Shown here: positions 1-64,000 of the stretch, piece by piece | Position numbering within the stretch: the stretch's first letter is position 1 | Layout of the letters: each line of letters begins with the position of its first letter | Origin: a virus | Taxonomy: Duplodnaviria; Heunggongvirae; Uroviricota; Caudoviricetes | Length of the DNA stretch: 64,000 bases | IMG/VR virus record: IMGVR_UViG_3300011904_000029 | Location: 70,312-134,311 of that record | Reading direction: 5' to 3' (one strand) | Program-made: the position numbers and the translations under genes | Notes under the pieces: model-generated | Seen by the model: only the letters and a program-made list of their open reading frames with translations | The model's database searches: none | Told to the model about the DNA's origin: nothing

Positions 1-20
1 CTGTGGTATGGCTGCTTCAT
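1..20 (-). CDS. 5' end of a minus-strand ORF running off the window (MKQPYH...)
   Basis: ATG at 18-20 with AGGAGG on the minus strand about 25 nt upstream; product unknown. Confidence 0.35.
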
Positions 21-113
21 TAATTTTATATTTCATTGTTAATAACCTCCTATTTTTATTAACAGGGACATTCCAGCGATTCCAGAAAGGCCCTGTTATG
101 TAATTACATTAAT

Positions 114-920
114 TTATTTTATTAAATATTCATTTTTAAATTTTATTGCATCTTGAGTGCTCTGAAACACAATATCAATTTTACCGTTCTTATAAAGCTT
201 AATTGACTCTACTTTGTTATAGCCTAATTCATACTTGGAAAAAATATCGTATTCCTCTTCTCCTCTATTCAGTTCTTGATACAAGTTAATATAATAACCT
301 AACATTTCTGTTTCTCCTGCCTCAAAATGACTTAAGGCTTTAAACAATGGGCTAACCTTTGAATCTCCATAACTCAATCCTTTCTTACCTCTCCAGTCAT
401 CATGCCACCACACAAAATCTTGAATAGACATTTTATTCTTTTTGATAGTAATTTTATCAGCATTATAGATTGTATCTCTGCATTTGTCTTTTATTTCTTT
501 GATTGCTTTTTCCTTAAAATTAAATCCTCCAAGCTGCTCAAATATTTCATTAACAATATCTTGATAAGCTATATCTTTCTGCTTAAATTTATGCCGGATC
601 TCTCCACTCTCCAATGTAACATTGTATTGATTCTGAAAGTGATAAATGATATTTGAAATAAACTCACTTTTAAATTTTTCCATTCTGTTTTCTGCATGTA
701 TGATATCTTTGTGTCTATCTATATAACCTTTGTAATTCTTTTTAATATCATCGGAATAGTTTTCATAAATGCTTTTAAATAGCTCCAGTGTTTGCTGCAT
801 TGCGTTTTTAGCTTCATAATACATCTTTTCTTGCTTTTCGCAAAAAGCTCTGTCAAACTCTGAAATTCGAGTGTCGTTTTCAATTTTTATATTTTCAAAT
901 TTAGATAGTAATATACTCAT
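114..920 (-). CDS. hypothetical phage protein; C-terminus resembles the DUF4942-type tail
   Basis: ORF track 114..938, second ATG (920) preferred for RBS spacing; C-terminal KLYKNGKIDIVF motif. Confidence 0.8.
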   Translation of the reverse strand: MSILLSKFENIKIENDTRISEFDRAFCEKQEKMYYEAKNAMQQTLELFKSIYENYSDDIKKNYKGYIDRHKDIIHAENRMEKFKSEFISNIIYHFQNQYNVTLESGEIRHKFKQKDIAYQDIVNEIFEQLGGFNFKEKAIKEIKDKCRDTIYNADKITIKKNKMSIQDFVWWHDDWRGKKGLSYGDSKVSPLFKALSHFEAGETEMLGYYINLYQELNRGEEEYDIFSKYELGYNKVESIKLYKNGKIDIVFQSTQDAIKFKNEYLIK

Positions 921-995
921 TTTTAAGCCTCTTTTCATTTTTTATTAATCCTACTTAATATTATACACTAAATTAAATAATTTAAATGTATAATT

Positions 996-1379
996 TTATT
1001 TAATATTTGTAAAGAGTATTTCCTTCTCGAATAATAAAGATACATCTTTCATAAATGTATCATCGAAACTAACTACATACTCATAACCATTTTCATTTTT
1101 TCTTAATGTTGGCATATCACTTACATTAACCCATCCATTTAAGATAATAATATCCTTTTGATCTAGTGACTTCTTATAATACTTTCGCTTATGCTTTGGC
1201 CTATGTATCAAATATATGAATGTTTGGAAGCTCGTTTCTTTGACATCAAAATCATGAAATGTCGTTTGCGATACTTGCGGCATACCAAAATCATTGAAAC
1301 CAACTATTGTTATTTTGTCTCCAGGTTTAAGCTCACTTAAAGTATTGATTAATTCATTTTCTTTTTTAATTGTAATCAA
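996..1379 (-). CDS. hypothetical protein
   Basis: 127-aa ORF, TTG start with GGAGG RBS. Confidence 0.8.
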   Translation of the reverse strand: MITIKKENELINTLSELKPGDKITIVGFNDFGMPQVSQTTFHDFDVKETSFQTFIYLIHRPKHKRKYYKKSLDQKDIIILNGWVNVSDMPTLRKNENGYEYVVSFDDTFMKDVSLLFEKEILFTNIK

Positions 1380-1426
1380 TTTTATTCCTCCAATTTAAAA
1401 TTAAATTTAAAGATAAAAGGGATATT

Positions 1427-1621
1427 TCATTGGATCATTGACCTTTTCCTTGCCAGTAATTCACTTTCAATAAATCTCTTGATCGGAATATGATTTTTTA
1501 ACTCTTTTTCATAGTGACTATAAAATTTGTTTGCAAAATAATTTACAACTTGACTCGATCCGGCCAACTCCTTTTCATTCAATTCAATTAAAATTTGCTT
1601 TACTTTTTCGGTTAATGTCAT
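1427..1621 (-). CDS. small hypothetical protein
   Basis: ORF with AAGGAAG RBS before the ATG at 1621. Confidence 0.65.
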   Translation of the reverse strand: MTLTEKVKQILIELNEKELAGSSQVVNYFANKFYSHYEKELKNHIPIKRFIESELLARKRSMIQ

Positions 1622-1833
1622 TTGAAACACTTCCTTTAAATTTAATCTTGATTGCCGCCAGCGATAATTCTTATATTCTGTTATGTCTATTATATGTATT
1701 TATTTTATACTTATCACTGGCAAGATCAAAATTAAATTACAGTTTTTGTTGAATCTGTTTTAAAACAGGCATTCCTCCGATAATTGTTATTTTGTAGACA
1801 ATGTGCAGGAATTTGTGTACCATTTTATTTGTT

Positions 1834-1959
1834 TCATAATCCAAGAAATAGGCCAATCTTTTCTAGTTTTTCTAAATCGGCTACATAGTAGCCACCAATT
1901 GATCTGTAATCGTTAATTAACTGATCAACCGTTTCTTTTAACTCCATTTTCAGTTCCAT
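1834..1959 (-). CDS. 41-aa hypothetical peptide (MELKMELKETVDQL...)
   Basis: Read by hand; GAGGGG RBS; lies downstream of the promoter at 1995-2022. Confidence 0.45.
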   Translation of the reverse strand: MELKMELKETVDQLINDYRSIGGYYVADLEKLEKIGLFLGL

Positions 1960-1994
1960 TTTTTTGTTCCCCTCTCTTTGTTTTCTTACTTACT

Positions 1995-2022
1995 ATTATA
2001 CACTATTTAAAAATAATGTAAA
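1995..2022 (-). promoter_or_regulatory. sigmaA-type promoter
   Basis: TTTACA-N16-TATAAT on the minus strand. Confidence 0.55.
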
Positions 2023-2047
2023 CACTTATTTATAATTTATTTAATAT

Positions 2048-2158
2048 TTATTGAGCAGCCAGTTTAGAAATGAAGTAAAGACCCAGGGAAAAGGTTAGTG
2101 CAAAGAAAAGAATTGTATAGATATTGTTCTTTAATGTTTCCTTAATGGATTGGATCAT
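2048..2158 (-). CDS. 36-aa single-transmembrane peptide (MIQSIKETLKNNIYTILFFALTFSLGLYFISKLAAQ)
   Basis: Read by hand; AGGAGG RBS; one hydrophobic helix. Confidence 0.65.
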   Translation of the reverse strand: MIQSIKETLKNNIYTILFFALTFSLGLYFISKLAAQ

Positions 2159-2239
2159 ATGTAATTCCTCCTTTTATTTATTAAATAAATTATAACATAT
2201 TGAATTGGTAAATGTAAAGGATTGTTTGAAAATTAATTA

Positions 2240-2281
2240 AAAATAAAAAGTTCCAGTCAAGACGGTTTTTCTTGACTGGAA
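2240..2281 (-). terminator. intrinsic terminator after the YonV-like gene
   Basis: 11-bp stem ttccagtcaag/cttgactggaa followed by a U-run on the minus strand. Confidence 0.7.
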
Positions 2282-2453
2282 AGCAAGCTCTTTCAACACG
2301 TTTTACCGTTGAAAGAGTGCGGTAGTATGTTTTAAATAGATTTATATAATATATTTAACTTTTACCACTTTATATATACTCTCTTTAAGAGTAGCCAAAA
2401 AATAAGCCTTATAAATCAACGTTTTAAGCACCAAAATTTTAATTTTACCACTT

Positions 2454-3701
2454 TTACTTTTCATATATGTATTTAATTGGTTTATCATCAAGCCATAACT
2501 TTAAAAGTGTTCTCATACGGTGACTAGGTATGTATAGATTTACTTCCCTATCTTCCCTTATCGCCGATCTAAATATCCATTGTAAGCATTCAGACAAAGC
2601 ATATAAATCATCATCTATATGTATACCTCTAGTCTTTAAAAAGTTATTAATGACTGTATTAGGGAACCTGTTGACTAAATAAGCCAGATTAAATCTATCC
2701 TTATGGTCATTTGTTGCTCTGGTATTCAATGGGATAAATGCTTTTGTATATCTCTTTCCCTGTATCTTAGTTTGAAAGTCTTTAAATGTTGTCCATAAAT
2801 TTTCGTTTGCTTTTGACTTTACAATGTTTCTATAATAATTTTCTGTATGTCTTTTTAATTGATTCAATATATCATCAGATGATCTTATGTACCAACTTTT
2901 AGATAATGTATATGGTTCGCTGCCTATTCTGTTTAATTTATCATGTTCAACTATGTTTATCTTTTGTTTTAATTTATTTTTAAATTCTTTTTCAGAGTAG
3001 TTGTTTGGTCTAGGTTTAAATTTATATGTATCTTCTTCTTTTGTTGCAATGTATTTTTTGTATTTTAGATTATGTAAATCATAATAATATTTTTGTATTT
3101 GTGCATCAAATTGGTATGTAAGGATATAAACCTCTTTAAATGCTTTGAATATGTCGGCTGGAAACGTCCATATTAAAACCCTGTCCATATACTTAATTAA
3201 ATTATAATTAAGGGCCATATCTCTAATATCATTATATCTAGAATCCCAATCAGACTTTTCTTCATTCCAAAGTAAATACCCATCTTCCTCATAAAGTAAT
3301 TTCATTGCAAATAATGTTTCTAGGTCATTCTTTTTAATATTTAGCTGCTCCACAACGTCCATAACCTCATCAAGAATTAAAATATAGTTACCATTATGGA
3401 TTAATTCCCTTGTTTCTCTGTTCGCACGTTTGAATAATGCATGAGTAGAAACAATACTCTTTTCTTCTGATAATAGCTTATGTAATGATTCAAATTTACT
3501 GCTGTATTGTGATTTATCTGAATGGAAGTAGTTAGGCTCATAAAACCTTTTATTTACTGCTCCTTTAATTCTCTTCACTTCCGGCAGATAAGGTGTAATA
3601 TAAATATAGTTATTGTCTGTATTACCATTCATTAGATTAATGGCAGATGAAGTTTTACCAGATCCCATAATGGAATCAACTACTTTAATATGGTTTGTCA
3701 T
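2454..3701 (-). CDS. SPbeta YonV-like P-loop/SF2 helicase-like protein
   Basis: N-terminal VDSIMGSGKTS Walker A and ILDEVMD Walker B; 415 aa; AAGGAGG RBS. Confidence 0.75.
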   Translation of the reverse strand: MTNHIKVVDSIMGSGKTSSAINLMNGNTDNNYIYITPYLPEVKRIKGAVNKRFYEPNYFHSDKSQYSSKFESLHKLLSEEKSIVSTHALFKRANRETRELIHNGNYILILDEVMDVVEQLNIKKNDLETLFAMKLLYEEDGYLLWNEEKSDWDSRYNDIRDMALNYNLIKYMDRVLIWTFPADIFKAFKEVYILTYQFDAQIQKYYYDLHNLKYKKYIATKEEDTYKFKPRPNNYSEKEFKNKLKQKINIVEHDKLNRIGSEPYTLSKSWYIRSSDDILNQLKRHTENYYRNIVKSKANENLWTTFKDFQTKIQGKRYTKAFIPLNTRATNDHKDRFNLAYLVNRFPNTVINNFLKTRGIHIDDDLYALSECLQWIFRSAIREDREVNLYIPSHRMRTLLKLWLDDKPIKYIYEK

Positions 3702-3818
3702 TAATATAAATTTCCTCCTTTATTTTAAAAATCCAAAGAAAGCCAGCGATATTGCCGACTCCATTTATATATTATGTATTTATTTTATGTTTAATGAAAT
3801 TGTGATAAATGATTAATT

Positions 3819-3962
3819 TTAATCTATCATTTTATCTTTATTCATTTTTCTTTTTGATTCAGTTAAATAAACTGAAATTAATTGTTTCACTTGCTCTTTT
3901 GTTTTCCCTTGTCTATATGCACTATCTCTTATTTTCTCAAGATCATGTTTAATTTTAAACAC
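3819..3962 (-). CDS. 47-aa hypothetical protein (MFKIKHDLEKIRDSAY...)
   Basis: Read by hand; GTG start with AAGGAG RBS. Confidence 0.6.
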   Translation of the reverse strand: MFKIKHDLEKIRDSAYRQGKTKEQVKQLISVYLTESKRKMNKDKMID

Positions 3963-4004
3963 TTATAACACTCCTTAAAATATTTGTTTTATTAGCTTAT
4001 AAAT

Positions 4005-4220
4005 TTAACCAAGTTGCTTTAAGTTTTTTAATAAACAATAGTTAGGTGTAGAGCTTCCAACTCTTTCAACAATAGCAACTTTAATTCTATTACTATTAGC
4101 TTTTTCTGTATTAGTTGCTTTCTTAATTGCTTCATTAAGATTACCTGTAAAATCTTGAATCCAGACACCATCTACATAACCGTTTGTTTCGTTGTAAATT
4201 TGAATAAGAGAAAATTTCAT
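4005..4220 (-). CDS. small hypothetical protein
   Basis: ORF track; GGAG RBS. Confidence 0.7.
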   Translation of the reverse strand: MKFSLIQIYNETNGYVDGVWIQDFTGNLNEAIKKATNTEKANSNRIKVAIVERVGSSTPNYCLLKNLKQLG

Positions 4221-4267
4221 CTTCAATACACTCCTTTTATTGATAAATTAATGGATTCATTCTGTTA

Positions 4268-4540
4268 TTAATTAATGGCCGGATATTTGCTTAATTTTTC
4301 CGGTAAATCCAGCACGTTTCTCAATTTTGTATTAACGTATAAAATGGCATCTTTTCGGTTTGTAGCATATGATCCAATCTGAATGCCTGTTAAAGAATCT
4401 GATACATTCCAACCAGCGCCATCATAAATAGTATGAGCAACTAATTTTCTGCCTGTATTTTCGTCTATATAGGAATAGCCTTCTTTTTCTCTTATTCCTT
4501 TTGCAGTCGCAACATTAAATTTAATTTTTTTAAGATTCAT
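4268..4540 (-). CDS. hypothetical protein
   Basis: 90-aa ORF; GGAGG RBS. Confidence 0.75.
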   Translation of the reverse strand: MNLKKIKFNVATAKGIREKEGYSYIDENTGRKLVAHTIYDGAGWNVSDSLTGIQIGSYATNRKDAILYVNTKLRNVLDLPEKLSKYPAIN

Positions 4541-4589
4541 TTTTTCATTCCTCCAATTTAATTTTATTTCTGTTTAAGTGCTATTTGGT

Positions 4590-4772
4590 TTATTCACTTC
4601 TAATAAAGTCATACATGCCATCTAATAAATCTAATAAGTGTACGGCCTCATGTCTTTCTAAAAGTTCATTGGATAGTTCTTCATGCTTTTCATTAAATTC
4701 AATTCCCTGGTCTCTTAAAGTGTATAAGAGTGACATGTAAATCATTTCAATTTGTTCTTTTTGGTAGTTCAT
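4590..4772 (-). CDS. small hypothetical protein (MNYQKEQ...)
   Basis: Start moved to the ATG at 4772, which follows an AAAGGAG RBS. Confidence 0.7.
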   Translation of the reverse strand: MNYQKEQIEMIYMSLLYTLRDQGIEFNEKHEELSNELLERHEAVHLLDLLDGMYDFIRSE

Positions 4773-4865
4773 GTTGGCTTCTCCTTTTTGACTTGCCATC
4801 ATCAGATAGTGAATAGTCATTTCATTATGACAAGGGAGCATCCCCTTGTTTCGGCTTATTACAAT

Positions 4866-5054
4866 TTAATTTATTATTAGAAATTCATTTGTTAATCTTA
4901 GATACTGTCTTTTAAGATTGCGTAATTCTTTAGCTAGTTTATTGTAGTTACTCTTTGGATTGAAGTAAGAAAAACCTGCCTTTTCCGACTTTTGCATACG
5001 GTTATATAAATCTGTAGCCTTTTCTATGATTTGATTTTCAGTCATTGTGTTCAT
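4866..5054 (-). CDS. small hypothetical protein
   Basis: 62-aa ORF; GGAGG RBS. Confidence 0.7.
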   Translation of the reverse strand: MNTMTENQIIEKATDLYNRMQKSEKAGFSYFNPKSNYNKLAKELRNLKRQYLRLTNEFLIIN

Positions 5055-5087
5055 TTCTTTTTATTCCTCCCTAATGAAATGTTGTTT

Positions 5088-5348
5088 TTATCTTGTTAAT
5101 CTTAAAATACCTTCTTCAAAAACTCTGTATTCAAAATGACTATTATCAGTATTTAAAATATGCTTAAATTTCCCTAACTTAATTGGTTCAAAAAAATCAG
5201 ATGTGAAGTGCATAATATTATCATCAACAATTTTTCTTACTGTCCATTTTGGTGTATATTCATCTTTTGATTCATGCCAAAACACTTTATCTCCGTTTGG
5301 TGTAATATCAAACATATCTCTTTCTAATCCCCTATATAGTTTTTTCAT
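5088..5348 (-). CDS. hypothetical protein (MKKLYRG...)
   Basis: ATG at 5348 after GAGGAAGG; downstream of the promoter at 5434-5462. Confidence 0.7.
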   Translation of the reverse strand: MKKLYRGLERDMFDITPNGDKVFWHESKDEYTPKWTVRKIVDDNIMHFTSDFFEPIKLGKFKHILNTDNSHFEYRVFEEGILRLTR

Positions 5349-5433
5349 TTTTCCTTCCTCATTTCTCAATAAATTTATAGATTTATTTATTTAATATTTG
5401 TCGATCAAGTTTCAATTGCTTATCTTAATTACT

Positions 5434-5462
5434 ATTATACATTGTTAAATAATGAAAGTCAA
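5434..5462 (-). promoter_or_regulatory. sigmaA-type promoter
   Basis: TTGACT-N17-TATAAT on the minus strand. Confidence 0.75.
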
Positions 5463-5492
5463 CAATATTAACTACATTATTTTATTTAATAT

Positions 5493-5729
5493 TTAAAACT
5501 CCTTTTGTATCTCTTCGACTTCATGTAGGAAAAATTTGTAATTACAGAACACAATGCCTTTCAGAAACTCTTTACTTACTTCAAATGGCCTACTGTCCCT
5601 CTCCCTTAAATATATGCTACTTGGACTACACATGATGGCAAAATCAAGAGAATCAAAATTTTGGATAGTAACACATTTTTCTTGTAAGAAATCTACAATT
5701 TCTTGGACACTCATGTCTTGAATGATCAT
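5493..5729 (-). CDS. hypothetical protein (MIIQDMS...)
   Basis: ATG at 5729 after AAGGAG. Confidence 0.7.
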   Translation of the reverse strand: MIIQDMSVQEIVDFLQEKCVTIQNFDSLDFAIMCSPSSIYLRERDSRPFEVSKEFLKGIVFCNYKFFLHEVEEIQKEF

Positions 5730-5760
5730 TTTAACTCTCCTTTGCAATAACATTTTTTAT

Positions 5761-7368
5761 TTATGATGTTAATTTTAATAATTCTTCTGTTTTCATAATG
5801 TAGTATGATGCATTTTTCATGACATTGTTATATGAGCTTTCCCCCTCAAAACCATTAATAACCTCTTTTTCCTCTGCTGTCATATCGCTATATTTAACTT
5901 TTCCATAAGATGGAGGAAGCCAGCCTTTTCTTTGTGATCCAAATAAATTAAATTTATGTAATAGTTCTAAGCATTTGAATTCCAAATGGCATGTACCTTT
6001 TTTATAAAAAGTGACATAGAAGTATTTTAAATCTATTTTCTTTGTTTCCTGATAATGTTCAGCCATTTTAAGAGTGTCTGTCATGTCAATTTCTTCCGTT
6101 TGTCCTGCATCGAGATAATTAAATACTTTCTCAATATCCTTCAACTTATCTAGCACTGTATAGTCTGTAGGTCGGTACTGACGATCAAACCAACCATTAA
6201 ATCCATTCAATGGAATAATGACTTTTTTATTTATTTTCCATGCCTTATTAGTTTTCCAACCATTATAAAGATGCACGTTCTTTGAGCTTTCATCATAGTA
6301 ATGCTTATATGAAAATTCATCAAATAGGTTAAGAATTGTATCTTCTACACCTTTTACCATTTCTTTATTTAACTGAACCCTTATAGAATAAATGTTATAG
6401 AAAGAAAAATCATAGTCCTTTAATTCATTTACATATTGCAGATACTTTTGTTTTAAATTGCTTGTAAAAAGTGACATAAATTGATCATTACTAAATAATG
6501 TAGTCCAATATTTAAGTCTAATTTGCTTTATATAGGCATTTTCTAAACTGCTTCCCTCGTTATCTTCATATTCTAATCCTAATTTTAAAACTGGTCTATT
6601 ATCGTCTGTGAAGCTTCTTAGCATTAAAGGCTTAAGACTGTTGTACTCTTCTATGAGTTTTAAACCTGCTTTTACTTCATAATTATACTGCTGCACAATC
6701 CCTTTTATAAAATCGGAATCTATTAAATAATTATTGTTATGAATATTGCTATCGCTATGTATTTCTTCTTGTTTCAGTCTCTCAAGTATAACGCTATTAT
6801 GAGGGACTTTTTTAACACTCATGTGGACAATTGCTGTTTCTACATCCGTTTTTCTGTCTGCATTAGTAAAAGCATTTTGTATAAATTCAACATTAGCATT
6901 ATATTCATCCAATTTTTGAATGAGCTCTTTCCTTGAATTACTATATGGATTTTTCAAAGTCTCTCCATTAATTAAGAAAACCAATTGACATGACTTCATT
7001 TGATTTTCTGCTAATTTTATAGCATGTAAAGCATGTCTATCACCTTGGGAAAATGGAAAATTTGCTACTATACAATCATAGGATTTATATGTTTGGAAAT
7101 GTAAAAAGTCATCTGCTACAACTCTATAGCCTTTTCCTTTGAGTATATGTATTAAGTTGGTGTCTATTTCAATTAAGTCCACATCATATTTTTTAGTGCC
7201 TCTATATCTTTGAGTATATTCAAATTGCTTCATAATACCTTCGACAAGATCACCACCTCCCGCACTTGGTTCGAGACAAGTTTGAACTTTAGACCACTCG
7301 ATTTTACTCAACATCATTCTTTGCAGTGCCTTTGGTGTAGGAAAGAAATCTGGGTTATCTTTAAACAT
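5761..7368 (-). CDS. class I SAM-dependent DNA adenine methyltransferase with DUF4942-type C-terminal domain
   Basis: Motif I LEPSAGGG; motif IV-like VANFPF; C-terminal FYKKGTCHLEF...GWLPPSYGK. Confidence 0.8.
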   Translation of the reverse strand: MFKDNPDFFPTPKALQRMMLSKIEWSKVQTCLEPSAGGGDLVEGIMKQFEYTQRYRGTKKYDVDLIEIDTNLIHILKGKGYRVVADDFLHFQTYKSYDCIVANFPFSQGDRHALHAIKLAENQMKSCQLVFLINGETLKNPYSNSRKELIQKLDEYNANVEFIQNAFTNADRKTDVETAIVHMSVKKVPHNSVILERLKQEEIHSDSNIHNNNYLIDSDFIKGIVQQYNYEVKAGLKLIEEYNSLKPLMLRSFTDDNRPVLKLGLEYEDNEGSSLENAYIKQIRLKYWTTLFSNDQFMSLFTSNLKQKYLQYVNELKDYDFSFYNIYSIRVQLNKEMVKGVEDTILNLFDEFSYKHYYDESSKNVHLYNGWKTNKAWKINKKVIIPLNGFNGWFDRQYRPTDYTVLDKLKDIEKVFNYLDAGQTEEIDMTDTLKMAEHYQETKKIDLKYFYVTFYKKGTCHLEFKCLELLHKFNLFGSQRKGWLPPSYGKVKYSDMTAEEKEVINGFEGESSYNNVMKNASYYIMKTEELLKLTS

Positions 7369-7436
7369 ATTATTACCTCCTATAATAATTAGGATTTTTT
7401 GTCATAAGTAGAAATCCTTTTAAAACTGCTACAAAA

Positions 7437-9284
7437 TTAGAATGACGGACTATAGGTGTTTACAACTGGGGTTAATCCCTGCTGCTCAAAATGATTAAGT
7501 ATCTCATCATACTGCTTGTTGTCACATGAATGGTACTTATTTCTTGTTATTCTAATCCCGTTCTTTTCTTCTACATGGTTAAGTGCTGTTTCAGGCAAGT
7601 TGTGCCAACCCTTATATACCAACAATTCAGAATAGAAGTGTTTATAATGAAGTTTTCTTTTATTCTCCGGTTTAAAAGTCAATTTAACAGCATTGTCGTA
7701 TTGTGCATATTTTGTGTTTGTTACACTGTCAAATGTTATCCTGTTTGCTACAATTGACCCCCAATCAGATATATAGAATAGTGTTAGCTTTTCACCTTCT
7801 TGGATGTCGGCATTACTAAATTGATCTTGTATTCCGTCTACTTCTTGCAAAAGTTTATACATACTAACTTTTAATTCTTCAATCTCTAGTTGTTGAATAA
7901 CCCTCTTTGTAAATAAAAGTCCATATTCATTTAATTTATATTTAACAGCTTCTTTATAGTCTTTCCAGTTCTCGTTCTTCCATGTGTCCACTATATCCAA
8001 TTTATCAATTATACTTGTGGAAATATCTTCTAATTGGTCAGCCTGTAATTTCAATTCTTCCAATTCTTCTTTACTCAATACTTGATCAACTGTTATAGAC
8101 TTTTCAATCTTTGCATTATCTGTTAATCCTATATAACGTGCATAAGAATGTCCTTGAGCATCTACAACAAACTGTAATTCGTTATTAAAATAAACTGCTA
8201 CACCATATAAATTCCATTTTACAGTTTTCTTTTCTAAATCATCCATGTTATAAAAATCAGTCATTGAGTTTATTCTATTATCTTCCGTAAAGCTGCCACC
8301 AGTATTGGCTAGAAAATCAAAATCATTTAAAAGCATGTTTGAAAAGTTTACTAATGCTTCTATATTGTTAAAATGTACTTCTTTTGTAATTTTAACATCT
8401 TCTAATGAATATTTACCTTTGCCTACCTCTTCCTTGTATTGGTCAAGTTTGCAATTTTTATTATGGTCTGCGAATTCAGATCCAATTACAAAATATTGGG
8501 CATTTTCTTTTAGTTCCTTAACTTCAATGCTATTGTAGATGTTTTCAATTTGTTTCTTTTTATATTCTGCGTTTTTTATTTCTTGTTGCTTCATGTGTTT
8601 TTGAAATTCCCGCTCTTTTCTTTCTTCTTCAGCTTTTTCAAATTCAGCTAGTTTATAATTAAATTCTTGCATATCTTTTTGAATTTCTTCTGTTATTTCT
8701 GTTTGGCTATAGTCCCAAGCAATTTCTACATAGCCGAAAAAGTTATAACTACCTGCGTAGTCAGTGTATGGATCAGCAGGATCATAGCAATGATTATAAG
8801 CATTTAGAAGGCTACTACAATATTCTTTAATTGCGTTTAGATAAGTTGAATCTCTTTCAAATGGACTTGATTTAATAGTAAAATTAATTTTTCCGTAATA
8901 AGGAACTGTAACAGAAAATTTGCACTGTGGAAATCTCTTTCTAATATGAGTACGAATTTCTTTTGCTATTACTTTACATTCCTGATCTTTTTGTTCTTGT
9001 GTTAATTCAATATCAGTCCATTGTGTAGCATCCCAAAGCTTCAAAGTTTCTTTTTTAGCTTTTTTCTTTTCTATTTTTGTTGGTGTTGTAACCTCCTCAT
9101 TATTCGTTAAGCTATTAGCAACCTGGAAAGTTTTTTCGCTTTGCTTCGCATACCAGCAATTTTTAAAACTAGAATATCTAAATTTGTTTGCCTTTAAATT
9201 TTCTCTAACTTCTTTCACAGGTTTAGCATTAAAATATAATTCAATCCCATTTAGTTCCTCATTAATCTTCATAGCTACTGACAT
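7437..9284 (-). CDS. large polyvalent-type protein with an LPD29-like domain
   Basis: IAKEIRTHIRKRFPQCKFSVT segment; N-terminal GIELYF...KP...WYAK module; GAGGAG RBS before the ATG at 9284. Confidence 0.65.
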   Translation of the reverse strand: MSVAMKINEELNGIELYFNAKPVKEVRENLKANKFRYSSFKNCWYAKQSEKTFQVANSLTNNEEVTTPTKIEKKKAKKETLKLWDATQWTDIELTQEQKDQECKVIAKEIRTHIRKRFPQCKFSVTVPYYGKINFTIKSSPFERDSTYLNAIKEYCSSLLNAYNHCYDPADPYTDYAGSYNFFGYVEIAWDYSQTEITEEIQKDMQEFNYKLAEFEKAEEERKEREFQKHMKQQEIKNAEYKKKQIENIYNSIEVKELKENAQYFVIGSEFADHNKNCKLDQYKEEVGKGKYSLEDVKITKEVHFNNIEALVNFSNMLLNDFDFLANTGGSFTEDNRINSMTDFYNMDDLEKKTVKWNLYGVAVYFNNELQFVVDAQGHSYARYIGLTDNAKIEKSITVDQVLSKEELEELKLQADQLEDISTSIIDKLDIVDTWKNENWKDYKEAVKYKLNEYGLLFTKRVIQQLEIEELKVSMYKLLQEVDGIQDQFSNADIQEGEKLTLFYISDWGSIVANRITFDSVTNTKYAQYDNAVKLTFKPENKRKLHYKHFYSELLVYKGWHNLPETALNHVEEKNGIRITRNKYHSCDNKQYDEILNHFEQQGLTPVVNTYSPSF

Positions 9285-9328
9285 TCCGAACACTCCTCAA
9301 TAAATATGTATTTATTTAACTTGATTAT

Positions 9329-9357
9329 ATTGTATCAATTTATTTAATATATGTCAA
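9329..9357 (-). promoter_or_regulatory. sigmaA-type promoter (leftward)
   Basis: TTGACA-N17-TACAAT on the minus strand. Confidence 0.75.
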
Positions 9358-9411
9358 TGAAATTTCGTTTAATTTATTAAATAATTATATATATTATTTT
9401 TATGATTTTTG

Positions 9412-9440
9412 TTGACATTTATTAAATAAAATATTATAAT
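9412..9440 (+). promoter_or_regulatory. consensus sigmaA promoter (rightward)
   Basis: TTGACA-N17-TATAAT. Confidence 0.85.
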
Positions 9441-9497
9441 ATGTATAAGAAATCAGATAAACAAACAAAATATACTTAAAAAAGGAGTTTGATTAAT

Positions 9498-9854
9498 ATG
9501 ATTAAAAAGATGATTAAGTCGGCATTGACTGTGGTTAGTATCACAAGTATGGCAGGTAATGTGTTTTTTAACAATAATGAAGAATTTGATGTGATTGAAA
9601 AGAATGGTCACATGGTTCTAGATAGAGAGCATCAAAAGGAAAGTCAAAGTGCTATTGTATGTGACATAGTGAGTCATGACAGTGTAGGATTTGAATATGA
9701 TAATCAATGGAGAGTATGTCAAAACAGTCATGATTATACGGATTATGTAATCATAGAGAATGAAAAGGGAATGAATGAGGGTGATAAATATATAGTTGAG
9801 TTAGAACATGATGACTTAGTGGGAATGGAAAAGGGAATGAATAAAATAAAATAA
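9498..9854 (+). CDS. hypothetical exported or membrane-anchored protein
   Basis: AAAGGAG RBS; basic N-terminus followed by a hydrophobic stretch. Confidence 0.7.
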   Translation: MIKKMIKSALTVVSITSMAGNVFFNNNEEFDVIEKNGHMVLDREHQKESQSAIVCDIVSHDSVGFEYDNQWRVCQNSHDYTDYVIIENEKGMNEGDKYIVELEHDDLVGMEKGMNKIK

Positions 9855-9874
9855 TACTGAAAGGATAGAGATTA

Positions 9875-10024
9875 ATGAGTCTGAACAATGAAGAAAAAGA
9901 ATATTTGATTACACTATTGCAAAAGGATAGAGATGATGCCAGGAAAGACATTGACGCTGGTGCTCCGTTAGCTAGGATAGATTATAATATTGTAGCAAGT
10001 ATATTGAATAAGATTGATAAGTGA
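9875..10024 (+). CDS. 49-aa hypothetical protein (MSLNNEEKEYLITLLQKD...)
   Basis: Read by hand; AAAGGA RBS; followed by a terminator. Confidence 0.6.
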   Translation: MSLNNEEKEYLITLLQKDRDDARKDIDAGAPLARIDYNIVASILNKIDK

Positions 10025-10048
10025 GTGGCTTTATAGTCACTCTTTTTT
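10023..10048 (+). terminator. intrinsic terminator
   Basis: gagtggct/agtcactc stem plus T6. Confidence 0.7.
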
Positions 10049-10097
10049 AATGGAATAAAAACAAAAAAATACAGGCATAATTGATACGCCTGTAAGA

Positions 10098-10283
10098 TTA
10101 CTTTGTATTATCTTTTACTTTAATAAACTTATTGGTGATCATTAGTAGTAAGGATATTGTCATTATAACATCAGTTACTGTCTGTAGAGTGCTGCCAAAT
10201 GGATAGTCACGTACTAATAGGTAACCAATAATAACAATGATGAATAAGTGATCAGAATACCTTTTGAGTAATTGCATAAGCAT
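10098..10283 (-). CDS. small two-TM membrane protein (positional analogue of SPbeta YoyJ)
   Basis: Two hydrophobic segments; directly downstream of the YonT-like peptide; weak RBS. Confidence 0.5.
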   Translation of the reverse strand: MLMQLLKRYSDHLFIIVIIGYLLVRDYPFGSTLQTVTDVIMTISLLLMITNKFIKVKDNTK

Positions 10284-10300
10284 ATTGGAAAGTATATAAT
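10272..10300 (+). promoter_or_regulatory. sigmaA promoter of the antisense RNA
   Basis: TTGCAT-N17-TATAAT with no ORF downstream. Confidence 0.75.
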
Positions 10301-10306
10301 ATTAAT

Positions 10307-10423
10307 GAGTAGGAAGGAAAGAGTTTAACCTTTCTCCTTCCTAGGTGATACAGAAAGTTACTTCTTCCGTTTAGACTTACGCTTGGGAGAGCGTTTGGAA
10401 TGAGTAACTTTCTTTTTCTTTTT
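10307..10423 (+). ncRNA. candidate SR6-like cis-antisense antitoxin RNA (about 115 nt)
   Basis: Own promoter; hairpin taggaagga/tccttccta; 11-bp stem agaaagttact/agtaactttct plus U-run; antisense to the toxin 3' end. Confidence 0.6.
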
Positions 10424-10525
10424 AGGCTTAATCTTTTCAGTGATGCTAAGTATCTTTTCTATGATGGTAAGTATGGATGCGATTAAGCCTAAGATTATCA
10501 CCAACTCATTAATATCGTCTTTCAC
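10358..10525 (-). CDS. YonT-like type I toxin, 55 aa (MKDDINELVIILGLIASILTIIEKILSITEKIKPKKKKKVTHSKRSPKRKSKRKK)
   Basis: Missed by the ORF track; GTG with AAAGGAG RBS; one TM helix and a very basic tail; promoter at 10558-10586. Confidence 0.7.
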   Translation of the reverse strand: MKDDINELVIILGLIASILTIIEKILSITEKIKPKKKKKVTHSKRSPKRKSKRKK

Positions 10526-10557
10526 CTTTTCAACTCCTTTCGTAATGGATTAACTAT

Positions 10558-10586
10558 ATTATAACATAGAATAATAGAAATGTTAA
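10558..10586 (-). promoter_or_regulatory. sigmaA promoter of the toxin operon
   Basis: TTAACA-N17-TATAAT on the minus strand. Confidence 0.7.
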
Positions 10587-10599
10587 TAGGTTGACAGTA

Positions 10600-11380
10600 T
10601 TAATTTATTTTATATTTGTTGGGTAGGTGGAATCTTGCAGGCTCCATTGTAGGTAGGAATCTTATGTGAGGGAAATTTTGTATGATGAGAGTGTGATGGA
10701 TGGGATAGGATGGGAAATGGGATGTGTGGAGAGATGAAATTTATGATAAGTAAATCTTATAGCAGAGTGGATAGGTGATAAGAAGTAGTTATAGAAGAGT
10801 TGACGGTGAAATTCACTGTTATATGCGATTTTACAAGAAAACAGATAAAATATGAAATTAGTGGTATGCCCAGTGGTCTCCTACCGTATATCTGGTAAAA
10901 ATTTACAATGATCAAATTTTCATGTGAAAAAGTTAGCAGCAAAGTTAAGTTATAGATAATGAATATTAGATGCAAGTTAAGTTGGTAAATAAAGGTATCC
11001 GGGGGTATAAAAACATCTACAAAACAGAACAAGTGTGCGTATAACGGCCTAACTGCTCTACTTCCGCACCTACTTAATTTTTAGAACGAAATGTTTTTCA
11101 TCTTCCCTAATTTTCATCAAAATCGCCACTTTTGCATCGTAAATTGAATCGTAAAACCCTTATAAATAAATCTATCCCCTATCATTCCAAATCACTTCAA
11201 TCTCCCATATCTACTTTTTCACCTTCAACTATCCCTATAAATCAACGTTTTAACGATGTACTCGATCATCCATAGTTTCATTAACTCTAACATGCTGCTA
11301 ATTATCCCTATAAATCAACATATCCAGTGTCAAATACCAGTACCTTACGATTAACGTTTATCGTACCTATAATAAAAATA
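10600..11380. other. long non-coding region with a G-rich to C-rich strand-skew switch (candidate packaging/terminus or origin region)
   Basis: No credible ORF; G/A-rich at 10610-10810, C/T-rich at 11050-11330; ggtatccgggggtataaaa near 10994-11012. Confidence 0.4.
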
Positions 11381-11414
11381 AAAAAGCCAGTCGAAATGAC
11401 TGACCCAAAATTAT

Positions 11415-13223
11415 TTATTTAATAAATCCATTTTTACAAATTATTTTTGGATAGCCATTAATACCTATCTTATACTCTTCCTTAATTTTTTTATTAAGCT
11501 GCACCACATCTAAATCATATTTACTAACTACCTCACCTATAATCATTTTTAAATTATTTTCTCTAAATCCTTCTGTTGACTGAATATCCTCTTTGATTAA
11601 ATTGTTTGTAGTCCATCCCTTTTCTTTAATCTGCTTCATAATAACCTTTTCAAATAAACTAGACAATTCTCTTTGCTGCTCAGTTAGTTCCCTTTGTTTT
11701 CTCTTTGGATAAACTCTATTTGCCTCTGAATACCCAACTGTCCGTAGTAACATTTCATAACCAAATGACTTCATGTTCATATTATTCTCTTTAAACTCTA
11801 TAGCCTTTTTTTCACCAAATTCAAAATGTCTTGATTCCTCATATTTAGGAATACCAAAAAATGAGATATGTTTTGCATTCTTCTTTCCAATAGCTCTTTC
11901 AACATCTTCTAAAAATTCAATTGGAACATTATCTCTTTCTTTTTTAAACACCAATCCTAGATATACAAATAAAGATAGTGTCTTCATAATCCTCTTATGG
12001 TCTTTTAATCCAATTGCATTGGCAATATGTCTCATACTGCAATATACAAGAAATTCAACTTGATCCTCAGTATAATGCTTTGGTGGTAAATTTTCTTTTG
12101 CAATAGTATGTAACACAATCAAATCTTTTATGTACGGTTTTATTCTTTCATACAGAGCTTCATGATCATTCTTCAGTGTCCCATCAATTAACAACTCTAT
12201 GTTTTTTTGTAACTCTGCTCGCTGCTCTTTCTGATCTTCTGTTTCTGCAATATTGATATTAAAACACTTCAATAAAAAATTAAATGCCTTTGTCTTATTG
12301 CTTTTTTGTATGTACTCTACAACCTTTCTTAATGTTCCAACTCTGAACTCACAACATTCACTAAAGCATTTATAAATCATCACTGAAGAACCGTCTTTAT
12401 CCTTCTTTAAAAATATATTGGCAGAAGGACTCTCATCTTCATGGAATATACAAGAAAACTTTTTTGGATCATTTATACCTAAGAACTCAGACATATTATA
12501 GTTATTTATGTATTCGACTGCCTCTGTTCTTGTATAAAATGTTATTGGTTTATTATTTCCAATGGCCTCATTAATCCCTTTAAAATCAACGTTTCTTATC
12601 ATATCGACCCTTTTAGGTACCCCAACTAAGTTATTAATATAAGTTGGGGTACCTAAAACCCTACTTTGCAGATTACCAATGGATAAATTTTTATTAATCC
12701 TATTATTATCACGTTTTATAGGTATTCTATTATTATAATTTATTACATATAAATCATTTCCACCATAGAATAATCTACTACCATCTTTACATTGTTCATC
12801 AACTGGATAATCATTCATTAAATAAAGTAGTGTGTTAGTCATATCATTATAATTATTCATAACTTCTTCAGTAGCAAATACAACTCTAAACCTATGATGA
12901 TTCTCTGTGTGTGAAAATGAAGTATAAATAAACATTGCAGTATCTTTAAATTCATCTAATGCTTCTTTAATTGTCATTGTCCCATCATCAAAGTCCAAAC
13001 AAAGTATTTGTTGTGAAGTCCAATTTTCAATTCTTCTTCTTATTTTACCATTTACTTTTTTATTAAAGTATCCAGGAGTAAATGTTTTACCTTTAATTAG
13101 CTGGTGAGCCAATTCTTCAGGTGTAATATTTGCAGGGTGATTAATAATCCTGTTTGAGATAATGCCCACCTCCCTTCCATTTGGTTTCTTTTTATATCCA
13201 ATTGTATCTAACATTAACCTCAA
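11415..13223 (-). CDS. primase/replication-initiator-like protein (AEP-like N-terminus, CHC2-like zinc finger)
   Basis: LCLDFDDG and YTSFSH...HRFRVVF motifs; CIFHED..PSA...YKCFSEC; TTG with GGAG RBS. Confidence 0.65.
   Translation of the reverse strand: MRLMLDTIGYKKKPNGREVGIISNRIINHPANITPEELAHQLIKGKTFTPGYFNKKVNGKIRRRIENWTSQQILCLDFDDGTMTIKEALDEFKDTAMFIYTSFSHTENHHRFRVVFATEEVMNNYNDMTNTLLYLMNDYPVDEQCKDGSRLFYGGNDLYVINYNNRIPIKRDNNRINKNLSIGNLQSRVLGTPTYINNLVGVPKRVDMIRNVDFKGINEAIGNNKPITFYTRTEAVEYINNYNMSEFLGINDPKKFSCIFHEDESPSANIFLKKDKDGSSVMIYKCFSECCEFRVGTLRKVVEYIQKSNKTKAFNFLLKCFNINIAETEDQKEQRAELQKNIELLIDGTLKNDHEALYERIKPYIKDLIVLHTIAKENLPPKHYTEDQVEFLVYCSMRHIANAIGLKDHKRIMKTLSLFVYLGLVFKKERDNVPIEFLEDVERAIGKKNAKHISFFGIPKYEESRHFEFGEKKAIEFKENNMNMKSFGYEMLLRTVGYSEANRVYPKRKQRELTEQQRELSSLFEKVIMKQIKEKGWTTNNLIKEDIQSTEGFRENNLKMIIGEVVSKYDLDVVQLNKKIKEEYKIGINGYPKIICKNGFIK
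12611..12658. repeat. perfect 17-bp inverted repeat with a 14-bp spacer inside the primase-like gene
   Basis: ttttaggtaccccaact (12611-12627) and agttggggtacctaaaa (12642-12658). Confidence 0.9.
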
Positions 13224-13293
13224 ATAATCATCTCCATATAAGTTATTAAAGAAAAAAGGCAGATATTAAATCCACCTTTGTATATGTATTTAT

Positions 13294-13959
13294 TTAATTA
13301 ATATATTGAATGTCATTTTTATCTTTTATACTTTTTTCAATAAGTTTTCTGATATCCACTTCCTCTTCTGTAAGAGGCTCAACAAACACAAATGGTTTAA
13401 TTTTATCTGCTTGGAAATTTCTATGGTATAAGTAGTCATTAATAGTTAAATTATTTATGTATTGCATGGCCGCATCAAATTTAACTCTTTTGATATTTTT
13501 ATAGCTTCCAGATCCACTACCATTGATATTTCTTTTAATAATTGTCCATAATCCTTTTCTGATATACCCGATCTCTTTACTAAACTCTTTTGGATTTGTT
13601 GAAATCTCTGGATGTAGAATATGAGCAAAATGTGTAGCCTTCTTTCCAACCAATGCCGCCATTTCCTCTGCCTGAACATCCGTAATTTTTACATGTTTCT
13701 TAATCTCTTGTACTTGTTTAAAGGCAAGCTCGGCAGATTTAATGGCAATTTCTTTAGAATCTGCAATATCCTTTTTAGATTCTAACACTTCGTCTTTAAT
13801 ATTTTGCATTTCAATATGAATACTTCTTATTTCCTCTAGCTGCTTTACATTTATATTATTAATCTCTGCTTGATTTTTAATTTGATCATTATGTGAAATT
13901 AGCATTTTCATCATTGTTTCAATTGCCTCGCTATTAAACTTATTATTATCCTTGTTCAT
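13294..13959 (-). CDS. ORF6C-type phage DNA-binding (antirepressor-like) protein
   Basis: Coiled-coil N-terminus; C-terminal ITDVQA...V.KK...YKNIKRVKFDAAMQYI pattern. Confidence 0.6.
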   Translation of the reverse strand: MNKDNNKFNSEAIETMMKMLISHNDQIKNQAEINNINVKQLEEIRSIHIEMQNIKDEVLESKKDIADSKEIAIKSAELAFKQVQEIKKHVKITDVQAEEMAALVGKKATHFAHILHPEISTNPKEFSKEIGYIRKGLWTIIKRNINGSGSGSYKNIKRVKFDAAMQYINNLTINDYLYHRNFQADKIKPFVFVEPLTEEEVDIRKLIEKSIKDKNDIQYIN

Positions 13960-13993
13960 ATTTAAATTCTCCTTTTTTATTTTATATAATTAA

Positions 13994-15193
13994 TTACTGA
14001 ATTCCAATAAAGTTCTCTTCGCTAAAACCATTATTTCCATCGGCCTTTTCTGCTTGTAACATTTCTTTTAATGTCTTAACACAGTCCTCTAATGCCTTTA
14101 CTGATTCCATCATTTCTTTTCTAACACTCATATCTGCATAAGCCATTGCACCCTGTAAGTACATTGTTGGTGTGAATTCTTTAATGAACTTTTGTATTAT
14201 AATTTGTGTTTCAAACATACTGATATGTGCTTCTGATTTAAGTGCTTCTTCTTTTTTTCTTTTTTCATTTAATTTATATTCATCTGAGTTTAAAGTTTCT
14301 TGTAGTCTTTGTTTCTCTTCTTCCAGATCACCAATCATCTTCTGTAACTTTCTCTTACCATCTTCATCCATTTTAACTCTACTCTCTAGCTCACTAATTT
14401 TATTCTTTATGTAGTCAGGAATCACTTCTTTTTCAATAACCACCTCCTTAATAGCTTCTGATTTGTTATCTAATTCACGTTTCAAGTTTTCATTTTCTTG
14501 TTGCAGTTGTTTGATTTTATTGACAAACCCATCTTTGTCTTTTTGTGAATTGGATTCTGATCTGTATTCTTTTGCTTTCGCAACTGTCGTTTTTTCAATT
14601 TCCTCACCAAGCACATCAAGCAAAGCACGTTGATTATCTTCCGTTAAATGTGCGAGTTGTTCCCCTGCTGTTGTGCCAAGTTTCCCTTCGCTTACTAAAT
14701 CTTGGAGTTCAGGGATTAGGTCGTGGAGTTTTAGGATTCGGCGCGTGGTTTTTTCGGATTCCCCGATAGTTTCCGCGATGTCTGCCGTTGTTTTAGATTG
14801 GACATTTTGTCCACTCATAGTATGCCGATTCATTCCGTGTCTAACGCCCCAATATTCCCGCAAGAAATTCGCTATTCTGCTTTTCTTTATCGGGTCAGTT
14901 TCCGCTTGCCCTCTCCTTTCAACGTTTTCGGCAATCAGTAAATATTCCGCTTCCTGTTCATTCAAATCAGGAATCATTACAACAGGTACTTCCTTCATAC
15001 CTAAATCCCTTGCAATTCGTAATCGTTGATGACCACTTATTACTGTATAATCCATTGTAATTTTAATAGGGTCACGAATTCCATTTTGTTCAATGCTACG
15101 TCTTATCTCATCATATTTTTCGCCTTCAACATCAGTAAAATAGTATCCGTTTTTATGATGTTCTTTTAATTTATTTGTTGATACTACAACCAC
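13994..15193 (-). CDS. ParB/Srx N-terminal domain protein with HTH and coiled coil
   Basis: SIEQNGIRDPIKI...VISGHQRLRIA..LG.KEVPV; TADIAETIGESEKTTRR HTH. Confidence 0.8.
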   Translation of the reverse strand: MVVVSTNKLKEHHKNGYYFTDVEGEKYDEIRRSIEQNGIRDPIKITMDYTVISGHQRLRIARDLGMKEVPVVMIPDLNEQEAEYLLIAENVERRGQAETDPIKKSRIANFLREYWGVRHGMNRHTMSGQNVQSKTTADIAETIGESEKTTRRILKLHDLIPELQDLVSEGKLGTTAGEQLAHLTEDNQRALLDVLGEEIEKTTVAKAKEYRSESNSQKDKDGFVNKIKQLQQENENLKRELDNKSEAIKEVVIEKEVIPDYIKNKISELESRVKMDEDGKRKLQKMIGDLEEEKQRLQETLNSDEYKLNEKRKKEEALKSEAHISMFETQIIIQKFIKEFTPTMYLQGAMAYADMSVRKEMMESVKALEDCVKTLKEMLQAEKADGNNGFSEENFIGIQ

Positions 15194-15329
15194 TTTTCAA
15201 TTTCCTCCCTTTATTATTTATTTCATATATGTAATAGTAATTAAAACTATGTCAAAAACAAACATCTCCTTATCTATTAAACTTATTATTTTAAAAATAC
15301 CATATTCATATAAACAAGTCAATATTATT

Positions 15330-17600
15330 TTATTTAACTTTTATCAAATCTTTTAAGAATGTTCTTCTTGTAGAACTCAAATCAGTCTCAATCGCCTGAT
15401 GCAAAGCTCCATTTTCACAAACAACAACCAATTTCTCACTAGCTCTTGTCAATGCAGTGTACACTAATTGTTTTGATAGTAGTTTATATGCAACGTAATC
15501 CAATGTGAAAAGAACATTCTTGATTCCCATTCCTTGACTTCTGTGTACGGTAATCGCATAACCTAATTCAATCATATTTAAGTCTTGTTGTGAATATATG
15601 ACTAATCCGTCTATATCTTCAAATTTTATAAGTGCGTTTTTCTCATGTTTATCAATATGAACAATTGTTCCTACTGTACCGTTAAATACACTTACATTAA
15701 CTAATTTAACATCATCCTCTTCAATTAAATCCTCTACACTATAATCTTTGTATTTAATATATGTTTCTACATCAGGAAAAGTAATAGCATTATAGTTATT
15801 TCCGTTATGGATCACCTTATCGTTCTCCAAATAAGAATAACCATTTCTTTCTAGACTGTCTTTTGATGTATCGTTGAATATCTTTTGTAATTCAATATTT
15901 AACTTCTTTACACTATTCTCCCCTCTTTGCTTAACAGCAGTGATAATTTGAAAATCGTCAATCCATTCCCTTCCGTGCTTCTTTAACATACTTCTTGCTA
16001 TGGTCATAATTGTATCAAATATTTTTTCTCTGCTTTTCATTGGGTAAAGAACCATATCTTTGTTCACTCCATATGTTTGTGGGTTGTGCTCATATCGACC
16101 ATTAATCTTTTCACCATCTCTAATTTTATTGGCGCTGGTCAATATGCCACTCTTTTGTGCTTGCCTATGTACAATAGTTAATTCTTTATTTGGATAGGTC
16201 TGTGTCTGAAGTAAATCCTCAAATACACTCCCTAATCCTATAGCTGGCAATTGTCCTGCATCTCCAACTATTATTATTTTTCCTCCATCTGGAATTGCCT
16301 TTAAAATACAATTAAACAAATATGTGTTTATCATTGAAGCCTCGTCCACAATCACTATATCATAAGGGAGTTGATTTTCTTCGTTATACATAAACTGTCC
16401 ATTCTTTGTTACGCCAAGCATTCTATGTATAGTGCTACTTTTTATTCCCTTACTACTAAGAACATTGGCAGCCTTTCCACTTAAAGCGCAGGCATTATAA
16501 ACTTCATCTGACAATGTTTCAATAATTCCTTTTAAAACTGTGGTCTTCCCTGTTCCACCTTTTCCGTTGATAATCATAACTCCATTCTGATCAGCCATTC
16601 TTATTACTTCTTTTTGTTCTTCTGTGTAGGCTATATTTAACTTTTCCTCGATTTCATCAAAGTTTATTTGTCTTTTTGTAGTTTGATAGTTACTATATAG
16701 TCTATCCAAATGAAATTTTATATTTTTCTCATAATCAAAGAATCTTTTAAGCGTAAATTTATCATCTTTAAAATAGAATTCCTTTGATTCTGACTTAATG
16801 CTTTCTAACTCATTAACAATAATTACAGTATCTATTTTCAACAAGTTTTCTGCTTTTTGAATTAGCGTGTCAACGGGAACCCATGAGTGTCCATCCTTAC
16901 CTTCATCTTTAATTATGTACTCAAAACATGCTTTTATTCTATTTGGTGAAGTTGGATCGTCACCTCTTTTCATTGCATATTCGTCAACTTTTATAAAACC
17001 AAACATATCAACAGCAGTAAGACAGTAGATGTTTTCTTTTATATTTTTAATCAGAGCATCTTGTGTTCCAAAGTGATTAACTAGCCTCTTGAGAGCATTC
17101 ATTGAAATATCTAAATCGCTTAGTTCAACCAATACTAATTTTAGGTTATCATACATAGACAGCTTTTCTTTAATCTTCAATAGTTTTGCCTCTTTTATTC
17201 CTTTCAGTTTTGAAACATCAATTTTATTATGTTTTATTTCATCAACAATCATAGTGTTTGGATATGCTTCAATTAAAATATTAGCGTCTCTTTTAGAAAT
17301 AACTTGTCGCAAGTATTGCTGTTGGTCTTCTATAGTGCCCAGTTTACGTTCACTCACTTCCACAAAACCGTACCCATCCCCATATTTTTTATGCTTTGTT
17401 GGTATCATTGAAAATTCATATTCTTTATTACCCAACAATTGTGGACAGTTTCCAGTTACAACAAAATTATTCCAATCTTTATTGATCTTTACATCTTTAT
17501 CGGAATCAATTAAATAAAATGAGTACACCCCATACATCGTGTCTGTATTATAAAATAACTCTTTACTAACCCTTGCTTTTACATTTATGATATCACTCAT
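15330..17600 (-). CDS. recD2: RecD2-like SF1B helicase
   Basis: GKGGTGKT, IVDEASM, VGDAGQLPAIG and YAITVHRSQG motifs; N-terminal OB/HhH extension. Confidence 0.85.
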   Translation of the reverse strand: MSDIINVKARVSKELFYNTDTMYGVYSFYLIDSDKDVKINKDWNNFVVTGNCPQLLGNKEYEFSMIPTKHKKYGDGYGFVEVSERKLGTIEDQQQYLRQVISKRDANILIEAYPNTMIVDEIKHNKIDVSKLKGIKEAKLLKIKEKLSMYDNLKLVLVELSDLDISMNALKRLVNHFGTQDALIKNIKENIYCLTAVDMFGFIKVDEYAMKRGDDPTSPNRIKACFEYIIKDEGKDGHSWVPVDTLIQKAENLLKIDTVIIVNELESIKSESKEFYFKDDKFTLKRFFDYEKNIKFHLDRLYSNYQTTKRQINFDEIEEKLNIAYTEEQKEVIRMADQNGVMIINGKGGTGKTTVLKGIIETLSDEVYNACALSGKAANVLSSKGIKSSTIHRMLGVTKNGQFMYNEENQLPYDIVIVDEASMINTYLFNCILKAIPDGGKIIIVGDAGQLPAIGLGSVFEDLLQTQTYPNKELTIVHRQAQKSGILTSANKIRDGEKINGRYEHNPQTYGVNKDMVLYPMKSREKIFDTIMTIARSMLKKHGREWIDDFQIITAVKQRGENSVKKLNIELQKIFNDTSKDSLERNGYSYLENDKVIHNGNNYNAITFPDVETYIKYKDYSVEDLIEEDDVKLVNVSVFNGTVGTIVHIDKHEKNALIKFEDIDGLVIYSQQDLNMIELGYAITVHRSQGMGIKNVLFTLDYVAYKLLSKQLVYTALTRASEKLVVVCENGALHQAIETDLSSTRRTFLKDLIKVK

Positions 17601-17615
17601 AACTCCGTCTCCTTT

Positions 17616-17789
17616 TTATTTAATCCCTAAATATTTACTCCACTTTTTATAGATATGCTCAGGTATCCCCTGGACATCGTTTTCCATTTTACTTATGTAT
17701 GATTTGGATACGCCCAAATATCGTGCGATCTCAGTAGCTTTAATATCTAGGATTACTCGCTTTATCTTCAATTCCTTTCCCTTGGTCAT
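17616..17789 (-). CDS. 57-aa Cro/XRE HTH regulator (MTKGKELKIKRVILDIKATEIARYLGVSKSYISKMEN...)
   Basis: Missed by the ORF track; AAAGGAGG RBS; HTH pattern. Confidence 0.85.
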   Translation of the reverse strand: MTKGKELKIKRVILDIKATEIARYLGVSKSYISKMENDVQGIPEHIYKKWSKYLGIK

Positions 17790-17823
17790 CACATATCCCT
17801 CCTTTCAAAAAGTTGATACATTA

Positions 17824-17852
17824 AATATAATAATTTATTTTATATTTGTCAA
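17824..17852 (-). promoter_or_regulatory. sigmaA promoter (leftward, cro-recD2 operon)
   Basis: TTGACA-N17-TATATT. Confidence 0.75.
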
Positions 17853-18070
17853 TTATTATTTAAATAAATTCATGTGATATTTTTAAACGTACGAGAATGC
17901 TCTACAATCAATTTTAACTCATCCGAATATAAATACACTCAAAGTTATTTTAAACCTTACATAAAGAATTCTAATACGTTCTAGTATGTTGTTAGTTGAT
18001 TAGATAAATTATTATAATAAACAAAAGAATAAAGTTTGATATTTTTTTACAAATATTTTACATTTTATAG

Positions 18071-18099
18071 TTGACATATATTAAATAAATTATTATAAT
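18071..18099 (+). promoter_or_regulatory. consensus sigmaA promoter (rightward)
   Basis: TTGACA-N17-TATAAT. Confidence 0.85.
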
Positions 18100-18132
18100 T
18101 AAATATGTAATATATAGGAGGAGGTGTGAATT

Positions 18133-18321
18133 TTGAGAGGGAAATTTAATTTGAGTGAGGTGAAATCCTATTTAGAATGGAAATCTATCAATGGGATCAC
18201 AAGTGATGAGGAAGATGAGTTGTATATTGATATTCAATGGAATAATAATCTTGAAATACATAGAAAGACAATAAATAACCTTATTAGAGAAATGAGGGAT
18301 ATAAACGAACATGGGTATTAA
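18133..18321 (+). CDS. small hypothetical protein
   Basis: TTG with GGAGG RBS. Confidence 0.7.
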   Translation: MRGKFNLSEVKSYLEWKSINGITSDEEDELYIDIQWNNNLEIHRKTINNLIREMRDINEHGY

Positions 18322-18335
18322 GGGGGGATAACTGA

Positions 18336-20003
18336 TTGGAGTTTAGCAGCATTGATCATTTAGATGTTTATGTATATAGAGAAAAGAAATATAAAAACGG
18401 AAATACTAAGATGAAATGGTGTTTACTAAGTAAAGAATTGGATAATGATTTGAGGCCAGGTGAAGTTGGCAGAGTTAAAGGATCGGAGAAAAATAAAATC
18501 AAGAAATTAGAAAATGGTAAATATCAATTCATTAGATTTGATGAAATTCAGACACATATAGTTGATTTTAAATGTAATTATAATATAGATATTATCAAAT
18601 ATGAAATAAATAATAAGTTAGATTATAATTTAAAATATGCTGATGATCGAGTGAAGCTTGTAAAAGCATTGTTAGAAGATAATGATTGGATTTATGATTT
18701 AATTTCAACACATAAGATTATTAGAAAGGAGCAAAAAAAGAAAAAAGATTTTTTAGCAGAGGATCAAGCTTTGGATAGAGCTATTGACTATATTTCAGAT
18801 TACATAAACCATGTAAAATTTAAAAATGAAAAAGATGAGCAGATATACAATGAACTGAGGAAAGAACAAACACTAAAAGAAAAGAAAGATAAAAGGAAAA
18901 AGACTTCGAATGACTTTGAAGAGTTGAATAGAGTTATAAACACTATTCAATCTTATCATCACAAGTCCACTAAGAAAAAGCTTGAAAACCGTGGTGATAC
19001 TGAAACAGTTGGGAATTTAGAGGAAAGAGAAACACACGGGGATTTTATATACCAGGAAGAAATTAGTCAAAGGGTAAAAAGCTCAAAATTTACCTATCAT
19101 ATAGAGGAAATCCCACAAAGTTATTGGGACAAAATGTTTTCTAACCATGAAAATAGTATTCCTTTTTACGACACCTTACAGATAAAGAAATCTGAGTCTC
19201 ATAATTCATTCCGTCCTAAAGTATTAGAGGCAATTAAAAAAGATGTTGATCGGCTATATAACTATTTGGGGTTAGATATTAAGGATATGAACGAAAGACA
19301 GAAGTTTACTGATAAACTAAAGCAAAAAATTGGTGAAAGAGACTATAGGATATTAAGAAGGACATATACTGATCTCAAAGGTGACTATGAACTAAGCAAG
19401 AAACTTCTGGTTAATGAGGTAAATTTAAATACATCTAAACACTCAACTGTCTATTCCATTGATTCAGATACTTGGTATGAAAATGAGGCCGGAGAAATAA
19501 TTGAATTAAGTAGAAACATGGTTTCTATGGGAGATAAAAATACATATATTGGACTTATTTTAAATTATAAGGACTTAAAGGATAAGTATATAGATAAACA
19601 AAATTCTGATTGGTGGGCATTGATTAAAGACTTTGAGGAATTGATTAAGGAAGTAAATTTTTCTGAAGAAGAAAGATTTGTGTTGGATGTAATATTTGAT
19701 GGATACTCACAAAAACAATTAAGAGATTTGTATAAAAGTTTCAATTTAAATTCTCTAAGTAAAAATAAAATAAGCAGATTAATTAATGAACAAATTCCTA
19801 GTAAGCTTCTAGATACATATCTTTCTAAAATAGATGATTGGTTATATACAGAAAAAATTCAAGGAAAGTATAAGAAATGTAGCAAATGCGAGGAAATAAA
19901 ACTAATTAGCAATGAAAGATATTTTGGGAAGGATGCCAGGAATAAAGATGGATTTCAGTCCTTTTGTAAAGAATGCGATAGTTACAGGAAAAAACGGGAA
20001 TAA
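18336..20003 (+). CDS. 555-aa protein with a C-terminal sigma-region-4-like HTH and C4 zinc finger; putative late transcription regulator
   Basis: FSEEERFVLDVIFDGYSQKQL segment; CSKC...FCKEC; position immediately before the HU-structural module. Confidence 0.55.
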   Translation: MEFSSIDHLDVYVYREKKYKNGNTKMKWCLLSKELDNDLRPGEVGRVKGSEKNKIKKLENGKYQFIRFDEIQTHIVDFKCNYNIDIIKYEINNKLDYNLKYADDRVKLVKALLEDNDWIYDLISTHKIIRKEQKKKKDFLAEDQALDRAIDYISDYINHVKFKNEKDEQIYNELRKEQTLKEKKDKRKKTSNDFEELNRVINTIQSYHHKSTKKKLENRGDTETVGNLEERETHGDFIYQEEISQRVKSSKFTYHIEEIPQSYWDKMFSNHENSIPFYDTLQIKKSESHNSFRPKVLEAIKKDVDRLYNYLGLDIKDMNERQKFTDKLKQKIGERDYRILRRTYTDLKGDYELSKKLLVNEVNLNTSKHSTVYSIDSDTWYENEAGEIIELSRNMVSMGDKNTYIGLILNYKDLKDKYIDKQNSDWWALIKDFEELIKEVNFSEEERFVLDVIFDGYSQKQLRDLYKSFNLNSLSKNKISRLINEQIPSKLLDTYLSKIDDWLYTEKIQGKYKKCSKCEEIKLISNERYFGKDARNKDGFQSFCKECDSYRKKRE

Positions 20004-20110
20004 AACTCCATAAAAGAGCTATATAGTGAGGAATATTAAATAAATTAATATAAAATAGATGTTTTATTCCCCTGTTTTATATTATTAAAGCTCTAAAGGA
20101 GGTGAGGACG

Positions 20111-20416
20111 ATGAAGATGAATCATGAAGAGAGAAGAGAATTATTGGAGTTACTTAGAGTGTTGAAGGATATACATGGGAATGACTTTAAGTTACATAAT
20201 GAAATTAAGGCAGTTGTTAATTTGTTGCTTGAACAACATGATGTGAAAATGAATCAAGAAAGTAACAATTTATATATTAGACCAAAAACTTCCGAGCAAG
20301 TTAGAATAACTATTCCAAAAGACGAAAAAGGATCTGGAACATGGATTCAAAACGGAGAAAGTGGCTTAGAAGCAAAGTACAAGCCTGTGCGAACTAAAGG
20401 CTATTTTGATAAATAA
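20111..20416 (+). CDS. hypothetical protein
   Basis: AAGGAGG RBS before the ATG at 20111. Confidence 0.7.
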   Translation: MKMNHEERRELLELLRVLKDIHGNDFKLHNEIKAVVNLLLEQHDVKMNQESNNLYIRPKTSEQVRITIPKDEKGSGTWIQNGESGLEAKYKPVRTKGYFDK

Positions 20417-20448
20417 CTTTGTAAAGAAAAAAGAGGAGGAATTTTATT

Positions 20449-20745
20449 ATGTTGAAGAAAGAAGATCTAGCAAAAAGACTCCAAGAGACTCGCTTAGAAA
20501 AAGGACAAAAAATTAATCGTGACGATGCATCTGAACTAATTGATGATGTTCTTGATAGTATTGTTGCATTGACTAAGGAAAGTGGAAAATTGCAATTATA
20601 TCGCTTCGGAAACTTTGAAGTTAAAGAACGTGCTGCGAGAAAAGGAAGAAACCCTCAAACGAACGAACCAATGGTTATTACGGCACAAAATGCTTTTACA
20701 TTTTCCCCTGCAAAAGCTGTAAAAGATGCAATAAACAATAAATAA
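20449..20745 (+). CDS. HU-family DNA-binding protein (SPbeta YonN-like)
   Basis: LYRFGNFEVKERAARKGRNPQT signature. Confidence 0.95.
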   Translation: MLKKEDLAKRLQETRLEKGQKINRDDASELIDDVLDSIVALTKESGKLQLYRFGNFEVKERAARKGRNPQTNEPMVITAQNAFTFSPAKAVKDAINNK

Positions 20746-20824
20746 ATTATTATATTGTATTTATTGAAGCATCATTCGGGTAGAGTTAATTCTTTACCCG
20801 AAAATACACCAAAGGGGTAAATTT

Positions 20825-22051
20825 ATGGACAAACTCTACTTGGCCGATACAAATATCTTACTTGATCATATTGAAGAAGTTGTTCATGGTAAAAAAATTG
20901 TACTTATGTCTGCAACCAGAAGAGAGCTTGATAAGCATAAGATTTCACCAAATGAAGAATTAAGTTATAGAGCTAGGAAGGCTAATCGGTTTATCTTCGA
21001 AAATATTGTTCTTTTCCATCATGATACTGGCGATTATGATGCGGAATCAATATTAGGAAATGATTACTCTAATGACTTTATGGATAATCGTATCCTTGCT
21101 TGTGCAGTTGAAAATAAATATGGGTTAATCACTAACGATTTAAACCTTTATACGAATGCAAAAGCATTTGGAGTTGAAGTACATACTTTTGATGAGTCTG
21201 ATGATAAAGAGATTGATTATACAGGATATAAAGAAGTATTTATGCTACAGGATGAATACCAAGACTTCTACACAAACAGATTAGATGTAAATGAGTTTGA
21301 CTTAAATGTTAATGAATACTTAATTATTAGAGACGATTTTACTGGTGAAGTATTGGACGCTTTAAAATATGACGGTCAGTATTATCTTACTGTAAAAGCT
21401 AAGTCGATCAATTCTCATAAACTTGGTAAATTTACAGCGAAAGATGTATATCAATCCATAGCTATTGACTCACTAAACTCTAATAAATTTACTTTATTGC
21501 ACGGAAAGGCTGGCAGTGCAAAAACACTACTAGCTCTGTCTTCTGCAATGAGCCTTATTGAAAAAGGTAAGTACAGTAAGTTAATTGTATTTGCAAACTC
21601 CCTTCCAACAAAGAATGCTGCTCAACTAGGACTTTACAAAGGAAGTCTCAGAGAAAAGCTAATGCAGGTATCCATTGGACATATTCTCGCTTCAAAATTT
21701 GGAGATTACAACGAGGTTGAGGCAATGATGACTACTGGTGAACTATTAATTCTTCCAATGAGCGATATTCGTGGTTTTGATACAACTGGAATGAATGCCT
21801 GTGTAATCATTAGTGAGGCTCAAAATATGGACAAGAATCTAATGAGATTAGCTGTTGAACGTGTTGGCAGTGACAGCAAATTGATTGTTGAAGGCGACTT
21901 TAAGCAACAATTAGATCATCATGCTTTTGAAGGACTTAATAACGGCATGAGGCGATTGAGTGAAGTGTTTCGTGGTGAAAAATATTACGGAGAAGTAATG
22001 TTGAAGGGAATTTATAGATCAGACATAGCTAAGAAAGCTCAGGAAATGTAA
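20825..22051 (+). CDS. phoH: PhoH-family protein with an N-terminal PIN domain
   Basis: LADTNILL PIN motif; GKAGSAKT, RG, SEAQN and GDFKQ.D PhoH motifs. Confidence 0.85.
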   Translation: MDKLYLADTNILLDHIEEVVHGKKIVLMSATRRELDKHKISPNEELSYRARKANRFIFENIVLFHHDTGDYDAESILGNDYSNDFMDNRILACAVENKYGLITNDLNLYTNAKAFGVEVHTFDESDDKEIDYTGYKEVFMLQDEYQDFYTNRLDVNEFDLNVNEYLIIRDDFTGEVLDALKYDGQYYLTVKAKSINSHKLGKFTAKDVYQSIAIDSLNSNKFTLLHGKAGSAKTLLALSSAMSLIEKGKYSKLIVFANSLPTKNAAQLGLYKGSLREKLMQVSIGHILASKFGDYNEVEAMMTTGELLILPMSDIRGFDTTGMNACVIISEAQNMDKNLMRLAVERVGSDSKLIVEGDFKQQLDHHAFEGLNNGMRRLSEVFRGEKYYGEVMLKGIYRSDIAKKAQEM

Positions 22052-22088
22052 ATAAAATTTTAAGGATGCTCAAGGAGGAGAATTATCA

Positions 22089-22301
22089 ATGGCTTCAATC
22101 AATATTAAGACTGTATCAGATTTTAAGGGTAAGGGTTATTACAATATGCAGACTCAAACATTTATCAATGAGAAAACAGGTGAAGAGGTCAATTTACCTG
22201 ATGTATTAGCTGCATTTGCTAAAACCGGAGACGTTATTTCCATTGCAATCAAACATGAAGAATCGACAGAGCAAACTTTAGATGAGTTTAGCGAGGAATA
22301 A
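22089..22301 (+). CDS. small YonK-like protein
   Basis: 70 aa; position before the YonJ-like gene. Confidence 0.6.
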   Translation: MASINIKTVSDFKGKGYYNMQTQTFINEKTGEEVNLPDVLAAFAKTGDVISIAIKHEESTEQTLDEFSEE

Positions 22302-22315
22302 TAAGAGGTGATTGA

Positions 22316-23524
22316 GTGACGGATGAAATTTTAAAAAGACGTGAAGATGAAAGTTTTACAGATTACCATCTACGCTTATTTGAAAACATGCATGAGTACA
22401 AGATTGATAAACTTCAAATAGCTAATTTACTAAATGAAGAATCTGGCAAATCTTATGATGAAAGTAAGTGGAGAAAAGATTACTCTCAATACCTACGCTG
22501 GAAAGATTATCTTATTGATAAGAATTTAGATAAAGAAATTGTTGAGAAATACAATGAATTAAAAGTTGAGTCAGAGAAAAAGAAAATCCAATACCAGGAT
22601 CAAAAACGGGAGTATAGGAAGTATTTGAGACTCGATGCAAGGCTTGAGCATATTATTGATACAGTTACATCAGAGGTTCGTCAACTAAATCAAGATAAGC
22701 CTTTAAAGTGGTACAAAAAGTCAGTTGAGTCTAATGCAGATATAGATGGCGTTTTACTCGTATCCGATTGGCACAGAGGACTTTTTACCCTTAACTACTG
22801 GAACAGCTTCAATAACGAAGAATTTGATCGCAGGGTTAACATTTTAACAAATAAAGTTATAGAGCATGGTAAGTTTCACGGAATCAACACTTTACATTTA
22901 TTTCAAATTGGCGATTTAATTCATGGGACTATTCACAGAATCACAAGGATTATGGATACTGAAGATGCTATCCGTTCAACGATGAAAGTTGCAGAAACTT
23001 TGTCTGAGATGGTTTCAATATTTGCGAATGAATTTGATCAGGTAAAAGTTTATAGTGCAAGAGGAAATCATGAAAGAGTTTCTTCAAATAAGTCGGAAGA
23101 AGTTTCAACTGAAAGCTTTAATGACATTATTCCTTGGTTTATGACTGAAAGATTAAATAAATTTGACAATGTTGAACTTGTAGAGAATAAGGTGGACAGT
23201 GAAATTATCGTAGCTGAAATATTAGGCAATACAATATTCGCTGTACATGGGCATCGTGATCGCTTGAATAGTATTGTTTCAGACCTAACTATGATGATTA
23301 AGCGATTCCCTGACTATATTTTTTCAGGTCATATACATAAGAATTATGAAAATGAGTCCCATGAGGTTGAGCATGTCGTAAACAGTTCGTTATCTGGTGT
23401 AGATGATTATGCCAAAGATATACGTAAAACAAGTAAAGCTGCTCAAAAGTTTATGATATTTACCCAAGCGGGTCGGCTGTGTACATACAATATACAGTTA
23501 GGAAATGATACATATGTTCAGTAA
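22316..23524 (+). CDS. calcineurin-like metallophosphoesterase/nuclease (SPbeta YonJ-like)
   Basis: SDWH, GDLIHG, RGNHE, HGH and GHIH motifs. Confidence 0.85.
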   Translation: MTDEILKRREDESFTDYHLRLFENMHEYKIDKLQIANLLNEESGKSYDESKWRKDYSQYLRWKDYLIDKNLDKEIVEKYNELKVESEKKKIQYQDQKREYRKYLRLDARLEHIIDTVTSEVRQLNQDKPLKWYKKSVESNADIDGVLLVSDWHRGLFTLNYWNSFNNEEFDRRVNILTNKVIEHGKFHGINTLHLFQIGDLIHGTIHRITRIMDTEDAIRSTMKVAETLSEMVSIFANEFDQVKVYSARGNHERVSSNKSEEVSTESFNDIIPWFMTERLNKFDNVELVENKVDSEIIVAEILGNTIFAVHGHRDRLNSIVSDLTMMIKRFPDYIFSGHIHKNYENESHEVEHVVNSSLSGVDDYAKDIRKTSKAAQKFMIFTQAGRLCTYNIQLGNDTYVQ

Positions 23525-23693
23525 GTTAAATAAATACATACAAAACAAATGTTTACATTTATATATTTGGTATCAGGTTAACTTTGTTTTTAAATTAGAA
23601 GAGTTAAATAAATACTTGAGAAAAAAGGTAAGATAGTGAACGCTGCTATCCGATGCCTCTGAGTTATAAATACAATAATTTGGAGGTTTAAAT

Positions 23694-24272
23694 ATGGAAT
23701 TTTTACTAGAAGAAGAAAAGAATAGTCTACTAGAAAGAGTAGAGCGAGAATTATTTAAGGATAGAATCATTTATTTGAATGAAGATATTAGTGCATATAC
23801 AATTTCCAACATCGTCCCACTGATTCATAAGATTAACAAGGATGATGAAGGAGTTGAAATTAAAGATCGTAAACCAATTCACTTGCATGTAACGTCTTAC
23901 GGAGGATCGGCTTACGATGGCTGGCAAATCGTGAGCACAATCGAGAATTCAAAAACACCTGTCTACACATATGTAGAAGGATATGCTATGAGCATGGGGC
24001 TACCTATTTTCTTATCAGGCCATAAACGTCACTTAGGAAAATACGCAAGCCTTCTCTATCATGAATTGCGTGGAGGAGCACATGGTACTCGCCAGGAAGT
24101 CAAGCGACTAGATAAGGAGTATGACCGACTACAGAAGTTATATGATGATTATATTATTTCTAAGTCAACTGTAACTCAAGAAATCTTAGACGATCATCAG
24201 GACAGAGTTTCAGATTGGTACATTGGTGTAGATGAAGCTGCTAAATACAAAATGTACGATGTAATGATTTAA
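23694..24272 (+). CDS. ClpP-like protease (SPbeta YonH-like)
   Basis: RIIYL, PIHLHVTSYGGS, AMSMG (Ser) and LYHE (His) motifs. Confidence 0.85.
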   Translation: MEFLLEEEKNSLLERVERELFKDRIIYLNEDISAYTISNIVPLIHKINKDDEGVEIKDRKPIHLHVTSYGGSAYDGWQIVSTIENSKTPVYTYVEGYAMSMGLPIFLSGHKRHLGKYASLLYHELRGGAHGTRQEVKRLDKEYDRLQKLYDDYIISKSTVTQEILDDHQDRVSDWYIGVDEAAKYKMYDVMI

Positions 24273-24546
24273 TTGTAAAGTTGGCGTTTCGCTGCCAGAA
24301 ATGCGAACTATAAAAGTTGGTGTTTCACCACCATTAAGCATGACCGATAAAATACAGGTTTTATGAGAATCCTTAAACTCTCTGTCACTTAAAAAGAACA
24401 GTTCAATGTTCGGTAGTGTTAGAGGCTATAAGGATTCTTTAATTTTGTTTGGGAAGTTATGACTGGCATTTGCTGACAACCGAGTTTTTCTCCTCTCCTT
24501 TTTCTTAGTTGTCTCAAGTGTCAGTCATAACTTCTCTTTAAGGAGG
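24273..24546 (+). ncRNA. structured intergenic leader before the packaging/morphogenesis genes
   Basis: Two 36-nt-period hairpin repeats; 10-bp stem 24366-75/24429-38; 16-bp stem 24453-68/24519-34 abutting the RBS. Confidence 0.5.
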
Positions 24547-24555
24547 GGTGGCTAT

Positions 24556-25374
24556 TTGAGTAAGAAAACAAGAAATACAAGACCTCGTAAAGATTGTTTG
24601 AAATGTGAGAAATCGTACACTATTGGAAACTACTATACTGCTGATAAAAAATTATTTCCAGATGGTAAGCTCCACATTTGTAAAAAATGTTGCGCAGATA
24701 TTATGGATGAAAGTCATGAAGGCTTCTTGTCAATATTAAGACTAATTAACAAGCCTTTTCTCCCTAGTATTTTTAAAGGTGATACAGGTGATTATATTAG
24801 ACAAGTCAATAGTCTACATCAATATGACGGGATGACTTATTCTGATAGTAATTTCGGAGAAATAAATGAAGAAGATGTTTTAGATGACTTAGATATTGAT
24901 AATGAAGTGAAAATGAGATGGGTTGGTTATGAGGATTTAAAGGATATTAATTTTTTAGAGGAATTCTATAAAGAATTAATATCTACTTATGAATCTAAAA
25001 CACCAATGCAAAGAAATATCTATAAAAATATGGCAGAAACTCAACTATTAGCAAATAAATCTCGTGCTCAAGGAAAGATTAAGGAGTATCAAGACTTATT
25101 AAAGACGATGAGCACACTTATGACTGATGCAAAAATAAAACCTTTACAAGATAGTGGAGAACAAGATGGTGGCCTCAGCACATGGGGGCAATGGATCAAG
25201 AAAATAGAGGAAACTGAACCAATACCGGAGCCACTTGAAGAGTTTAGAGATGTCGATGGTATTAATAAATATATATCCAAATGGTTTACCAAGCATTTGA
25301 AAAAGGTTTTTGGTGTTGAAGATAACAACGCTATTGATATGGACGAAATTATAAAAAACAACGGTGACTCTTAG
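24556..25374 (+). CDS. YonG-like zinc-finger protein, probable small terminase subunit
   Basis: CLKC...CKKC; stop overlaps the start of the large terminase. Confidence 0.65.
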   Translation: MSKKTRNTRPRKDCLKCEKSYTIGNYYTADKKLFPDGKLHICKKCCADIMDESHEGFLSILRLINKPFLPSIFKGDTGDYIRQVNSLHQYDGMTYSDSNFGEINEEDVLDDLDIDNEVKMRWVGYEDLKDINFLEEFYKELISTYESKTPMQRNIYKNMAETQLLANKSRAQGKIKEYQDLLKTMSTLMTDAKIKPLQDSGEQDGGLSTWGQWIKKIEETEPIPEPLEEFRDVDGINKYISKWFTKHLKKVFGVEDNNAIDMDEIIKNNGDS

Positions 25375-27161
25375 TGGCTGGTTATGAAAATTTTCAGGTA
25401 AACCGTAATAAATTTACAAAAGGAATTAAGGATATATATATAAAGGAAAAAAATTATAATAACGCAAATGAAATATTAAGTAAAAATGAGAGATTGCGAA
25501 ATGGATTTAAAAAGTGGACTTCATTTTATAGAGCTAATCCTCATCGTTTTGCTGAAGAATATTTGGGGTTAAAGTTAAAATTATTTCAAAAGATATTATT
25601 ATTTATGATGTTTCATGTTTCTTCTTTAATGTATTTTGCAGCCAGAGGACAAGGGAAATCTTGGATTATAGCTGTTTTTTGTATTGTTAGAGCTATTTTA
25701 TATCCTTCAACATTAATAGTTATTGCTTCTGGAACAAAAGGACAGGCCAAACTAATAATAACTCAAAAAATAGAAAAAGAATTGATGAAATTTCCCAACA
25801 TAGCTAGGGAAATTAAAGAAGTGAGAAGTAGCAATAATCAGGTAGTGGTTGTATTTCAAAATGGTAGCACAATAGAGGCTGTTACTAGTAATGATAATGC
25901 TCGTGGATACAGAGCACAAATTTTAATATTAGATGAATTTAGAATGATTAAGGAAGATATATATGATAGAGTTCTAAAACAGTTCTTAAACGTACAACGT
26001 CAACCTCCATATTTGGACAATCCAAAATATGAACATTTGTTAGAAGAAAACAAGGAGATTTTTATTAGTTCTGCGTGGTTTAAAAATCACTGGTGTTATG
26101 AAAAATTTTCTGCTTTTAAGAATGCGATGTTGGACGGAAAAGATTATTTTACCTGCGCTCTTCCTTATCAATTATCTGTTCATCATGGTCTGTTAAGTTC
26201 TAGAAGAGTAGAAAATATGAAGACTGAAGATAACTTCGATCCTATTTCATGGCAAATGGAAATGGAATGTATTTTCTTTGGAGAGTCTGAAAAGGCATTT
26301 TTTAAATTTGCTGAGCTGCAAAAGAATAGAGAAATAATAAAGCCATTTTTCCCTACTTCCAACTTGGACTATATAGAAAATAAAACAAAAAGAAGGAAAT
26401 CCACCAAAATGGAAGGCGAAATACGTCTTATAGGTGTAGACGTTGCAATGATGGGTGGTAATGAAAATGACAATACGATATTTACGTTAATGAGACTTCT
26501 TCCGAATGGAGAGTCTTATTTAAGGCATGTGCCGTATATTGAGAAGTTATCTGGACAACATTCTGAAGCGCAAGCAATAAGACTAAAGCAGCTATTTGAT
26601 GACTTTGAAGCTGACTATGTTGCTATGGATACAAGTGGTAACGGTCTTTCATTATATGATGATTGTGCAAGAATACTTTATGATGAAGATCGTGATATTG
26701 AATATCCGGCTTGGTGTGCTTTAAATAATGACGAAATGAAAAAAAGAGCTTTAGATTCAAATGCGCTACCAATAGTTTACTCAATAAAAGTAGTAAAGCA
26801 GGAAGTAAATCATAATATGGCAATGAACTTAAGAAGTGATTTTGAAAAAGGAAAAATAAAACTTTTAATAAATGAATTAGACGGAAGAGATTATCTATTA
26901 GAAAAACATAATTTAGATGCCAAATCTTCAGAAGAACAAGCATTGTTACTGCAACCTTATCTTCAAACAACTATTCTCATAAATGAAATGGTCAATCTTG
27001 AATATGAGATGAGGAATGGTTTTGTAAAATTACAAGAAGTTGGATCGAATCGAAAAGATAGATATTCTAGTTTGAGCTATTGTAATTACTATGCTAGAGA
27101 GCTTGAATCAGAATTAAAAAAGAAAAATGACGATTATGATTTTGGATTTTTCTTTAATTAA
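25374..27161 (+). CDS. terminase large subunit (SPbeta YonF-like)
   Basis: ARGQGKS Walker A, ILDEF Walker B, GVDVA nuclease motif, RKDRYSS. Confidence 0.9.
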   Translation: MAGYENFQVNRNKFTKGIKDIYIKEKNYNNANEILSKNERLRNGFKKWTSFYRANPHRFAEEYLGLKLKLFQKILLFMMFHVSSLMYFAARGQGKSWIIAVFCIVRAILYPSTLIVIASGTKGQAKLIITQKIEKELMKFPNIAREIKEVRSSNNQVVVVFQNGSTIEAVTSNDNARGYRAQILILDEFRMIKEDIYDRVLKQFLNVQRQPPYLDNPKYEHLLEENKEIFISSAWFKNHWCYEKFSAFKNAMLDGKDYFTCALPYQLSVHHGLLSSRRVENMKTEDNFDPISWQMEMECIFFGESEKAFFKFAELQKNREIIKPFFPTSNLDYIENKTKRRKSTKMEGEIRLIGVDVAMMGGNENDNTIFTLMRLLPNGESYLRHVPYIEKLSGQHSEAQAIRLKQLFDDFEADYVAMDTSGNGLSLYDDCARILYDEDRDIEYPAWCALNNDEMKKRALDSNALPIVYSIKVVKQEVNHNMAMNLRSDFEKGKIKLLINELDGRDYLLEKHNLDAKSSEEQALLLQPYLQTTILINEMVNLEYEMRNGFVKLQEVGSNRKDRYSSLSYCNYYARELESELKKKNDDYDFGFFFN

Positions 27162-27176
27162 AAAGGAGGTGGACTT

Positions 27177-28700
27177 GTGACAGAAAAGGAAGTCTCATAT
27201 GAATTCAATACTAACTTGTCATCTATAGAATCTCTAATAATGGGAAGCTATTATAATGTAATAAATTATGAACAAGTGAAAAAATGGTTAAAAGACCATA
27301 TAGCATACAACAAACAATTAAGAAGAACGTCTAACCTCTTATATAGTGAAAATGGAATATATACAAATGTAGTGGATTACTTGGTTTCATTACCAACACT
27401 TGATAGAGTTGTTTATAGTTTAAATAGGAATCACAGTCGTTTTAAGAAAAACAAAGATTTATACCTTTTAGCTTTAAGAAAAATGAAGGACAAGTTAATT
27501 GCTAGAGATATTCTGCACAAATTAGCAATTAATGGTACTTCATTTTATTATTTTGAGACGACAGAAACTGAGCAATATCCAAAATATATGAACGATACAG
27601 AAATAGATAGTATTAGTGAAATAAATACAGAATTTAATTGCTCTGCCATCCCCCTCCCAATAGATTACTGTCGGATTGTTGGAAGAAAAAATTCATCTTA
27701 TGTTGTGGCATTTGATATGTCCTACTTTGATCAATTTCGTAGCAACGGATTGTCTTTAAAATTAAAAAGGTTCCCAAGGGAAATACGTGATCATTATAGA
27801 GCCTATAAGAAAGACTTAAATAAAAAATGGGCAATCCTAGACAACAATAAGACTATTTGTAACAAAATTAAAGCTGGTATTGAAGAAAAATGGGGTAGAC
27901 CAATTGGACTATCGGCATTTATAGACATGATGTATGATGAGTATTTTGTTGACACAAAAAGGAATATATTAGATGAAATAAATTCTACTATTGTTTATCA
28001 AACATTTCCAGAAGGAGAATCAAAAGGAACTTCTTCCTTGACTCAAAAGCAACAAAAGCAACAGCATGATAACATTAGAAATGCTTTGTTTTCAAGAGGT
28101 TCGAGAAAGGGTTTAAACTTTTTCTCTGTTGCAGCAGGAACAAAATTAGATAAGATTCAAACAAATGTTGATTTCCTAAAAGTAAAAGGTGAAGATGAGT
28201 TAATTAAACGTATAACAACAAATCTTGGCTTTGCAAGTTCAGCGTTAAATGGACAAGATGGAAATCACAGTTCTCAACAGACAAATTTAGAAATGATTTC
28301 TGCTGAGATATTTTCTTGGTTAGAACAAATTCAGGAAGAATTTAATAAAGTTATAAATGCTAATTTGATTAAAGATCCAAAAGTTTATGTGGAGCTTTAT
28401 TATTTGCCGATTACACATGTAAATAGAAAAACTATGGTTGCTAATATGAAAGATTTGTATACACAAGGTAAAGGCAGCTTAAGTGCTTGGATTGCTTCAA
28501 CTGGATGGAATCCTGATGCTTATTTAGCGTTAATGGATTATGAAATTGAGGAAGGGTTTGATGATAAATACATACCTCATGCCACTTCATTTACTATGTC
28601 AGGAAAGACTCCTGGAAGGCCGGAGGATGATACATCAGAGAATGAAAATACAATAAAATCTAAAACATATGGATCTAATAATAACCCAAATAAGATTTGA
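27177..28700 (+). CDS. portal protein (SPbeta YonE-like)
   Basis: 507 aa, directly after the terminase; gene order. Confidence 0.75.
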   Translation: MTEKEVSYEFNTNLSSIESLIMGSYYNVINYEQVKKWLKDHIAYNKQLRRTSNLLYSENGIYTNVVDYLVSLPTLDRVVYSLNRNHSRFKKNKDLYLLALRKMKDKLIARDILHKLAINGTSFYYFETTETEQYPKYMNDTEIDSISEINTEFNCSAIPLPIDYCRIVGRKNSSYVVAFDMSYFDQFRSNGLSLKLKRFPREIRDHYRAYKKDLNKKWAILDNNKTICNKIKAGIEEKWGRPIGLSAFIDMMYDEYFVDTKRNILDEINSTIVYQTFPEGESKGTSSLTQKQQKQQHDNIRNALFSRGSRKGLNFFSVAAGTKLDKIQTNVDFLKVKGEDELIKRITTNLGFASSALNGQDGNHSSQQTNLEMISAEIFSWLEQIQEEFNKVINANLIKDPKVYVELYYLPITHVNRKTMVANMKDLYTQGKGSLSAWIASTGWNPDAYLALMDYEIEEGFDDKYIPHATSFTMSGKTPGRPEDDTSENENTIKSKTYGSNNNPNKI

Positions 28701-28715
28701 AGGAGGTGATAATAT

Positions 28716-29879
28716 TTGAAGAGTTCTATCATTGAATTGAATCAGAATAAAAAAATATCAGGGAGAACTTATATAAAATGGGTAATCCATGAGATTCATA
28801 ATGATAATTCTAATTATAATAAAAATGGAATTACGTGGATTGAATCAAATGTGGTGAATAATTTAGATTCAGTAAAAGGAATGCCTCTATGTGTAGAATT
28901 TATAGGATGGGATAAAGATGAGCCATATGGTCATGGGATGACAGATGTAAAAGATGGCAAACCTCTGTTTGAAGATAGTGTAGTTGTTGGTGTAACAGAG
29001 AATGGATATTTAGACTCGATCCAAGTGAATGGAGAGTCAAAACGAGTTTTGATTGGAGAAGGTTACATATATAATCAGCGCTATCCCAAATTTGTACAGT
29101 GGCTAAAGAGTAAAATGTTTGATGGTGAATTTCCGGAAACATCGGTAGAGATTTCTGCAAAAGATGGTCAGGATGTAATTATCTATGAAGATGGATGGAA
29201 AGAAACTGGGCGTATTCCTAAAATTTATGACTACACGGGAGACGCTATTCTTGGAATTGAACCAGCAGATGACTCAGCAGTACTCTTAGAGTTGAATCAG
29301 AAAATGAAGGAGGATAAAAAAGTGAAAGAAACTGTTGTTGAATTAAATAATAAAATTGACGAACAGCGCACTGAAATCAACAATCTTAAACGTGATATTG
29401 AAACAAAAGACAAATCTATTTCTGAGTTAAATGGAAAAGTAGAGACAAAAGAAACTGAACTTAATTCAATGGTTGAAGAACTAAAAGATGTAAAGAGTAA
29501 TCTTGAAGCAAAAGAAACCCAATTAAGTGAATTAAATACAAAAAAAGAAGAATTAGAAGTAGAGTTAAATGAATTGAAAAAATTCAAGAAAAATATTGAA
29601 GATCAAAAGCTTGTTGGAGAGCTTAACCAAAAACTTACCAACTATTCCGAAGAGGAAAAGTCGGTAGCAAAAGAAAAAATTGAGATGTTCAATAAAGAAC
29701 CAAAAGAGGAAATGTTGAAAGAAATTATTTCAGATATTAACTCTGCAATTGCACAAAAGATTGTTGAAGGAAGAGTTAAAAAGTCTTCTTCCGAAGCAAA
29801 TAGTAAAGCTGAAGATATTTACAGTGATATTTATGAAGTTAACTCTGACGAAGAATCTTCAATTGAAGACCTATATTAA
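28716..29879 (+). CDS. prohead protease/scaffold protein (YonD-like)
   Basis: N-terminal protease-like domain and long acidic coiled-coil C-terminus; gene order. Confidence 0.7.
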   Translation: MKSSIIELNQNKKISGRTYIKWVIHEIHNDNSNYNKNGITWIESNVVNNLDSVKGMPLCVEFIGWDKDEPYGHGMTDVKDGKPLFEDSVVVGVTENGYLDSIQVNGESKRVLIGEGYIYNQRYPKFVQWLKSKMFDGEFPETSVEISAKDGQDVIIYEDGWKETGRIPKIYDYTGDAILGIEPADDSAVLLELNQKMKEDKKVKETVVELNNKIDEQRTEINNLKRDIETKDKSISELNGKVETKETELNSMVEELKDVKSNLEAKETQLSELNTKKEELEVELNELKKFKKNIEDQKLVGELNQKLTNYSEEEKSVAKEKIEMFNKEPKEEMLKEIISDINSAIAQKIVEGRVKKSSSEANSKAEDIYSDIYEVNSDEESSIEDLY

Positions 29880-29933
29880 TACACTGCTTTATTGACAGTT
29901 TAATATTTTTTATTTATTAAGGAGGAAAAATTA

Positions 29934-30404
29934 ATGTTTAAATTCGGTACAATTGGTGCTTTCAAACAAGTACGGAACAATCCACGCTGCAAGGCAACCC
30001 AAGATCTATATGATGGACAAGTAGTATTACCAAACGATGCCACTGGTGAAGCTCCGTCACCTGCTAGTGCAGAGGAAGCAAAAGGTGATCTCTACGTTGT
30101 TGGCAATATCATTGACAAGCCAGAGATTCGTAATAAAGTAGATTTCAAAGTTTTAAAAGGAGAATATGTACGTGCATTTAGACTTGCCGATGTACATGAT
30201 TTGCCTGTAGAGATTGATCATTTAGTTTTAGGTGTCGACTATGAGAGTGTTTCCAATGGTGACGTTTTGGTTGCTGCTGATGATGGGACAGGTAAATGGG
30301 TTAAAGCTGGTGAAGGTGCAGAAGAGTATAAAATAAATCTAGTCGTATTGGAAAAATCTACATTTGGTGATAAAGGTCTTTATTGTACTGTAAAGGCTAA
30401 TTAA
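29934..30404 (+). CDS. head structural/decoration protein (YonC-like)
   Basis: Gene order between scaffold and capsid. Confidence 0.6.
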   Translation: MFKFGTIGAFKQVRNNPRCKATQDLYDGQVVLPNDATGEAPSPASAEEAKGDLYVVGNIIDKPEIRNKVDFKVLKGEYVRAFRLADVHDLPVEIDHLVLGVDYESVSNGDVLVAADDGTGKWVKAGEGAEEYKINLVVLEKSTFGDKGLYCTVKAN

Positions 30405-30448
30405 TTTGTTAATTAAATTCATACATAATTTTAGGAGGTATTATATTG

Positions 30449-31555
30449 ATGTTTAAAATTGAATTAAATAATGCTCGTAGGGACTCTGATGTTTTTGTGA
30501 ATACAAAGCTTTCTTCTAAGTCCCCAATTGTTGAAATTTTTAGTGCTGTAGCACTTGGAGAAGATACTGCTAAGTATGGTAAAAAAGTTGATACTGTAAT
30601 GGGACATGTCAAGGAGCTCGCCTCTAAAGCTGTTCTTGGAGACCCTGTAGCAAAAGCAGAGATTAACACTATTGTTCGCTACGCTATTGAACCTAAATTA
30701 ATTAAAGCTATTCAACTATTTAATTTCATGGGTACGTTCCGCACAATTGGTTACGATGAACAGCCTATGATGAAAACATATAAGCATGAAGCTATCCGTT
30801 CTGGATTCCAAGCATCTCGTGGGGACGTTCCTTTTGCTGCAACAACTTGGAGAGAATACCCTATTGGAACTGGCACAATTTCTTCTGGTTATGCCTTTAA
30901 TTACCGTGAACTTCAAAGTGGAAATCTTGATAAGGTTGCAGAAGGAATGGAACAAGTTCAGACAGATATGCATAATAAAGCAATGAATTACGTTGTTGTT
31001 GAAATGGTAAAAGCTATTAAGAATGCGACAGGAGTTAAATATTTTGCTGAATCTGCTGGAATTGCAAAACAAGCAGTGGATGAAACAATCGCAAAAGTTC
31101 GCCGCTTCGGACAACCAGCTATTGCAGGAGACTATTCTGTTGTTTCTCAATTGAATGATTTTGCAGGGTTTAAAGCAGATCCATCTGAAGCAAAGAACAC
31201 TCATCTAAGCGAGGCAGTAATGGAGGAAATTCGTAGAACTGGATTGTTGACTCATTATAAAGGCTCTGCTGTTGTTGAATTACCAAACCAATATAATCTA
31301 ACTGAATTGAATGCTGCTGGAGATAACTTTAAAACTTACCTTCCAGAAGGGTTGTTATTCTTTATTCCTCAAGGAGCCGTATCTCCTTTGCAAGTGTTCC
31401 AGCGTGGTGGACTTACTTCCATGAGTGGAAATGATATTGTAACAGGAACTGAAATGACTCGTTTCGATCTCGAAATTGGGGCTGGTGTCAGTGAAGGGCG
31501 TGAATATGAGATTGGCTTAATTCACGATACTAACTTTGAACTGCCCGCTATTTAA
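30449..31555 (+). CDS. major capsid protein (YonB-like)
   Basis: About 368 aa; strong RBS; gene order. Confidence 0.75.
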   Translation: MFKIELNNARRDSDVFVNTKLSSKSPIVEIFSAVALGEDTAKYGKKVDTVMGHVKELASKAVLGDPVAKAEINTIVRYAIEPKLIKAIQLFNFMGTFRTIGYDEQPMMKTYKHEAIRSGFQASRGDVPFAATTWREYPIGTGTISSGYAFNYRELQSGNLDKVAEGMEQVQTDMHNKAMNYVVVEMVKAIKNATGVKYFAESAGIAKQAVDETIAKVRRFGQPAIAGDYSVVSQLNDFAGFKADPSEAKNTHLSEAVMEEIRRTGLLTHYKGSAVVELPNQYNLTELNAAGDNFKTYLPEGLLFFIPQGAVSPLQVFQRGGLTSMSGNDIVTGTEMTRFDLEIGAGVSEGREYEIGLIHDTNFELPAI

Positions 31556-31583
31556 CGTTAAATAAATTAATATAATATGGAGG

Positions 31584-32546
31584 ATGATGAAAATTAGTAA
31601 GAGACTTAGTACTAATATTGTTCGAGAATTTGTAGAGTCTTTTGGTTATAAGTTACTTACTGAGTTTGAGTCATCCTCTGTAAAGATTAAAGTATCTTGT
31701 CCTTTAAACCATGTTTATGAAGTCAAATTTAATAACTTTAAACAGGGTAGAAGATGTAAAGAATGTTCATACTTAGAAAAGGCAAAAAAATTTAAACATT
31801 CTTTAGAACATGTGAAAAAAACGTTTTTAGATAATGACTGCATTCCATTGTTTTCAAATTACAAAAATGCTAAAACACCTCTATTATATATGTGCAATTG
31901 CGGTAATAAATCAACTATAAGATTTAGTGATTTCCAAAGAGGTAAACGCTGTAAATTATGTATGGGGGAGAGACTATCTGATAGATTCAGATTTTCATAT
32001 TCTTATGTAGAAAAACTTTTTGAAATAAATGATTGCAAATTGTTGTCAGATAAATACATAAATGGAAAAGAGCATTTAGATTACGTTTGTTCATGTGGCA
32101 ATAGAGATGTTATTTCATTTGAAAAATTTAAACTTGGGCAAAGATGCTATGAATGTAGGAACAATAAAATAAGTAAATCTTTAAAAGGAAGAAATTTCCC
32201 AGAACGTAGAGGCGAAAATCATCCAAACTGGAAATATGATAAATCTGATGAAGATAGAGTAAAAGAAAGAAAGTTTTATGACTATCATCAATGGAGAGAA
32301 TCGGTATTTGAAAGAGATAATTTCACCTGCCAGTGTTGCAGTAAAGTTGGTCATGAGTTAAACGCACACCATTTAGATGGTTGGAACTGGTGTATTGAGA
32401 AAAGGTTAGATGTGGATAATGGGATAACATTATGTAAAATTTGTCATGATGAATTCCATGAAATGTATGGTAAAGGAAACAATACTAAAGAACAATTCAT
32501 GGAATTTTTGTTCAATAAAAGGAGGAAATTGTTTTGTCTGATTTAA
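31584..32546 (+). CDS. free-standing HNH homing endonuclease with repeated Zn-binding modules
   Basis: RDNFTCQCC...AHHL...DNGITLCKICHDEFH; three C-x-C/H...RC-x2-C repeats; no flanking intron motifs. Confidence 0.85.
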   Translation: MMKISKRLSTNIVREFVESFGYKLLTEFESSSVKIKVSCPLNHVYEVKFNNFKQGRRCKECSYLEKAKKFKHSLEHVKKTFLDNDCIPLFSNYKNAKTPLLYMCNCGNKSTIRFSDFQRGKRCKLCMGERLSDRFRFSYSYVEKLFEINDCKLLSDKYINGKEHLDYVCSCGNRDVISFEKFKLGQRCYECRNNKISKSLKGRNFPERRGENHPNWKYDKSDEDRVKERKFYDYHQWRESVFERDNFTCQCCSKVGHELNAHHLDGWNWCIEKRLDVDNGITLCKICHDEFHEMYGKGNNTKEQFMEFLFNKRRKLFCLI

Positions 32547-33004
32547 ATTTAGATCAAAAAGTGGTTATTAAAAATATGTGTGAATGGGATTTGTTTTTCA
32601 AAAGGATAGAATCTCCTGGTGAGGTTAAAATCCCTAAAAAGGGTGTAACTAGACTATCTCGTGGAGAAATTCAGGCTCAAGTATATGCTAATAATACCAT
32701 GTTATCAGGCTTAGACGGTCAAGGATCTCATGCTAAGTTATACATTGAAGATAAAGATACAAGGGTAATGCTTGGATTTGAAAGTGAAGATGGAAAGCAA
32801 GAGCAAGATATTGTTACGCCTGAACGAATTCAAAAAATATTAGCATATAAAACTCAAAAAACTTTTGAAAACAAGATCCAAGAAGAAATAAAACTAGATT
32901 CTGAAAAGTTGCTATTGGCTGAAGAAGCTAAGCGTCAAAAATTAAATGATTACGAGAAAATTAGGTTTATTGAAGAATATACAGGGTTTAAGTTTAAAAA
33001 TTAA
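32534..33004 (+). CDS. virion morphogenesis protein (YonA-like)
   Basis: Gene order; AAAGGAGG RBS inside the HNH 3' end. Confidence 0.6.
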   Translation: MSDLNLDQKVVIKNMCEWDLFFKRIESPGEVKIPKKGVTRLSRGEIQAQVYANNTMLSGLDGQGSHAKLYIEDKDTRVMLGFESEDGKQEQDIVTPERIQKILAYKTQKTFENKIQEEIKLDSEKLLLAEEAKRQKLNDYEKIRFIEEYTGFKFKN

Positions 33005-33016
33005 GGAGGAGATTCA

Positions 33017-33409
33017 ATGTCTACTCCATTTGAAAAAGTCCAAAATGTTTTCCACTCTAAGTTTCAGAGCAAAATAGAATTGCCAAAAGGACTAGAAGAA
33101 CAGTTCTTTATAAATGCTATTAGTGAATTTAATGTTGAGCTTTACCCTATAGAGTTTGATGAGTTTACTTTTGAAATTGAAGATAATTTATCTGTTTCCG
33201 AAATCAATTTACTAGGCACACTTATGTACAAAGAATATCTTCATAGAGAAAGAGACAAGACTCTTAAATTAAACAATATAGTTGGCAAAGACATTAAGTT
33301 GACCGCATTAGGTAATAGCAAATACGCAATGAATAATGCTTACAATGATTTGCAAAAAGAAATATCAAAAATGACAAATAAATTAAAACCAATGAACTTT
33401 GATGAATAG
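33017..33409 (+). CDS. head-tail connector/adaptor (YomZ-like)
   Basis: Gene order and size. Confidence 0.55.
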   Translation: MSTPFEKVQNVFHSKFQSKIELPKGLEEQFFINAISEFNVELYPIEFDEFTFEIEDNLSVSEINLLGTLMYKEYLHRERDKTLKLNNIVGKDIKLTALGNSKYAMNNAYNDLQKEISKMTNKLKPMNFDE

Positions 33410-33420
33410 GAGGAAATTAT

Positions 33421-34101
33421 ATGCCTAAAGAGTGGTATCTATCTGATTCAGATAAATATTTGAGTGGATATGAAAACGAAGAATTTACACTTAATGCCAC
33501 AAGTGCTTTTGATGAAATCCTCCTTAATTCACCAGAGTCTTATGATGTATTAATCAATGATGTCCCAAACAAAGCCATTATACAAACAAAATCTAGCGAT
33601 ATTGCAAGAAAAATTTTAACCAGGATTGGCGACATTTCTTGTGGAGATATTGTTGATTATAAAAAAAATAAATGGCTTGCTGTTGATTTCGCTGACGACA
33701 ATAGAATGTACGAATCAAGCATCATTAAGCTATGCAATACCACATTTCATTTAGAGCTAGATAAAACTACTGTTTTATTAAGAGATGAGAACGGCAATCC
33801 AATACTTGATAATCATGGCAGACCAATCTATGAAGAAGTTCCAAATACTAAAGATGTTCCTTGTGTAGTTGAAACAAAGTATTACTTTAATAACCGCAAT
33901 GAACAAATCACACTACCTGAAGATCGGGTAATGATTTCTATTCAGTATCAAGAGGCAAATAATTTAAAAGAAAATGCCGAGTTCAATCTTTATAATTCTC
34001 GTTTCTCAATTAAGTTCATTGATTATACCAAAGTAGTAAATGACAAGGGAGTTATGATCATCACTGGTGAAAGGGTGATGAATAAAGATGGGAATGTATA
34101 A
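33421..34101 (+). CDS. head-closure/neck protein (YomX-like)
   Basis: Gene order and size. Confidence 0.55.
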   Translation: MPKEWYLSDSDKYLSGYENEEFTLNATSAFDEILLNSPESYDVLINDVPNKAIIQTKSSDIARKILTRIGDISCGDIVDYKKNKWLAVDFADDNRMYESSIIKLCNTTFHLELDKTTVLLRDENGNPILDNHGRPIYEEVPNTKDVPCVVETKYYFNNRNEQITLPEDRVMISIQYQEANNLKENAEFNLYNSRFSIKFIDYTKVVNDKGVMIITGERVMNKDGNV

Positions 34102-34594
34102 AAATATACAGGATATCTTGAAAGCAGTACGATTTGATGAAGAGCTTTTAAGGTTGCTTTACTATAAACCCGAAGACTATCTATCTAAAACACTTGACCC
34201 TCTTGATGAAAGACTTCCTAATATACTGGATATGGATTTAGGGAAACAGTGGGAAATTAGAGATGAAAGGATAATGGTTACTCCTAAAGACGATGACCTT
34301 ACGAATAAAAGGATTTGTAGAATATTTGTTTATTTTGGTGACAGATCCCCCCAAAGAGGGAATTACAAAATGGCTGAGCAGGATTTGATTGTAGATGTCA
34401 TTTGTCATTCTGATTTTGAGAATGGTGATATTAGGTCAACAAGAATCGGTGATAGACTTAACCAGATATTTGCATTAAGTAATGTAACAGGTGTAGGTAA
34501 GATGAATTATGTGAGAGGCAGACTGCTTAATAGAGTACCTTCTCAATATGTAGGGTTTCAGCATATCTATTCATTAGGGAGCACAAAAAAGTGA
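34088..34594 (+). CDS. tail terminator/neck protein (YomW-like)
   Basis: Gene order and size. Confidence 0.55.
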   Translation: MGMYKNIQDILKAVRFDEELLRLLYYKPEDYLSKTLDPLDERLPNILDMDLGKQWEIRDERIMVTPKDDDLTNKRICRIFVYFGDRSPQRGNYKMAEQDLIVDVICHSDFENGDIRSTRIGDRLNQIFALSNVTGVGKMNYVRGRLLNRVPSQYVGFQHIYSLGSTKK

Positions 34595-35316
34595 GTTTGA
34601 ATAATATACTTGGCAGACCTGTCGATGTTCCAGAGGTAGGAAGTGTATTCCCGGTAAAGGTTAAAGATTGGGATATATTTGAAAAAAATGTAAATATTCT
34701 TATGTTATCTAAAAAAAGTCTTCCATTAGAGATTGAGAATGATGATATCACACTTCTAGACAGGATTGTATTTGGCCTTAAAGATGAAAGTGTAATTAAT
34801 TCAATTTGTACGATTTTTAATTTGGTATTCAATACAAAGGGATTTGCGATTACTGGGACGCCAGAAAGCTATTTTCTTTCTGATAGTGAGAACATTTTTA
34901 TTGAACCTCTACTTTATGACGATATTAGAAGAATAATATTACACCAAAATCTAATATTGGAGCCGAAAATATATAAAGATAAAAGAATGCAAGAATGGGC
35001 ACAAAAAGCATTGGAAGTCAGAAATAAGGATGCTGCCAATATTACACTAGAAGATATGATTACTACCGTAGCTGTTATATCTGGTAAGCATTATTGGGAT
35101 ATTGAAGAATATACGATGTATCAACTTCAAAGCGAATTTAGAAGGATTAATAAAATAAAACATTATGACACCACTTCCATTATGTTCGCAAATCCTTATG
35201 CTACAGATATTAAATTGGATCACTTTGCTGAATATCTTGATTTATATGCTGACCCATATAAAGACCTGTTTAAGAAGAAAGAAAAATTAAATATAACTAA
35301 AGCACTTGGAGAATAA
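34591..35316 (+). CDS. tail morphogenesis protein (YomV-like)
   Basis: Gene order; GTG overlapping the previous stop. Confidence 0.55.
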   Translation: MSLNNILGRPVDVPEVGSVFPVKVKDWDIFEKNVNILMLSKKSLPLEIENDDITLLDRIVFGLKDESVINSICTIFNLVFNTKGFAITGTPESYFLSDSENIFIEPLLYDDIRRIILHQNLILEPKIYKDKRMQEWAQKALEVRNKDAANITLEDMITTVAVISGKHYWDIEEYTMYQLQSEFRRINKIKHYDTTSIMFANPYATDIKLDHFAEYLDLYADPYKDLFKKKEKLNITKALGE

Positions 35317-35336
35317 AATATTTAGGAGGAAAATCA

Positions 35337-36092
35337 ATGGCAGTTATTGCAGATGTTTTCGAAGTTATCTTAATAGATAATCAAAATGATGTGATTGGTA
35401 CAACTTCTCTTCAAGATTCAAATATTGATGTGAGTGTACAAGAGCAGGATGTTCGAGGAGGTCGTGGGAATCAGCTCTATGGAGTTCTTCACTCTGATAG
35501 GGATATTAATATTGATATGAATGATATCCAGTTTCGTTTTGAATGGTTAGCAAAACAATTCGGACAAGATGTTAAAACTGGAGCAGGAAAAGCCTACGCT
35601 ATGCCTAAATGGTATCTGGCTACTGAAGATGTTGATAGTACGGTCATTACCTTAGATAAAGAGCCATCTTCTGTCAGTGAAATGGCCATCTATAATGAAA
35701 ATGGGGAAAGAATTACTGGATTTACAGTGCAAGGCTCGAAAGTGGATCTTACAGACGCAACTCCTACTGTTGCTATTGGTGATGAGGTGGAAGTAAGAAC
35801 ATTTATCTATGATACACCTCCGACTACTCAAGAATTTAAAATTGACAACTCAGTATTCGCTAAGGGGGTCAAGGCTGTCCTTGAAACTGTAGAGGTCGAT
35901 GAGACTGAGGAAGTAGTTACTCATCAAATTCAATATGAATTCTATAAAGCTGTACCTACTGGAAACTTTACAATTAACACTGCCTCTGAAAGATCAGCGC
36001 AAGCACAGGCGACAAACCTTCGTGTTGTCAAGCCAAAAACTTCTACAGAGGTTGGTGTAGTAAAAAGAATTCCTGTTTCCCAATTGCCCTAA
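35337..36092 (+). CDS. major tail (tube) protein (YomU-like), ending in CCC-TAA
   Basis: 251 aa; gene order; terminal CCC-TAA +1 shift site. Confidence 0.75.
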   Translation: MAVIADVFEVILIDNQNDVIGTTSLQDSNIDVSVQEQDVRGGRGNQLYGVLHSDRDINIDMNDIQFRFEWLAKQFGQDVKTGAGKAYAMPKWYLATEDVDSTVITLDKEPSSVSEMAIYNENGERITGFTVQGSKVDLTDATPTVAIGDEVEVRTFIYDTPPTTQEFKIDNSVFAKGVKAVLETVEVDETEEVVTHQIQYEFYKAVPTGNFTINTASERSAQAQATNLRVVKPKTSTEVGVVKRIPVSQLP

Positions 36093-36156
36093 TCAGCCCC
36101 ATAGTCTCAAAATAAGCTCCAAGACAGATAGGAGTGTTGCCCTATCTTGGGAATAA
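36087..36156 (+). other. programmed +1 frameshift site and 21-aa extension NQPHSLKISSKTDRSVALSWE (FN3 strands A-B)
   Basis: CCC TAA at 36087-92; the +1 frame is open to TAA 36154-56 and reads as an FN3 N-terminus. Confidence 0.75.
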
Positions 36157-36192
36157 GTGAGACGTGGGGTATTCAAGAGGAGGCAGATTTTT

Positions 36193-36894
36193 ATGAGCAT
36201 CGAGTACATAGTATATAGAAATGGCTCTAAGATTGCAGAGGGGTTAAAGAATAAGTCATATACTGATGATGGTCTTTCCCCTAATACTTCTTATACATAC
36301 CAAGTAAGTGCATTTGAGAACGGCAAGGAAAGTAGTCTTTCTGATCCTATAACGGTAAAAACAGATTATAGTCATCCAACTGAAGTCAACGTCTCTCCCT
36401 CCACTATTTCTATCAATGTAAATGATAAGCGAAAATTGGCTGCTACTGTAATACCATCAACTGCTAAACAAGAAGTTGTTTGGTCAAGTACTAATCCTGA
36501 TATTGCATCAGTAAGTGCATCAGGAGAAATCCAAGGGTTGTCACCAGGAACCACAGAAATTATTGCAAAGGCAAAAGATGATAATAGTATAGCTGGTAGC
36601 ACATCTGTCACAGTCATACAACCAGTAACAGGTGTTTCCTTAAATAAAACATCAATTAGTCTAGAAATTGGTAGTAGTGAGAAACTTACTTCAACAGTGC
36701 AACCATCGAATGCTTCTAACAAGAAAGTTACTTGGTCATCATCTGCAAATGAAGTTTGTACCGTAAGTAGTGATGGACAGGTAACTGCTGTAGGAGAGGG
36801 AGAAGCTACAGTAACAGTAACTACGGATGATGGAAATAAGACTACATCTTGTGTGGTCACTGTAATTGATATTGAGCCAAGTGAGGGTGAGTAG
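36193..36894 (+). CDS. tail-associated Ig-domain protein (partial FN3 plus two Big_2 domains)
   Basis: GAGGAGG RBS at 36177-83, ATG at 36193; EYIVYRNG...YTDDGLSPNTSYTYQVSA; two Big_2 repeats. Confidence 0.85.
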   Translation: MSIEYIVYRNGSKIAEGLKNKSYTDDGLSPNTSYTYQVSAFENGKESSLSDPITVKTDYSHPTEVNVSPSTISINVNDKRKLAATVIPSTAKQEVVWSSTNPDIASVSASGEIQGLSPGTTEIIAKAKDDNSIAGSTSVTVIQPVTGVSLNKTSISLEIGSSEKLTSTVQPSNASNKKVTWSSSANEVCTVSSDGQVTAVGEGEATVTVTTDDGNKTTSCVVTVIDIEPSEGE

Positions 36895-36925
36895 GCGATT
36901 GCCCTGCTTGCCTTTTTATTTTTTT
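36893..36925 (+). terminator. intrinsic terminator
   Basis: aggc...gcct stem followed by a long T-run. Confidence 0.55.
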
Positions 36926-36947
36926 AGGAATAAAAGGAGGATTATTT

Positions 36948-37385
36948 ATGAAACTTAAAATTAAAGCTAATCAAATAAAAGGATTTGCAGATTTCCTAAT
37001 GTCACTTGAACTAAAAGGTACTAAGAGCAGAATGAGAGTACGCTTAGTTAAAATGCTAGATGAAAAATTAGAATCGATTCAACAGGAATATATTGATCAT
37101 GTAGTAAAAGAACATTGTCAATTAGATGAAGAAGGAAACCCAAAAACTAAGGATGTAAATGGACAGAGGCACTGGGATATCAAGGACGACAAACAAGAAG
37201 ACTTCAATAAAGATTATTTAGAACTCTGGAATGAAACTCATGTTATCGAGGGTGAAGATAATAAAGTGATGTTTGTATCTGTTAGAGAATCTGTATTGAA
37301 TTGTGATAAAGCATTTAGTGGACAAGAAGCTCTTATGTTTGATCAATGGTGCGATCTAGTTGAAGCTATGGATGAAGATAATTAA
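36948..37385 (+). CDS. DUF1617-like (YomQ-like) protein
   Basis: Family pattern (FL..L.LKG..SR.R..L.K.L) and position. Confidence 0.55.
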   Translation: MKLKIKANQIKGFADFLMSLELKGTKSRMRVRLVKMLDEKLESIQQEYIDHVVKEHCQLDEEGNPKTKDVNGQRHWDIKDDKQEDFNKDYLELWNETHVIEGEDNKVMFVSVRESVLNCDKAFSGQEALMFDQWCDLVEAMDEDN

Positions 37386-37420
37386 ATAAATTTATATTGA
37401 TGACGAATAGGAGGATGAAA

Positions 37421-37954
37421 ATGGCAAAGAAACCAGCAGAATTAAATATAACTCAAGTTAAAAAAGCTGCAAAAGAAAACCTTAAACAAGAAACATATGA
37501 GTTTGAAGAGGACGGTGTCACTAGAGTAATTAGATTCTATCCTGTTTTTTCTGATGGGAAAATTACTGAGCTATTAGAAGAACTTCAAGTGTGTTTAATG
37601 CAAGCTAATGAGAAAGAAATTGAAGTGGATGAGAAAACTTTATACAAATATATCTCCTTTCTTTGTATTAAACATTTCACTCATCTAGGGAAAACCATTC
37701 CCCACAACAACTTTGTTAAGCAATTGGACTATATGCAAACCTATATTGACTCTGGGTATTATAAATTAATTCTAGAGCAAGTACTGTCTGCAAAAGAGAT
37801 TAATAAAGTTGTTGAGAGAATTACAGATATTATTGGTCAGTCTATGGCAATTGATAATATCATGCGTAAAGCTAAAAATAAGGCTGAAACAATGGAATTG
37901 GAAAACAGAGAGATTTTTGATGAATTAAATAAGATCGGAAGTAAGGCTCACTAG
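37421..37954 (+). CDS. tail-module protein (YomO-like, possible assembly chaperone)
   Basis: AGGAGG RBS before the ATG at 37421; gene order. Confidence 0.6.
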   Translation: MAKKPAELNITQVKKAAKENLKQETYEFEEDGVTRVIRFYPVFSDGKITELLEELQVCLMQANEKEIEVDEKTLYKYISFLCIKHFTHLGKTIPHNNFVKQLDYMQTYIDSGYYKLILEQVLSAKEINKVVERITDIIGQSMAIDNIMRKAKNKAETMELENREIFDELNKIGSKAH

Positions 37955-37968
37955 GAGCGTGATATAAA

Positions 37969-38394
37969 TTGAGTAAGGCGATGAGTGTTGCTGAATTAAA
38001 GGCTTATATGGATAAAATGGCTAAAGAAGCAATGCTAAAGGGTAATGCCGTCAAAGATACTGTAATTCAAACTGGTCAAAAACATGTTAAAGAAGATGTT
38101 TATGATAAGTATGAGCCAAAAGTATATGTAAGATCCGGTGGACTAATGGAGGACTGGGATTACAAAGAAACGTCTGATGGTATTGCCATTTATAGTAATC
38201 GAATTGATAAAGAGACTGGTAAAAATATTGGTTATACAATTGAGACAGGTCAGGGATATGATTATGATTTCGAATACTCAGGTGTACCAAGGCCATTTAT
38301 TGAAGAAGCAAGAAAAGAATTAGCTAGTGATAAAAGAATATTGGCTGATGCTTTAAAGAGAGATTTAAAAAATATGGGCATCAAGACTAATTAG
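37969..38394 (+). CDS. HK97 gp10-like tail component (YomN-like)
   Basis: YVRSGGL and GVPRPFIEEA motifs; gene order. Confidence 0.6.
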   Translation: MSKAMSVAELKAYMDKMAKEAMLKGNAVKDTVIQTGQKHVKEDVYDKYEPKVYVRSGGLMEDWDYKETSDGIAIYSNRIDKETGKNIGYTIETGQGYDYDFEYSGVPRPFIEEARKELASDKRILADALKRDLKNMGIKTN

Positions 38395-38412
38395 TTTGGA
38401 GGTGGGAAATGA

Positions 38413-39441
38413 GTGAGTAAGAAGTTTCAGCGTGTAAAGTATTTTACAAAAGAGAAAAAAGATAAAATTAATCCTGATAATATTAAGCTCTATGATAAAT
38501 ATTTACGATCATCCACTATAAAAAATAAAGATGTGAAAAATACTACATATAAGGTTTATCAAAATTATATGTCTCATTTTTTAGTTTATCTATCAGAAGA
38601 GTGGGATAATGTAGGGCTATATGATGAAGAATTTATGGAAAATGCAGTAGATATTATGGAAGGGTTTATTGGATTTTGCCAAGATGTTTTACACAATAAC
38701 AAAAAAGTAATAAATACTAAAATTAGTACAGTTAGTTCTTTTTATATGTGGAGCTTAAAGCGTGGATTAATAGACAGACATCCGTTTGACAAAAAGCTTG
38801 AAAGAATGAAAGGTGCTAATGATGAAAAAATAAAAGAATCATATTTTCTCACTGAGGATCAGATTAAGGAAATTGAAACAGCCTTACTAGACGAAAAGAG
38901 ATTTGATTTCCAGGATAGGCTTTTATGGAACATAGCTTTAGATTCAGCAAATAGAGTTGGTGCTATAGCTAGATTAACCATTTCCTCTCTTAATTTAGAT
39001 GAGATGGTATTTGAAGATATTAGAGAGAAACGTGGAAAGATTGTAGAAGTTGCCTTTGAAGAAGACACTAGAGAGCTTATTCGGCAATGGCTAGAGATGA
39101 GAAAAGAAATGGATAATTTAGAGGTAGATTCTTTTTTTGTTACCAGATACAGAAATGAGTGGCAGCCAATGTCATATGGAACCCTACAAGCACGTATAAA
39201 GAGAATTGGTCAAGCTATTGGCATTGATGATTTTTACTTTCACACTATAAGAAAAACAAAACTTAACTTACTATATGAACAAACTGGAAATATTGACATG
39301 GTGGCTGAGTGGGCGAATCATGAGTCAATTGAGACTAGTAAACGCCACTACATAAAACCTAAATCGAAAGCTGAGTTAAGACGTGAAATGAGAAAGTTGA
39401 TTAAAGAAAATAAAGAAAAGAATAAAGAAGGTTCACAATAA
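38413..39441 (+). CDS. tyrosine recombinase within the tail module (YomM-like)
   Basis: Catalytic R (SANRVG), H-x-x-R (HTIR), H (ANHES) and Y (RHYI). Confidence 0.85.
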   Translation: MSKKFQRVKYFTKEKKDKINPDNIKLYDKYLRSSTIKNKDVKNTTYKVYQNYMSHFLVYLSEEWDNVGLYDEEFMENAVDIMEGFIGFCQDVLHNNKKVINTKISTVSSFYMWSLKRGLIDRHPFDKKLERMKGANDEKIKESYFLTEDQIKEIETALLDEKRFDFQDRLLWNIALDSANRVGAIARLTISSLNLDEMVFEDIREKRGKIVEVAFEEDTRELIRQWLEMRKEMDNLEVDSFFVTRYRNEWQPMSYGTLQARIKRIGQAIGIDDFYFHTIRKTKLNLLYEQTGNIDMVAEWANHESIETSKRHYIKPKSKAELRREMRKLIKENKEKNKEGSQ

Positions 39442-39722
39442 AATTACACTTTTATTTATCAAATAAATACAAAAAACCTTTTTGAGTTGAGTATCTGAGT
39501 TAATCGGATACTCAGTTGAGATTGGTTACGTGTTGAAAATCTAAGGGAATGTAAGCTAATATAAGAGAGAAAATCCGAGATTTTATGAAATAATCCGAAA
39601 TTAAGGGAAATATAGCGATAAAATATGGTATAATCGAGACAACAAAGGGTAATACTGCACATATACATGTTCTAAGTGGGGTGATGTATATGTGTGACAA
39701 GAAAAGTGAGGAGGAGAAAGAT

Positions 39723-39848
39723 ATGGCTCTACCAAAAGAACAAATATTAGAGAAAAAGGAGAGTCTTGATATGAAAAAAATTGATGCTATCTTAAAACGG
39801 GGAATCAAGCGATACGATAAGGCATTAGCCAAGCTTGCTAAAAATTAA
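39723..39848 (+). CDS. minimal Phd-like antitoxin, 41 aa (MALPKEQ...RYDKALAKLAKN)
   Basis: Missed by the ORF track; GAGGAGG RBS; TAATG coupling to doc; RYDKALAKLAK C-terminal helix. Confidence 0.7.
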   Translation: MALPKEQILEKKESLDMKKIDAILKRGIKRYDKALAKLAKN

Positions 39849-40237
39849 TGACCGAAAAACTAACACCTGAAGAGTTACGATATGTCCATCAAAAAATGCT
39901 TGATTTGTACGGAGGTCTTCCAGGAGAAAAGGAACCTGGGATGATGGATTATATTTGTGAAAAGCCATTCTTTTTTGGTGCTTATCCTACCTTGTTTGAA
40001 AAGGCTGCTGTAATAATGATTGCAATTGCAACCGGTCATTATTTCGTGGATGGAAACAAGCGAACTGCAGCCATGTCTACTTACGTTTTCTTGATGAAAA
40101 ATGAATTTGAGTTAATTGTATCGGATGATGATCTATTTGAAATGGCAGTGCGTGTGGCTCAAAAAGAAATTAATCAAGAGTCACTAACCCAATGGCTATC
40201 GGATAATTCTGTTCAAGTTGATATAAATGAATTATAA
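39848..40237 (+). CDS. doc: Doc/Fic-family toxin
   Basis: HYFVDGNKRTA Fic motif; 129 aa. Confidence 0.9.
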   Translation: MTEKLTPEELRYVHQKMLDLYGGLPGEKEPGMMDYICEKPFFFGAYPTLFEKAAVIMIAIATGHYFVDGNKRTAAMSTYVFLMKNEFELIVSDDDLFEMAVRVAQKEINQESLTQWLSDNSVQVDINEL

Positions 40238-40239
40238 AA

Positions 40240-40262
40240 AACCTCACAAATCAATGTGAGGT
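40240..40262. repeat. 23-bp palindromic element, copy 1 (copy 2 at 40935-40957)
   Basis: aacctcacaaatcaatgtgaggt vs aaccttacaaatcaatgtgaggt, 22/23 identical. Confidence 0.85.
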
Positions 40263-40293
40263 TTATTTATTTGGAATGAGTTATATATGAAAT

Positions 40294-40322
40294 AAAGAGC
40301 CTGAAATGGCTCTTATTTTTTT
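40294..40322. terminator. bidirectional terminator; related copies at 40985-41011 and about 41627-41655
   Basis: aaagagcc-N-ggctctt-T-run repeated three times. Confidence 0.7.
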
Positions 40323-40498
40323 TATGAGTTATTTATTTGTCCTTTGGCTTCTTTAGTTAGAATTTCTTCTGCATGTTTTTTTAAAACAGTTATGATGTAA
40401 TTTTGCAGACTTCTGTTATCTGCTTCAGCTAATTTTTTTAAGTCAGAGTGTAAATCCTTTGGGAACCTTACATTAAACGGAACGATTTCTTTGGCCAT
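40322..40498 (-). CDS. Arc/ribbon-helix-helix regulator, 58 aa (MAKEIVPFNVRFPKDLHSDLKKLAEADNRSLQNYI...)
   Basis: Missed by the ORF track; AAGGAG RBS; RHH pattern F-x-V-R-x-P...A...RSL. Confidence 0.85.
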   Translation of the reverse strand: MAKEIVPFNVRFPKDLHSDLKKLAEADNRSLQNYIITVLKKHAEEILTKEAKGQINNS

Positions 40499-40640
40499 TT
40501 AATTTCTCCTTTATAAGTGTTAGTACCATCATGATACCATAAACATATTTAAGTTTAAATAAAATTTATGATTGACACATAAGGTTCCAATATGGTACCG
40601 TTATGGTATACAAATAATACTATTAAAGGAGACGATGAGG

Positions 40641-40976
40641 ATGACGGCTATTAAAGAATTCGAATTGATTGAGGGGAAGAAGGGTGTAAGAGATAAGTAT
40701 ATTAGCAGAACAGAAGTGCTAGATAGGGTTAAAGAATTAAGCTTACTTCCCTACAAGGATACGGCTACGACAGAGATGGTCGCAGAGTATTATGGAGTAC
40801 CTAAGTCGACAATAGACGCCTTAGTTTTTGATAATAGAGCTGAATTGGTTGAAGATGGTTATGAGGTGAAAACAGGAAGTAAATTAAAGATATTTAAAGG
40901 TTACTTGCCAAAAGAAAGCAACCTCAGTAACAATAACCTTACAAATCAATGTGAGGTAATTTACTTAGAGGAATAA
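40641..40976 (+). pseudogene. C-terminally truncated paralogue of the antirepressor-like gene at 42201
   Basis: High similarity to 42201.. for about 90 aa, then runs into the 23-bp repeat and stops. Confidence 0.65.
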
Positions 40977-41001
40977 GGATATGTAAAGAGCCGATTGGCT
41001 C

Positions 41002-41451
41002 TTATTTTTTTAATGGAGAGTGCTTATCAAAGTAACTTATTCTGTCAGAAATCTCTTCCATCTCTAAATCTGTAAGAGAGTCATCTAATTCAAAGGTTGG
41101 ATTTCCATTATTATCCTTAGACAAGAGGATTTTATTATTTCTAACCAGATAACCTACAAATTCGATTAAGTTGTCCCTAGTAGGCTCTTCATATTTTGGA
41201 ATATCAACTTTGACATAGTTAGGATTTTCTTCAATTGTAAACAATTCTTCTACAGGCATGTCTAATTCTTTGCTAACTGAAATTAAGGTATTTATGTCAT
41301 ATCTTGTTTGATTATCAAATCTACTAATTGTAGGCTCTTTAACACCTACAGCTAATGCAAAATCTTTTTGAGTGGGATACTTATCTTTATATTTTTGCTG
41401 AGATAGTATCTTTTTTAATTGAGGTTTGGCAATATATTTAGTTTCGCTCAT
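41002..41451 (-). CDS. XRE/Cro HTH regulator
   Basis: TQKDFALAVGVKEPTISRFD...ISVSKELDMPVEELF. Confidence 0.85.
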   Translation of the reverse strand: MSETKYIAKPQLKKILSQQKYKDKYPTQKDFALAVGVKEPTISRFDNQTRYDINTLISVSKELDMPVEELFTIEENPNYVKVDIPKYEEPTRDNLIEFVGYLVRNNKILLSKDNNGNPTFELDDSLTDLEMEEISDRISYFDKHSPLKK

Positions 41452-41648
41452 TTTCACCATCCTAAGTGTTATGCTTCAATTACATATTACTAATCGAGAA
41501 TTACTTTGTCAATATTGCTTGACTTATAAATTACTTATACGTAATATGGAATTATCGAAACTTGCACATTACATATTTGTAATTTATAGAGGAGGGTGAA
41601 TAATTACAGAAGGGTTAAGTGTATAAAAAAAGAGCCTATTGGCTCATC

Positions 41649-42038
41649 TTATTTACTTTCTTTATATTTTTTAAGTGTAGGTGATAATATCTCATGTTGC
41701 TTTTTAAGTGCTTCTTCTAATTTCTCTTGATCATCTATTTTAACTGGATTTAGTAGCTGCATTTTTTCATCTAAGGTTAATTCTTCTAATGATTCTCTTA
41801 TATTAGATTTATGAAATGGATCTTCTTCAAAGACATCAAAAAGTTCGTCAATACACTTCAAGTTTAATGCTTTAGAAATTGCAATCAAATGTACTGACTG
41901 ATGCTGTTTGTTTCTGTCAAATTTAGAAATTGTCCCTTGTGGAATACCAGTTAATTCTGAAAGCTCAACTTGTGTCATATTTCTTTCTTTTAGTATTTTG
42001 CCTAGTCTTGGTACAACAATATAATTAGATTGAATCAC
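41649..42038 (-). CDS. XRE/Cro HTH regulator
   Basis: LGKILKERNMTQVELSELTGIPQGTISKFD; GTG after an AAGGAGG RBS. Confidence 0.85.
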   Translation of the reverse strand: MIQSNYIVVPRLGKILKERNMTQVELSELTGIPQGTISKFDRNKQHQSVHLIAISKALNLKCIDELFDVFEEDPFHKSNIRESLEELTLDEKMQLLNPVKIDDQEKLEEALKKQHEILSPTLKKYKESK

Positions 42039-42200
42039 TTGCAACCCTCCTTCAATATACAATATACACTAATCTATAAATAATAAGCAAGGCAAAAAAA
42101 ATATTTGTATAATCTATTGACTATTCCTTATGGAATATATTATAGTTTGTTTAACAGCAAGAATTGGCATGATAATTCTTTAATAAAGGAGAAGATGAAA

Positions 42201-43112
42201 ATGACAGTTATTCAAGAACTTGAATTGATTGAAGGAAAGAAGAATGTGAGAGATAGGTATATTAGCAGAACAGAGGTGTTAGAGAGAGTAAAAGAATTAA
42301 GCTTACTTTCTTACAAGGAGACGGCTACGACAGAGATGGTCGCAGAGTATTATGGAGTACCAGAATCAACGATAAGAGCAGTTGTATTTGACCATGAAGA
42401 AGAGTTGTTGAGTGATGGTTATAATGTCGTAAAAGGTGATGGCTTAAAGGTTTTAAAAGGTAAGTTGCTTGAAGCAACTAACCTTAGCAGTAAGATTAAA
42501 TACGCCAGACAGATTGCTATCTTCCCACGTAGAGCTATCCTCAGAGTTGGAATGTTGCTAAGGGATTCAGAAGTAGCCAAGCAAATCAGGACGTACTTAC
42601 TTAATGTAGAGGAAATCTCGTCTACAGAACAGAAACGAGAAGCTAGGAAATCATCATGGACAAGTGAAGAAGAAATGACAATACTTAACGCAGTTCTTAC
42701 TAGTGTGAATAATGGTGGCACATTAAATGAAGGATTAATCAAAGCAAGCAAGATGATTAATAAGAAATACTCAACTGTGGCTGGTAGATGGCATTATAAG
42801 GTTAGAAACTTCGCTGATAAAGATGTATTAGAAAAAATAAGAAACAATATAGGAAGAAGTAATAAAAAAGAAGTAATCACTCAACCTGATTACCCGAGTA
42901 TGGAATTAGCCTATCAGATTGATAAAGTTTATCGTGAGAATGGTAAATTAAAAAATGAGGTAGAATCGCTAAGAAAGATGAATAAGCTTATGAAAGAAAA
43001 ATATCACAAGCTTAAAGAAGAACATAGAATTGTCATGAATGTGATTGGTTCTGCTATGAAGGCACATACAAGAGATGTATTGAGGCGTGAAATATACAAT
43101 GGCAAGCGATAA
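42201..43112 (+). CDS. phage antirepressor-like DNA-binding protein
   Basis: RTEVLERVK...TTEMVAEYYGV...FPRRAILRVGMLLRDSEVAKQIRTYLL; Myb-like C-terminal part (WTSEEE...RWH). Confidence 0.65.
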   Translation: MTVIQELELIEGKKNVRDRYISRTEVLERVKELSLLSYKETATTEMVAEYYGVPESTIRAVVFDHEEELLSDGYNVVKGDGLKVLKGKLLEATNLSSKIKYARQIAIFPRRAILRVGMLLRDSEVAKQIRTYLLNVEEISSTEQKREARKSSWTSEEEMTILNAVLTSVNNGGTLNEGLIKASKMINKKYSTVAGRWHYKVRNFADKDVLEKIRNNIGRSNKKEVITQPDYPSMELAYQIDKVYRENGKLKNEVESLRKMNKLMKEKYHKLKEEHRIVMNVIGSAMKAHTRDVLRREIYNGKR

Positions 43113-43178
43113 TTTGAAATAAAAGAACGTAATTTCATTATTGGTACAAGCAAATATCTCTATCAGGAGGAGATCGTA

Positions 43179-43415
43179 ATGTCAACGATCACAAAAAACA
43201 AATACACAGTTTATTCCAGCGTCAAATTATTAATTGCGACTGAAGTTTATGCTCAAAATGAAGAACAGGCATTTACAACGGCACAGATGGAATTAGATGA
43301 TATGTTAGCGATAAAGAATGTACATATGAGTATGGAACATGTCAATGGAGAAGTAGTCACTCCAAAGGTGTGTGACTTCTTTATAAATGTTGATGATGTG
43401 TATGAGAGTGAATGA
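43179..43415 (+). CDS. small hypothetical protein
   Basis: AGGAGG RBS. Confidence 0.7.
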   Translation: MSTITKNKYTVYSSVKLLIATEVYAQNEEQAFTTAQMELDDMLAIKNVHMSMEHVNGEVVTPKVCDFFINVDDVYESE

Positions 43416-43599
43416 TGATATTTGTTAGAGAATGATTCGTGTATATTATTGAGGAATGTGATGATGAGGATGGTGGCTGGATGGCGATATTGTCTTACAT
43501 TATTTTCTTAGATATAAACTAATATAAAGTATCCTTTCTTTCCTTCCATATATTTCATACAATGGTATTACATATCAATTATTTTGAGGTGATGTCTGT

Positions 43600-43959
43600 A
43601 TGAGAAAAATATTAGTTAGCGCATTAATTTGTTTATTGTTTTTAATTGGATGCTCTAGTGTCAATGGTGTGGATAAAAAGTTATATAATAAAGTTGAAGA
43701 TTATATTTCCATTATAGTTGCTGCTCATAATGGAAACAGAGATGAGTTTAACGAATTAAATGATGAAATGTATGATTTCATTAACACTAACTTTGACAAG
43801 TTTGAAGATGACATTGAAACAGGGAAGTTTATTGCGCATTTTCAGTTATTATATTTATCAGTTGATGATGGGAAAAATTCACTAAAAAAAGAAGAAGAAA
43901 ATGTGTTTGAAGAAGAATTAGAAATACTAAAGAATCAATATGGAATTAAAGTAGAATAA
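43600..43959 (+). CDS. lipoprotein
   Basis: Signal peptide with LIGC lipobox; followed by a terminator at 43958-43990. Confidence 0.8.
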   Translation: MRKILVSALICLLFLIGCSSVNGVDKKLYNKVEDYISIIVAAHNGNRDEFNELNDEMYDFINTNFDKFEDDIETGKFIAHFQLLYLSVDDGKNSLKKEEENVFEEELEILKNQYGIKVE

Positions 43960-44096
43960 GAAGTGCTCCTCTCAGCACTTCTTTTCTTATTTTCCATCTT
44001 TCTCATCCATACTCGACAAAAATATTATAATTTTCTATCTAATCTCCATTTCCTATTTCTATTGTCGTATAATGGTAGAGTATGGGAGGAGATTAT

Positions 44097-44702
44097 ATGG
44101 AGACTAAAAAAGACTTAGAAATTAAAAGTCTTTCAGAAGATCTAGATTTTTCTTTTGCTAGTTTAGAACAGGTAGTAAAAAAGCCAATAAAAAATAAAGA
44201 TGTTTATTTGAAACAATTAAGATTAAGAAAAGAGTTTATAGACTGGACAAAAGACAAATTTTTGTTGTTAAGAGGTTCCGCTCCAAAACATGTCTATAAG
44301 AGAGATATCTTCTATTGTAAATTAGGCGTGAATGTAGGATCAGAACAAAAATTAAAAAGACCAGTTGTTGTTTTACAGAATAATAGAGGTAATGCTTCTT
44401 CTGAAACTACAATTGTTGCTCCAGTTACTACACACAATAGTTGCGTAATATATGAAGATAAAGGTCTTAAATATTACAAGTTCTTGGACTCTGATGGAAA
44501 AGAAATAATAAAAAAGTTAGATTATTATGAAGTACCGCTTGAATTAGAGCCATTTTCAAAAAAGAATATTACTGGCTATATAAACCTTGCACAGATTAGA
44601 ACGATTAGTAAGAAAAGATTATCAAAAGGCTTTGTTGGAAAAATCACCATTGAAAATGATGAAATCATTAAAGCAGCAGTAATAAAATTACTTTTTGGTT
44701 AA
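44097..44702 (+). CDS. PemK/MazF-family endoribonuclease with an N-terminal extension and no adjacent protein antitoxin
   Basis: LGVNVGSEQ..KRPVVVLQN..GN..S.TTIVAPVT and LAQIRTISKKRL motifs. Confidence 0.85.
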   Translation: METKKDLEIKSLSEDLDFSFASLEQVVKKPIKNKDVYLKQLRLRKEFIDWTKDKFLLLRGSAPKHVYKRDIFYCKLGVNVGSEQKLKRPVVVLQNNRGNASSETTIVAPVTTHNSCVIYEDKGLKYYKFLDSDGKEIIKKLDYYEVPLELEPFSKKNITGYINLAQIRTISKKRLSKGFVGKITIENDEIIKAAVIKLLFG

Positions 44703-44708
44703 AATATG

Positions 44709-44737
44709 TTGACTTATTGTTATAAAGTATGTATGAT
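44709..44737 (+). promoter_or_regulatory. sigmaA promoter of the downstream RNA
   Basis: TTGACT-N17-TATGAT starting 7 nt after the PemK stop. Confidence 0.75.
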
Positions 44738-44743
44738 AAGGAT

Positions 44744-45148
44744 ACAACTATTAATGAGTCCTTGAGCTAAGCTTAAGGCAATTGTTTACTTCAGAGTGGC
44801 GGTGCTTATGCATCGCCCTTAATATTATAAAAACAATTTGATCTAATAAGACTAGAAAATAATAAATGCTTTTAGACATTTTCGAATCTCTAAAAGTTGA
44901 ATTTAAAACATTAGAGAGTCTTTCTTCGGAAAGGTTTTCTACTTTTATTAATATGAATGTAGATAGCACATGAGATAGGTTATGGCCTATAGTGAGTCGT
45001 GTGAGAAGGAGACACAAGTAAATGTGTCTCCTTGGTGCGTTATTAGTCGAGGATATCCAATGCAAGTAGGGATGCCCTTTAATATTTTATTAACAAATAT
45101 AAAATAAATAATACCTAAAGAGTGTCATATTTTATGGCGCTCTTTTTT
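44744..45148 (+). ncRNA. candidate structured non-coding RNA of about 400 nt
   Basis: Promoter and terminator; no RBS-led ORF; stems ccttgagc/gcttaagg, aattgttt/aaacaatt, ggcggtgc/gcatcgcc, ctttc-ttcg-gaaag and aaggagacaca/tgtgtctcctt. Confidence 0.6.
45117..45148 (+). terminator. intrinsic terminator 30 nt before the tape-measure start
   Basis: aagagtgtcata/tatggcgctctt stem plus T-run. Confidence 0.75.
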
Positions 45149-45178
45149 CATTTGTCTTAGAAAGGGGTGTTAATAAAT

Positions 45179-48100
45179 TTGAGTGATGAATTACAAATAA
45201 GGGTTGTTGGTAGCTTAGACTCTAATGCTACACAACAAAAAATCCAACAACAATTAAATAAAATTAAAGATACAGCTATCGAACTAAAGATTGACAACAA
45301 AGCTTTGTCTATAATAAAAGAATTCAATGATGGATTTAAACAACTTGAAAAAACTGCAAAGAACAGTGGCAAAGTCATTGAAGAAGCAATTATGCCTGAC
45401 GGCACTAAAGTAAAACGAACTTTCTTTGATGGATTAGATAAAGAATTTGCTGAGACAACCACAAAAGCAAAAAACATGGGTAAGACCATGACCGATTCTT
45501 TTGGTAATGCTAAAACTACAGTTGATCAATTAAGAGAAGGATTTAGTAAATTAATAAGAGAAAGCGAAAGGTTTAATGCCTCTCAACAAAAAATATCTGG
45601 AACAATCCAAGCACAAAATGATTTGGGTAATAGAAAGATTAAGATTAGCACAGATCATAATGGTGATGTTAGAGGATATAACGTTACACAGGATCATAAA
45701 AAAGAATTAGATTTAATTGAGCAAATGGCAAGAGCGAGAGAGAAATCTGCTCTCAGAGTTCAAGCTGAAGAAAGGAAATTATTAGAAAATCAACAAAAGC
45801 AGATAGGGATAAATGAGCAGATAACAAGAGAATTAAGAGAGCAATTAGAATTAAAGAAAAGACAAGCGCAAATAAATGTATCGAATTTAGAAAGACGATT
45901 CTCCGGTAACATTCCAAGAGAAACACAAGATTCATTAAATAAATATATAGATAGCTATAAAAATTTAAATGAAATGACTCCAAATGTTCAAAGCAAAATG
46001 AAAAATTTGGATATGACTTATAAAGAACTATCTGAAACAGTAAAGACTGCCGGAAATAAGACAGTTAGTTTTGGTGAACAATTAGCGATAGCTTTTAATC
46101 GTATTCCGATATGGATGGTTGGAATGGGTTCTTTCTACGGCGCAATTACAAAAGTAAAAGACGCTATTTCTCAAATTATAGAAATTGACTCTCAATTAAC
46201 TGTATTAAAAAGGGTTTCTAATGGTCAAATAGATATCAACAATGCTCTAGAAGAAAGCATACGTCTTGCAGAACAGTTAGGGAACCGTATTGCTGACATC
46301 AATGAGGGTATGATTTCGTTTGCGAGACAAGGGTTTCGTGGCGATGAATTAAATATGATGACTGAATATTCGGTATTGATGAGTAATATCAGTGACATGA
46401 GTGTTGATGATTCAGCATCAGCTTTAACTGCGGCCTTAAAGGGCTTTAATATGGAGGCAGAACGTGGGATTCATGTGGTTAACGCTCTCAACGAAGTGGA
46501 TAAATTTTGTCCCTTATGTTAGTAATAGCATAAGCAAACTCCGAATATGCTGGAAAGCCGTCATACAGCTTTTAGTAGTAGTCATTTTTGGAAACTTAAT
46601 TGACATCTAAAAATCTAAAAGACAAGGTGGCAATCAGCAGAGATAGCCCTAAGTCAAGTACATTGATAAGGGAAGCTCTCAGAGACTATCAAGGAGCATC
46701 CTTTGAGGATGATGGTATAGTCCAGTCCCCCTCTTTTGAAAGAGTGTTAAAGTATCCCGAAAGGGAGGGTAAAAACGAACAATTATAGCGTGACTACTCA
46801 ACAGCTTGCTGAATCTATAATGCGATCTGCCGGGGCAGCATCCACATACGGTAAACTTAATGCCGCCTAGTGCAGTAATGCATTAGTGAAAAGTCAGCCA
46901 TATCGGTGGAACTCTGGAGGCAGACAACACCGAGGAAAGACTATTTTACGATTATGGGTAAATTGTATAAGCATGTATTGACTTGGGAGGTCTTTACATG
47001 TTAATTGTTTGTACATATTGTAGCAAGAAATTAAATAAAAAACCATCACAAATCAAAAGAAGTAAAAACCACTTTTGTGATAAAAAGTGTCATAATAAAT
47101 GGATGAGAGGTAAGACTCGCCCCGAAAAACAAAATAAAGTTAAGCATAATTGCCATCAATGTGATAAACCTATGGAAGTTGAGAATTATAAGTATAAACG
47201 ATTTTTAAATGGGGAAATAAAAAATCTATTTTGCAATAAAAATTGTTTAGCAGATTGGCAAAGAGTAAATTTTAAGGGTGAGAAAAGCTCCAAATTTAAC
47301 AGGATAACAAAGAAATGCGGATTTTGTGATGAGGAGTATAGTATTCCTAAAAGCAGAGAAAATACGTCTAAATACTGCTCTAATGAATGTCATTCAAATA
47401 GTAGAATTGAAGATATTGTTGTAGAATGTAATTATTGTGATTCAATGTTTACAAAAAAGAGAGCACAGATAAAGGATCGTAATTTCTGCTCCAAGAGCTG
47501 CTCTTCTAAATGGAATTCTGAAAATAACAACTTACAAGTTGCAAAAGAATGTTTTGCCTGTAATAAAAAATACAAGGTTCATAGAAGCAGAGCTGAATCA
47601 TCAAAGACGTGCTCTAGGGAATGTCATGGTATTTGGTTGAAAGAATACTATTTCAAAACTGAAAAAGGTAAGCAACATTTAATTAATAATGGGGTTAAAT
47701 CTCAATTGACTCAAAAACATTCTGATACCAAGCCTGAAAGAATTATAAAAGAGTTATTGATACATAAGAATATCGAATTTATTCCACAACATCTGATGTA
47801 TGACAAGTTTGTTGTGGATTTTTATTTGCCAAAAGAAAATATAGTAATAGAGGTTTTTGGGGATTACTGGCATGGTAATCCTCTTTTTTATGGCGAATTA
47901 GGAACAATGAAGCCATTAACAGAAAAACAGATTAAGCAGAAAAATAAAGACAAAGCAAGGGAAGCATACTTGAAAAAGTGTGGACATGCGTTTTATATAT
48001 TGTGGGAACATGATATATATAACAATTTAGAAGAAGTAATTGAATTTTTATAACATGCTTATATATTTACCGTAATCGTAAAGTAGAATCCGTAACGACT

Positions 48101-51100
48101 ATGTGTTCATAGTGGTGACATTATGAGCCTACGCTGACCAACCTTTTCTCCCATTATTAAGGTTGAAGATAGAGTCTGAACTACGCCTATAACCTGGAAG
48201 TGAAAGCGTAGAGGTAAGCAGAAATGACTTACCCCTTCTATTTAGTAGAAGAGTAACAAATTGGTTAGTTTGGAAAAAAGTATCGGCTATACAACTGCGA
48301 TAGCTCAAGTTACCCGTGAATCTGGTAAAAAAAATTTGCCCTATATACTAGCAATAGTATATATGCATCCTTTAAATTGCTGGAAACCCCTTAGAGCCTA
48401 TTAAACTACAACGTAACTGGGAACGGTAAGCGTGAATGTTTGAAAATTAATAGGATTGGGCAATCAGCAGCGAAACCTCAATAACGAGGGACGTTCAACG
48501 ACTATAATAAGGACATCCTAATGGGATGAAGGGATAGTCTAGACCCTTTAAAATACTGTGAAAACAGGGGTATTTAACGAGTGTCATAGGTAACAGCTTG
48601 AAATCCATTTATTCTCGTATCACTAGTATTGATGGTGCGGTTGACCTTCTTAATTCAATTGGAATTTCTGTTAAAGAATCTTCTGGAGAAATGCGCAAAG
48701 TAGAAGATATCATTCAAGATTTGAGTTTACAGTGGAGTGGGCTTTCAAAAGAAATGCAGCAGAATCTTGGTCTTCAAATAGCAGGGCGCTATCAACTCAG
48801 CCGTTTTCTAATCCTTATGAACCAATATGATGAGGTCTTAGCTTCTACTGAAGCTGCTACCAACTCAGCCGGATCAGCATATAGGGAAAACGCTGAATAT
48901 TTAAAATCGTATGAGGCTAGGTTAAACACAGTAAGAAACGAATTTACTCAGGCTGCAATTGCAATGCAGAAGTCTTTTGTTGGCGATGGCATAATTGCAT
49001 TTGTGGAAGTTGGTACTACTTTCTTACAAACTTTAACCAACATCATAAATAAAGTTGGTCTACTTCCATCTGCCTTTGGACTTGCAACAGCAGCTACAAT
49101 GCTTCTTAATCGTAGTTTCAGAGAAACTGCTATGATTAATGGTATGTATTTTCTTGACTTCTTAAAAAATCTTCCTCAAAACTTAAATAAAGCTACAATT
49201 GCCACTGGCGCTATGACAGCAGCAACAAATACCCAGGCTGTAGCTATGAATGTTGCAACTGTTGCAGGAAGAGGATTGGGAACAACAATGACATTTTTAG
49301 CGGGCATAGCTCTACCTGTCGCTGCATTCATGGCTTTGGGTACTGCAATATCCTTTGCTACCAGTAAAATTATAGAACATAGACAAGAACAGAAAGATCT
49401 TAAAGAAAAGTTTGAAGAAGATACAAAAAAGAATATAGACGCAATCACGAACAACAAAGAGCAGGTAGACGAATTAATTTCATCATATAAAGATTTATCA
49501 TCTGCGGCCAATGAAAGAAACTTAAATGTTGATGAAGAACAAGAGTATCTTTCTATTCAACAAGAATTAGCTGAATTGTTTCCTGGATTAGTGAAAGAGA
49601 TAGACAGTAAGGGGCAAGCTCATATAAAGTCTGCTGAAGGAATAGATCAGGAAGTCGAAGCAACAGAGAGGTTACTGTCCCTTGAAAGAGAACGAATAAT
49701 TAACGAAGCAGAAGATAATTATTCAAAAAGAATTGATTCTCTAAAAGATTATAAGAATGAAATTGATGAACTTGAAAGAAGATTGGAATCACTCTCAGAA
49801 TCAGAAGAGAAAAACAAGACTCTATGGAAAGATGATCAGATAGCAGAGAATCATAAAAAACTGCGAAATGAATTAGAAAGAGAATTGATATATCAGCAAA
49901 CTCTTTATGCAAATGCTGCTCAGGGGATTTCATCAGAAGTTGAAAATGTGTTTAGCGCTACTGTCAATTCTATGTCTGGGTTTACTCCTCAATTAGAAAG
50001 TGCAATTAATACAATTTTTTCATCTATTGATTTTTCTAGCCAAAAATCTGCTGAAGAAATAAGTAATATTGAAAAACAGATGGCATCATTTGCAAAAGAA
50101 TTAAATGATGCGTTTAAAGCAGAAGATAGAACAAAATTTAGTCAGATTGCTGATGAATTAAAGGAATTTTTAAGTGCTCAAGGTATGAGTGAGTCTGCTT
50201 TAAACGGATTGAATATATCTTATAATGATTTAAAAACAGCAGTTGAGAACTACAAGGACGCAAAAGAAGAGGCAAATAAAATTGATGAAGAAGGAATAGA
50301 AAACACTGAAGCTCAAATGGAAGAAAACGCTGAACTTAAAAAGAGCTACGATGATGCAATTGCCAACATAAAATCACTAAACGAAGTAGTTAATGAATTA
50401 AATGAAGGTCATGGTTTATCTGCTGATAAAATCGGCTTTTTAATGGAAAATTATGAACATCTTCTTCCATATCTTAATAATGAAACAAAACTGCGTCAAA
50501 AAATTCAAGAAGAATTACTCAAAGAAGAAAGAATTGCTAAAAATGTAATGCTCAATAAGCTCTCATATAATGAGCAATTTTATAGGAATACTATTAATGC
50601 AAATAATGCCTATGTTAAATCAATGCATAGTAAATATGGAATTGATCTAAAATCATTTAAAAATCTAGCTGAAGCTAAAGCAGCAGTAGAAGGAAAATTA
50701 CTAAACACTCTTTCTGCAAGCTGGAATTCTTATTACAGTTCAGTAGCTCATGCTTTAGCATCTATTCGAGCAGCAACAGGTGGAATATTTGGTGCAGTAG
50801 TTGGCGGAGCAATGCAAGCTTATTCATTTGCTCAAGACTATACGTCATTTATGAAACCGTTGGTAGATTTCAATAACATTTTCCTTGATCAAATTGGAGA
50901 TCTCACAGACGGAGCAATTGCTAAGAATGGATTATCCGATGCCACTAAAAAGGGAACAAAAGCTCAAAAAGACGCCAATAAAGAATATGAACATTCTATT
51001 TATGTATCCGATAAATTCAAGCAAGCTTTAGAAAAACTAAATCTTCAATTAGAAAAACAAAAAGCATTACAAGAGTCTCTTCCTAAGCATTCTAAGAAAT

Positions 51101-53451
51101 ATCGTGATGCCCTACAAAAAGAAATTAATTTACTAAAAGAGAAAAATAAATTAATTAAGGATGAACAAAAATCCATAGAAAAGCAAATCAAATCAGGGAA
51201 AATTCAACAAAAAGGGATTGTTCAAGTTCCTTCTTCTGGGGTAACTCCAGTATCAACTAAATCAACCAAAGTATCTGGCTACTCAGGTAAGTATGCAAAA
51301 GAAATCAGTGCTGCTTCTAAGAAATATGGTGTAGACCCTTATTTAATTGCAGCCATCATAAAACAAGAATCTAACTTTAATCCAAATGCTCGTTCACATG
51401 TAGGCGCACAAGGGTTAATGCAATTAATGCCAGCTACAGCTCGTGGTCTAGGTGTTAAAAATGCTTATAATCCTGCTGAAAATATTATGGGTGGAACAAA
51501 ATATATAGCGCAACAATTGAAAGCATTTGGTGGAGATTTACAAAAAGCGTTAGCTGCTTATAATGCTGGCCCAGGCAATGTTAGAAAATATGGTGGAATC
51601 CCTCCATTTAGGGAAACTCAAAATTATGTTAAAAAGATAGTAAGTGACTATAATTCAAAGATAGCCAAGTCTACATCTACTGTTGTTAAAACAGCTACTC
51701 AGACTGCTTCACAGAATGTTGCAAGTTATTACTTAAACAACTTCCGTCAGACTTCTAAATTTGGCGATACAGCAGGACGTTCATCAGCACATAAAGGTTT
51801 AGACTTTGCTAATGGTAGACAAGGTGATCCAGTTAAGGCTTTGCGTGGTGGTAAGGTAATAACAGCCACATACAGCAATTCTGCCGGATATTGGGTTGTC
51901 GTCCAACAAGACGATGGCACTGTTGCAAAATATATGCACATGCAGAAAGGTCTTAATGTTAAAGCAGGACAAACTATTAAGGCTGGACAACAACTAGGTA
52001 AAGTTGGCAACACTGGACATTCAACTGGTGCACACTTGCATTTGCAAATTGAACAAGGTGGAAAAGCAATTGACCCACTTCCATATATGAAAGAATTGCA
52101 ATCAAAACAGTCTAAAGAGGTTGCTCAACAAGCTAAAGATGTGGATGATGCTAGGTCAACATTGAATCAGTTGGAACAGGACTCCTTAGAAATAGAAAAA
52201 CAACTCCGGCAGTTATACATGGATATAATTGAGAGTCAATTGGCAGAATTCGATAGAATTAAAGAGTCTTATGAAGATGACTTAGCTAAGATTGATCTAA
52301 TACAAAAACGTGAAGTATCCACTTCTAAACAATGGTTAAATCAACAAGCCAAAAAAGAAGAAATACTAAAAAAGCAAATTGATCAAGAAAAGAAAGCAAT
52401 TAAGTTTATTGATCAACAAATTAAAGCTAATAAAAATCTAAACAAGGCACAAAAAGCACTTCTTGAAGACCAGTTAACTGATAGATATAAGACATTATCT
52501 TCTTTAGAAAGCAATCTTCTTGATGAGCGTATATCAATGGCAGAGACCATTATTGATACATACAAAAAGGGATTGGAAGCTCAAAAGAAAGCTGCTATTG
52601 ATGCAATTGATGAAATAATTAAAGGAATAAACAAGTCTGCTGACGATGAATCCTACAAAAAGAAACTAGAAAAAGCTCAAAAAGACCGACAAGAAATCCT
52701 AGATGAAATTGCAAGCCTTTCTTTAGATGATTCTGATGCAGCAAAGAAAAGAATATCAGAGCTTCAAAAACAACTCCAGGAACAAGAAGAGTCTTTGTTC
52801 GAGATGCAAGAAGATAGAGCAAGAGAAGAACGAATTGCAAATCTAGAAGAGCAGAAAGAAGAAATTGAAAATAAATATGATGATCTTCTAAATGATGAGC
52901 GTAAATTTAATAAAATGCGTTCAGATATTATCAATTCAAATACTAAGCAAATTCGAAAAGACTTAGACAAGTTTTATGCAGATATTAAAAAGAATACTAA
53001 AATTTTAGGGAAATCTATTTCTAATAATCTAATTGATTTAATAAACCAAGCAAACTCTTATATGGGGAATAAAAAGAATAAGCCGATAAAGATTGCTCAA
53101 GCCAAAACAGGTGGACTATTGCCATCTTGGGGGCCTGAAGGGAAAGCCATGATTGTTCATGAAGATGAGATGATCTTGAGTAAACCTGATACATCTAATT
53201 TCCTAGAAGCAATGAAGGTGTCTGAAGATGTAGTTAGCAGTATTCCTAAGAATCTATTTAGTAACCTTCCTAAGCTACCTAAGATTCCACAAATACAAGC
53301 TCCGGTCATTGGCGGAGAACAGAGCAGTACGACAATTAACTATGGTGGCATCACTTTAAGAGTTGATAATTTGAACGGTAATAAAAATGATGCAGAATTT
53401 CTTTTACAAGAGTTTGTCAATGGAATTAAAGCAAAAGGTGGACGAATATAA
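45179..53451 (+). CDS. tape measure protein with lytic transglycosylase and M23 peptidase domains (SPbeta YomI/CwlP-like), spliced: join(45179..46501,46778..46852,48264..48326,48580..53451), 2110 aa
   Basis: The spliced junction reads NEVD|[25 protein letters not shown]|[21 protein letters not shown]|[13 protein letters not shown], a continuous TP901-type TMP motif; SLT motif QESNFN...GLMQLM; M23 motifs HKGLD and HLH. Confidence 0.9.
46502..46777 (+). mobile_element. group I intron 1 (276 nt, no ORF)
   Basis: 5' exon ends in U and intron ends in G; P1 GGAU/GUCC; tgctggaaa (46548), aatcagcag (46632); P7 gactat/atagtc (46684/46717). Confidence 0.9.
46853..48263 (+). mobile_element. group I intron 2 (1411 nt) carrying a homing endonuclease ORF
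   Basis: 5' exon ends in U and intron ends in G; P1 CGGU/GCCG; atcggtg/caccga pairing (46902/46928); taacgactat (48093) and agagtc (48171); ORF lies between these core elements. Confidence 0.9.
46998..48053 (+). CDS. intron-encoded endonuclease: five CxxC...CxxxC zinc-finger repeats plus a Vsr-like (EDxHD/DUF559-type) nuclease domain
   Basis: TKPERII...FVVDFYLP...[12 protein letters not shown]; GGAGG RBS before the ATG at 46998. Confidence 0.85.
   Translation: MLIVCTYCSKKLNKKPSQIKRSKNHFCDKKCHNKWMRGKTRPEKQNKVKHNCHQCDKPMEVENYKYKRFLNGEIKNLFCNKNCLADWQRVNFKGEKSSKFNRITKKCGFCDEEYSIPKSRENTSKYCSNECHSNSRIEDIVVECNYCDSMFTKKRAQIKDRNFCSKSCSSKWNSENNNLQVAKECFACNKKYKVHRSRAESSKTCSRECHGIWLKEYYFKTEKGKQHLINNGVKSQLTQKHSDTKPERIIKELLIHKNIEFIPQHLMYDKFVVDFYLPKENIVIEVFGDYWHGNPLFYGELGTMKPLTEKQIKQKNKDKAREAYLKKCGHAFYILWEHDIYNNLEEVIEFL
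48327..48579 (+). mobile_element. group I intron 3 (253 nt, no ORF)
   Basis: 5' exon ends in U and intron ends in G; P1 GGU/GCC; attgctggaaa (48376), aatcagcag (48462); P7 gactat/atagtc (48500/48534). Confidence 0.9.
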
Positions 53452-53458
53452 GAGTTTG

Positions 53459-53485
53459 GAGTCAGTCGAAAGACTGGCTCTTTTT
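53459..53485 (+). terminator. intrinsic terminator between the tape-measure and distal-tail genes
   Basis: gagtcagtc-GAAA-gactggctc plus T5. Confidence 0.8.
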
Positions 53486-53506
53486 GTTTGAAAGGGTGAT
53501 TGGTGG

Positions 53507-54283
53507 GTGATAAGAGAAAGTCTATATTTTTCTTTTGCAGGAAGAAGATCAACTGAGTTTGGAATATACAATGTTAATACTGAAGGTGGATTAATAGGAG
53601 AGCCAGTTGTTGCATCAAGAACAATTAATGAAGTATCAGTAAGAAATAACCCTAAACCATATTTTATTGACACAAGTAAAGAACCTAAAAAAATAGCATT
53701 AAATTTTTCATTATTAGAAGAGAAAATGACAGATGAATTAGAAAATGAAATTATCAGGTGGTTAGATGTAGATTTTTATCAACCATTATTTTTTAGTGAA
53801 AACATTGATCGTGTGTTTTATGCGATGCCAGTTGAAGGAATGGATTTTATCCATAACTGTATTAGACAAGGGTATATCACTCTTACAATGAGATGTGATT
53901 CTCCATTTGGGTATAGCCACGATATTACAACACCTTGGTATGAGTTTATAAAAGGTAACCCAACATACAAAGACACCTTAGAGATTGAAAATAGAGGTCA
54001 TCATTCATTTAAACCGGAAATATGGATTCAAAAGGTTGGAGATGGTAATATCACTATTCATAATCTATCAAATGGCTTAAAGAAAACAAAACTCGCTAAT
54101 CTAAAAGATGGAGAAGAAGTTTACATTGACTGTGAACATAAAATTATTGAATCAAGTCTCCCAAACATTTGGAGATACGATGATTTTAATGATGAATATT
54201 TAGAGATTGTATATGGAAAAAATCTCTTAAAAATAGATGGACAAGCAAAAATTAAATTTAAATACAGATATATTTTTTCATAA
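53507..54283 (+). CDS. distal tail protein (Dit, YomH-like)
   Basis: Position after TMP; FSFAGRRSTEFGI start and DFNDEYLEIVYGKN end typical of Dit. Confidence 0.8.
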   Translation: MIRESLYFSFAGRRSTEFGIYNVNTEGGLIGEPVVASRTINEVSVRNNPKPYFIDTSKEPKKIALNFSLLEEKMTDELENEIIRWLDVDFYQPLFFSENIDRVFYAMPVEGMDFIHNCIRQGYITLTMRCDSPFGYSHDITTPWYEFIKGNPTYKDTLEIENRGHHSFKPEIWIQKVGDGNITIHNLSNGLKKTKLANLKDGEEVYIDCEHKIIESSLPNIWRYDDFNDEYLEIVYGKNLLKIDGQAKIKFKYRYIFS

Positions 54284-54300
54284 AGGAGGAGTGAACATAA

Positions 54301-57300
54301 GTGAGTTTTTTAACAGAAAAATTAGAGCCACAACGGTTAGAGCTATTCTTAGCAAAACCCAATAAGATAGTTATTGGTAATTTGCATCATATTAAGAATG
54401 AACGACTAAAATTAAAGCATGGTGAAGTAAATGAACTTTCCTTCACTCTTCCTTATGAAGTAGTTATGAGAAATAAACTAGCAAGAAATCCACATATAGA
54501 TAACATTAGAGAAAAGTTCTTCATCAAGATGAAACTTGGTGAAATAGAAGAATGGTTTATTATTACAAAATTAAGCAAGAAAGCCGAGAGCACTGACGAT
54601 TTAGACGTTCAGTGTTTTTCTTTGGGTTATCAGTTATCTTATCAGAGAATGATTGACTATGTTGGCAAATCACTTAACTGCTTACAGGTACTTACAGATT
54701 GTCTAAAAGGAACGTCTTGGGAAGTTGGCTATATTAATCCTGAATTTAATTTAAAACATCGGCAATTTGATGTTTCCAGTAAATCTAAGCTTGAGTTTCT
54801 TTATGAAATTGCAGAGACATTTGAGGGCATTGTAAAGTTTGACACTATCAATAGCAAAATAAACATCTATAAAGAGGAAGAAATATCACAACACAAAGGA
54901 TTCTGGATCGAGGAAGGAAAGTATCTAGAAAATATTGAGAGCATAACTGATGCTGATGAAATTGTCACAAGACTTTTTGTAAAAGGTAGTGATAACTTAA
55001 CAATAAATAGTGTTAACCCTACTGGACAATCTTATGTTGATGATTTTTCTTATTTTTTATCACCATTTGAAATGGATGAGGATGGAAATATTATCTCCCA
55101 TAGTGACTTCATGAGCGATGATTTGTGTATTGGAATAATCAATTACAATAAAACGGCATCTTCTCTAAAAGGTGAATTTGCAAAATTATTAGACGAGAAA
55201 AAATCAATTCAACTAAGAAAAACTGAAGCAGAAAACAAGCTTAATCAATTAAACCACGAATTAACGCTTATTTTAGATCGTCTTGATGTTGCTAAAAAAC
55301 TTGGTGAAAATACATCTCAAATTATTTTAGAAAGAGATAGAAAACAAAGTGAAATTAAAAATCAAAAACAGACAATCGAATCTATAAACAAAAGCATTGA
55401 ATCAGTTGACAAAAAAATTGATGACCTTAAACATCAATTGAATATAGAAAATCATTTAAGTGAAAAGCTTTTATCTGAGTTAACTAATTTTATTCAGGTG
55501 GCAGAGTGGTCTGATGACAATCAAATCGACCCAAATGATCTGTATGAAGAAGCCTTAAAACATATTAAGACTGTAAACTCTCCCCCAATTAACATGAAAA
55601 TTGGACTAGTGAATTTCCTTGAAATGACCACTGAAAGTCATAACTGGAAAAGATTAAATCCTGGTGACATTGTTAAAACAAAACATAAAAAATTAAATAT
55701 TTGGGTATCAGCTAAAATAGTTGAAATTGAAATAGATTTTGAAAATGCCACAATTGATACTTCTATCTCTAATGTTAAAGAAATAGAGACTGCAAAAAAG
55801 AAAATAGAGCGTCTCTTTTACACCGTGGATAGAGTTGATACTGATTACAATGCTCGAAAAACTGATTGGATTAAAATGACTCAAAATTATAATTTGAGAA
55901 ATGACAGAATCAAAGAAGCTCCTGCCAATCCTCTTAGTTTAAGTGTTTCACATCAAGAAAATGATGATGGATCAGTTAGTCTTGTAGCGAATTGGGCTTA
56001 TCCAAATTACTCTGAGACAAATAAAAATAAAGATAATATTGATGGATTCATTGTCTATCTTTACTCTGATATAGATGACACACCATATATCTTTGGATCT
56101 CGAATGGCTAATGAAACAATTATTCCTGAATTACACTATGACACAAGAACATATACATTCCCTAGTGTTCCCGCAAATAAATTTTACACTGTCGGTGTTA
56201 GGGCATATCGAAGGGTAGATCCAGATATAGATATTGAAGAGATATTATTCTCTGATATTTTATCGTCTGGAAATCCATATCAACCTAAAAACACTCCTAA
56301 TTTTAAAGGTAAAATAAATGGCTCCAATTATTCAGTGGCTCCAGAAGTTGATAAACCTATTAATCCAGACAAAGGAGATATTTGGGTAAATACGGATGAT
56401 GCTAAAATACGTGTTTGGAACGGAGAAAAATGGAAAGTTGATAATGCTTACCAAGACTCTAAAGACTACACAGATTTAATTGTTGGAAAAACAGAGGAAG
56501 AAATACGAAAAAAAGTTGAAGAAGCTCTCAAAGAAGTCGATGAGGCTATGCAGCGTGTCGATGAAGAAATGGAACGTATTGAAAATGAAGTTATACCAGA
56601 AATAGAACAGGCAATTAAAGATAGTCATATACCTAGACAGGACTCCCCACCAAACCCAGAAGATCATAAATTATGGATGGACACATCGAAAGAGCCACCT
56701 AGATTCATGCAATATGATGAAGAGAAATCTAAATGGGTTTCTGTTGCTCCTACTGAAGATGAGATTAATCAGATAATTGAAGACATGCGTAATAGTGTTG
56801 TGCAAGAAAATCGTCAATATACCGAAGAAGAAATACTAGCAGTTAAACAAACTCTTCTTAACCAGTTATACACTGAAATTGGAGATGTTAATTCATCAAT
56901 ATCTGATTTGCGTACTCGGGCTGAAGGTGTAGACGGAACATTGATCACCATGCATCAAGATATTAATAGAATTGACGGTAGTTTAACATCTACAATTAAT
57001 CAAATCACTAATATTGATGGAGTAATTAGTGAACATACAACCACTTTGCAGCAATATTATGATGCTATTCAAGCTAAGGCTGAAAAGGATGAGGTTTATA
57101 CTCGGACGCAGACTGATGGATTACTTGGTGATAAGGTGGACTATACAGTCTATAGCAATAAAATGGCATTACTAGATATTGATATTGATGGAATATCTAA
57201 TAAGGTCAGCAATACCGAAACGAGCATTGATAGTTTAACAGGTGAACTTACTAATGCTACGAGTCAAATTGCCCAATTGAACATTCGAGCTGATGGGATT

Positions 57301-59871
57301 GTACAGAGCGTGAGTGAGGTTCGGGCTGATTTAGATGGACTGGAGATTGGTGGACGGAATTTATTAAAAGATAGCAAACGGAACATAAACACTACGACAT
57401 ATGACGTCGCAAGTTATAATTTTTCTGAACCGATGGTAGCTGGTGAAACCTATGCCTGTAGCATCATGCTTAAAATAACAAATAGAACGCAAAGGTTTGC
57501 GTTATACAATTCAGGTGGAACAGATGGGCTAAGTGGTTGGGTATCTATTCCAAGTGACAAACAAGGGGTTATGTCTCTTTTCACATTCACTTTTACGGGT
57601 AAAGAAGTAGGTAGCAATACGTTTTTGAGAGTTTATTCTGGAGTAAATGGAGAAACTGGTCGTACTGAAATCGAATGGATAAAACTCGAAAAAGGCAACA
57701 AAGCAACTGATTGGACCCCTGCCCCAGAAGACACAGATGCACGCATCACATCAACCGAAGCATCTATCACAACTTTGGCAGGACAGATTGAACTTAAAGC
57801 AAGCCAAATAAGTGCCCTCGACAACCGCATGACTGCTAATGAGTCTAGGATTGATCTATTACCTAATGAGATTAACTTAGCAGTCACCCAAGGGATTGGT
57901 CGTCTGAATATTGGTGGAACTAACCTGCAAACAGGAACATCTAACGAGTTTAAAAGTGTGTCTTGGTCTAGCTGGAATGTATACCCCAATGGTTCGACTT
58001 CATCTGTTTATATACCTGTAGCACCTGGAGAAGAATATACGGTCAGAACGTATTACAGAAATGTAACTGGAACGGCGCTTGTTGGGATTAGGGTGCTCTG
58101 GAGGAGCAGTGATGGAACCATTGTACAGGAATCCCCAAACGGCACTGGTGTAGCGCCCGGGGAAGAGGGATATGCCCAACTAACAACCAAAGCACCTACA
58201 GGGGCAGTATATGCGACTCCAGTGTTGCGTAGGTATTCAAACACAGGAACCAGCACAGCGCATTACAAAGATTTCAAGTTTGAAAAAGGAAATAAGGCTA
58301 CTGATTGGTCACCAGCCCCAGAGGATCAAGTTGATAAAACCAATGTTTTATCATCAATCAATCTATCAAATGAAGGCGTAAAAATCCAAGGTTCTAAAAT
58401 TGATATTGCAGGATTAGTCACTGTCCTTAACGCAGATGGGACAGCAGGTACATTAATTAATGGAAATAAAATTGTAACAGGTAGCTTAACAGCAAATCGA
58501 CTAAACGTAAATGAAATATTTGGAAACTCAGCCGTTATCGCTAAGATTCAATCTGACAGCGTATTAACGGCTAATTTGAGTGCCACGAAAATCACAACTG
58601 GAACACTCAACGCAGCCAATGTAGCTATTGTGAATTTAAGTGCCTCAAGTATTATTAGTGGAACATTAGATGCTTCTAAAGTTAATGTAGCTAATCTTAA
58701 TGCAAGTAACATTAAGAGTGGAACATTGACGGCTATAGATATTACTGGCGTAAATATAACTGGTAGCAGATTCGTTTCTCAAGTTAGCTCTACAAATTAC
58801 ACCTTAATTGAAGGAGGATATTTAGAGTCAAGAGGCAGGTTTGTAAGAACCTGGCTAGGAAGCACCAAAACTCATGATATTAAAATGAGATTTGAGAACG
58901 GATATTTACGAGCCAGGAATGACACAGAAGATCACTCACTATATTATACTGATTTTGGTATCTCTACATATGCAGATGGTTCTGGCCCAAGTGATGGGGC
59001 ATCTGGAACATTAGCTTTTCGTGATACTACATATAGTACTGCTCAGGGTGTGACACTTCAATCGTCATCAGGGGTTGTTGCATTAAGGTCAGATAACAAT
59101 AGGGTCGTATTAGATGCTAATAATACTGTTAGTATTGAGTCATCTCAATACTCTATTTATTTCCGTCCATATCGAGACAGTCGTGCTGGAACAAACGATT
59201 TTCGGATGTGGGTAAAAGATAATCCATCCTATAATGGCACAGATGGAGTTCTTTCTTATGGTACTCCATCTGTAGGTCAATCCAGTGGCTTACGATTCAC
59301 AAAATCAATTGGCGGAGAGCGAATTATCTATGCAACAAATGGTAATGGAGACAAAGGTACTGGTGCTTTCCATGCACCTCAGATGTATGCTAACAATATT
59401 GACACTGCTACTGATGATGCAGATACAATTTTGTATATTCGCTCAAACAAAGAAATTAGAGCAACAAAAAGAGGGACTTCTGGTACCAATTCTGTTTTTG
59501 TTCCTGTTAGAGCTTCAGCTTTTCCTACTGGTTCAATGGCTAAATATAAACAAGATATACACGAATGGACGGAATCAGCATTAGATAAGATTAAAAACAC
59601 AACAATTTATGAGTATCGTTTAAAATCCGAAATTGAAGAAGGCGTAGATAGATTGCGCCAAGGATTAGTCATTGGGAGCGGTTATAACACTCCTTCTGGT
59701 CTTATTGATGGGGATGGTATAGAGCAATATTTAATGAACACTTGGAATATGAAAGCAATTCAAGAGTTATCAGCCATTCAAGAAAATCAAGAAGACGAGA
59801 TCAATTACTTAAAAATTGAAATTCAATACTTGAAACAAAAAATAAAACTACTTGAAAACAAAATAAGTTAA
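54301..59871 (+). CDS. baseplate hub/tail spike (YomG-like): endopeptidase-tail N-terminus, two carbohydrate-binding-like repeats, C-terminal S74-type intramolecular chaperone
   Basis: 1856 aa; GKYLENIE...IVTRL; duplicated GGRNLL/GGTNL...EKGNKATDW.PAPED; SMAKYKQDI...IYEYRLK. Confidence 0.8.
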   Translation: MSFLTEKLEPQRLELFLAKPNKIVIGNLHHIKNERLKLKHGEVNELSFTLPYEVVMRNKLARNPHIDNIREKFFIKMKLGEIEEWFIITKLSKKAESTDDLDVQCFSLGYQLSYQRMIDYVGKSLNCLQVLTDCLKGTSWEVGYINPEFNLKHRQFDVSSKSKLEFLYEIAETFEGIVKFDTINSKINIYKEEEISQHKGFWIEEGKYLENIESITDADEIVTRLFVKGSDNLTINSVNPTGQSYVDDFSYFLSPFEMDEDGNIISHSDFMSDDLCIGIINYNKTASSLKGEFAKLLDEKKSIQLRKTEAENKLNQLNHELTLILDRLDVAKKLGENTSQIILERDRKQSEIKNQKQTIESINKSIESVDKKIDDLKHQLNIENHLSEKLLSELTNFIQVAEWSDDNQIDPNDLYEEALKHIKTVNSPPINMKIGLVNFLEMTTESHNWKRLNPGDIVKTKHKKLNIWVSAKIVEIEIDFENATIDTSISNVKEIETAKKKIERLFYTVDRVDTDYNARKTDWIKMTQNYNLRNDRIKEAPANPLSLSVSHQENDDGSVSLVANWAYPNYSETNKNKDNIDGFIVYLYSDIDDTPYIFGSRMANETIIPELHYDTRTYTFPSVPANKFYTVGVRAYRRVDPDIDIEEILFSDILSSGNPYQPKNTPNFKGKINGSNYSVAPEVDKPINPDKGDIWVNTDDAKIRVWNGEKWKVDNAYQDSKDYTDLIVGKTEEEIRKKVEEALKEVDEAMQRVDEEMERIENEVIPEIEQAIKDSHIPRQDSPPNPEDHKLWMDTSKEPPRFMQYDEEKSKWVSVAPTEDEINQIIEDMRNSVVQENRQYTEEEILAVKQTLLNQLYTEIGDVNSSISDLRTRAEGVDGTLITMHQDINRIDGSLTSTINQITNIDGVISEHTTTLQQYYDAIQAKAEKDEVYTRTQTDGLLGDKVDYTVYSNKMALLDIDIDGISNKVSNTETSIDSLTGELTNATSQIAQLNIRADGIVQSVSEVRADLDGLEIGGRNLLKDSKRNINTTTYDVASYNFSEPMVAGETYACSIMLKITNRTQRFALYNSGGTDGLSGWVSIPSDKQGVMSLFTFTFTGKEVGSNTFLRVYSGVNGETGRTEIEWIKLEKGNKATDWTPAPEDTDARITSTEASITTLAGQIELKASQISALDNRMTANESRIDLLPNEINLAVTQGIGRLNIGGTNLQTGTSNEFKSVSWSSWNVYPNGSTSSVYIPVAPGEEYTVRTYYRNVTGTALVGIRVLWRSSDGTIVQESPNGTGVAPGEEGYAQLTTKAPTGAVYATPVLRRYSNTGTSTAHYKDFKFEKGNKATDWSPAPEDQVDKTNVLSSINLSNEGVKIQGSKIDIAGLVTVLNADGTAGTLINGNKIVTGSLTANRLNVNEIFGNSAVIAKIQSDSVLTANLSATKITTGTLNAANVAIVNLSASSIISGTLDASKVNVANLNASNIKSGTLTAIDITGVNITGSRFVSQVSSTNYTLIEGGYLESRGRFVRTWLGSTKTHDIKMRFENGYLRARNDTEDHSLYYTDFGISTYADGSGPSDGASGTLAFRDTTYSTAQGVTLQSSSGVVALRSDNNRVVLDANNTVSIESSQYSIYFRPYRDSRAGTNDFRMWVKDNPSYNGTDGVLSYGTPSVGQSSGLRFTKSIGGERIIYATNGNGDKGTGAFHAPQMYANNIDTATDDADTILYIRSNKEIRATKRGTSGTNSVFVPVRASAFPTGSMAKYKQDIHEWTESALDKIKNTTIYEYRLKSEIEEGVDRLRQGLVIGSGYNTPSGLIDGDGIEQYLMNTWNMKAIQELSAIQENQEDEINYLKIEIQYLKQKIKLLENKIS

Positions 59872-59933
59872 CATAAAGAGCTGCCAATTTATTGTGGTAG
59901 CTCTTTTTTATTATCCGTAGAAAGGAGCATTCC

Positions 59934-62348
59934 ATGAACGAATTTACTATATATAATGATCCGATTTTACCACGAAAAAGAAGTGGTATACCAGGAGACC
60001 CTTATAAAAGAATTACTGAGACATTATGGGTTGACAAGGGAATTGCTTATTTAAGTGAGGTTCCAAATCGCTTTGATAGAGTTGTAGTTACTGGAGCGCC
60101 TCATCCTCTTTATGAAGTTAACGATGGTGAGTTAACAATAAACACTTACAAGGTTGATTATGTTTATGGAGAGGTATTCTTTCATGAATCTCTAAATAAA
60201 AAGAGTCTAACTTTTTCATACCTTGGAACAGGGGTTTTATTGATTCCTGATTCTAGGATTTATCTAACTGATGACAAAAACTATGGGAGTGCAAAAATTA
60301 AATTTCAAGACATTGATAGAGGTATATTAGAGCAAAAAAACAGAGTTGATAATTTAATCAGATCAACACCCCAGCCAAGTGAATTAGTTGATGTTAGAAC
60401 TGATAGAAATGGAAAAGTTTATTCTGTAGCAAAAGACAGAGTTGACGCTGAGCAAAAGAAAATAGAAGATGCTCAAGTTGATCTTAACAATAAGAAATAT
60501 AACTCTTTAAAAGAAAGAATAGACGCAGGTCAAAAGATAGTACAAGATGCTTTTTTAGCATCAAATAAAGAAACTTTATTTGACAACTTGGATGAAAGGT
60601 TAACACATGATTACAACAGCATTCTAAATACTGTGGATACAGAAGTCTCTAATATTCTTAACACATTGAATACAGAAGTATCTAAGTTAAATAAAAAGAT
60701 AGAAAGAAATGTTAATATTTTAGATTACGGTGCAGTTGGTGATGGAAAAACCAACGATACTAAAGCTATTCAAGATACCACAAGATTGGTAAGCGAAAAG
60801 GGTGGTGGAACCATAACATTTCCAAATGGTCATTACATTATAGACGTGGACGAGTTTGTTTTATATTCAAATGTAAAATGGTCATTGTATGATGGGGCTG
60901 TTTTAGATGTTACTAATACTCTTTTACGTGCAAAAGCAACAGGGAGAGGTTATGGAAATGGAGTTACAAATTTTAGCATCGAAGGGGGAACAGTCAGAGG
61001 TAACTTTGAAAAACTTGCCGCAGGAACAGTGAAACCTTCAAAATTTCTTATGCATCATGCTCAACATCTTAAATTTAGAAATGTATTATTCTATGAAATG
61101 GCATATGGTCACGTTTTCGATTTATGTGGGTGTTCGGATGTAATATTTGATGGATGCACTTTCCAAGGAAGATACATACCTCCAGATGAACAAGATTTAG
61201 ATTACAAAGAATGTATTCAAATTGATCACTCAAGCAATACAGGATTAGGATATACAGATGAATCGGAACATACAGACGGTTTACCAACAAGAAATGTAAC
61301 TGTTCGGGATTGTCAGTTCTTGCCTATTAAAAAAGGTAATTCAATTGTTTATTATGCTCCTACTCCAATGGGAAACCATAGTCAATTTCCAAAAGCACCT
61401 TACAACATTGTCTTTCGTAACAATTATATGGAGTCTGTTAATGCTATCTCGGCTAATGATTGGACTGAGAAATTTCCAGGATGGGTTCATTTTTCCACTG
61501 TTCGGGACTTAATTATTGAAAATAATGTTTTCAATAATGTTACAGGTCAACGAGCAAGTGCTTTTACTTGTAGAGACCGTCAAATGCATTTTTCCAATGA
61601 ACCTAATATTCCTCAAACAACGGAATATGACCAAATCGGTAATATTACATTCCGAGACAATAAAATTATTGGATTCACTGGACAGGGACAGGTGGGAATG
61701 GTTGGTATAGTTGGCATAAAGGGGTGGTATGGTTACAAAGAAATCAAAAATATTTATATCACCGGAAATCAGTTCATTGATTGTGGACGGTTGCGTCAGT
61801 GGAGAGCGGACGATAAAGCTATTGAGTGTATTGAATTGACGCAAGTTAAAACAGCAAATGTTGATTCAAACTATTTCTATAATGTGGACAGACCTATTTT
61901 TACTGGGCCTCCACCCAATAACCAAGACTGGGTTGGGGAAACAAACTTAAAATTCACTAACAACTATGTCGATGAAGTTGGTTATAATACGGCAAATATT
62001 TCTCATTTGGGTGGAATTTTAATTATCTCTGGAAACACTTTTAAAAATATTAGCGGCAGCATTAGAGTTGTTGGAGATGCTGGAAAAGTCATTATCCAAA
62101 ACAACACTATCACAACAAGTAACACAAGAACATTAGATAAGGCAGAGTTATCATCTATTTCTGAGTATTTTAAAGACAAAATATTTTCGTTATCTGGATC
62201 AGAAAAAAGAGTGTATTACATCACAGGTAATGTAGGTATTTGTGATAAAAATGTTTGGAGTTATTTAATTTTCATGTCAACTGGAAGTAAGCCAACTTTG
62301 CACCAAAATAGTAATTTTGGTGACACAAAAAATAAAGTTAATGTGTAG
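59934..62348 (+). CDS. tail spike/depolymerase with a beta-helix (pectate-lyase-like) domain and YomF-like N-terminus
   Basis: NILDYGAVGDGKTNDTKAIQ...GGGTITFPNGHY; parallel beta-helix repeats. Confidence 0.8.
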   Translation: MNEFTIYNDPILPRKRSGIPGDPYKRITETLWVDKGIAYLSEVPNRFDRVVVTGAPHPLYEVNDGELTINTYKVDYVYGEVFFHESLNKKSLTFSYLGTGVLLIPDSRIYLTDDKNYGSAKIKFQDIDRGILEQKNRVDNLIRSTPQPSELVDVRTDRNGKVYSVAKDRVDAEQKKIEDAQVDLNNKKYNSLKERIDAGQKIVQDAFLASNKETLFDNLDERLTHDYNSILNTVDTEVSNILNTLNTEVSKLNKKIERNVNILDYGAVGDGKTNDTKAIQDTTRLVSEKGGGTITFPNGHYIIDVDEFVLYSNVKWSLYDGAVLDVTNTLLRAKATGRGYGNGVTNFSIEGGTVRGNFEKLAAGTVKPSKFLMHHAQHLKFRNVLFYEMAYGHVFDLCGCSDVIFDGCTFQGRYIPPDEQDLDYKECIQIDHSSNTGLGYTDESEHTDGLPTRNVTVRDCQFLPIKKGNSIVYYAPTPMGNHSQFPKAPYNIVFRNNYMESVNAISANDWTEKFPGWVHFSTVRDLIIENNVFNNVTGQRASAFTCRDRQMHFSNEPNIPQTTEYDQIGNITFRDNKIIGFTGQGQVGMVGIVGIKGWYGYKEIKNIYITGNQFIDCGRLRQWRADDKAIECIELTQVKTANVDSNYFYNVDRPIFTGPPPNNQDWVGETNLKFTNNYVDEVGYNTANISHLGGILIISGNTFKNISGSIRVVGDAGKVIIQNNTITTSNTRTLDKAELSSISEYFKDKIFSLSGSEKRVYYITGNVGICDKNVWSYLIFMSTGSKPTLHQNSNFGDTKNKVNV

Positions 62349-62586
62349 ATTGTTCACATCCAGTTTAGTTCCGCTGAAACTCTGAAATGACCAACTTGAC
62401 TATTTCCATCGACAAAAGAAGATGATGTGGAGCCGTGAAAATCACTACATTATACAGTGAAGATAAAGAATATGGTGTAGCAATTTGCCTTATACGAAAA
62501 AAGTGAAATAAATAAATTCTAACAAAAAGAAGCGCCAATTTGGCACTTCTTTTTTGTGTTTAAAAAATCATGAGGAGGAATAATAA

Positions 62587-62820
62587 ATGACAAATTTTGA
62601 AGTACAAGTTACATCAGTAAACATGAGATACTCTGGAGGACAAGTTTCCAGTGTACAAGTACATTTTACTGGGCATGACGAAGAAAGAACAATTAATCTG
62701 AATGGTTATATTCCATTAACTTCTGAAGAATATCAAGGAAACGAATCTATCACAAATCTTGAGGCGATGGTAAGACAAAAAGTATCACAACGGTTAATGG
62801 AAGGTGTAGAAGAAGATTGA
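62587..62820 (+). CDS. small hypothetical tail-associated protein
   Basis: GAGGAGG RBS; 77 aa. Confidence 0.7.
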   Translation: MTNFEVQVTSVNMRYSGGQVSSVQVHFTGHDEERTINLNGYIPLTSEEYQGNESITNLEAMVRQKVSQRLMEGVEED

Positions 62821-62927
62821 TTGTAAAATAAATACATAAACAACCTAATAAAATGTAAGTTTTAATTCAAAGGCTGTGAGGGTTATTCTCATGGCCTTTT
62901 TATTTTGCCAATTTCGGAGGAATGAGT

Positions 62928-63308
62928 ATGGATATTGAAGCGATCAATAAAATAGCAGCTTCAGAGGTTGTGTTTGCAGTTCTGTTTATTGCTTTATTTG
63001 TGCTTGTTGTAAAGGCGATAGGAAAGTATGTACAGCAACTAAGAGATGACAGTAAACAAATTAGAGAAGAAAGCAAAGAAAGAGAAGAAAAAATTGAAAA
63101 GCTTTATGAGGAATATAAAGCAGAAGCTAAAGAGCGTGAACAAGAAGCTAAAGAAAGAGAAAAGAGATTGCTTGACCACTTAGAAAAATCTAATGAAAGC
63201 CAAGAGCGCACCTCTCAAACGCTCGAAAAGATTGAAGGAAACTTGAGGCGTGTGGAAGACAGTATTTCAGATGTTTGGAAAAAAATTAAGCAGATTGATG
63301 ATAAGTAA
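62928..63308 (+). CDS. BhlA/UviB-family holin-like protein
   Basis: N-terminal TM (VFAVLFIALF), then SKEREEK coiled coil; adjacent to the amidase. Confidence 0.8.
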   Translation: MDIEAINKIAASEVVFAVLFIALFVLVVKAIGKYVQQLRDDSKQIREESKEREEKIEKLYEEYKAEAKEREQEAKEREKRLLDHLEKSNESQERTSQTLEKIEGNLRRVEDSISDVWKKIKQIDDK

Positions 63309-63334
63309 TTTAAAACAATATAGGAGGAATAAGA

Positions 63335-64000
63335 ATGAAAATCACACAGCAATTTTTAACCAAAAACCCTTTTTCTCGACCAGGAAACAAATTAATTGGT
63401 GTGCGTGGAGTGGTAATCCACTGGGTTGCAAATCCAAATACAACAGCGTCAGCAAATAGAAATTTCTTTGAAAATCGTAAATTTGGAAAAACAAATTATG
63501 GTTCTGCACATTATATTGTTAACTTAAATGGCGATATTATTCAATGCCTACCAGAAAACGAGGTTGGATATCATGTAGGATCGAACACATATACTAGCGC
63601 AGCACTTAGAAAACTTTCAAGTTACCCTAATAACTGCACGATTGGTATCGAGTGCACTCACATTGATTGGAACGGAAAAATGAATAGCGCTACATACAAT
63701 GAGACATTGAAACTAGCTGTTCATTTACTTAAAAAGTATAAGCTTACCGAAAATGATTTGTGGCTTCATAAAACAGTTGTCGGATGGAAACCATGCCATT
63801 TATGGTTTGTGAACAATAATGCTGAGTGGGTTAAGTTTAAACGTAAGGCAGGAGAAATGTTGCGTGGGAAGGCTCAGTTGAATCCTGAAGTTAACACAAA
63901 AGATATGATTCATCCCGCCCCTAATTCTGACGGTACTTACACAGTGCGCAAAGGAGATACTTTCTGGGGTATTTCTAAACAGTTGGACATTCCAGTAGAG
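63335..64000 (+). CDS. N-acetylmuramoyl-L-alanine amidase endolysin with a LysM domain (partial, runs off the window)
   Basis: Not in the ORF track; AGGAGG RBS; VVIHWVAN...SAHYIV...E..YHVG...GIECTH...CH; YTVRKGDTFWGISKQ at the end. Confidence 0.9.
   Translation, partial: MKITQQFLTKNPFSRPGNKLIGVRGVVIHWVANPNTTASANRNFFENRKFGKTNYGSAHYIVNLNGDIIQCLPENEVGYHVGSNTYTSAALRKLSSYPNNCTIGIECTHIDWNGKMNSATYNETLKLAVHLLKKYKLTENDLWLHKTVVGWKPCHLWFVNNNAEWVKFKRKAGEMLRGKAQLNPEVNTKDMIHPAPNSDGTYTVRKGDTFWGISKQLDIPVE

Follow-up and report, generated by a model that had tools for sequence, protein, structure and literature searches.

A fibronectin type III domain apparently split between a putative +1 frameshift tag on the tail tube gene and a separate Ig protein in an SPbeta-like prophage

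The window analyzed here, a stretch of 64,000 nucleotides, is part of a 137-kb IMG/VR provirus record, and its structural genes resemble the SPbeta Yom families YomX, YomW, YomV, YomU_Tube, YomO and YomN as they are found on the close relative L006. All features described below lie on the plus strand. The tail tube gene (35337–36092) encodes in the zero frame a 251-aa protein of the SPbeta YomU type. It matches the PDB tail-tube chains 8k98_A and 9jgh_A (E 1.5e-10) and the virion structural protein family phrog_2729, it shares 26% identity (E 5e-14) with the L006 protein bearing PF27173 YomU_Tube, and its gene is placed between YomV-like and YomO-like genes. A literature search for YomU gave only unrelated papers, and a profile search of genome contigs with the tube alignment gave three distant matches only. 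In L002 and L003, whose tubes are 72% identical to that of the window, the whole module described in this work is absent; the tube gene ends there with ...PVA TAA TAA and a terminator.

The 3' end of the tube ORF reads TTG CCC TAA, and its last two codons form a shifty stop at 36087–36092 (CCC 36087–36089, TAA 36090–36092), which we propose as a +1 frameshift site. From 36091 the +1 frame reads NQPHSLKISSKTDRSVALSWE, 21 codons corresponding to strands A and B of an FN3 domain, and is terminated by the TAA at 36154–36156 (tag ORF 36091–36156). A long RNA hairpin (36096–36170; MFE -31.4 kcal/mol, z -3.8) encloses the tag-coding sequence. The tag stop and the next ATG, at 36193, are in the same frame with 36 nt between them; these 12 spacer codons read VRRGVFKRRQIF and include a Shine-Dalgarno sequence, GAGGAGG (36177–36183), situated 9 nt upstream of the ATG as read from the sequence. 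The ORF that starts there (36193–36894) encodes a putative 233-aa Ig decoration protein, of which residues 1–57 (36193–36363) correspond to FN3 strands C to G and residues of about 64–142 and 144–222 to two Big_2 domains. The terminator scan found a terminator-like hairpin with a T-run downstream of the Ig ORF (36883–36925) and none between the tube gene and the Ig ORF. A tube subunit extended by the tag would measure 272 aa (251 + 21), and a hypothetical double-recoded fusion 518 aa. The preliminary description had read the junction in the same way, from the CCC-TAA end and the 21-aa A-B peptide to the GAGGAGG-led ATG that opens the remaining FN3 strands and the two Big_2 domains; its positions hold to the base, Pfam and the sequence bear out its domain assignments, and the lengths of the shifted form, the Ig protein and the fusion agree with ours.

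When the tag and the Ig ORF were joined with the stop written as X, the Pfam fn3 profile (PF00041) aligned over positions 2–83 of 84 with 30.6–35.3 bits, the gathering cut-off being 25 bits. The Ig ORF without the tag aligned over positions of about 42–83 only, with 18.5–23.3 bits, under that cut-off, such that all seven strands of the FN3 domain are covered solely when the two parts are joined. The window tag itself lies on profile positions 2 to about 30, and in three cassettes (the window, L005 and L030) the tag supplies the missing positions 2 to about 40. The rest of the 233-aa protein matches Pfam Big_2 (PF02368) in two stretches with 116–117 bits, and the alignment to positions 2–148 of the phrog_341 profile begins at its residue 2. 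No solved structure was found that matches the FN3 part starting at strand C, the PDB matches covering mainly the Big_2 region, and a DNA-level search of the phage collection recovered Big_2 similarity only. The tag, on the other side of the split, is recognized above chance. A tag profile built from other phages, with the window left out, found the window peptide as its sole match (E 1.1e-5) among the 5119 six-frame pieces of the 137-kb genome; no second tag copy was found in this genome, whose capsid is accordingly untagged. In addition, pN/pS was 0.60 in the tag frame and higher in the two others (0.89 and 1.33), a modest contrast measured over 63 nt, and codon third positions vary most in the tag frame. 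These substitution patterns suggest a modest coding signature, weakened by the dual constraint on peptide and RNA that is discussed below.

The closest known parallel is SPP1, in which gp17.1* arises when a +1 frameshift at CCC-UAA extends the tail tube protein gp17.1 with an FN3 domain (Auzat et al., 2008, cited in PMC5221750). In the SPP1 record (NC_004166), gene 17.1 ends with GCT CCC TAA and 17.1/17.1* are annotated as a joined CDS; the +1 reading begins NAPQNL... and runs as NAPQNLTYTATTDSVTVKWD-AVEGADS-YNVYRG..., that is, a homologue of the tag joined to strand C by a B-C loop of the ordinary kind. The likeness had been drawn from the outset, on the grounds that the SPP1 major tail protein gains a whole FN3 domain at CCCUAA, and the record upholds it with the same site, unsplit, and a homologous peptide. 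Thus, as in SPP1, the tube gene of the window ends with CCC-TAA, is continued in +1 by a homologous peptide (NAPQNLTYTATTDSVTVKWD in SPP1, NQPHSLKISSKTDRSVALSWE in the window) and has a hairpin right after the stop. In SPP1, strands C to G belong to the same polypeptide, within an 87-aa extension, whereas in the window the reading is broken off past strand B and a second protein, with an RBS of its own, takes up at strand C and has two Big_2 domains in addition; a complete FN3 fused to the tube in the SPP1 manner is absent in the window, where the +1 frame is closed after 21 codons. By its sequence, therefore, the window cassette is the split counterpart of the validated SPP1 shift site. Another unsplit +1 fusion occurs in L045.

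More generally, major virion genes may carry at their 3' end a programmed shift that provides a minority of the subunits with an Ig-like surface domain (Fraser et al., 2006; Lactobacillus phage A2 and T3; PMC5009743), and such appended modules are described as mobile and variable in shift direction (PMC5009743). In those cases the whole domain is fused, whereas here two strands would be fused and the remainder would be a free protein. Listeria phage PSA makes Tsh/Tsh-L and Cps/Cps-L by a +1 shift at CCC-UGA (Zimmer, 2003, via PMC5009743) and shares with the window a shifty-stop +1 site on the proline codon that ends major virion genes, as well as the shortness of the extensions. We considered the PSA extensions as tags and rejected them: neither is FN3-like, the first being an acidic tail and the second helical and SAP-like, and an ORF for a partial FN3 is absent.

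We then asked how widely this arrangement is distributed. IMG/VR was searched with an alignment of Ig proteins that start at strand C, the three upstream frames of each match were translated and the nucleotide context was tabulated. We define the split-FN3 cassette by a slippery site at the stop of a capsid or tube gene and a tag of 20–28 codons that ends just past the B-strand Trp and is followed by a stop. The window shows this slippery site, tag and stop, together with an RBS and start codon of the partner's own near the strand-C tyrosine and a hairpin that begins 1–3 nt past the stop. In 20 of 20 distinct +1 cassettes, each a separate lineage, the upstream gene ends exactly with CCC|TAA. 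The +1-frame tags have 20–23 codons with the pattern N/K-x-P-x-N-L ... T-D-x-x-V-x-L-x-W-(E/D/S), and end at the B-strand Trp plus 1–3 residues with TAA, TAG or TGA. A spacer of 18–57 nt follows, with an AAGGAGG-like RBS in all relatives, and the start codon of the Ig ORF stands 3–5 residues upstream of the strand-C motif Y-N-V-Y-R-D-G, such that the split falls in the same B-C loop in every lineage. The conserved internal stop and RBS, which the preliminary description had proposed to look for among homologues, are accordingly found in about 20 lineages. The carrier differs: the tube-borne cassettes are those of the window and L006, most others sit behind the major capsid gene, and in the ten loci tested the carrier gene encodes the major capsid protein (PF05065 or PF25209). 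In the Saphexaviruses of Enterococcus (BC611, SAP6 and others), the capsid gene has at its end the classic heptamer G_GGA_AAG, where a -1 shift leads into an equivalent tag, and in EG103P3 the capsid gene is followed by the +1 form.

Several phages bear tags that have no partner gene beside them or that are translated in frame. In the Virgibacillus prophage L007 and in L008, a second CCC-TAA cassette ends the tail-tube gene (PF06199), with the tags NKPVNINVDTITDKSVSLSWY and NKPVNVNADTVTDNSVSLSWT, respectively. This tail tag is followed by a terminator and a chaperone gene only, and the lone Ig ORF of each genome lies behind the capsid gene; consequently, the tail tag could be completed in trans only. 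In phiEf11, the capsid gene encodes a 21-aa A-B-like tag by a -1 shift at A_AAA_AAA, the major tail protein ORF15 carries a similar tag in frame at its end, and ORF16 begins at strand C and bears Big_2. The window resembles phiEf11 in having the 21-residue A-B tag and a Big_2 ORF that starts at strand C, and differs from it in the shift direction and in the carrier protein. The phiEf11 virions show two capsid bands about 3 kDa apart, for which a 21-aa extension by frameshift was proposed (PMC5221750). The mass spectrometry described in that report missed some peptides, and its account of the extension links it to neither ORF16 nor FN3 (PMC5221750). In L049, three consecutive ORFs are joined by two in-frame splits, each with an A-B end before a C-G start, and in the high-GC phage L037 the gene of an 88-aa membrane/coiled-coil protein that ends with A-B shares an ATGA overlap with that of a 417-aa protein whose first strand is C.

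The comparison with L006, an independent NCBI assembly, gives the cassette a sharp left boundary. From base 36087, the first C of CCC, to 37417 the window and L006 are 88.9% identical at the nucleotide level, whereas their tube genes cannot be aligned as DNA and their tube proteins are 26% identical; it follows that the same cassette serves different tubes and that its left boundary lies at the shift site. From the CCC to the ATG, 103 of 106 nt are identical, including the TAA, the RBS and the ATG. The Ig ORF is less conserved between the two than the cassette, and its dN/dS of 0.19 indicates that the gene is live; purifying selection also acts on its residues 1–57.

Taken together, these observations are best read for this locus as fold complementation in trans, a reading in which we have fairly good, though not full, confidence. 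Most ribosomes would terminate the tube protein at CCC-UAA, and a fraction would slip +1 on the proline codon, probably aided by the hairpin 3 nt past the stop, and append the 21 residues of FN3 strands A and B. The next gene would be co-transcribed and started separately from a strong RBS, its 233-aa product being an FN3 domain of strands C to G, deprived of the two strands that complete it, followed by the two Big_2 Ig domains. The tag of the shifted tube subunits would then enter the incomplete sandwich, with B beside E and A beside G, such that the Ig arm is held non-covalently on a sub-stoichiometric set of tube subunits. In short, this SPbeta-like prophage probably slips ribosomes to add a 21-residue tag to some of its tube subunits, and the separate protein of strands C to G and Ig domains probably snaps onto it; the Big_2 arm could serve as a weak surface adhesin. 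Completion in trans, with Ig domains docked only on the shifted tubes, had already been suggested for this locus, and it seems to us the best fit of the comparative evidence: a split conserved with differing stops, spacers and frames, tags without partners, in-frame tags and a predicted complex with canonical FN3 geometry.

The hairpin opens a different explanation, in which the RNA element comes first: it would be a terminator, an attenuator, an mRNA stabilizer or a regulator of Ig-ORF translation, the tag would be a fossil of an SPP1-like fusion, rarely or never made, and the Ig protein would attach or act otherwise. The structure is certainly well kept. A long hairpin folds in 18 of 18 distinct +1 cassettes and in SPP1, with free energies of -22 to -39 kcal/mol and z of -2.9 to -6.8 against shuffles in the 18 cassettes; its 5' arm begins 1–3 nt past the UAA (3 nt in the window) and its 3' arm ends just beyond the tag stop, positions 36096–36110 pairing with 36158–36170 in the window. 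The hairpins were compared by per-sequence MFE folds and a shared-register table, which reveals compensatory changes at several pairs, such as CG to TA and AT to GC. RNAalifold on a MAFFT alignment of the 18 cassettes gave no pairs, the 3' arms being out of register. A U-run follows the hairpin in about half of the relatives, where it may double as a partial terminator, and the cassette shared by the window and L006, with its 3 differences in 106 nt, is more conserved than the Ig ORF. Moreover, as the tag-coding RNA is also constrained as a hairpin, the argument for the tag from selection is weakened; the invariant CCC codon of the tag proline falls in the outer helix, and part of the sequence conservation of the cassette could be at the RNA level. 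Against the primacy of the RNA, the FN3 A-B pattern (Pro3, Leu6, alternating hydrophobics and the invariant Trp) is kept while the hairpin sequences differ, the invariant CCC-TAA matches the proven SPP1 site, the in-frame tags of phiEf11 ORF15, L049 and L037 are constitutively translated, the partner without a tag misses two of seven FN3 strands, and the window hairpin has no U-run. We therefore regard this explanation as unlikely. On the model of PSA cps and antizyme (PMC5009743), the hairpin would be suitably placed to stimulate the +1 shift at the shifty stop.

It is also conceivable that the tag is made and that docking takes place elsewhere, after a neutral fission of the gene, with an Ig protein that binds the virion through Big_2 or is no virion component. 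Free Ig-like decoration proteins such as T4 Hoc bind capsids in other ways, a Hoc-like chain is among the PDB matches of the Ig protein, and L039 and L040 have an ORF starting at strand C with no tag detected, such that ORFs of this kind may sometimes do without one. To this we oppose the cut in the same B-C loop in every lineage, the tags retained on genes with no adjoining partner, the purifying selection on residues 1–57 of the Ig ORF and a model that yields a complete FN3. For this model we used the first 62 residues of the partner, with an alignment of 18 rows, and a +1-frame peptide of 30 residues, the last 21 being the tag and the first nine an out-of-frame filler. Tag and partner scored an ipSAE of 0.80 in three runs against 0.20 for the best control, passing a mark that is attained by 58 of 80 solved complexes and by 2 of 110 mismatched pairs. 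The contacts agree by at least 92% between runs and the partner pLDDT is at least 79. In the predicted complex, peptide residues 22–29 (DRSVALSW) pair with partner residues 21–28, which is the canonical B-E pairing, and strand A is near partner residues 53–57, in the canonical A-B-E / G arrangement. The model speaks for the compatibility of tag and partner, not for binding, and likeness to solved FN3 folds may explain why the mark was passed. An AlphaFold2 run on a single read-through chain (stop as Gly, alignment of 3 rows) was uninformative, with a mean pLDDT of 46. On balance, docking elsewhere appears to us about as improbable as the primacy of the RNA, and completion of the FN3 by the tag remains the preferred reading.

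A third route would combine the +1 shift with read-through of a leaky TAA 36154, resulting in a 518-aa fusion of tube, FN3 and two Big_2 domains. The preliminary description had kept this double recoding as its alternative, and one stop is indeed all that separates the tag from an in-frame Ig ORF in the window and in L006. However, among the 22 cassettes having an adjacent Ig ORF, nearly half have it in a frame other than that of the tag, for which reason shift plus read-through is not the conserved mechanism; several of the spacers contain extra stops, every cassette has its own RBS and start codon, and the spacer codons VRRGVFKRRQIF are unlike an FN3 B-C loop. Efficient read-through of UAA is not expected in bacteria. 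We thus hold double recoding to be very improbable as the main route, although a rare read-through product is possible in the window, the tag and the Ig ORF being in frame. Finally, that TAA 36154 was introduced by faulty sequencing, or by a recent nonsense mutation, into a once-continuous +1 FN3 extension, a reservation raised at the outset for which one could invoke the unsplit relatives SPP1 and L045, is hardly credible, since the same TAA is present in the independent assembly of L006 and the same split, each time with an RBS and a start codon, in about 20 other lineages, which rules out a private allele.

The completion of an incomplete Ig-like sandwich by strands of another polypeptide is familiar from the donor-strand complementation of chaperone-usher pili, and from engineered split Ig-like domains, among them SpyTag/SpyCatcher and FN3 fragment complementation, all of them tight and specific. 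The arrangement proposed here differs from these systems: pilins lack one C-terminal strand and polymerize, and the SpyCatcher bond is covalent, whereas in the window two N-terminal strands would be provided on a C-terminal tag dosed by frameshifting. To our knowledge, frameshift-appended Ig domains have been known on virions for some 20 years, always as fusions, and in the literature we found no phage virion described as having an FN3 or Ig domain in two parts. Three elements of this locus are new: the carrier is a tube of the SPbeta type, the recombination boundary coincides with the shift site, and the homology to the SPP1 site, hairpin included, is made explicit. Beyond this locus, and with somewhat less assurance than for the window itself, we favor the view that Gram-positive phages possess a natural and portable tag-and-catcher, in which a frameshift-dosed 21-residue A-B tag, encoded within its own shift-stimulating hairpin and borne by the capsid or the tube, captures adhesin arms encoded by separate genes by completing their FN3 domain; it would move between unrelated carriers with the breakpoint at the shift site, and one partner could serve both head and tail.

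If true, the split would amount to a novel mode of building virion decorations. With only a small tag on the carrier, the assembly of head and tail would be spared the burden of a bulky domain, and the adhesin would be added afterwards, in a dose set by the frequency of the shift, with one adhesin gene decorating several structures. Many short and puzzling frameshift extensions would find an explanation in it, as would many mis-annotations of small Ig ORFs as "major tail protein" (phrog_341), and it would offer a natural non-covalent pair of peptide and domain for phage display or virion engineering. The RNA that encodes the tag would, in turn, be a clear case of overlapping constraints on peptide and RNA structure at a recoding site.

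Relative to L006, a close relative from an independent NCBI assembly that carries the same tag/Ig cassette, positions 34594-36086 of the window are a mosaic replacement. Neither the tube gene nor the YomV-like gene in this segment resembles L006 at the DNA level, and the sequence on either side (33724-34594 and 36087-37417) is about 88% identical between the two. The 88.9% block common to the window and L006 (to 37417) includes a 145-aa gene 3' of the Ig ORF (36948-37385; phrog_1401), whose nearest neighbours by atlas features are DUF1617 clusters (score 0.96). As this gene lies inside the shared block and is missing from L002 and L003, the relatives without the cassette, its sequence context suggests that it travels together with the tag/Ig cassette.

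A tyrosine-recombinase-like gene (38413-39441; phrog_216 and phrog_1 integrase, E ~1e-28) lies within the tail gene block, and L002 has a homologue at the equivalent position. An HNH endonuclease-like ORF (31584-32546; phrog_559) is inserted amid the head genes; L006, too, has an HNH-repeat ORF, located between its YomO and YomN genes. At 39681-40237, a 55-aa ORF is followed by a 129-aa ORF in which, from the translation, ...HYFVDGNKRTAAM... reads as a Fic/Doc-type motif; the two may constitute a Phd/Doc-like toxin-antitoxin pair inside the prophage.

Split FN3 domains were also observed in other arrangements. In L007 (a Virgibacillus prophage) and L008, a second CCC-TAA tag cassette closes the tail-tube gene (L007:5337-5405 and L008:4390-4458), and the sole Ig partner gene sits 3' of the capsid gene. 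An ORF starting at strand C (MNTYNIYQDG...) is found in loci L039 and L040 (~1480-1520), immediately 3' of a capsid gene ending in ...TTAP and two stop codons; no A-B tag was recognisable there in any frame. The GenBank names of such small strand-C-start Ig ORFs among the phage collection matches vary between 'major tail protein', 'chitinase', 'Ig-like virion protein' and 'hypothetical', even for those 3' of a capsid gene, and the family seems to correspond to phrog_341 'major tail protein'.

In a high-GC phage (L037:1238-2754), FN3 strands A-B terminate a protein of 88 aa whose N-terminus is hydrophobic and which contains a coiled coil. An ATGA overlap joins it to a 417-aa protein, which begins with strand C and continues through a Pro-rich linker into what looks like a beta-helix. 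In locus L049 (55-1977), two in-frame split FN3 domains link three consecutive ORFs, each with A-B at the C-terminus of one ORF and C-G at the N-terminus of the next; these ORFs could possibly form a plug-and-socket chain that is free of frameshifting.

Follow-up and report, generated by a model that had tools for sequence, protein, structure and literature searches.

Introduction

MazF is a textbook type II toxin. In the type II MazEF/PemIK systems, among them EndoA-EndoAI of B. subtilis and MazEF of S. aureus, the toxin is paired with a protein antitoxin whose gene is adjacent and co-transcribed. To our knowledge, protein-binding RNA antitoxins have so far been found only for ToxN-like families. 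Rfam lists, as the pemK motif (RF02913), a candidate structured RNA that is associated with pemK-family genes in Bacillota; it lies upstream of short pemK genes, and Weinberg et al. reportedly proposed it in 2017 as a candidate RNA near pemK genes. Type III systems combine an endoribonuclease of Kid/MazF-like fold with an adjacent modular RNA that is present in excess over the toxin, and they have no protein antitoxin (PMC7781912). Finally, Sma is a MazF-like protein without a protein antitoxin that resides on mobile elements and for which anti-phage activity has been shown, according to the papers that cite its description (2022, Cell 185:3248, via PMC12409344 and PMC12829572).

The locus analyzed here resembles ToxIN/AbiQ, CptIN and TenpIN in that an endoribonuclease of MazF-like fold, without a protein antitoxin, adjoins a structured, modular RNA in mobile and phage-defense contexts. 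However, in ToxIN, CptIN and TenpIN the RNA lies upstream, is followed by a terminator before the toxin, and consists of near-identical repeats of 34–36 nt, whereas here it lies downstream with its own promoter and consists of 2 to 5 degenerate leader-hairpin units of about 40 nt. Furthermore, the toxin matches Pfam PemK_toxin only and not ToxN_toxin; it falls in none of the ToxN/AbiQ, CptN or TenpN families, and we noticed no tandem-repeat array upstream of it. Because both the toxin family and the RNA layout differ, the cassette is type III-like in its logic and stands outside ToxIN, CptIN and TenpIN. A first-pass annotation of this DNA had proposed a type III-like system with reversed gene order. 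The reversed order holds, the RNA partner being downstream in every examined locus that encodes this long form of the toxin, but the toxin itself is a MazF/PemK protein and not a member of the ToxN family.

With type II MazEF/PemIK the locus shares a homologous toxin domain in which the catalytic Arg and Thr are kept. In contrast to those systems, it has no MazE/PemI gene and no adjacent, co-transcribed protein antitoxin gene of any other kind, its toxin is ∼85 residues longer, and a dedicated RNA gene follows. Like Sma, the toxin is MazF-like, lacks a protein antitoxin and is found on mobile elements; unlike the present cassette, Sma is described in the citing papers as a single protein, and those descriptions mention no RNA partner. 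RF02913 differs in that it matches neither this region of the window nor the homologous loci, and in that the RNA described here is downstream of long-form genes.

Results

Organization of the toxin-RNA cassette

The 64,000-nt stretch of DNA that we analyzed (the window) derives from a 137-kb provirus record whose gene order and content are SPbeta-like, and whose relatives show a YonO-type context. The tail operon contains an accessory island that extends from a tyrosine recombinase gene to the tape-measure gene, which starts at 45167. The toxin-RNA cassette, ∼1.1 kb in size, is the final unit of this island; the preceding part (38413–43959) also encodes a 335-aa phrog_2286 protein. The features are as follows.

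38413–39441: tyrosine recombinase, start of the accessory island
39848–40237: Fic/Doc gene, accessory island
41002–41460 and 41649–42062, minus strand: two divergent Cro/C1-type HTH genes, accessory island
43600–43959: lipoprotein-like gene directly upstream of the toxin, with a lipoprotein-type signal peptide
43958–43983, plus strand: terminator of the lipoprotein-like gene, a 10-bp stem followed by a T run
44068–44073, plus strand: candidate −10 box (TATAAT) of a putative weak toxin promoter, read from the sequence
44084–44091: Shine-Dalgarno (SD) sequence GGGAGGAG, preceding the toxin ATG at 44097
44097–44702, plus strand: long-form MazF/PemK toxin ORF, 201 aa, Pfam PF02452
44709–44737, plus strand: sigma-A promoter of the small RNA, TTGACT-17-TATGAT, whose −35 box starts 7 nt past the stop codon
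44738–44825, plus strand: conserved core of the small RNA, with compensatory changes, recognized by covariance model R1
44826–45116, plus strand: lineage-specific 3′ extension of the RNA, unconserved in the two nearest relatives (L003 and L004)
45117–45151, plus strand: intrinsic terminator closing the RNA region, a 13-bp stem (45117–45145) followed by a T run

The terminator of the lipoprotein-like gene forms the left boundary of the cassette, and the RNA terminator immediately precedes the tape-measure gene. The block around the candidate −10 box of the toxin aligns among the window, L003 and L004, and the best full sigma-A match 5′ of the toxin reaches only 9/12 (44000–44028). Apart from this weak promoter-like block and the SD, we noticed no further conserved element upstream of the toxin.

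Neither side of the toxin carries an ORF for a MazE/PemI, AbrB- or RHH-type antitoxin. Within the RNA region and next to it are small ORFs of 51, 35, 41 and 104 aa; none has a Pfam match, and neither these ORFs nor the genes flanking the cassette are conserved in the homologous loci. These observations, together with the Pfam match of the toxin, bear out the first-pass view of an orphan PemK/MazF-like nuclease without a small antitoxin ORF.

The tape-measure gene beyond the cassette (45167–46522, resuming at 48598) is interrupted. Within the interruption lie a group I intron (48317–48562, 71.7 bits, Rfam) and a gene for a 356-aa zinc-finger protein with a Vsr/DUF559-like endonuclease domain (46983–48053). 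In a Niallia prophage (L004), whose tape-measure gene carries an SLT domain, the cassette occupies the equivalent slot, shortly 5′ of the tape-measure gene with one gene between.

The toxin is a long-form MazF

The 201-aa toxin matches Pfam PemK_toxin over aa 69–198 with an E value of 1.1e-17 (64.7 bits relative to a cut-off of 23.1). When the PDB is searched with a profile built from 22 family members, the structures closest to the family are EndoA/MazF of B. subtilis (4MDX, 1NE8, 4ME7) and MazF of S. aureus, with E values of about 4e-17 to 5e-17. An AlphaFold2 model of the toxin (mean pLDDT 86) has a MazF barrel at residues 70–200, with an insertion of ∼25 residues, extra strands and a C-terminal helix. 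Ahead of the barrel, two long N-terminal helices (4–27 and 34–59) form a helical hairpin (residues 4–59), of which the first helix is acidic. The hairpin and the barrel insertion make up the length by which the protein exceeds classical MazF. The Foldseek matches listed at the top are all MazF chains, with probability 1.00, and none of them is a type III toxin; 9G7K and 4MZM are MazF structures matched by fold. The profile match and the barrel fold both place the protein in the MazF/PemK family.

R88 does not vary among the 22 family members, and position 111 holds T or S in every one, so that the catalytic Arg and Thr/Ser are kept throughout the family. In an alignment to 4MDX, the counterparts of these two positions in B. 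subtilis MazF are R25 and T48, which we take to be the catalytic residues of that enzyme. The toxin family, the fold and the catalytic residues are thereby established. Because of the profile match, the exclusively MazF fold matches and the kept Arg and Thr, we regard the toxin as a genuine and probably active MazF, catalytically competent in appearance, and place it outside the ToxN family.

The long form is rare. At E ≤ 1e-30 it is represented by 21 clusters (50% identity) among 1.84 billion proteins, and it is carried by about 11 of 185,579 species genomes. Since most loci belong to this small family, the number of independent lineages is modest.

A promoter-driven, modular RNA follows the toxin gene

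The near-consensus sigma-A promoter downstream of the toxin stop codon is present where the first-pass annotation had placed it, and the transcription start of the RNA is expected near 44743–44746. Positions 44740–45150 fold at −117.5 kcal/mol (z = −6.8 relative to 100 dinucleotide shuffles); the region is ORF-poor and ends in the 13-bp terminator, in agreement with the multi-stem, terminated RNA described at first pass. That annotation had also assigned the toxin a structured RNA of ∼400 nt. A dedicated RNA is indeed there, but because conservation with L003 and L004 stops past the tail of hairpin 2, the conserved RNA is only ∼88 nt (44738–44825), and the 3′ remainder of about 290–320 nt is lineage-specific.

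The conserved core consists of a 5′ leader (UACAAC...AAUGAGU), hairpin 1 (44760–44778), the linker UUUACUUCAGAGU, hairpin 2 (44798–44817) and the tail CCCUUAAUAUU. R1, the covariance model described below, scores this core at 82 bits (E 2e-16) and finds no further site elsewhere in the window. The core has no ORF of at least 20 aa; the 3′ extension has a 35-aa and a 41-aa ORF, neither of which shows a clear SD on inspection or occurs in L003 or L004.

The basic RNA module is ∼40 nt long and comprises an 8–9 bp hairpin with a single-stranded leader, UAC(A/U)...GAGU, on its 5′ side. The 3′ extension contains three degenerate GAG(U)-plus-hairpin modules (44912–44941, 44975–44990 and 45006–45033), whose hairpins, at 44920, 44975 and 45006, are each directly 3′ of GAG(U). 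Thus, 5/5 hairpins of the window RNA are directly preceded by GAG(U), with P about 4e-7 given 10 GAG triplets in 379 nt. With its filters off, R1 detects no second full unit in 44826–45200. On the strength of the GAG(U) placement, the RNA is a degenerate array of repeated leader-plus-hairpin modules, which corrects its initial description as non-repetitive. A different repeat had been noted at first pass, a GCCCTTAATATT tail at 44815 and again, as CCCUUUAAUAUU, within the 3′ extension at 45074. Both copies are present, but 14% of shuffles match as well locally, and we do not treat the repeated tail as a signal beyond chance. The signals that do rise above chance are the conservation among homologous loci, described below, and the GAG(U) placement.

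The RNA accompanies the toxin across unrelated genomic contexts

We compared about 20 distinct loci that encode long-form homologues with 39–66% identity; their sources are Bacillaceae prophages, Clostridia, Tissierellia, Thermoanaerobacterium, Desulfosporosinus and metagenomes. Four long-form relatives at greater distance (P0045, P0048, P0054 and P0117) lie outside this comparison. In all about 20 long-form loci examined, the toxin stop codon is directly followed by a promoter, an RNA with two hairpins and a terminator, and a gene-free gap of 250–640 nt follows the toxin in every homologous locus examined. RNA promoters match the consensus at 10–12 of 12 positions in 14/17 loci, where the −35 box is located between −3 and +47 nt from the stop codon; toxin promoters mostly score 8–10 of 12. 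This higher score of the RNA promoters fits an excess of RNA over toxin.

In three of the loci (L026:3082, L030:2463 and L004:4609), the RNA promoter −35 box overlaps the toxin stop codon, starting 3 nt before the ORF end. Because of this overlap, the toxin and RNA genes are hard to separate in these loci.

The neighbors of the cassette differ across at least 12 contexts, which include DUF4046, integrases, a large serine recombinase, CBASS, IS fragments and other toxin-antitoxin pairs; the settings are mobile elements and defense islands. No small ORF is conserved beside the toxin in the long-form loci examined. The first-pass annotation had named homologues without a conserved downstream structure as evidence that would count against it. 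We found the opposite, a covarying two-hairpin RNA in every long-form locus examined, and this, together with the lack of a conserved protein partner, supports a dedicated RNA partner for the toxin.

RNA classes, covariation and specificity

A covariance model built from DNA downstream of homologous genes had been suggested as a check on the RNA. Such a model (R1) was obtained for the class of RNAs to which the window belongs (class A: the window, L003, L004, L006, L026, L027 and L029–L031). Ten class A units align over 88 positions, RNAalifold gives two hairpins of 8–9 bp, and compensatory double changes occur at 16/17 base pairs. A second class (class B: L007, L009, L012, L018, L022 and L028) has two promoter-driven units, each of the form UACAAC-N-hairpin (GCU loop)-UCAAC-hairpin. 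L110 and L015 are intermediate between the two classes, and L110 carries four ACAAC-UUU-NAGC-hairpin modules. Unit number differs among clades, with two or four leader-hairpin units outside the clade of the window. The existence of an RNA gene with its own promoter and a covarying structure is thus established.

The leaders share short motifs. Those 5′ of hairpin 1 carry UAC(A/U)(A/U) in nearly all units listed, often as UACAAC, and the variants in L110 and L015 start with ACAAC. This motif is located 5–8 nt past the −10 box, where it coincides with or adjoins the expected RNA 5′ end. Leaders 5′ of hairpin 2 carry UUAC(A/U)U, CAC(A/U)U or (U/C)CAAC. Class A hairpins 1 and 2 come directly after GAGU or a near variant (GUGU, GCGU), and in the L029/L108 lineage UAGCA takes the place of GAGU before the hairpins.

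Both R1 and a second covariance model (R2) give zero matches in about 140 loci encoding ordinary 110-aa short-form PemK. R1 matches once per genome in two complete host genomes, in each case at the toxin, and in 0/150 other Clostridia genomes. Outside its training loci, R1 finds L108 (51 bits) and, weakly, L110; part of this testing used loci related to the training set. L109 and L111 are missed by R1 and R2 and have the same two-hairpin layout by eye. The models are therefore specific to long-form loci, and the linkage of RNA and toxin is established as exclusive and independent of context, with no protein partner.

Class B toxins form one clade (98/95 support) with L110 as its sister. Because RNA class follows toxin phylogeny in this way, the RNA and the toxin are inherited as one unit. 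The match between the two shows linkage and not co-adaptation, since kin share labels.

The Rfam scan that had been proposed, including the pemK motif, gave no match to the RNA. In Rfam 15, no family matches it in a whole-window scan at gathering scores or in a permissive scan of 43900–45300. RF02913 in particular (gathering score 34.8 bits) has no match in 43900–45300 at E ≤ 10, its best matches across the whole provirus reach 13.5 bits and are located away from the RNA, and it matches none of 15 homologous loci at the gathering score or of 7 loci at E ≤ 5. A blastn search of a phage collection with the region gave no match, and tblastn found only short-form MazF in packed operons, with no match spanning the N-terminal extension. 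In IMG/VR, an alignment scan detected one long-form locus, identical to L029, and a single-protein scan was without a match. Three family members had no match in PADLOC-DB v2, even at E ≤ 10, and full-text literature searches gave no description of an RNA partner of a MazF/PemK toxin.

Discussion

We are highly confident that the cassette of a long-form MazF and a dedicated, conserved small RNA is real. We favor the reading that it is a type III-like toxin-antitoxin or abortive-infection module in which the RNA serves as a direct, pseudo-substrate antitoxin, and we put the probability of this reading at roughly 0.55. Such a reading suits what the loci have in common: a nuclease lacking a protein partner, a structured modular RNA whose promoter is stronger than that of the toxin, strict linkage between the two, and settings on mobile elements or in defense islands. 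We infer RNA binding, neutralization, cleavage at UAC and a role in phage defense; they would fit together as follows. The toxin would be transcribed from its weak promoter, and the stronger sigma-A promoter would make the small RNA in excess. The RNA would bind the toxin directly, as in type III systems, with the UAC(A/U) leader filling the MazF substrate groove as a pseudo-substrate and the hairpin held by the extra protein elements peculiar to this family. The toxin may also cleave transcripts with several units at their leaders, in the way that ToxN cuts ToxI. If RNA synthesis dropped, through loss of the element or through transcription shut-off by an infecting phage, the RNA would decay and the stable nuclease would be freed, leading to growth arrest, abortive infection or prophage addiction.

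We propose the pseudo-substrate mode because the UAC(A/U) leaders resemble known MazF sites: B. subtilis and S. aureus MazF cleave U^ACAU, and the site of D. radiodurans MazF is UACA (PMC7781912). The toxin ORFs show no depletion of UACA or ACAAC, and for that reason they lend the proposed recognition site no independent support. A more specific version of the preferred reading is tentative, and we consider it somewhat more likely to be wrong than right. It holds that a bona fide MazF is held by a small RNA and not by MazE; that the RNA units begin with the end of the toxin's own cleavage product (ACAAC...) beside a clamp hairpin; that the cassettes constitute a new type III-like family of RNA-antitoxin abortive-infection systems; and that Sma-like “single-protein” defenses may be protein-RNA pairs.

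The main alternative, which we consider unlikely, is a self-contained, Sma-like MazF defense nuclease whose N-terminal hairpin keeps it inactive until a phage cue, with the RNA as an accessory that acts as a sensor, decoy substrate, stabilizer or regulator of activation. The extension is confidently modeled as a two-helix hairpin whose acidic first helix recalls the acidic tail of MazE; this helix could act as an intrinsic inhibitor, in which case no RNA antitoxin would be needed. The occurrence of the cassette in defense and mobile contexts also suits a defense nuclease, and its authors, cited in PMC12409344, describe Sma defense as working from one cloned gene. However, a self-contained nuclease fails to explain why a strongly promoted, covarying RNA is found beside the toxin in every locus and nowhere else, and the family members searched are without a match among the defense systems of PADLOC.

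A role of the RNA in the synthesis of the toxin, and not in its activity, is improbable. Such a role might take the form of type I-like pairing with the toxin mRNA, or of a 3′-UTR element for stability or termination. Because the toxin stop codon and the RNA are not separated by a terminator, toxin transcripts should read into the RNA region and carry the RNA as a 3′ UTR, as this explanation would have it. On the other hand, a near-consensus promoter serves the RNA itself in 14/17 loci, and the RNA is on the same strand as the toxin, hence not cis-antisense. In 8 loci the small RNA has no excess complementarity to the toxin translation start (z ≥ −0.08), which makes antisense control unlikely and leaves protein binding. 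Least probable of all is that an independent small RNA of mobile elements, or a series of terminators or insulators, merely travels beside the toxin, or that the region encodes a tiny protein antitoxin: the unconserved 3′ 320 nt and the 35- and 41-aa ORFs in that part could be taken this way, but the core varies by compensatory base changes and not by codon, those ORFs have neither a family match nor counterparts in L003 and L004, and the RNA-toxin linkage is exclusive across unrelated contexts.

If the preferred reading, a MazF neutralized by its adjacent RNA, is true, a MazF-proper toxin with an RNA partner would blur the boundary between type II and type III systems, and a small new family would join the known type III families. 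It would also account for those MazF genes of prophages and defense islands that pass as “orphan” or “single-protein”, and it would provide a compact pair of a sequence-specific RNase and an RNA inhibitor.

Genomic settings of individual loci

Several homologous loci have features of their own. In L006 (1239–3635), the cassette adjoins a CBASS operon encoding a patatin effector, E2-CBASS and a SMODS/DncV-like cyclase, which is a defense-island setting; the RNA region of this locus comprises two units of class A plus a further module, at 978–997, that resembles hairpin 2. L007 has a second long-form PemK gene (L007:1–235; 199 aa, cut by the locus end) ∼3.7 kb upstream of the one at 4001–4612, and this contig may hold two paralogous cassettes. 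The long-form cassette of L009 (3037–3559) is beside a short PemK gene with a DUF2281-type partner on the opposite strand, and that of L015 (4397–5040) is beside Fic and PIN genes. In L012 (726–1481), nine tRNA genes form an array directly upstream of the integrase that flanks the cassette, an arrangement that suggests an integrative element inserted next to a tRNA cluster.

Follow-up and report, generated by a model that had tools for sequence, protein, structure and literature searches.

Three predicted group I introns within 138 coding nucleotides of a tape measure gene in an SPbeta-like provirus

Background

Group I introns at three sites of the tape measure genes of Bacillus cereus-group prophages (TMP-IVS1, IVS2, and IVS3a/b) were described by Tourasse and Kolsto (2008), and the same paper lists a tape measure intron in Lactobacillus delbrueckii phage JCL1032 (PMC2504315). 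The locus analyzed here resembles these prophages in the kind of element, the kind of gene, the Bacillales prophage setting, and the use of several alternative sites. In that paper, related introns have adapted P1 to different sites, different introns share one site, and most introns lack an endonuclease gene while a few carry one, as is also the case here (PMC2504315). In contrast, the paper describes at most two introns per gene, located at separate ends, and endonucleases of the GIY-YIG or HNH type, whereas the present gene contains three introns within 138 coding nt (relatives have up to four) and its endonuclease is Vsr-like (PMC2504315). A tblastn search of the plasmid collection did not recover the published TMP-IVS3b on pBWB404.

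Three group I introns in a single phage gene are known from orf142 of Staphylococcus phage Twort (Landthaler and Shub 1999, as cited in PMC10136302 and PMC11878797), which, like the present gene, is a structural gene (tail tube) with very short internal exons. Since the introns of Twort orf142 all splice, as these papers relate, a stack of group I introns can be spliced out completely. The gene and the phage family are different, however, and the 23-nt internal exon of orf142 is skipped in part of the transcripts according to the same citing papers, whereas the internal exons here are 75 and 63 nt long and splicing is predicted. Bastillevirinae phages, too, have genes interrupted by two or three such introns, which were found by covariance models and validated with RNA (PMC11878797). 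The likeness lies in several introns within one essential phage gene and in the covariance-model approach; the Bastillevirinae introns interrupt DNA polymerase, terminase, and nucleotide-metabolism genes, as opposed to the virion structural gene described here (PMC11878797).

Three-intron phage genes and tape measure introns both have precedents, and the kind of element is already known. For the second of the three introns taken alone, the closest layout is that of the phage T4 td intron (IA2, I-TevI), in which the P6a loop holds the ORF, P7 and P3' are separated by an additional hairpin, and P9.1 and P9.2 extensions are present. Intron 2 shares all of these features, but differs from td in its host gene and in encoding a Vsr-like rather than a GIY-YIG endonuclease; no sequence similarity was found in the phage collection. 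The closest described relative of the endonuclease is I-Bth0305I of Bacillus thuringiensis phage 0305phi8-36 (PDB 3R3P). Both proteins have a known or predicted Vsr fold and lie inside group I introns of Bacillus-type phages, and they differ in the long N-terminal Cys-rich repeat region of the intron 2 product and in the target gene.

Organization of the tape measure gene

The window (the whole 64-kb stretch of DNA analyzed) belongs to an SPbeta-like provirus of 137 kb. The record carries the classification of a provirus, and CheckV estimates its completeness at 96%. The tape measure gene in this window is split into four exons by three group I introns, with the following features (numbered by window position):

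45179..46501, + strand: tape measure exon 1, 441 codons, ending in NEVD; matches PhageMin_Tail profile positions 3-85 and aligns to the homolog P0003
46502..46777, + strand: group I intron 1, 276 nt, without ORF; RF00028 match, P1 GGAU/GUCC, P2 loop GUAA, last base G
46778..46852, + strand: mini-exon 2, 75 nt, 25 codons, identical to the matching stretch of P0003
46853..48263, + strand: group I intron 2, 1411 nt, whose P6a loop contains the ORF of a putative homing endonuclease; comparative fold and junction alignment
46998..48053, + strand: putative intron-encoded homing endonuclease, 351 aa from ATG 46998, with GGGAGG 7 nt upstream; Pfam and PDB matches
48264..48326, + strand: mini-exon 3, 63 nt, 21 codons, identical to the matching stretch of P0003
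48327..48579, + strand: group I intron 3, 253 nt, without ORF; RF00028 match, P1 GGU/GCC extended into the intron, P2 loop GCAA, last base G
48580..53451, + strand: tape measure exon 4, 1623 codons plus stop; Pfam matches and P0003 alignment

When the four exons are joined, they give 2114 codons from GTG 45167 with one terminal stop, and the introns follow codons D445, G470, and G491 in this numbering. Counted from TTG 45179, which has GAAAGGGG upstream and aligns with Met1 of P0003, the joined product is 2110 aa long, although gene finders call it as two fragments (451 aa and 1617 aa). Its domain content identifies the predicted product as a TP901-type tape measure protein resembling yomI/cwlP. 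In addition to the remainder of the PhageMin_Tail motif, exon 4 encodes SLT lytic transglycosylase and M23 peptidase domains (Pfam). Downstream, the tail module continues with genes for a distal tail protein and for a YomG-like tail protein. All three introns interrupt the TP901-type PhageMin_Tail motif (PF10145) where it is most conserved. Exon 1 scores 38.1 bits (cut-off 33.2) over profile positions 3-85 and exon 4 scores 28.6 bits over the rest of the profile (132-201); the 46 positions absent between them match the combined length of the mini-exons (25 + 21 residues), whose nucleotide lengths are both divisible by three.

Intron boundaries were mapped by spliced protein-to-DNA alignment of the window, in which an intron was permitted only if it lay between codons, was preceded by T, and had G as its last base. 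The resulting exons (..46501, 46778-46852, 48264-48326, and 48580..) are exactly those of the first-pass annotation, which had proposed the same three introns and both mini-exons from the DNA alone. The intron 2 junction is unique, and introns 1 and 3 each allow two or three equivalent cuts from which the U...G rule selects one. P0003, an uninterrupted 2089-aa tape measure protein from Siminovitchia fordii, shares 1835 of 2110 residues with the joined product (87%), and product residues 425-544, which span all three junctions, align to it free of gaps and are identical around the junctions. Removing the introns restores an uninterrupted 2110-aa frame, as had been proposed. The other signatures that had been noted also hold at each intron: an exon-terminal U paired with G in P1 at the 5' splice sites (GGAU/GUCC, CGGU/GCCG, and GGU/GCC), a GNRA-capped P2 (GUAA, GUAA, and GCAA), and a terminal G (46777, 48263, and 48579). 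The DNA of the intronless P0003 allele was not found among the nine genomes of the genus searched, and the homing site was compared with intronless P0003 at the protein level only.

Group I membership of the three introns

Introns 1 and 3 are recognized directly by the Rfam group I model RF00028 (Intron_gpI; cut-off 50 bits). Intron 1 matches at 46492-46746 (64.2 bits, E 2.6e-15) and intron 3 at 48317-48562 (71.7 bits, E 3.2e-16 for the whole window), and in both Rfam alignments the core P3-P9 is present with P7, P3', P8, and P7' in that order (pseudoknot). The search with group I models that the first-pass annotation had suggested thus bears out introns 1 and 3, while intron 2 falls below the cut-off, with a partial match for its 3' part alone (47992-48197, 16.2 bits, E 0.63). 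An Rfam search with intron 2 alone gave nothing useful, and blastn of its 3' half against the phage collection returned no match. The low score of intron 2 is attributable to the 1.07-kb ORF, which breaks the model. A natural homolog that lacks the ORF occupies this site in L126 (L126:1139-1452); the same helix assignment applies to it, and it scores 31.5 bits (E 1.9e-6), a significant match yet still below the 50-bit cut-off. RF00028 also gave no match, even at E 10, for the site-4 introns of loci L001 and L034; because the model misses part of these introns, the lack of a match is no evidence against an intron.

The assignment of intron 2 to group I is based on a comparative fold with its homologs in L034, L039, and L040, which contains 92 pairs, 27 of them changed on both sides, with 96% of cells paired. 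The fold is complete from P1 to P9.2 (RNAalifold with manual assignment of P7), with P1 CGGU/GCCG, a P2 loop of GUAA, P3 GUCAGC/GCUGAC, P7 GACU/AGUC, and a last base G; P7 requires a 2-nt bulge. Since P7, P3, and P1 are invariant among the four homologs, covariation gives no test of these helices. An additional 8-bp hairpin capped by GUGA lies between P7 and P3' and includes two compensatory pairs; subgroup IA introns have an extra pairing at this position. When the L126 homolog is aligned to RF00028, a general rather than a subgroup-specific model, this hairpin shows up as 28 inserted nt. Introns 2 and 3 have in common an R-like element GUAACGACUAU and an S-like element AAGAUAGAGUCU.

The endonuclease of intron 2

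The ORF in intron 2 is classed as a putative homing endonuclease of the Vsr-like/EDxHD (I-Bth0305I) type on the basis of its predicted domains, with Cys-rich, zinc-finger-like repeats at the N-terminus and a Vsr-like nuclease domain at the C-terminus. It matches Pfam DUF559 (24.8 bits, cut-off 20.6) and, below the cut-off of 27, Vsr (18.4 bits), and residues 248-298 show weak similarity to PDB 3R3P (I-Bth0305I, 'mobile intron protein'; E 0.0066). The ORF is intact, and four other loci have a conserved version of it at this site. It is 44-47% identical to its counterparts in the introns that L034, L039, and L040 carry there, and the motif FVVDFYL...IEVxGDYWH is kept in four endonuclease homologs.

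Predicted splicing and alternative explanations

The most probable reading, to which high confidence is given from the sequence evidence, is that three group I introns splice from one tape measure pre-mRNA and that intron 2 is mobile. The gene would be transcribed as a single pre-mRNA in which the guide sequence of each ribozyme would pair with the end of the upstream exon, placing a U-G pair at the cleavage site; free guanosine would then attack and the exons would be ligated. All three reactions would be needed, because in-frame stops occur 7 codons into intron 1 (46520-46522), 6 codons into intron 2, and 26 codons into intron 3 (48402-48404). The proposal that the tape measure protein is made only after three splicing events fits the covariance-model matches, the comparative fold, and the restored frame, which is conserved and matched by an intronless homolog.

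It is possible, though unlikely, that all three introns splice but that a mini-exon (63 or 75 nt) is sometimes lost in frame, producing tape measure variants in the manner of Twort orf142. The guides of introns 2 and 3 (GCCG and GCC) both pair with ...GGU (exon ends CGGU and UGGU), the lengths of both mini-exons are multiples of three, and there are documented cases of skipping in Twort orf142, where the exon is 23 nt long, and in a polymerase gene of Bastillevirinae (PMC10136302, PMC11878797). However, the residues that would be lost occupy nearly invariant columns of the motif, so that a skipped product is unlikely to work, and intron 2 is of a different structural type from intron 3.

Decay of the prophage, with at least one intron no longer splicing, the tape measure gene reduced to a pseudogene, and the arrangement left as a relic, is a clearly improbable explanation. 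It would accord with the classification of the record as a provirus, with the lack of an endonuclease gene in introns 1 and 3, and with an ORF (48261-48404) through which ribosomes could translate 25 codons of intron 3 and might disturb its folding. Nevertheless, the exons are intact across 2110 codons and identical to the intronless homolog around all junctions, the core helices are intact in all three introns, the endonuclease ORF is uninterrupted with conserved Vsr-type motifs, the provirus is 96% complete by CheckV, and relatives retain similar multi-intron genes with open exons.

That the inserts are not RNA introns has next to no chance of being correct, even though databases annotate such pieces as separate genes (e.g., Geobacillus virus E3 gp042 and gp043): inteins are ruled out by the in-frame stops 6-26 codons into each insert, and translational bypass or separate genes are rejected on these stops, the group I covariance-model matches of two inserts, and a Pfam domain cut mid-profile, with the mini-exons also having neither a start codon nor a ribosome site.

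Mobility and recurrent insertion in the PhageMin_Tail motif

Under the favored reading of three splicing introns, intron 2 would be the mobile unit, its Vsr-like endonuclease cutting intronless alleles and repair copying the intron in. The ORF-less introns 1 and 3, which lie 75 and 63 nt from intron 2, most likely either persist and spread via co-conversion with it or are left over from homing of their own. Horizontal movement of intron 3 is indicated by its 86% identity to the same-site intron of L038 (Cytobacillus gottheilii), whereas the flanking exons are just 60-64% identical. When the whole region was compared with phage genomes by megablast, the sole match was the conserved core of intron 3. 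The site of intron 1 is also occupied in Geobacillus virus E3 and L067.

Approximately 17 of 36 related loci from species-representative genomes are interrupted in the PhageMin_Tail domain, with at least eight intron sites within 57 codons and two loci that contain four introns each; relatives keep similar multi-intron tape measure genes with open exons. In this survey, the aligner misplaced the within-codon introns of L034, L040, L035, and L038, whose sites were corrected by hand, and 'introns' past residue 640 were ignored as artefacts of a low-complexity coiled-coil region. The recurrent sites strongly support the view, already put forward in the first-pass annotation, that the motif is an intron-insertion hotspot. 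The accompanying statement that tape measure introns are rare was overstated, as they have been known since 2008 (PMC2504315) and interrupt about half of the related genes sampled, some by four. The triple-intron gene is a dense case of a known habit, in which the same protein motif is targeted in many Bacillales prophages, and the survey of related loci shows that in Bacillales phages introns can accumulate heavily in a virion structural gene as well as in genes of DNA metabolism.

Two causes of the hotspot may be suggested: the motif would be the most conserved DNA stretch in a widely shared gene, and several neighboring sites end in the Gly codon GGU, which could pair with a GCC(G) guide. 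We infer both co-conversion and this role of GGU. A more speculative and rather doubtful extension is a dynamic stack in which related ribozymes hop among GGU-ending codons, introns 1 and 3 ride the co-conversion tract of intron 2, and splicing of the tandem ribozymes occasionally drops a mini-exon in frame, which might give RNA-level tuning of tail assembly, or its sabotage in co-infecting rivals. The locus is a compact natural set of three ribozymes in tandem, which represent two structural types and have exons of 75 and 63 nt between them, and may be useful for studying splicing order, exon skipping, and the co-conversion of ORF-less introns beside an endonuclease-bearing one.

The interrupted genes have also left a mark on sequence databases, where dozens of 'TMP' proteins start exactly at residue 446, 471, or 496, and the Geobacillus virus E3 products gp042 and gp043 are annotated as tape measure 'N-terminal' and 'C-terminal'. 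Such 'tape measure proteins' that begin at intron sites represent a widespread fragment error in annotation. Between the window and L001, synonymous differences cluster at the splice sites and fit the guide sequence of each allele's own intron.

Exon structure and the restored protein

The evidence supports the interpretation that the tape measure gene of the window is interrupted by three group I introns, whose splicing we infer. All three inserts that the first-pass annotation had predicted in 46490-48600 were found on the + strand at exactly the coordinates it had assigned.

Layout of the tape measure gene (window coordinates)
45167-46501, +, exon 1
46502-46777, +, intron 1 (RF00028 match 46492-46746, +, 64.2 bits, E 2.6e-15)
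46778-46852, +, mini-exon, 75 nt
46853-48263, +, intron 2
48264-48326, +, mini-exon, 63 nt
48327-48579, +, intron 3 (RF00028 match 48317-48562, +, 71.7 bits)
48580-53451, +, exon 4

When the four exons are joined, the frame runs for 2114 codons, and its only stop is the terminal one. A homology search with the exon 4 product retrieved P0003, an uninterrupted 2089-aa "phage tail tape measure protein" from Siminovitchia fordii, to which the spliced product is identical at 1835 of 2110 residues; residues 425-544 align gap-free, and the stretch across all three junctions is identical. The start of P0003 aligns with TTG 45179, which is preceded by GAAAGGGG, and a start at this codon gives the 2110-aa length originally proposed for the product once all three introns are removed. 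Independent agreement with the exon joining comes from the Pfam profile PhageMin_Tail, which is matched over positions 3-85 in exon 1 and 132-201 in exon 4, since the gap of 46 profile positions is exactly as long as the two mini-exons combined (25 + 21 residues). As a second independent check, a purpose-written spliced protein-to-DNA alignment recovered the same four exons. In-frame stops occur 7, 6, and 26 codons into inserts 1, 2, and 3, so that the full protein is impossible unless the inserts are removed.

Group I signatures

Each insert carries the hallmarks attributed to it from the sequence: an exon-final U facing a guide-sequence G at the 5' splice site (GGAU/GUCC, CGGU/GCCG, and GGU/GCC), a GNRA-capped P2 hairpin (GUAA, GUAA, and GCAA in introns 1, 2, and 3), and a terminal G. 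The covariance-model check against the Rfam group I model (RF00028, gathering score 50 bits) succeeded for introns 1 and 3, both of which exceed the cut-off, and failed for intron 2, which contains a 356-codon open frame (46983-48053) and yields a weak partial match of 16.2 bits.

Though below the Rfam cut-off, intron 2 is accepted as a group I intron on the basis of its comparative fold, its core elements, and an ORF-less homolog recognized by RF00028. Three Paenibacillus prophages (L034, L039, L040) and an IMG/VR provirus (L127) carry homologs at this site, behind the codon that corresponds to G470; the ribozyme parts are ~70% identical, and the homologous ORF is 44-47% identical. The four sequences of the window, L034, L039, and L040, aligned after removal of the ORF, were folded using RNAalifold with manual P7 assignment, giving helices P1, P2, P3, P4, P5, P6, P6a, P7, P8, P9, P9.1, and P9.2, with the ORF in the P6a loop and an additional GUGA-capped hairpin between P7 and P3'. 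Of its 92 pairs, 27 have changed at both partners, and standard pairs make up 96% of cells across the four sequences; P1, P3, and P7 are invariant, so covariation is uninformative for these three helices. The core of intron 2 has an R-like element (GUAACGACUAU) and an S-like element (AAGAUAGAGUCU) that are similar to those of intron 3. The natural ORF-less relative (L126:1139-1452, 314 nt), which a metagenomic phage contig carries at this same position, scores 31.5 bits (E 1.9e-6) with an identical helix assignment, the extra hairpin being a 28-nt insertion. Compared with the T4 td intron, intron 2 appears td-like, with a subgroup IA-type layout.

An intron-insertion hotspot

In a scan of species-representative genomes, ~17 of 36 related loci are interrupted within residues 301-640, and the recurrent sites bear out the earlier suggestion that this motif is an intron-insertion hotspot. 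Many database homologs of the exon 4 product start exactly at spliced-protein residue 446, 471-473, or 496; these entries are downstream pieces that gene finders have called. Site assignments of introns inside codons were corrected by hand.

Intron sites in related tape measure loci (L numbers; codons of the spliced protein)
S0, 439/440: L027, L029
S1a, inside codon 444: L034, L040, L126, L127
S1, 445/446: window intron 1, Geobacillus virus E3, L067
S1b, inside codon 450: L035, L038
S2, 470/471: window intron 2, L031, L034, L039, L040, L126, L127
S3, 491/492: window intron 3, L038
S4, 495/496: L001, L002 (= L021), L003, L032, L034, L035, L036, L037, L040, L126, L127
Near S5, 555/556: L013, L025
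S5, 560/561: L012, L038, L040, L126

Additional sites occur elsewhere in the same domain. Three introns each are present in L034, L038, and L127, and four each in L040 and L126. Four of the surveyed inserts reach the RF00028 gathering score, and others are linked by sequence similarity to the window introns or to one another. The site-4 introns (e.g., L001:3749-3984 and L003:5763-6003, 236-241 nt; L002:5078-6018, 941 nt including a LAGLIDADG gene) gave no RF00028 match; read directly, they contain P1, P3, P7, and P8 with compensatory changes.

The four-intron genes (L040:3215-5891, Paenibacillus sp. Marseille-Q4541; L126:778-3412, IMG/VR contig) are interrupted at S1a, S2, S4, and S5, the window having one intron fewer. 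The closest relatives of the window (L001, L002, L003) are without introns 1-3; a different intron interrupts them 4 codons past the intron 3 site (VIG/NSL). In Geobacillus virus E3 (NC_029073), the annotation presents gp042 as an "N-terminal" and gp043 as a "C-terminal" tape measure gene with no intron between them; a 304-nt insert (33538-33841) separates the two exactly where intron 1 of the window lies, and it shares the P1 of that intron (GGAU/GUCC) and resembles it at the 3' end. A stretch of the 949-group Lactococcus phage AM12 (KY554776, 96186-96281), 79% identical to the intron 3 core, falls within the annotated tape measure gene, ~7 kb away from the motif, which suggests an unannotated intron at yet another site.

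In Bacillus cereus-group prophages, three tape measure sites have been described as carrying group I introns (Tourasse and Kolsto 2008, PMC2504315); in that study, related introns are adapted to different sites, different introns occur at one site, most are ORF-less copies, and a tape measure intron of Lactobacillus phage JCL1032 is listed. Three group I introns interrupt the tail tube gene Twort orf142, whose 23-nt internal exon is skipped at times (PMC10136302, PMC11878797), and Bastillevirinae polymerase and terminase genes have two or three introns (PMC11878797). The element, the gene that hosts it, and phage genes with several introns were thus all known before; what is new is the density, with three introns of two structural types falling within 138 nt of exon sequence, and the extent of the hotspot, which has at least eight sites across 57 codons and as many as four introns in one gene.

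Endonuclease and signs of mobility

The predicted intron 2 endonuclease (351 aa, from ATG 46998, with GGGAGG 7 nt upstream) combines Cys-rich repeats with a C-terminal Vsr-like nuclease. It matches DUF559 (24.8 bits, over the Pfam cut-off), Vsr (18.4 bits, under it), and the "mobile intron protein" I-Bth0305I (PDB 3R3P, E 0.0066), and its catalytic-region motifs are kept in homologs. Related ORFs are also found within the neighboring site-4 introns of L032 and L036, while that of L002 has the LAGLIDADG gene in place of the Vsr-like ORF.

The same-site intron of Cytobacillus gottheilii (L038) shares 86% identity with intron 3, versus 60-64% for the flanking exons. Between the window and L001, residues 446-495 are almost identical in amino acids, and synonymous differences are concentrated at residues 485-494, ~10 codons around sites 3 and 4 (window 48264-48600 versus L001:3700-4020). 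The exon of each allele suits only the guide sequence of the intron present in that allele (UCUGGU versus AGUGGG at site 3; AUAGGU versus AUCGGU at site 4). This pattern suggests, without proving either, co-conversion or exon/guide co-evolution.

Genomic context

The provirus (137 kb, IMG/VR, rated 96% complete; window at bases 70312-134311) encodes a distal tail protein and a YomG-like tail endopeptidase beside the tape measure gene, which identifies the locus as an SPbeta-like phage tail module; the SLT and M23 domains in exon 4 are like those of a CwlP-type tape measure protein. A PemK/MazF-like toxin gene (44082-44702; Pfam, 64.6 bits) lies close upstream of the tape measure gene, placed likewise in L001 and L002, and a tyrosine recombinase gene (38413-39441; Phage_integrase, 81 bits) lies within the tail module; L002 and L003 likewise encode one upstream of their tape measure genes. 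Beyond the window, RF00028 also matches weakly at genome position 14252-14361 on the - strand (24.3 bits, E 2.5e-5).
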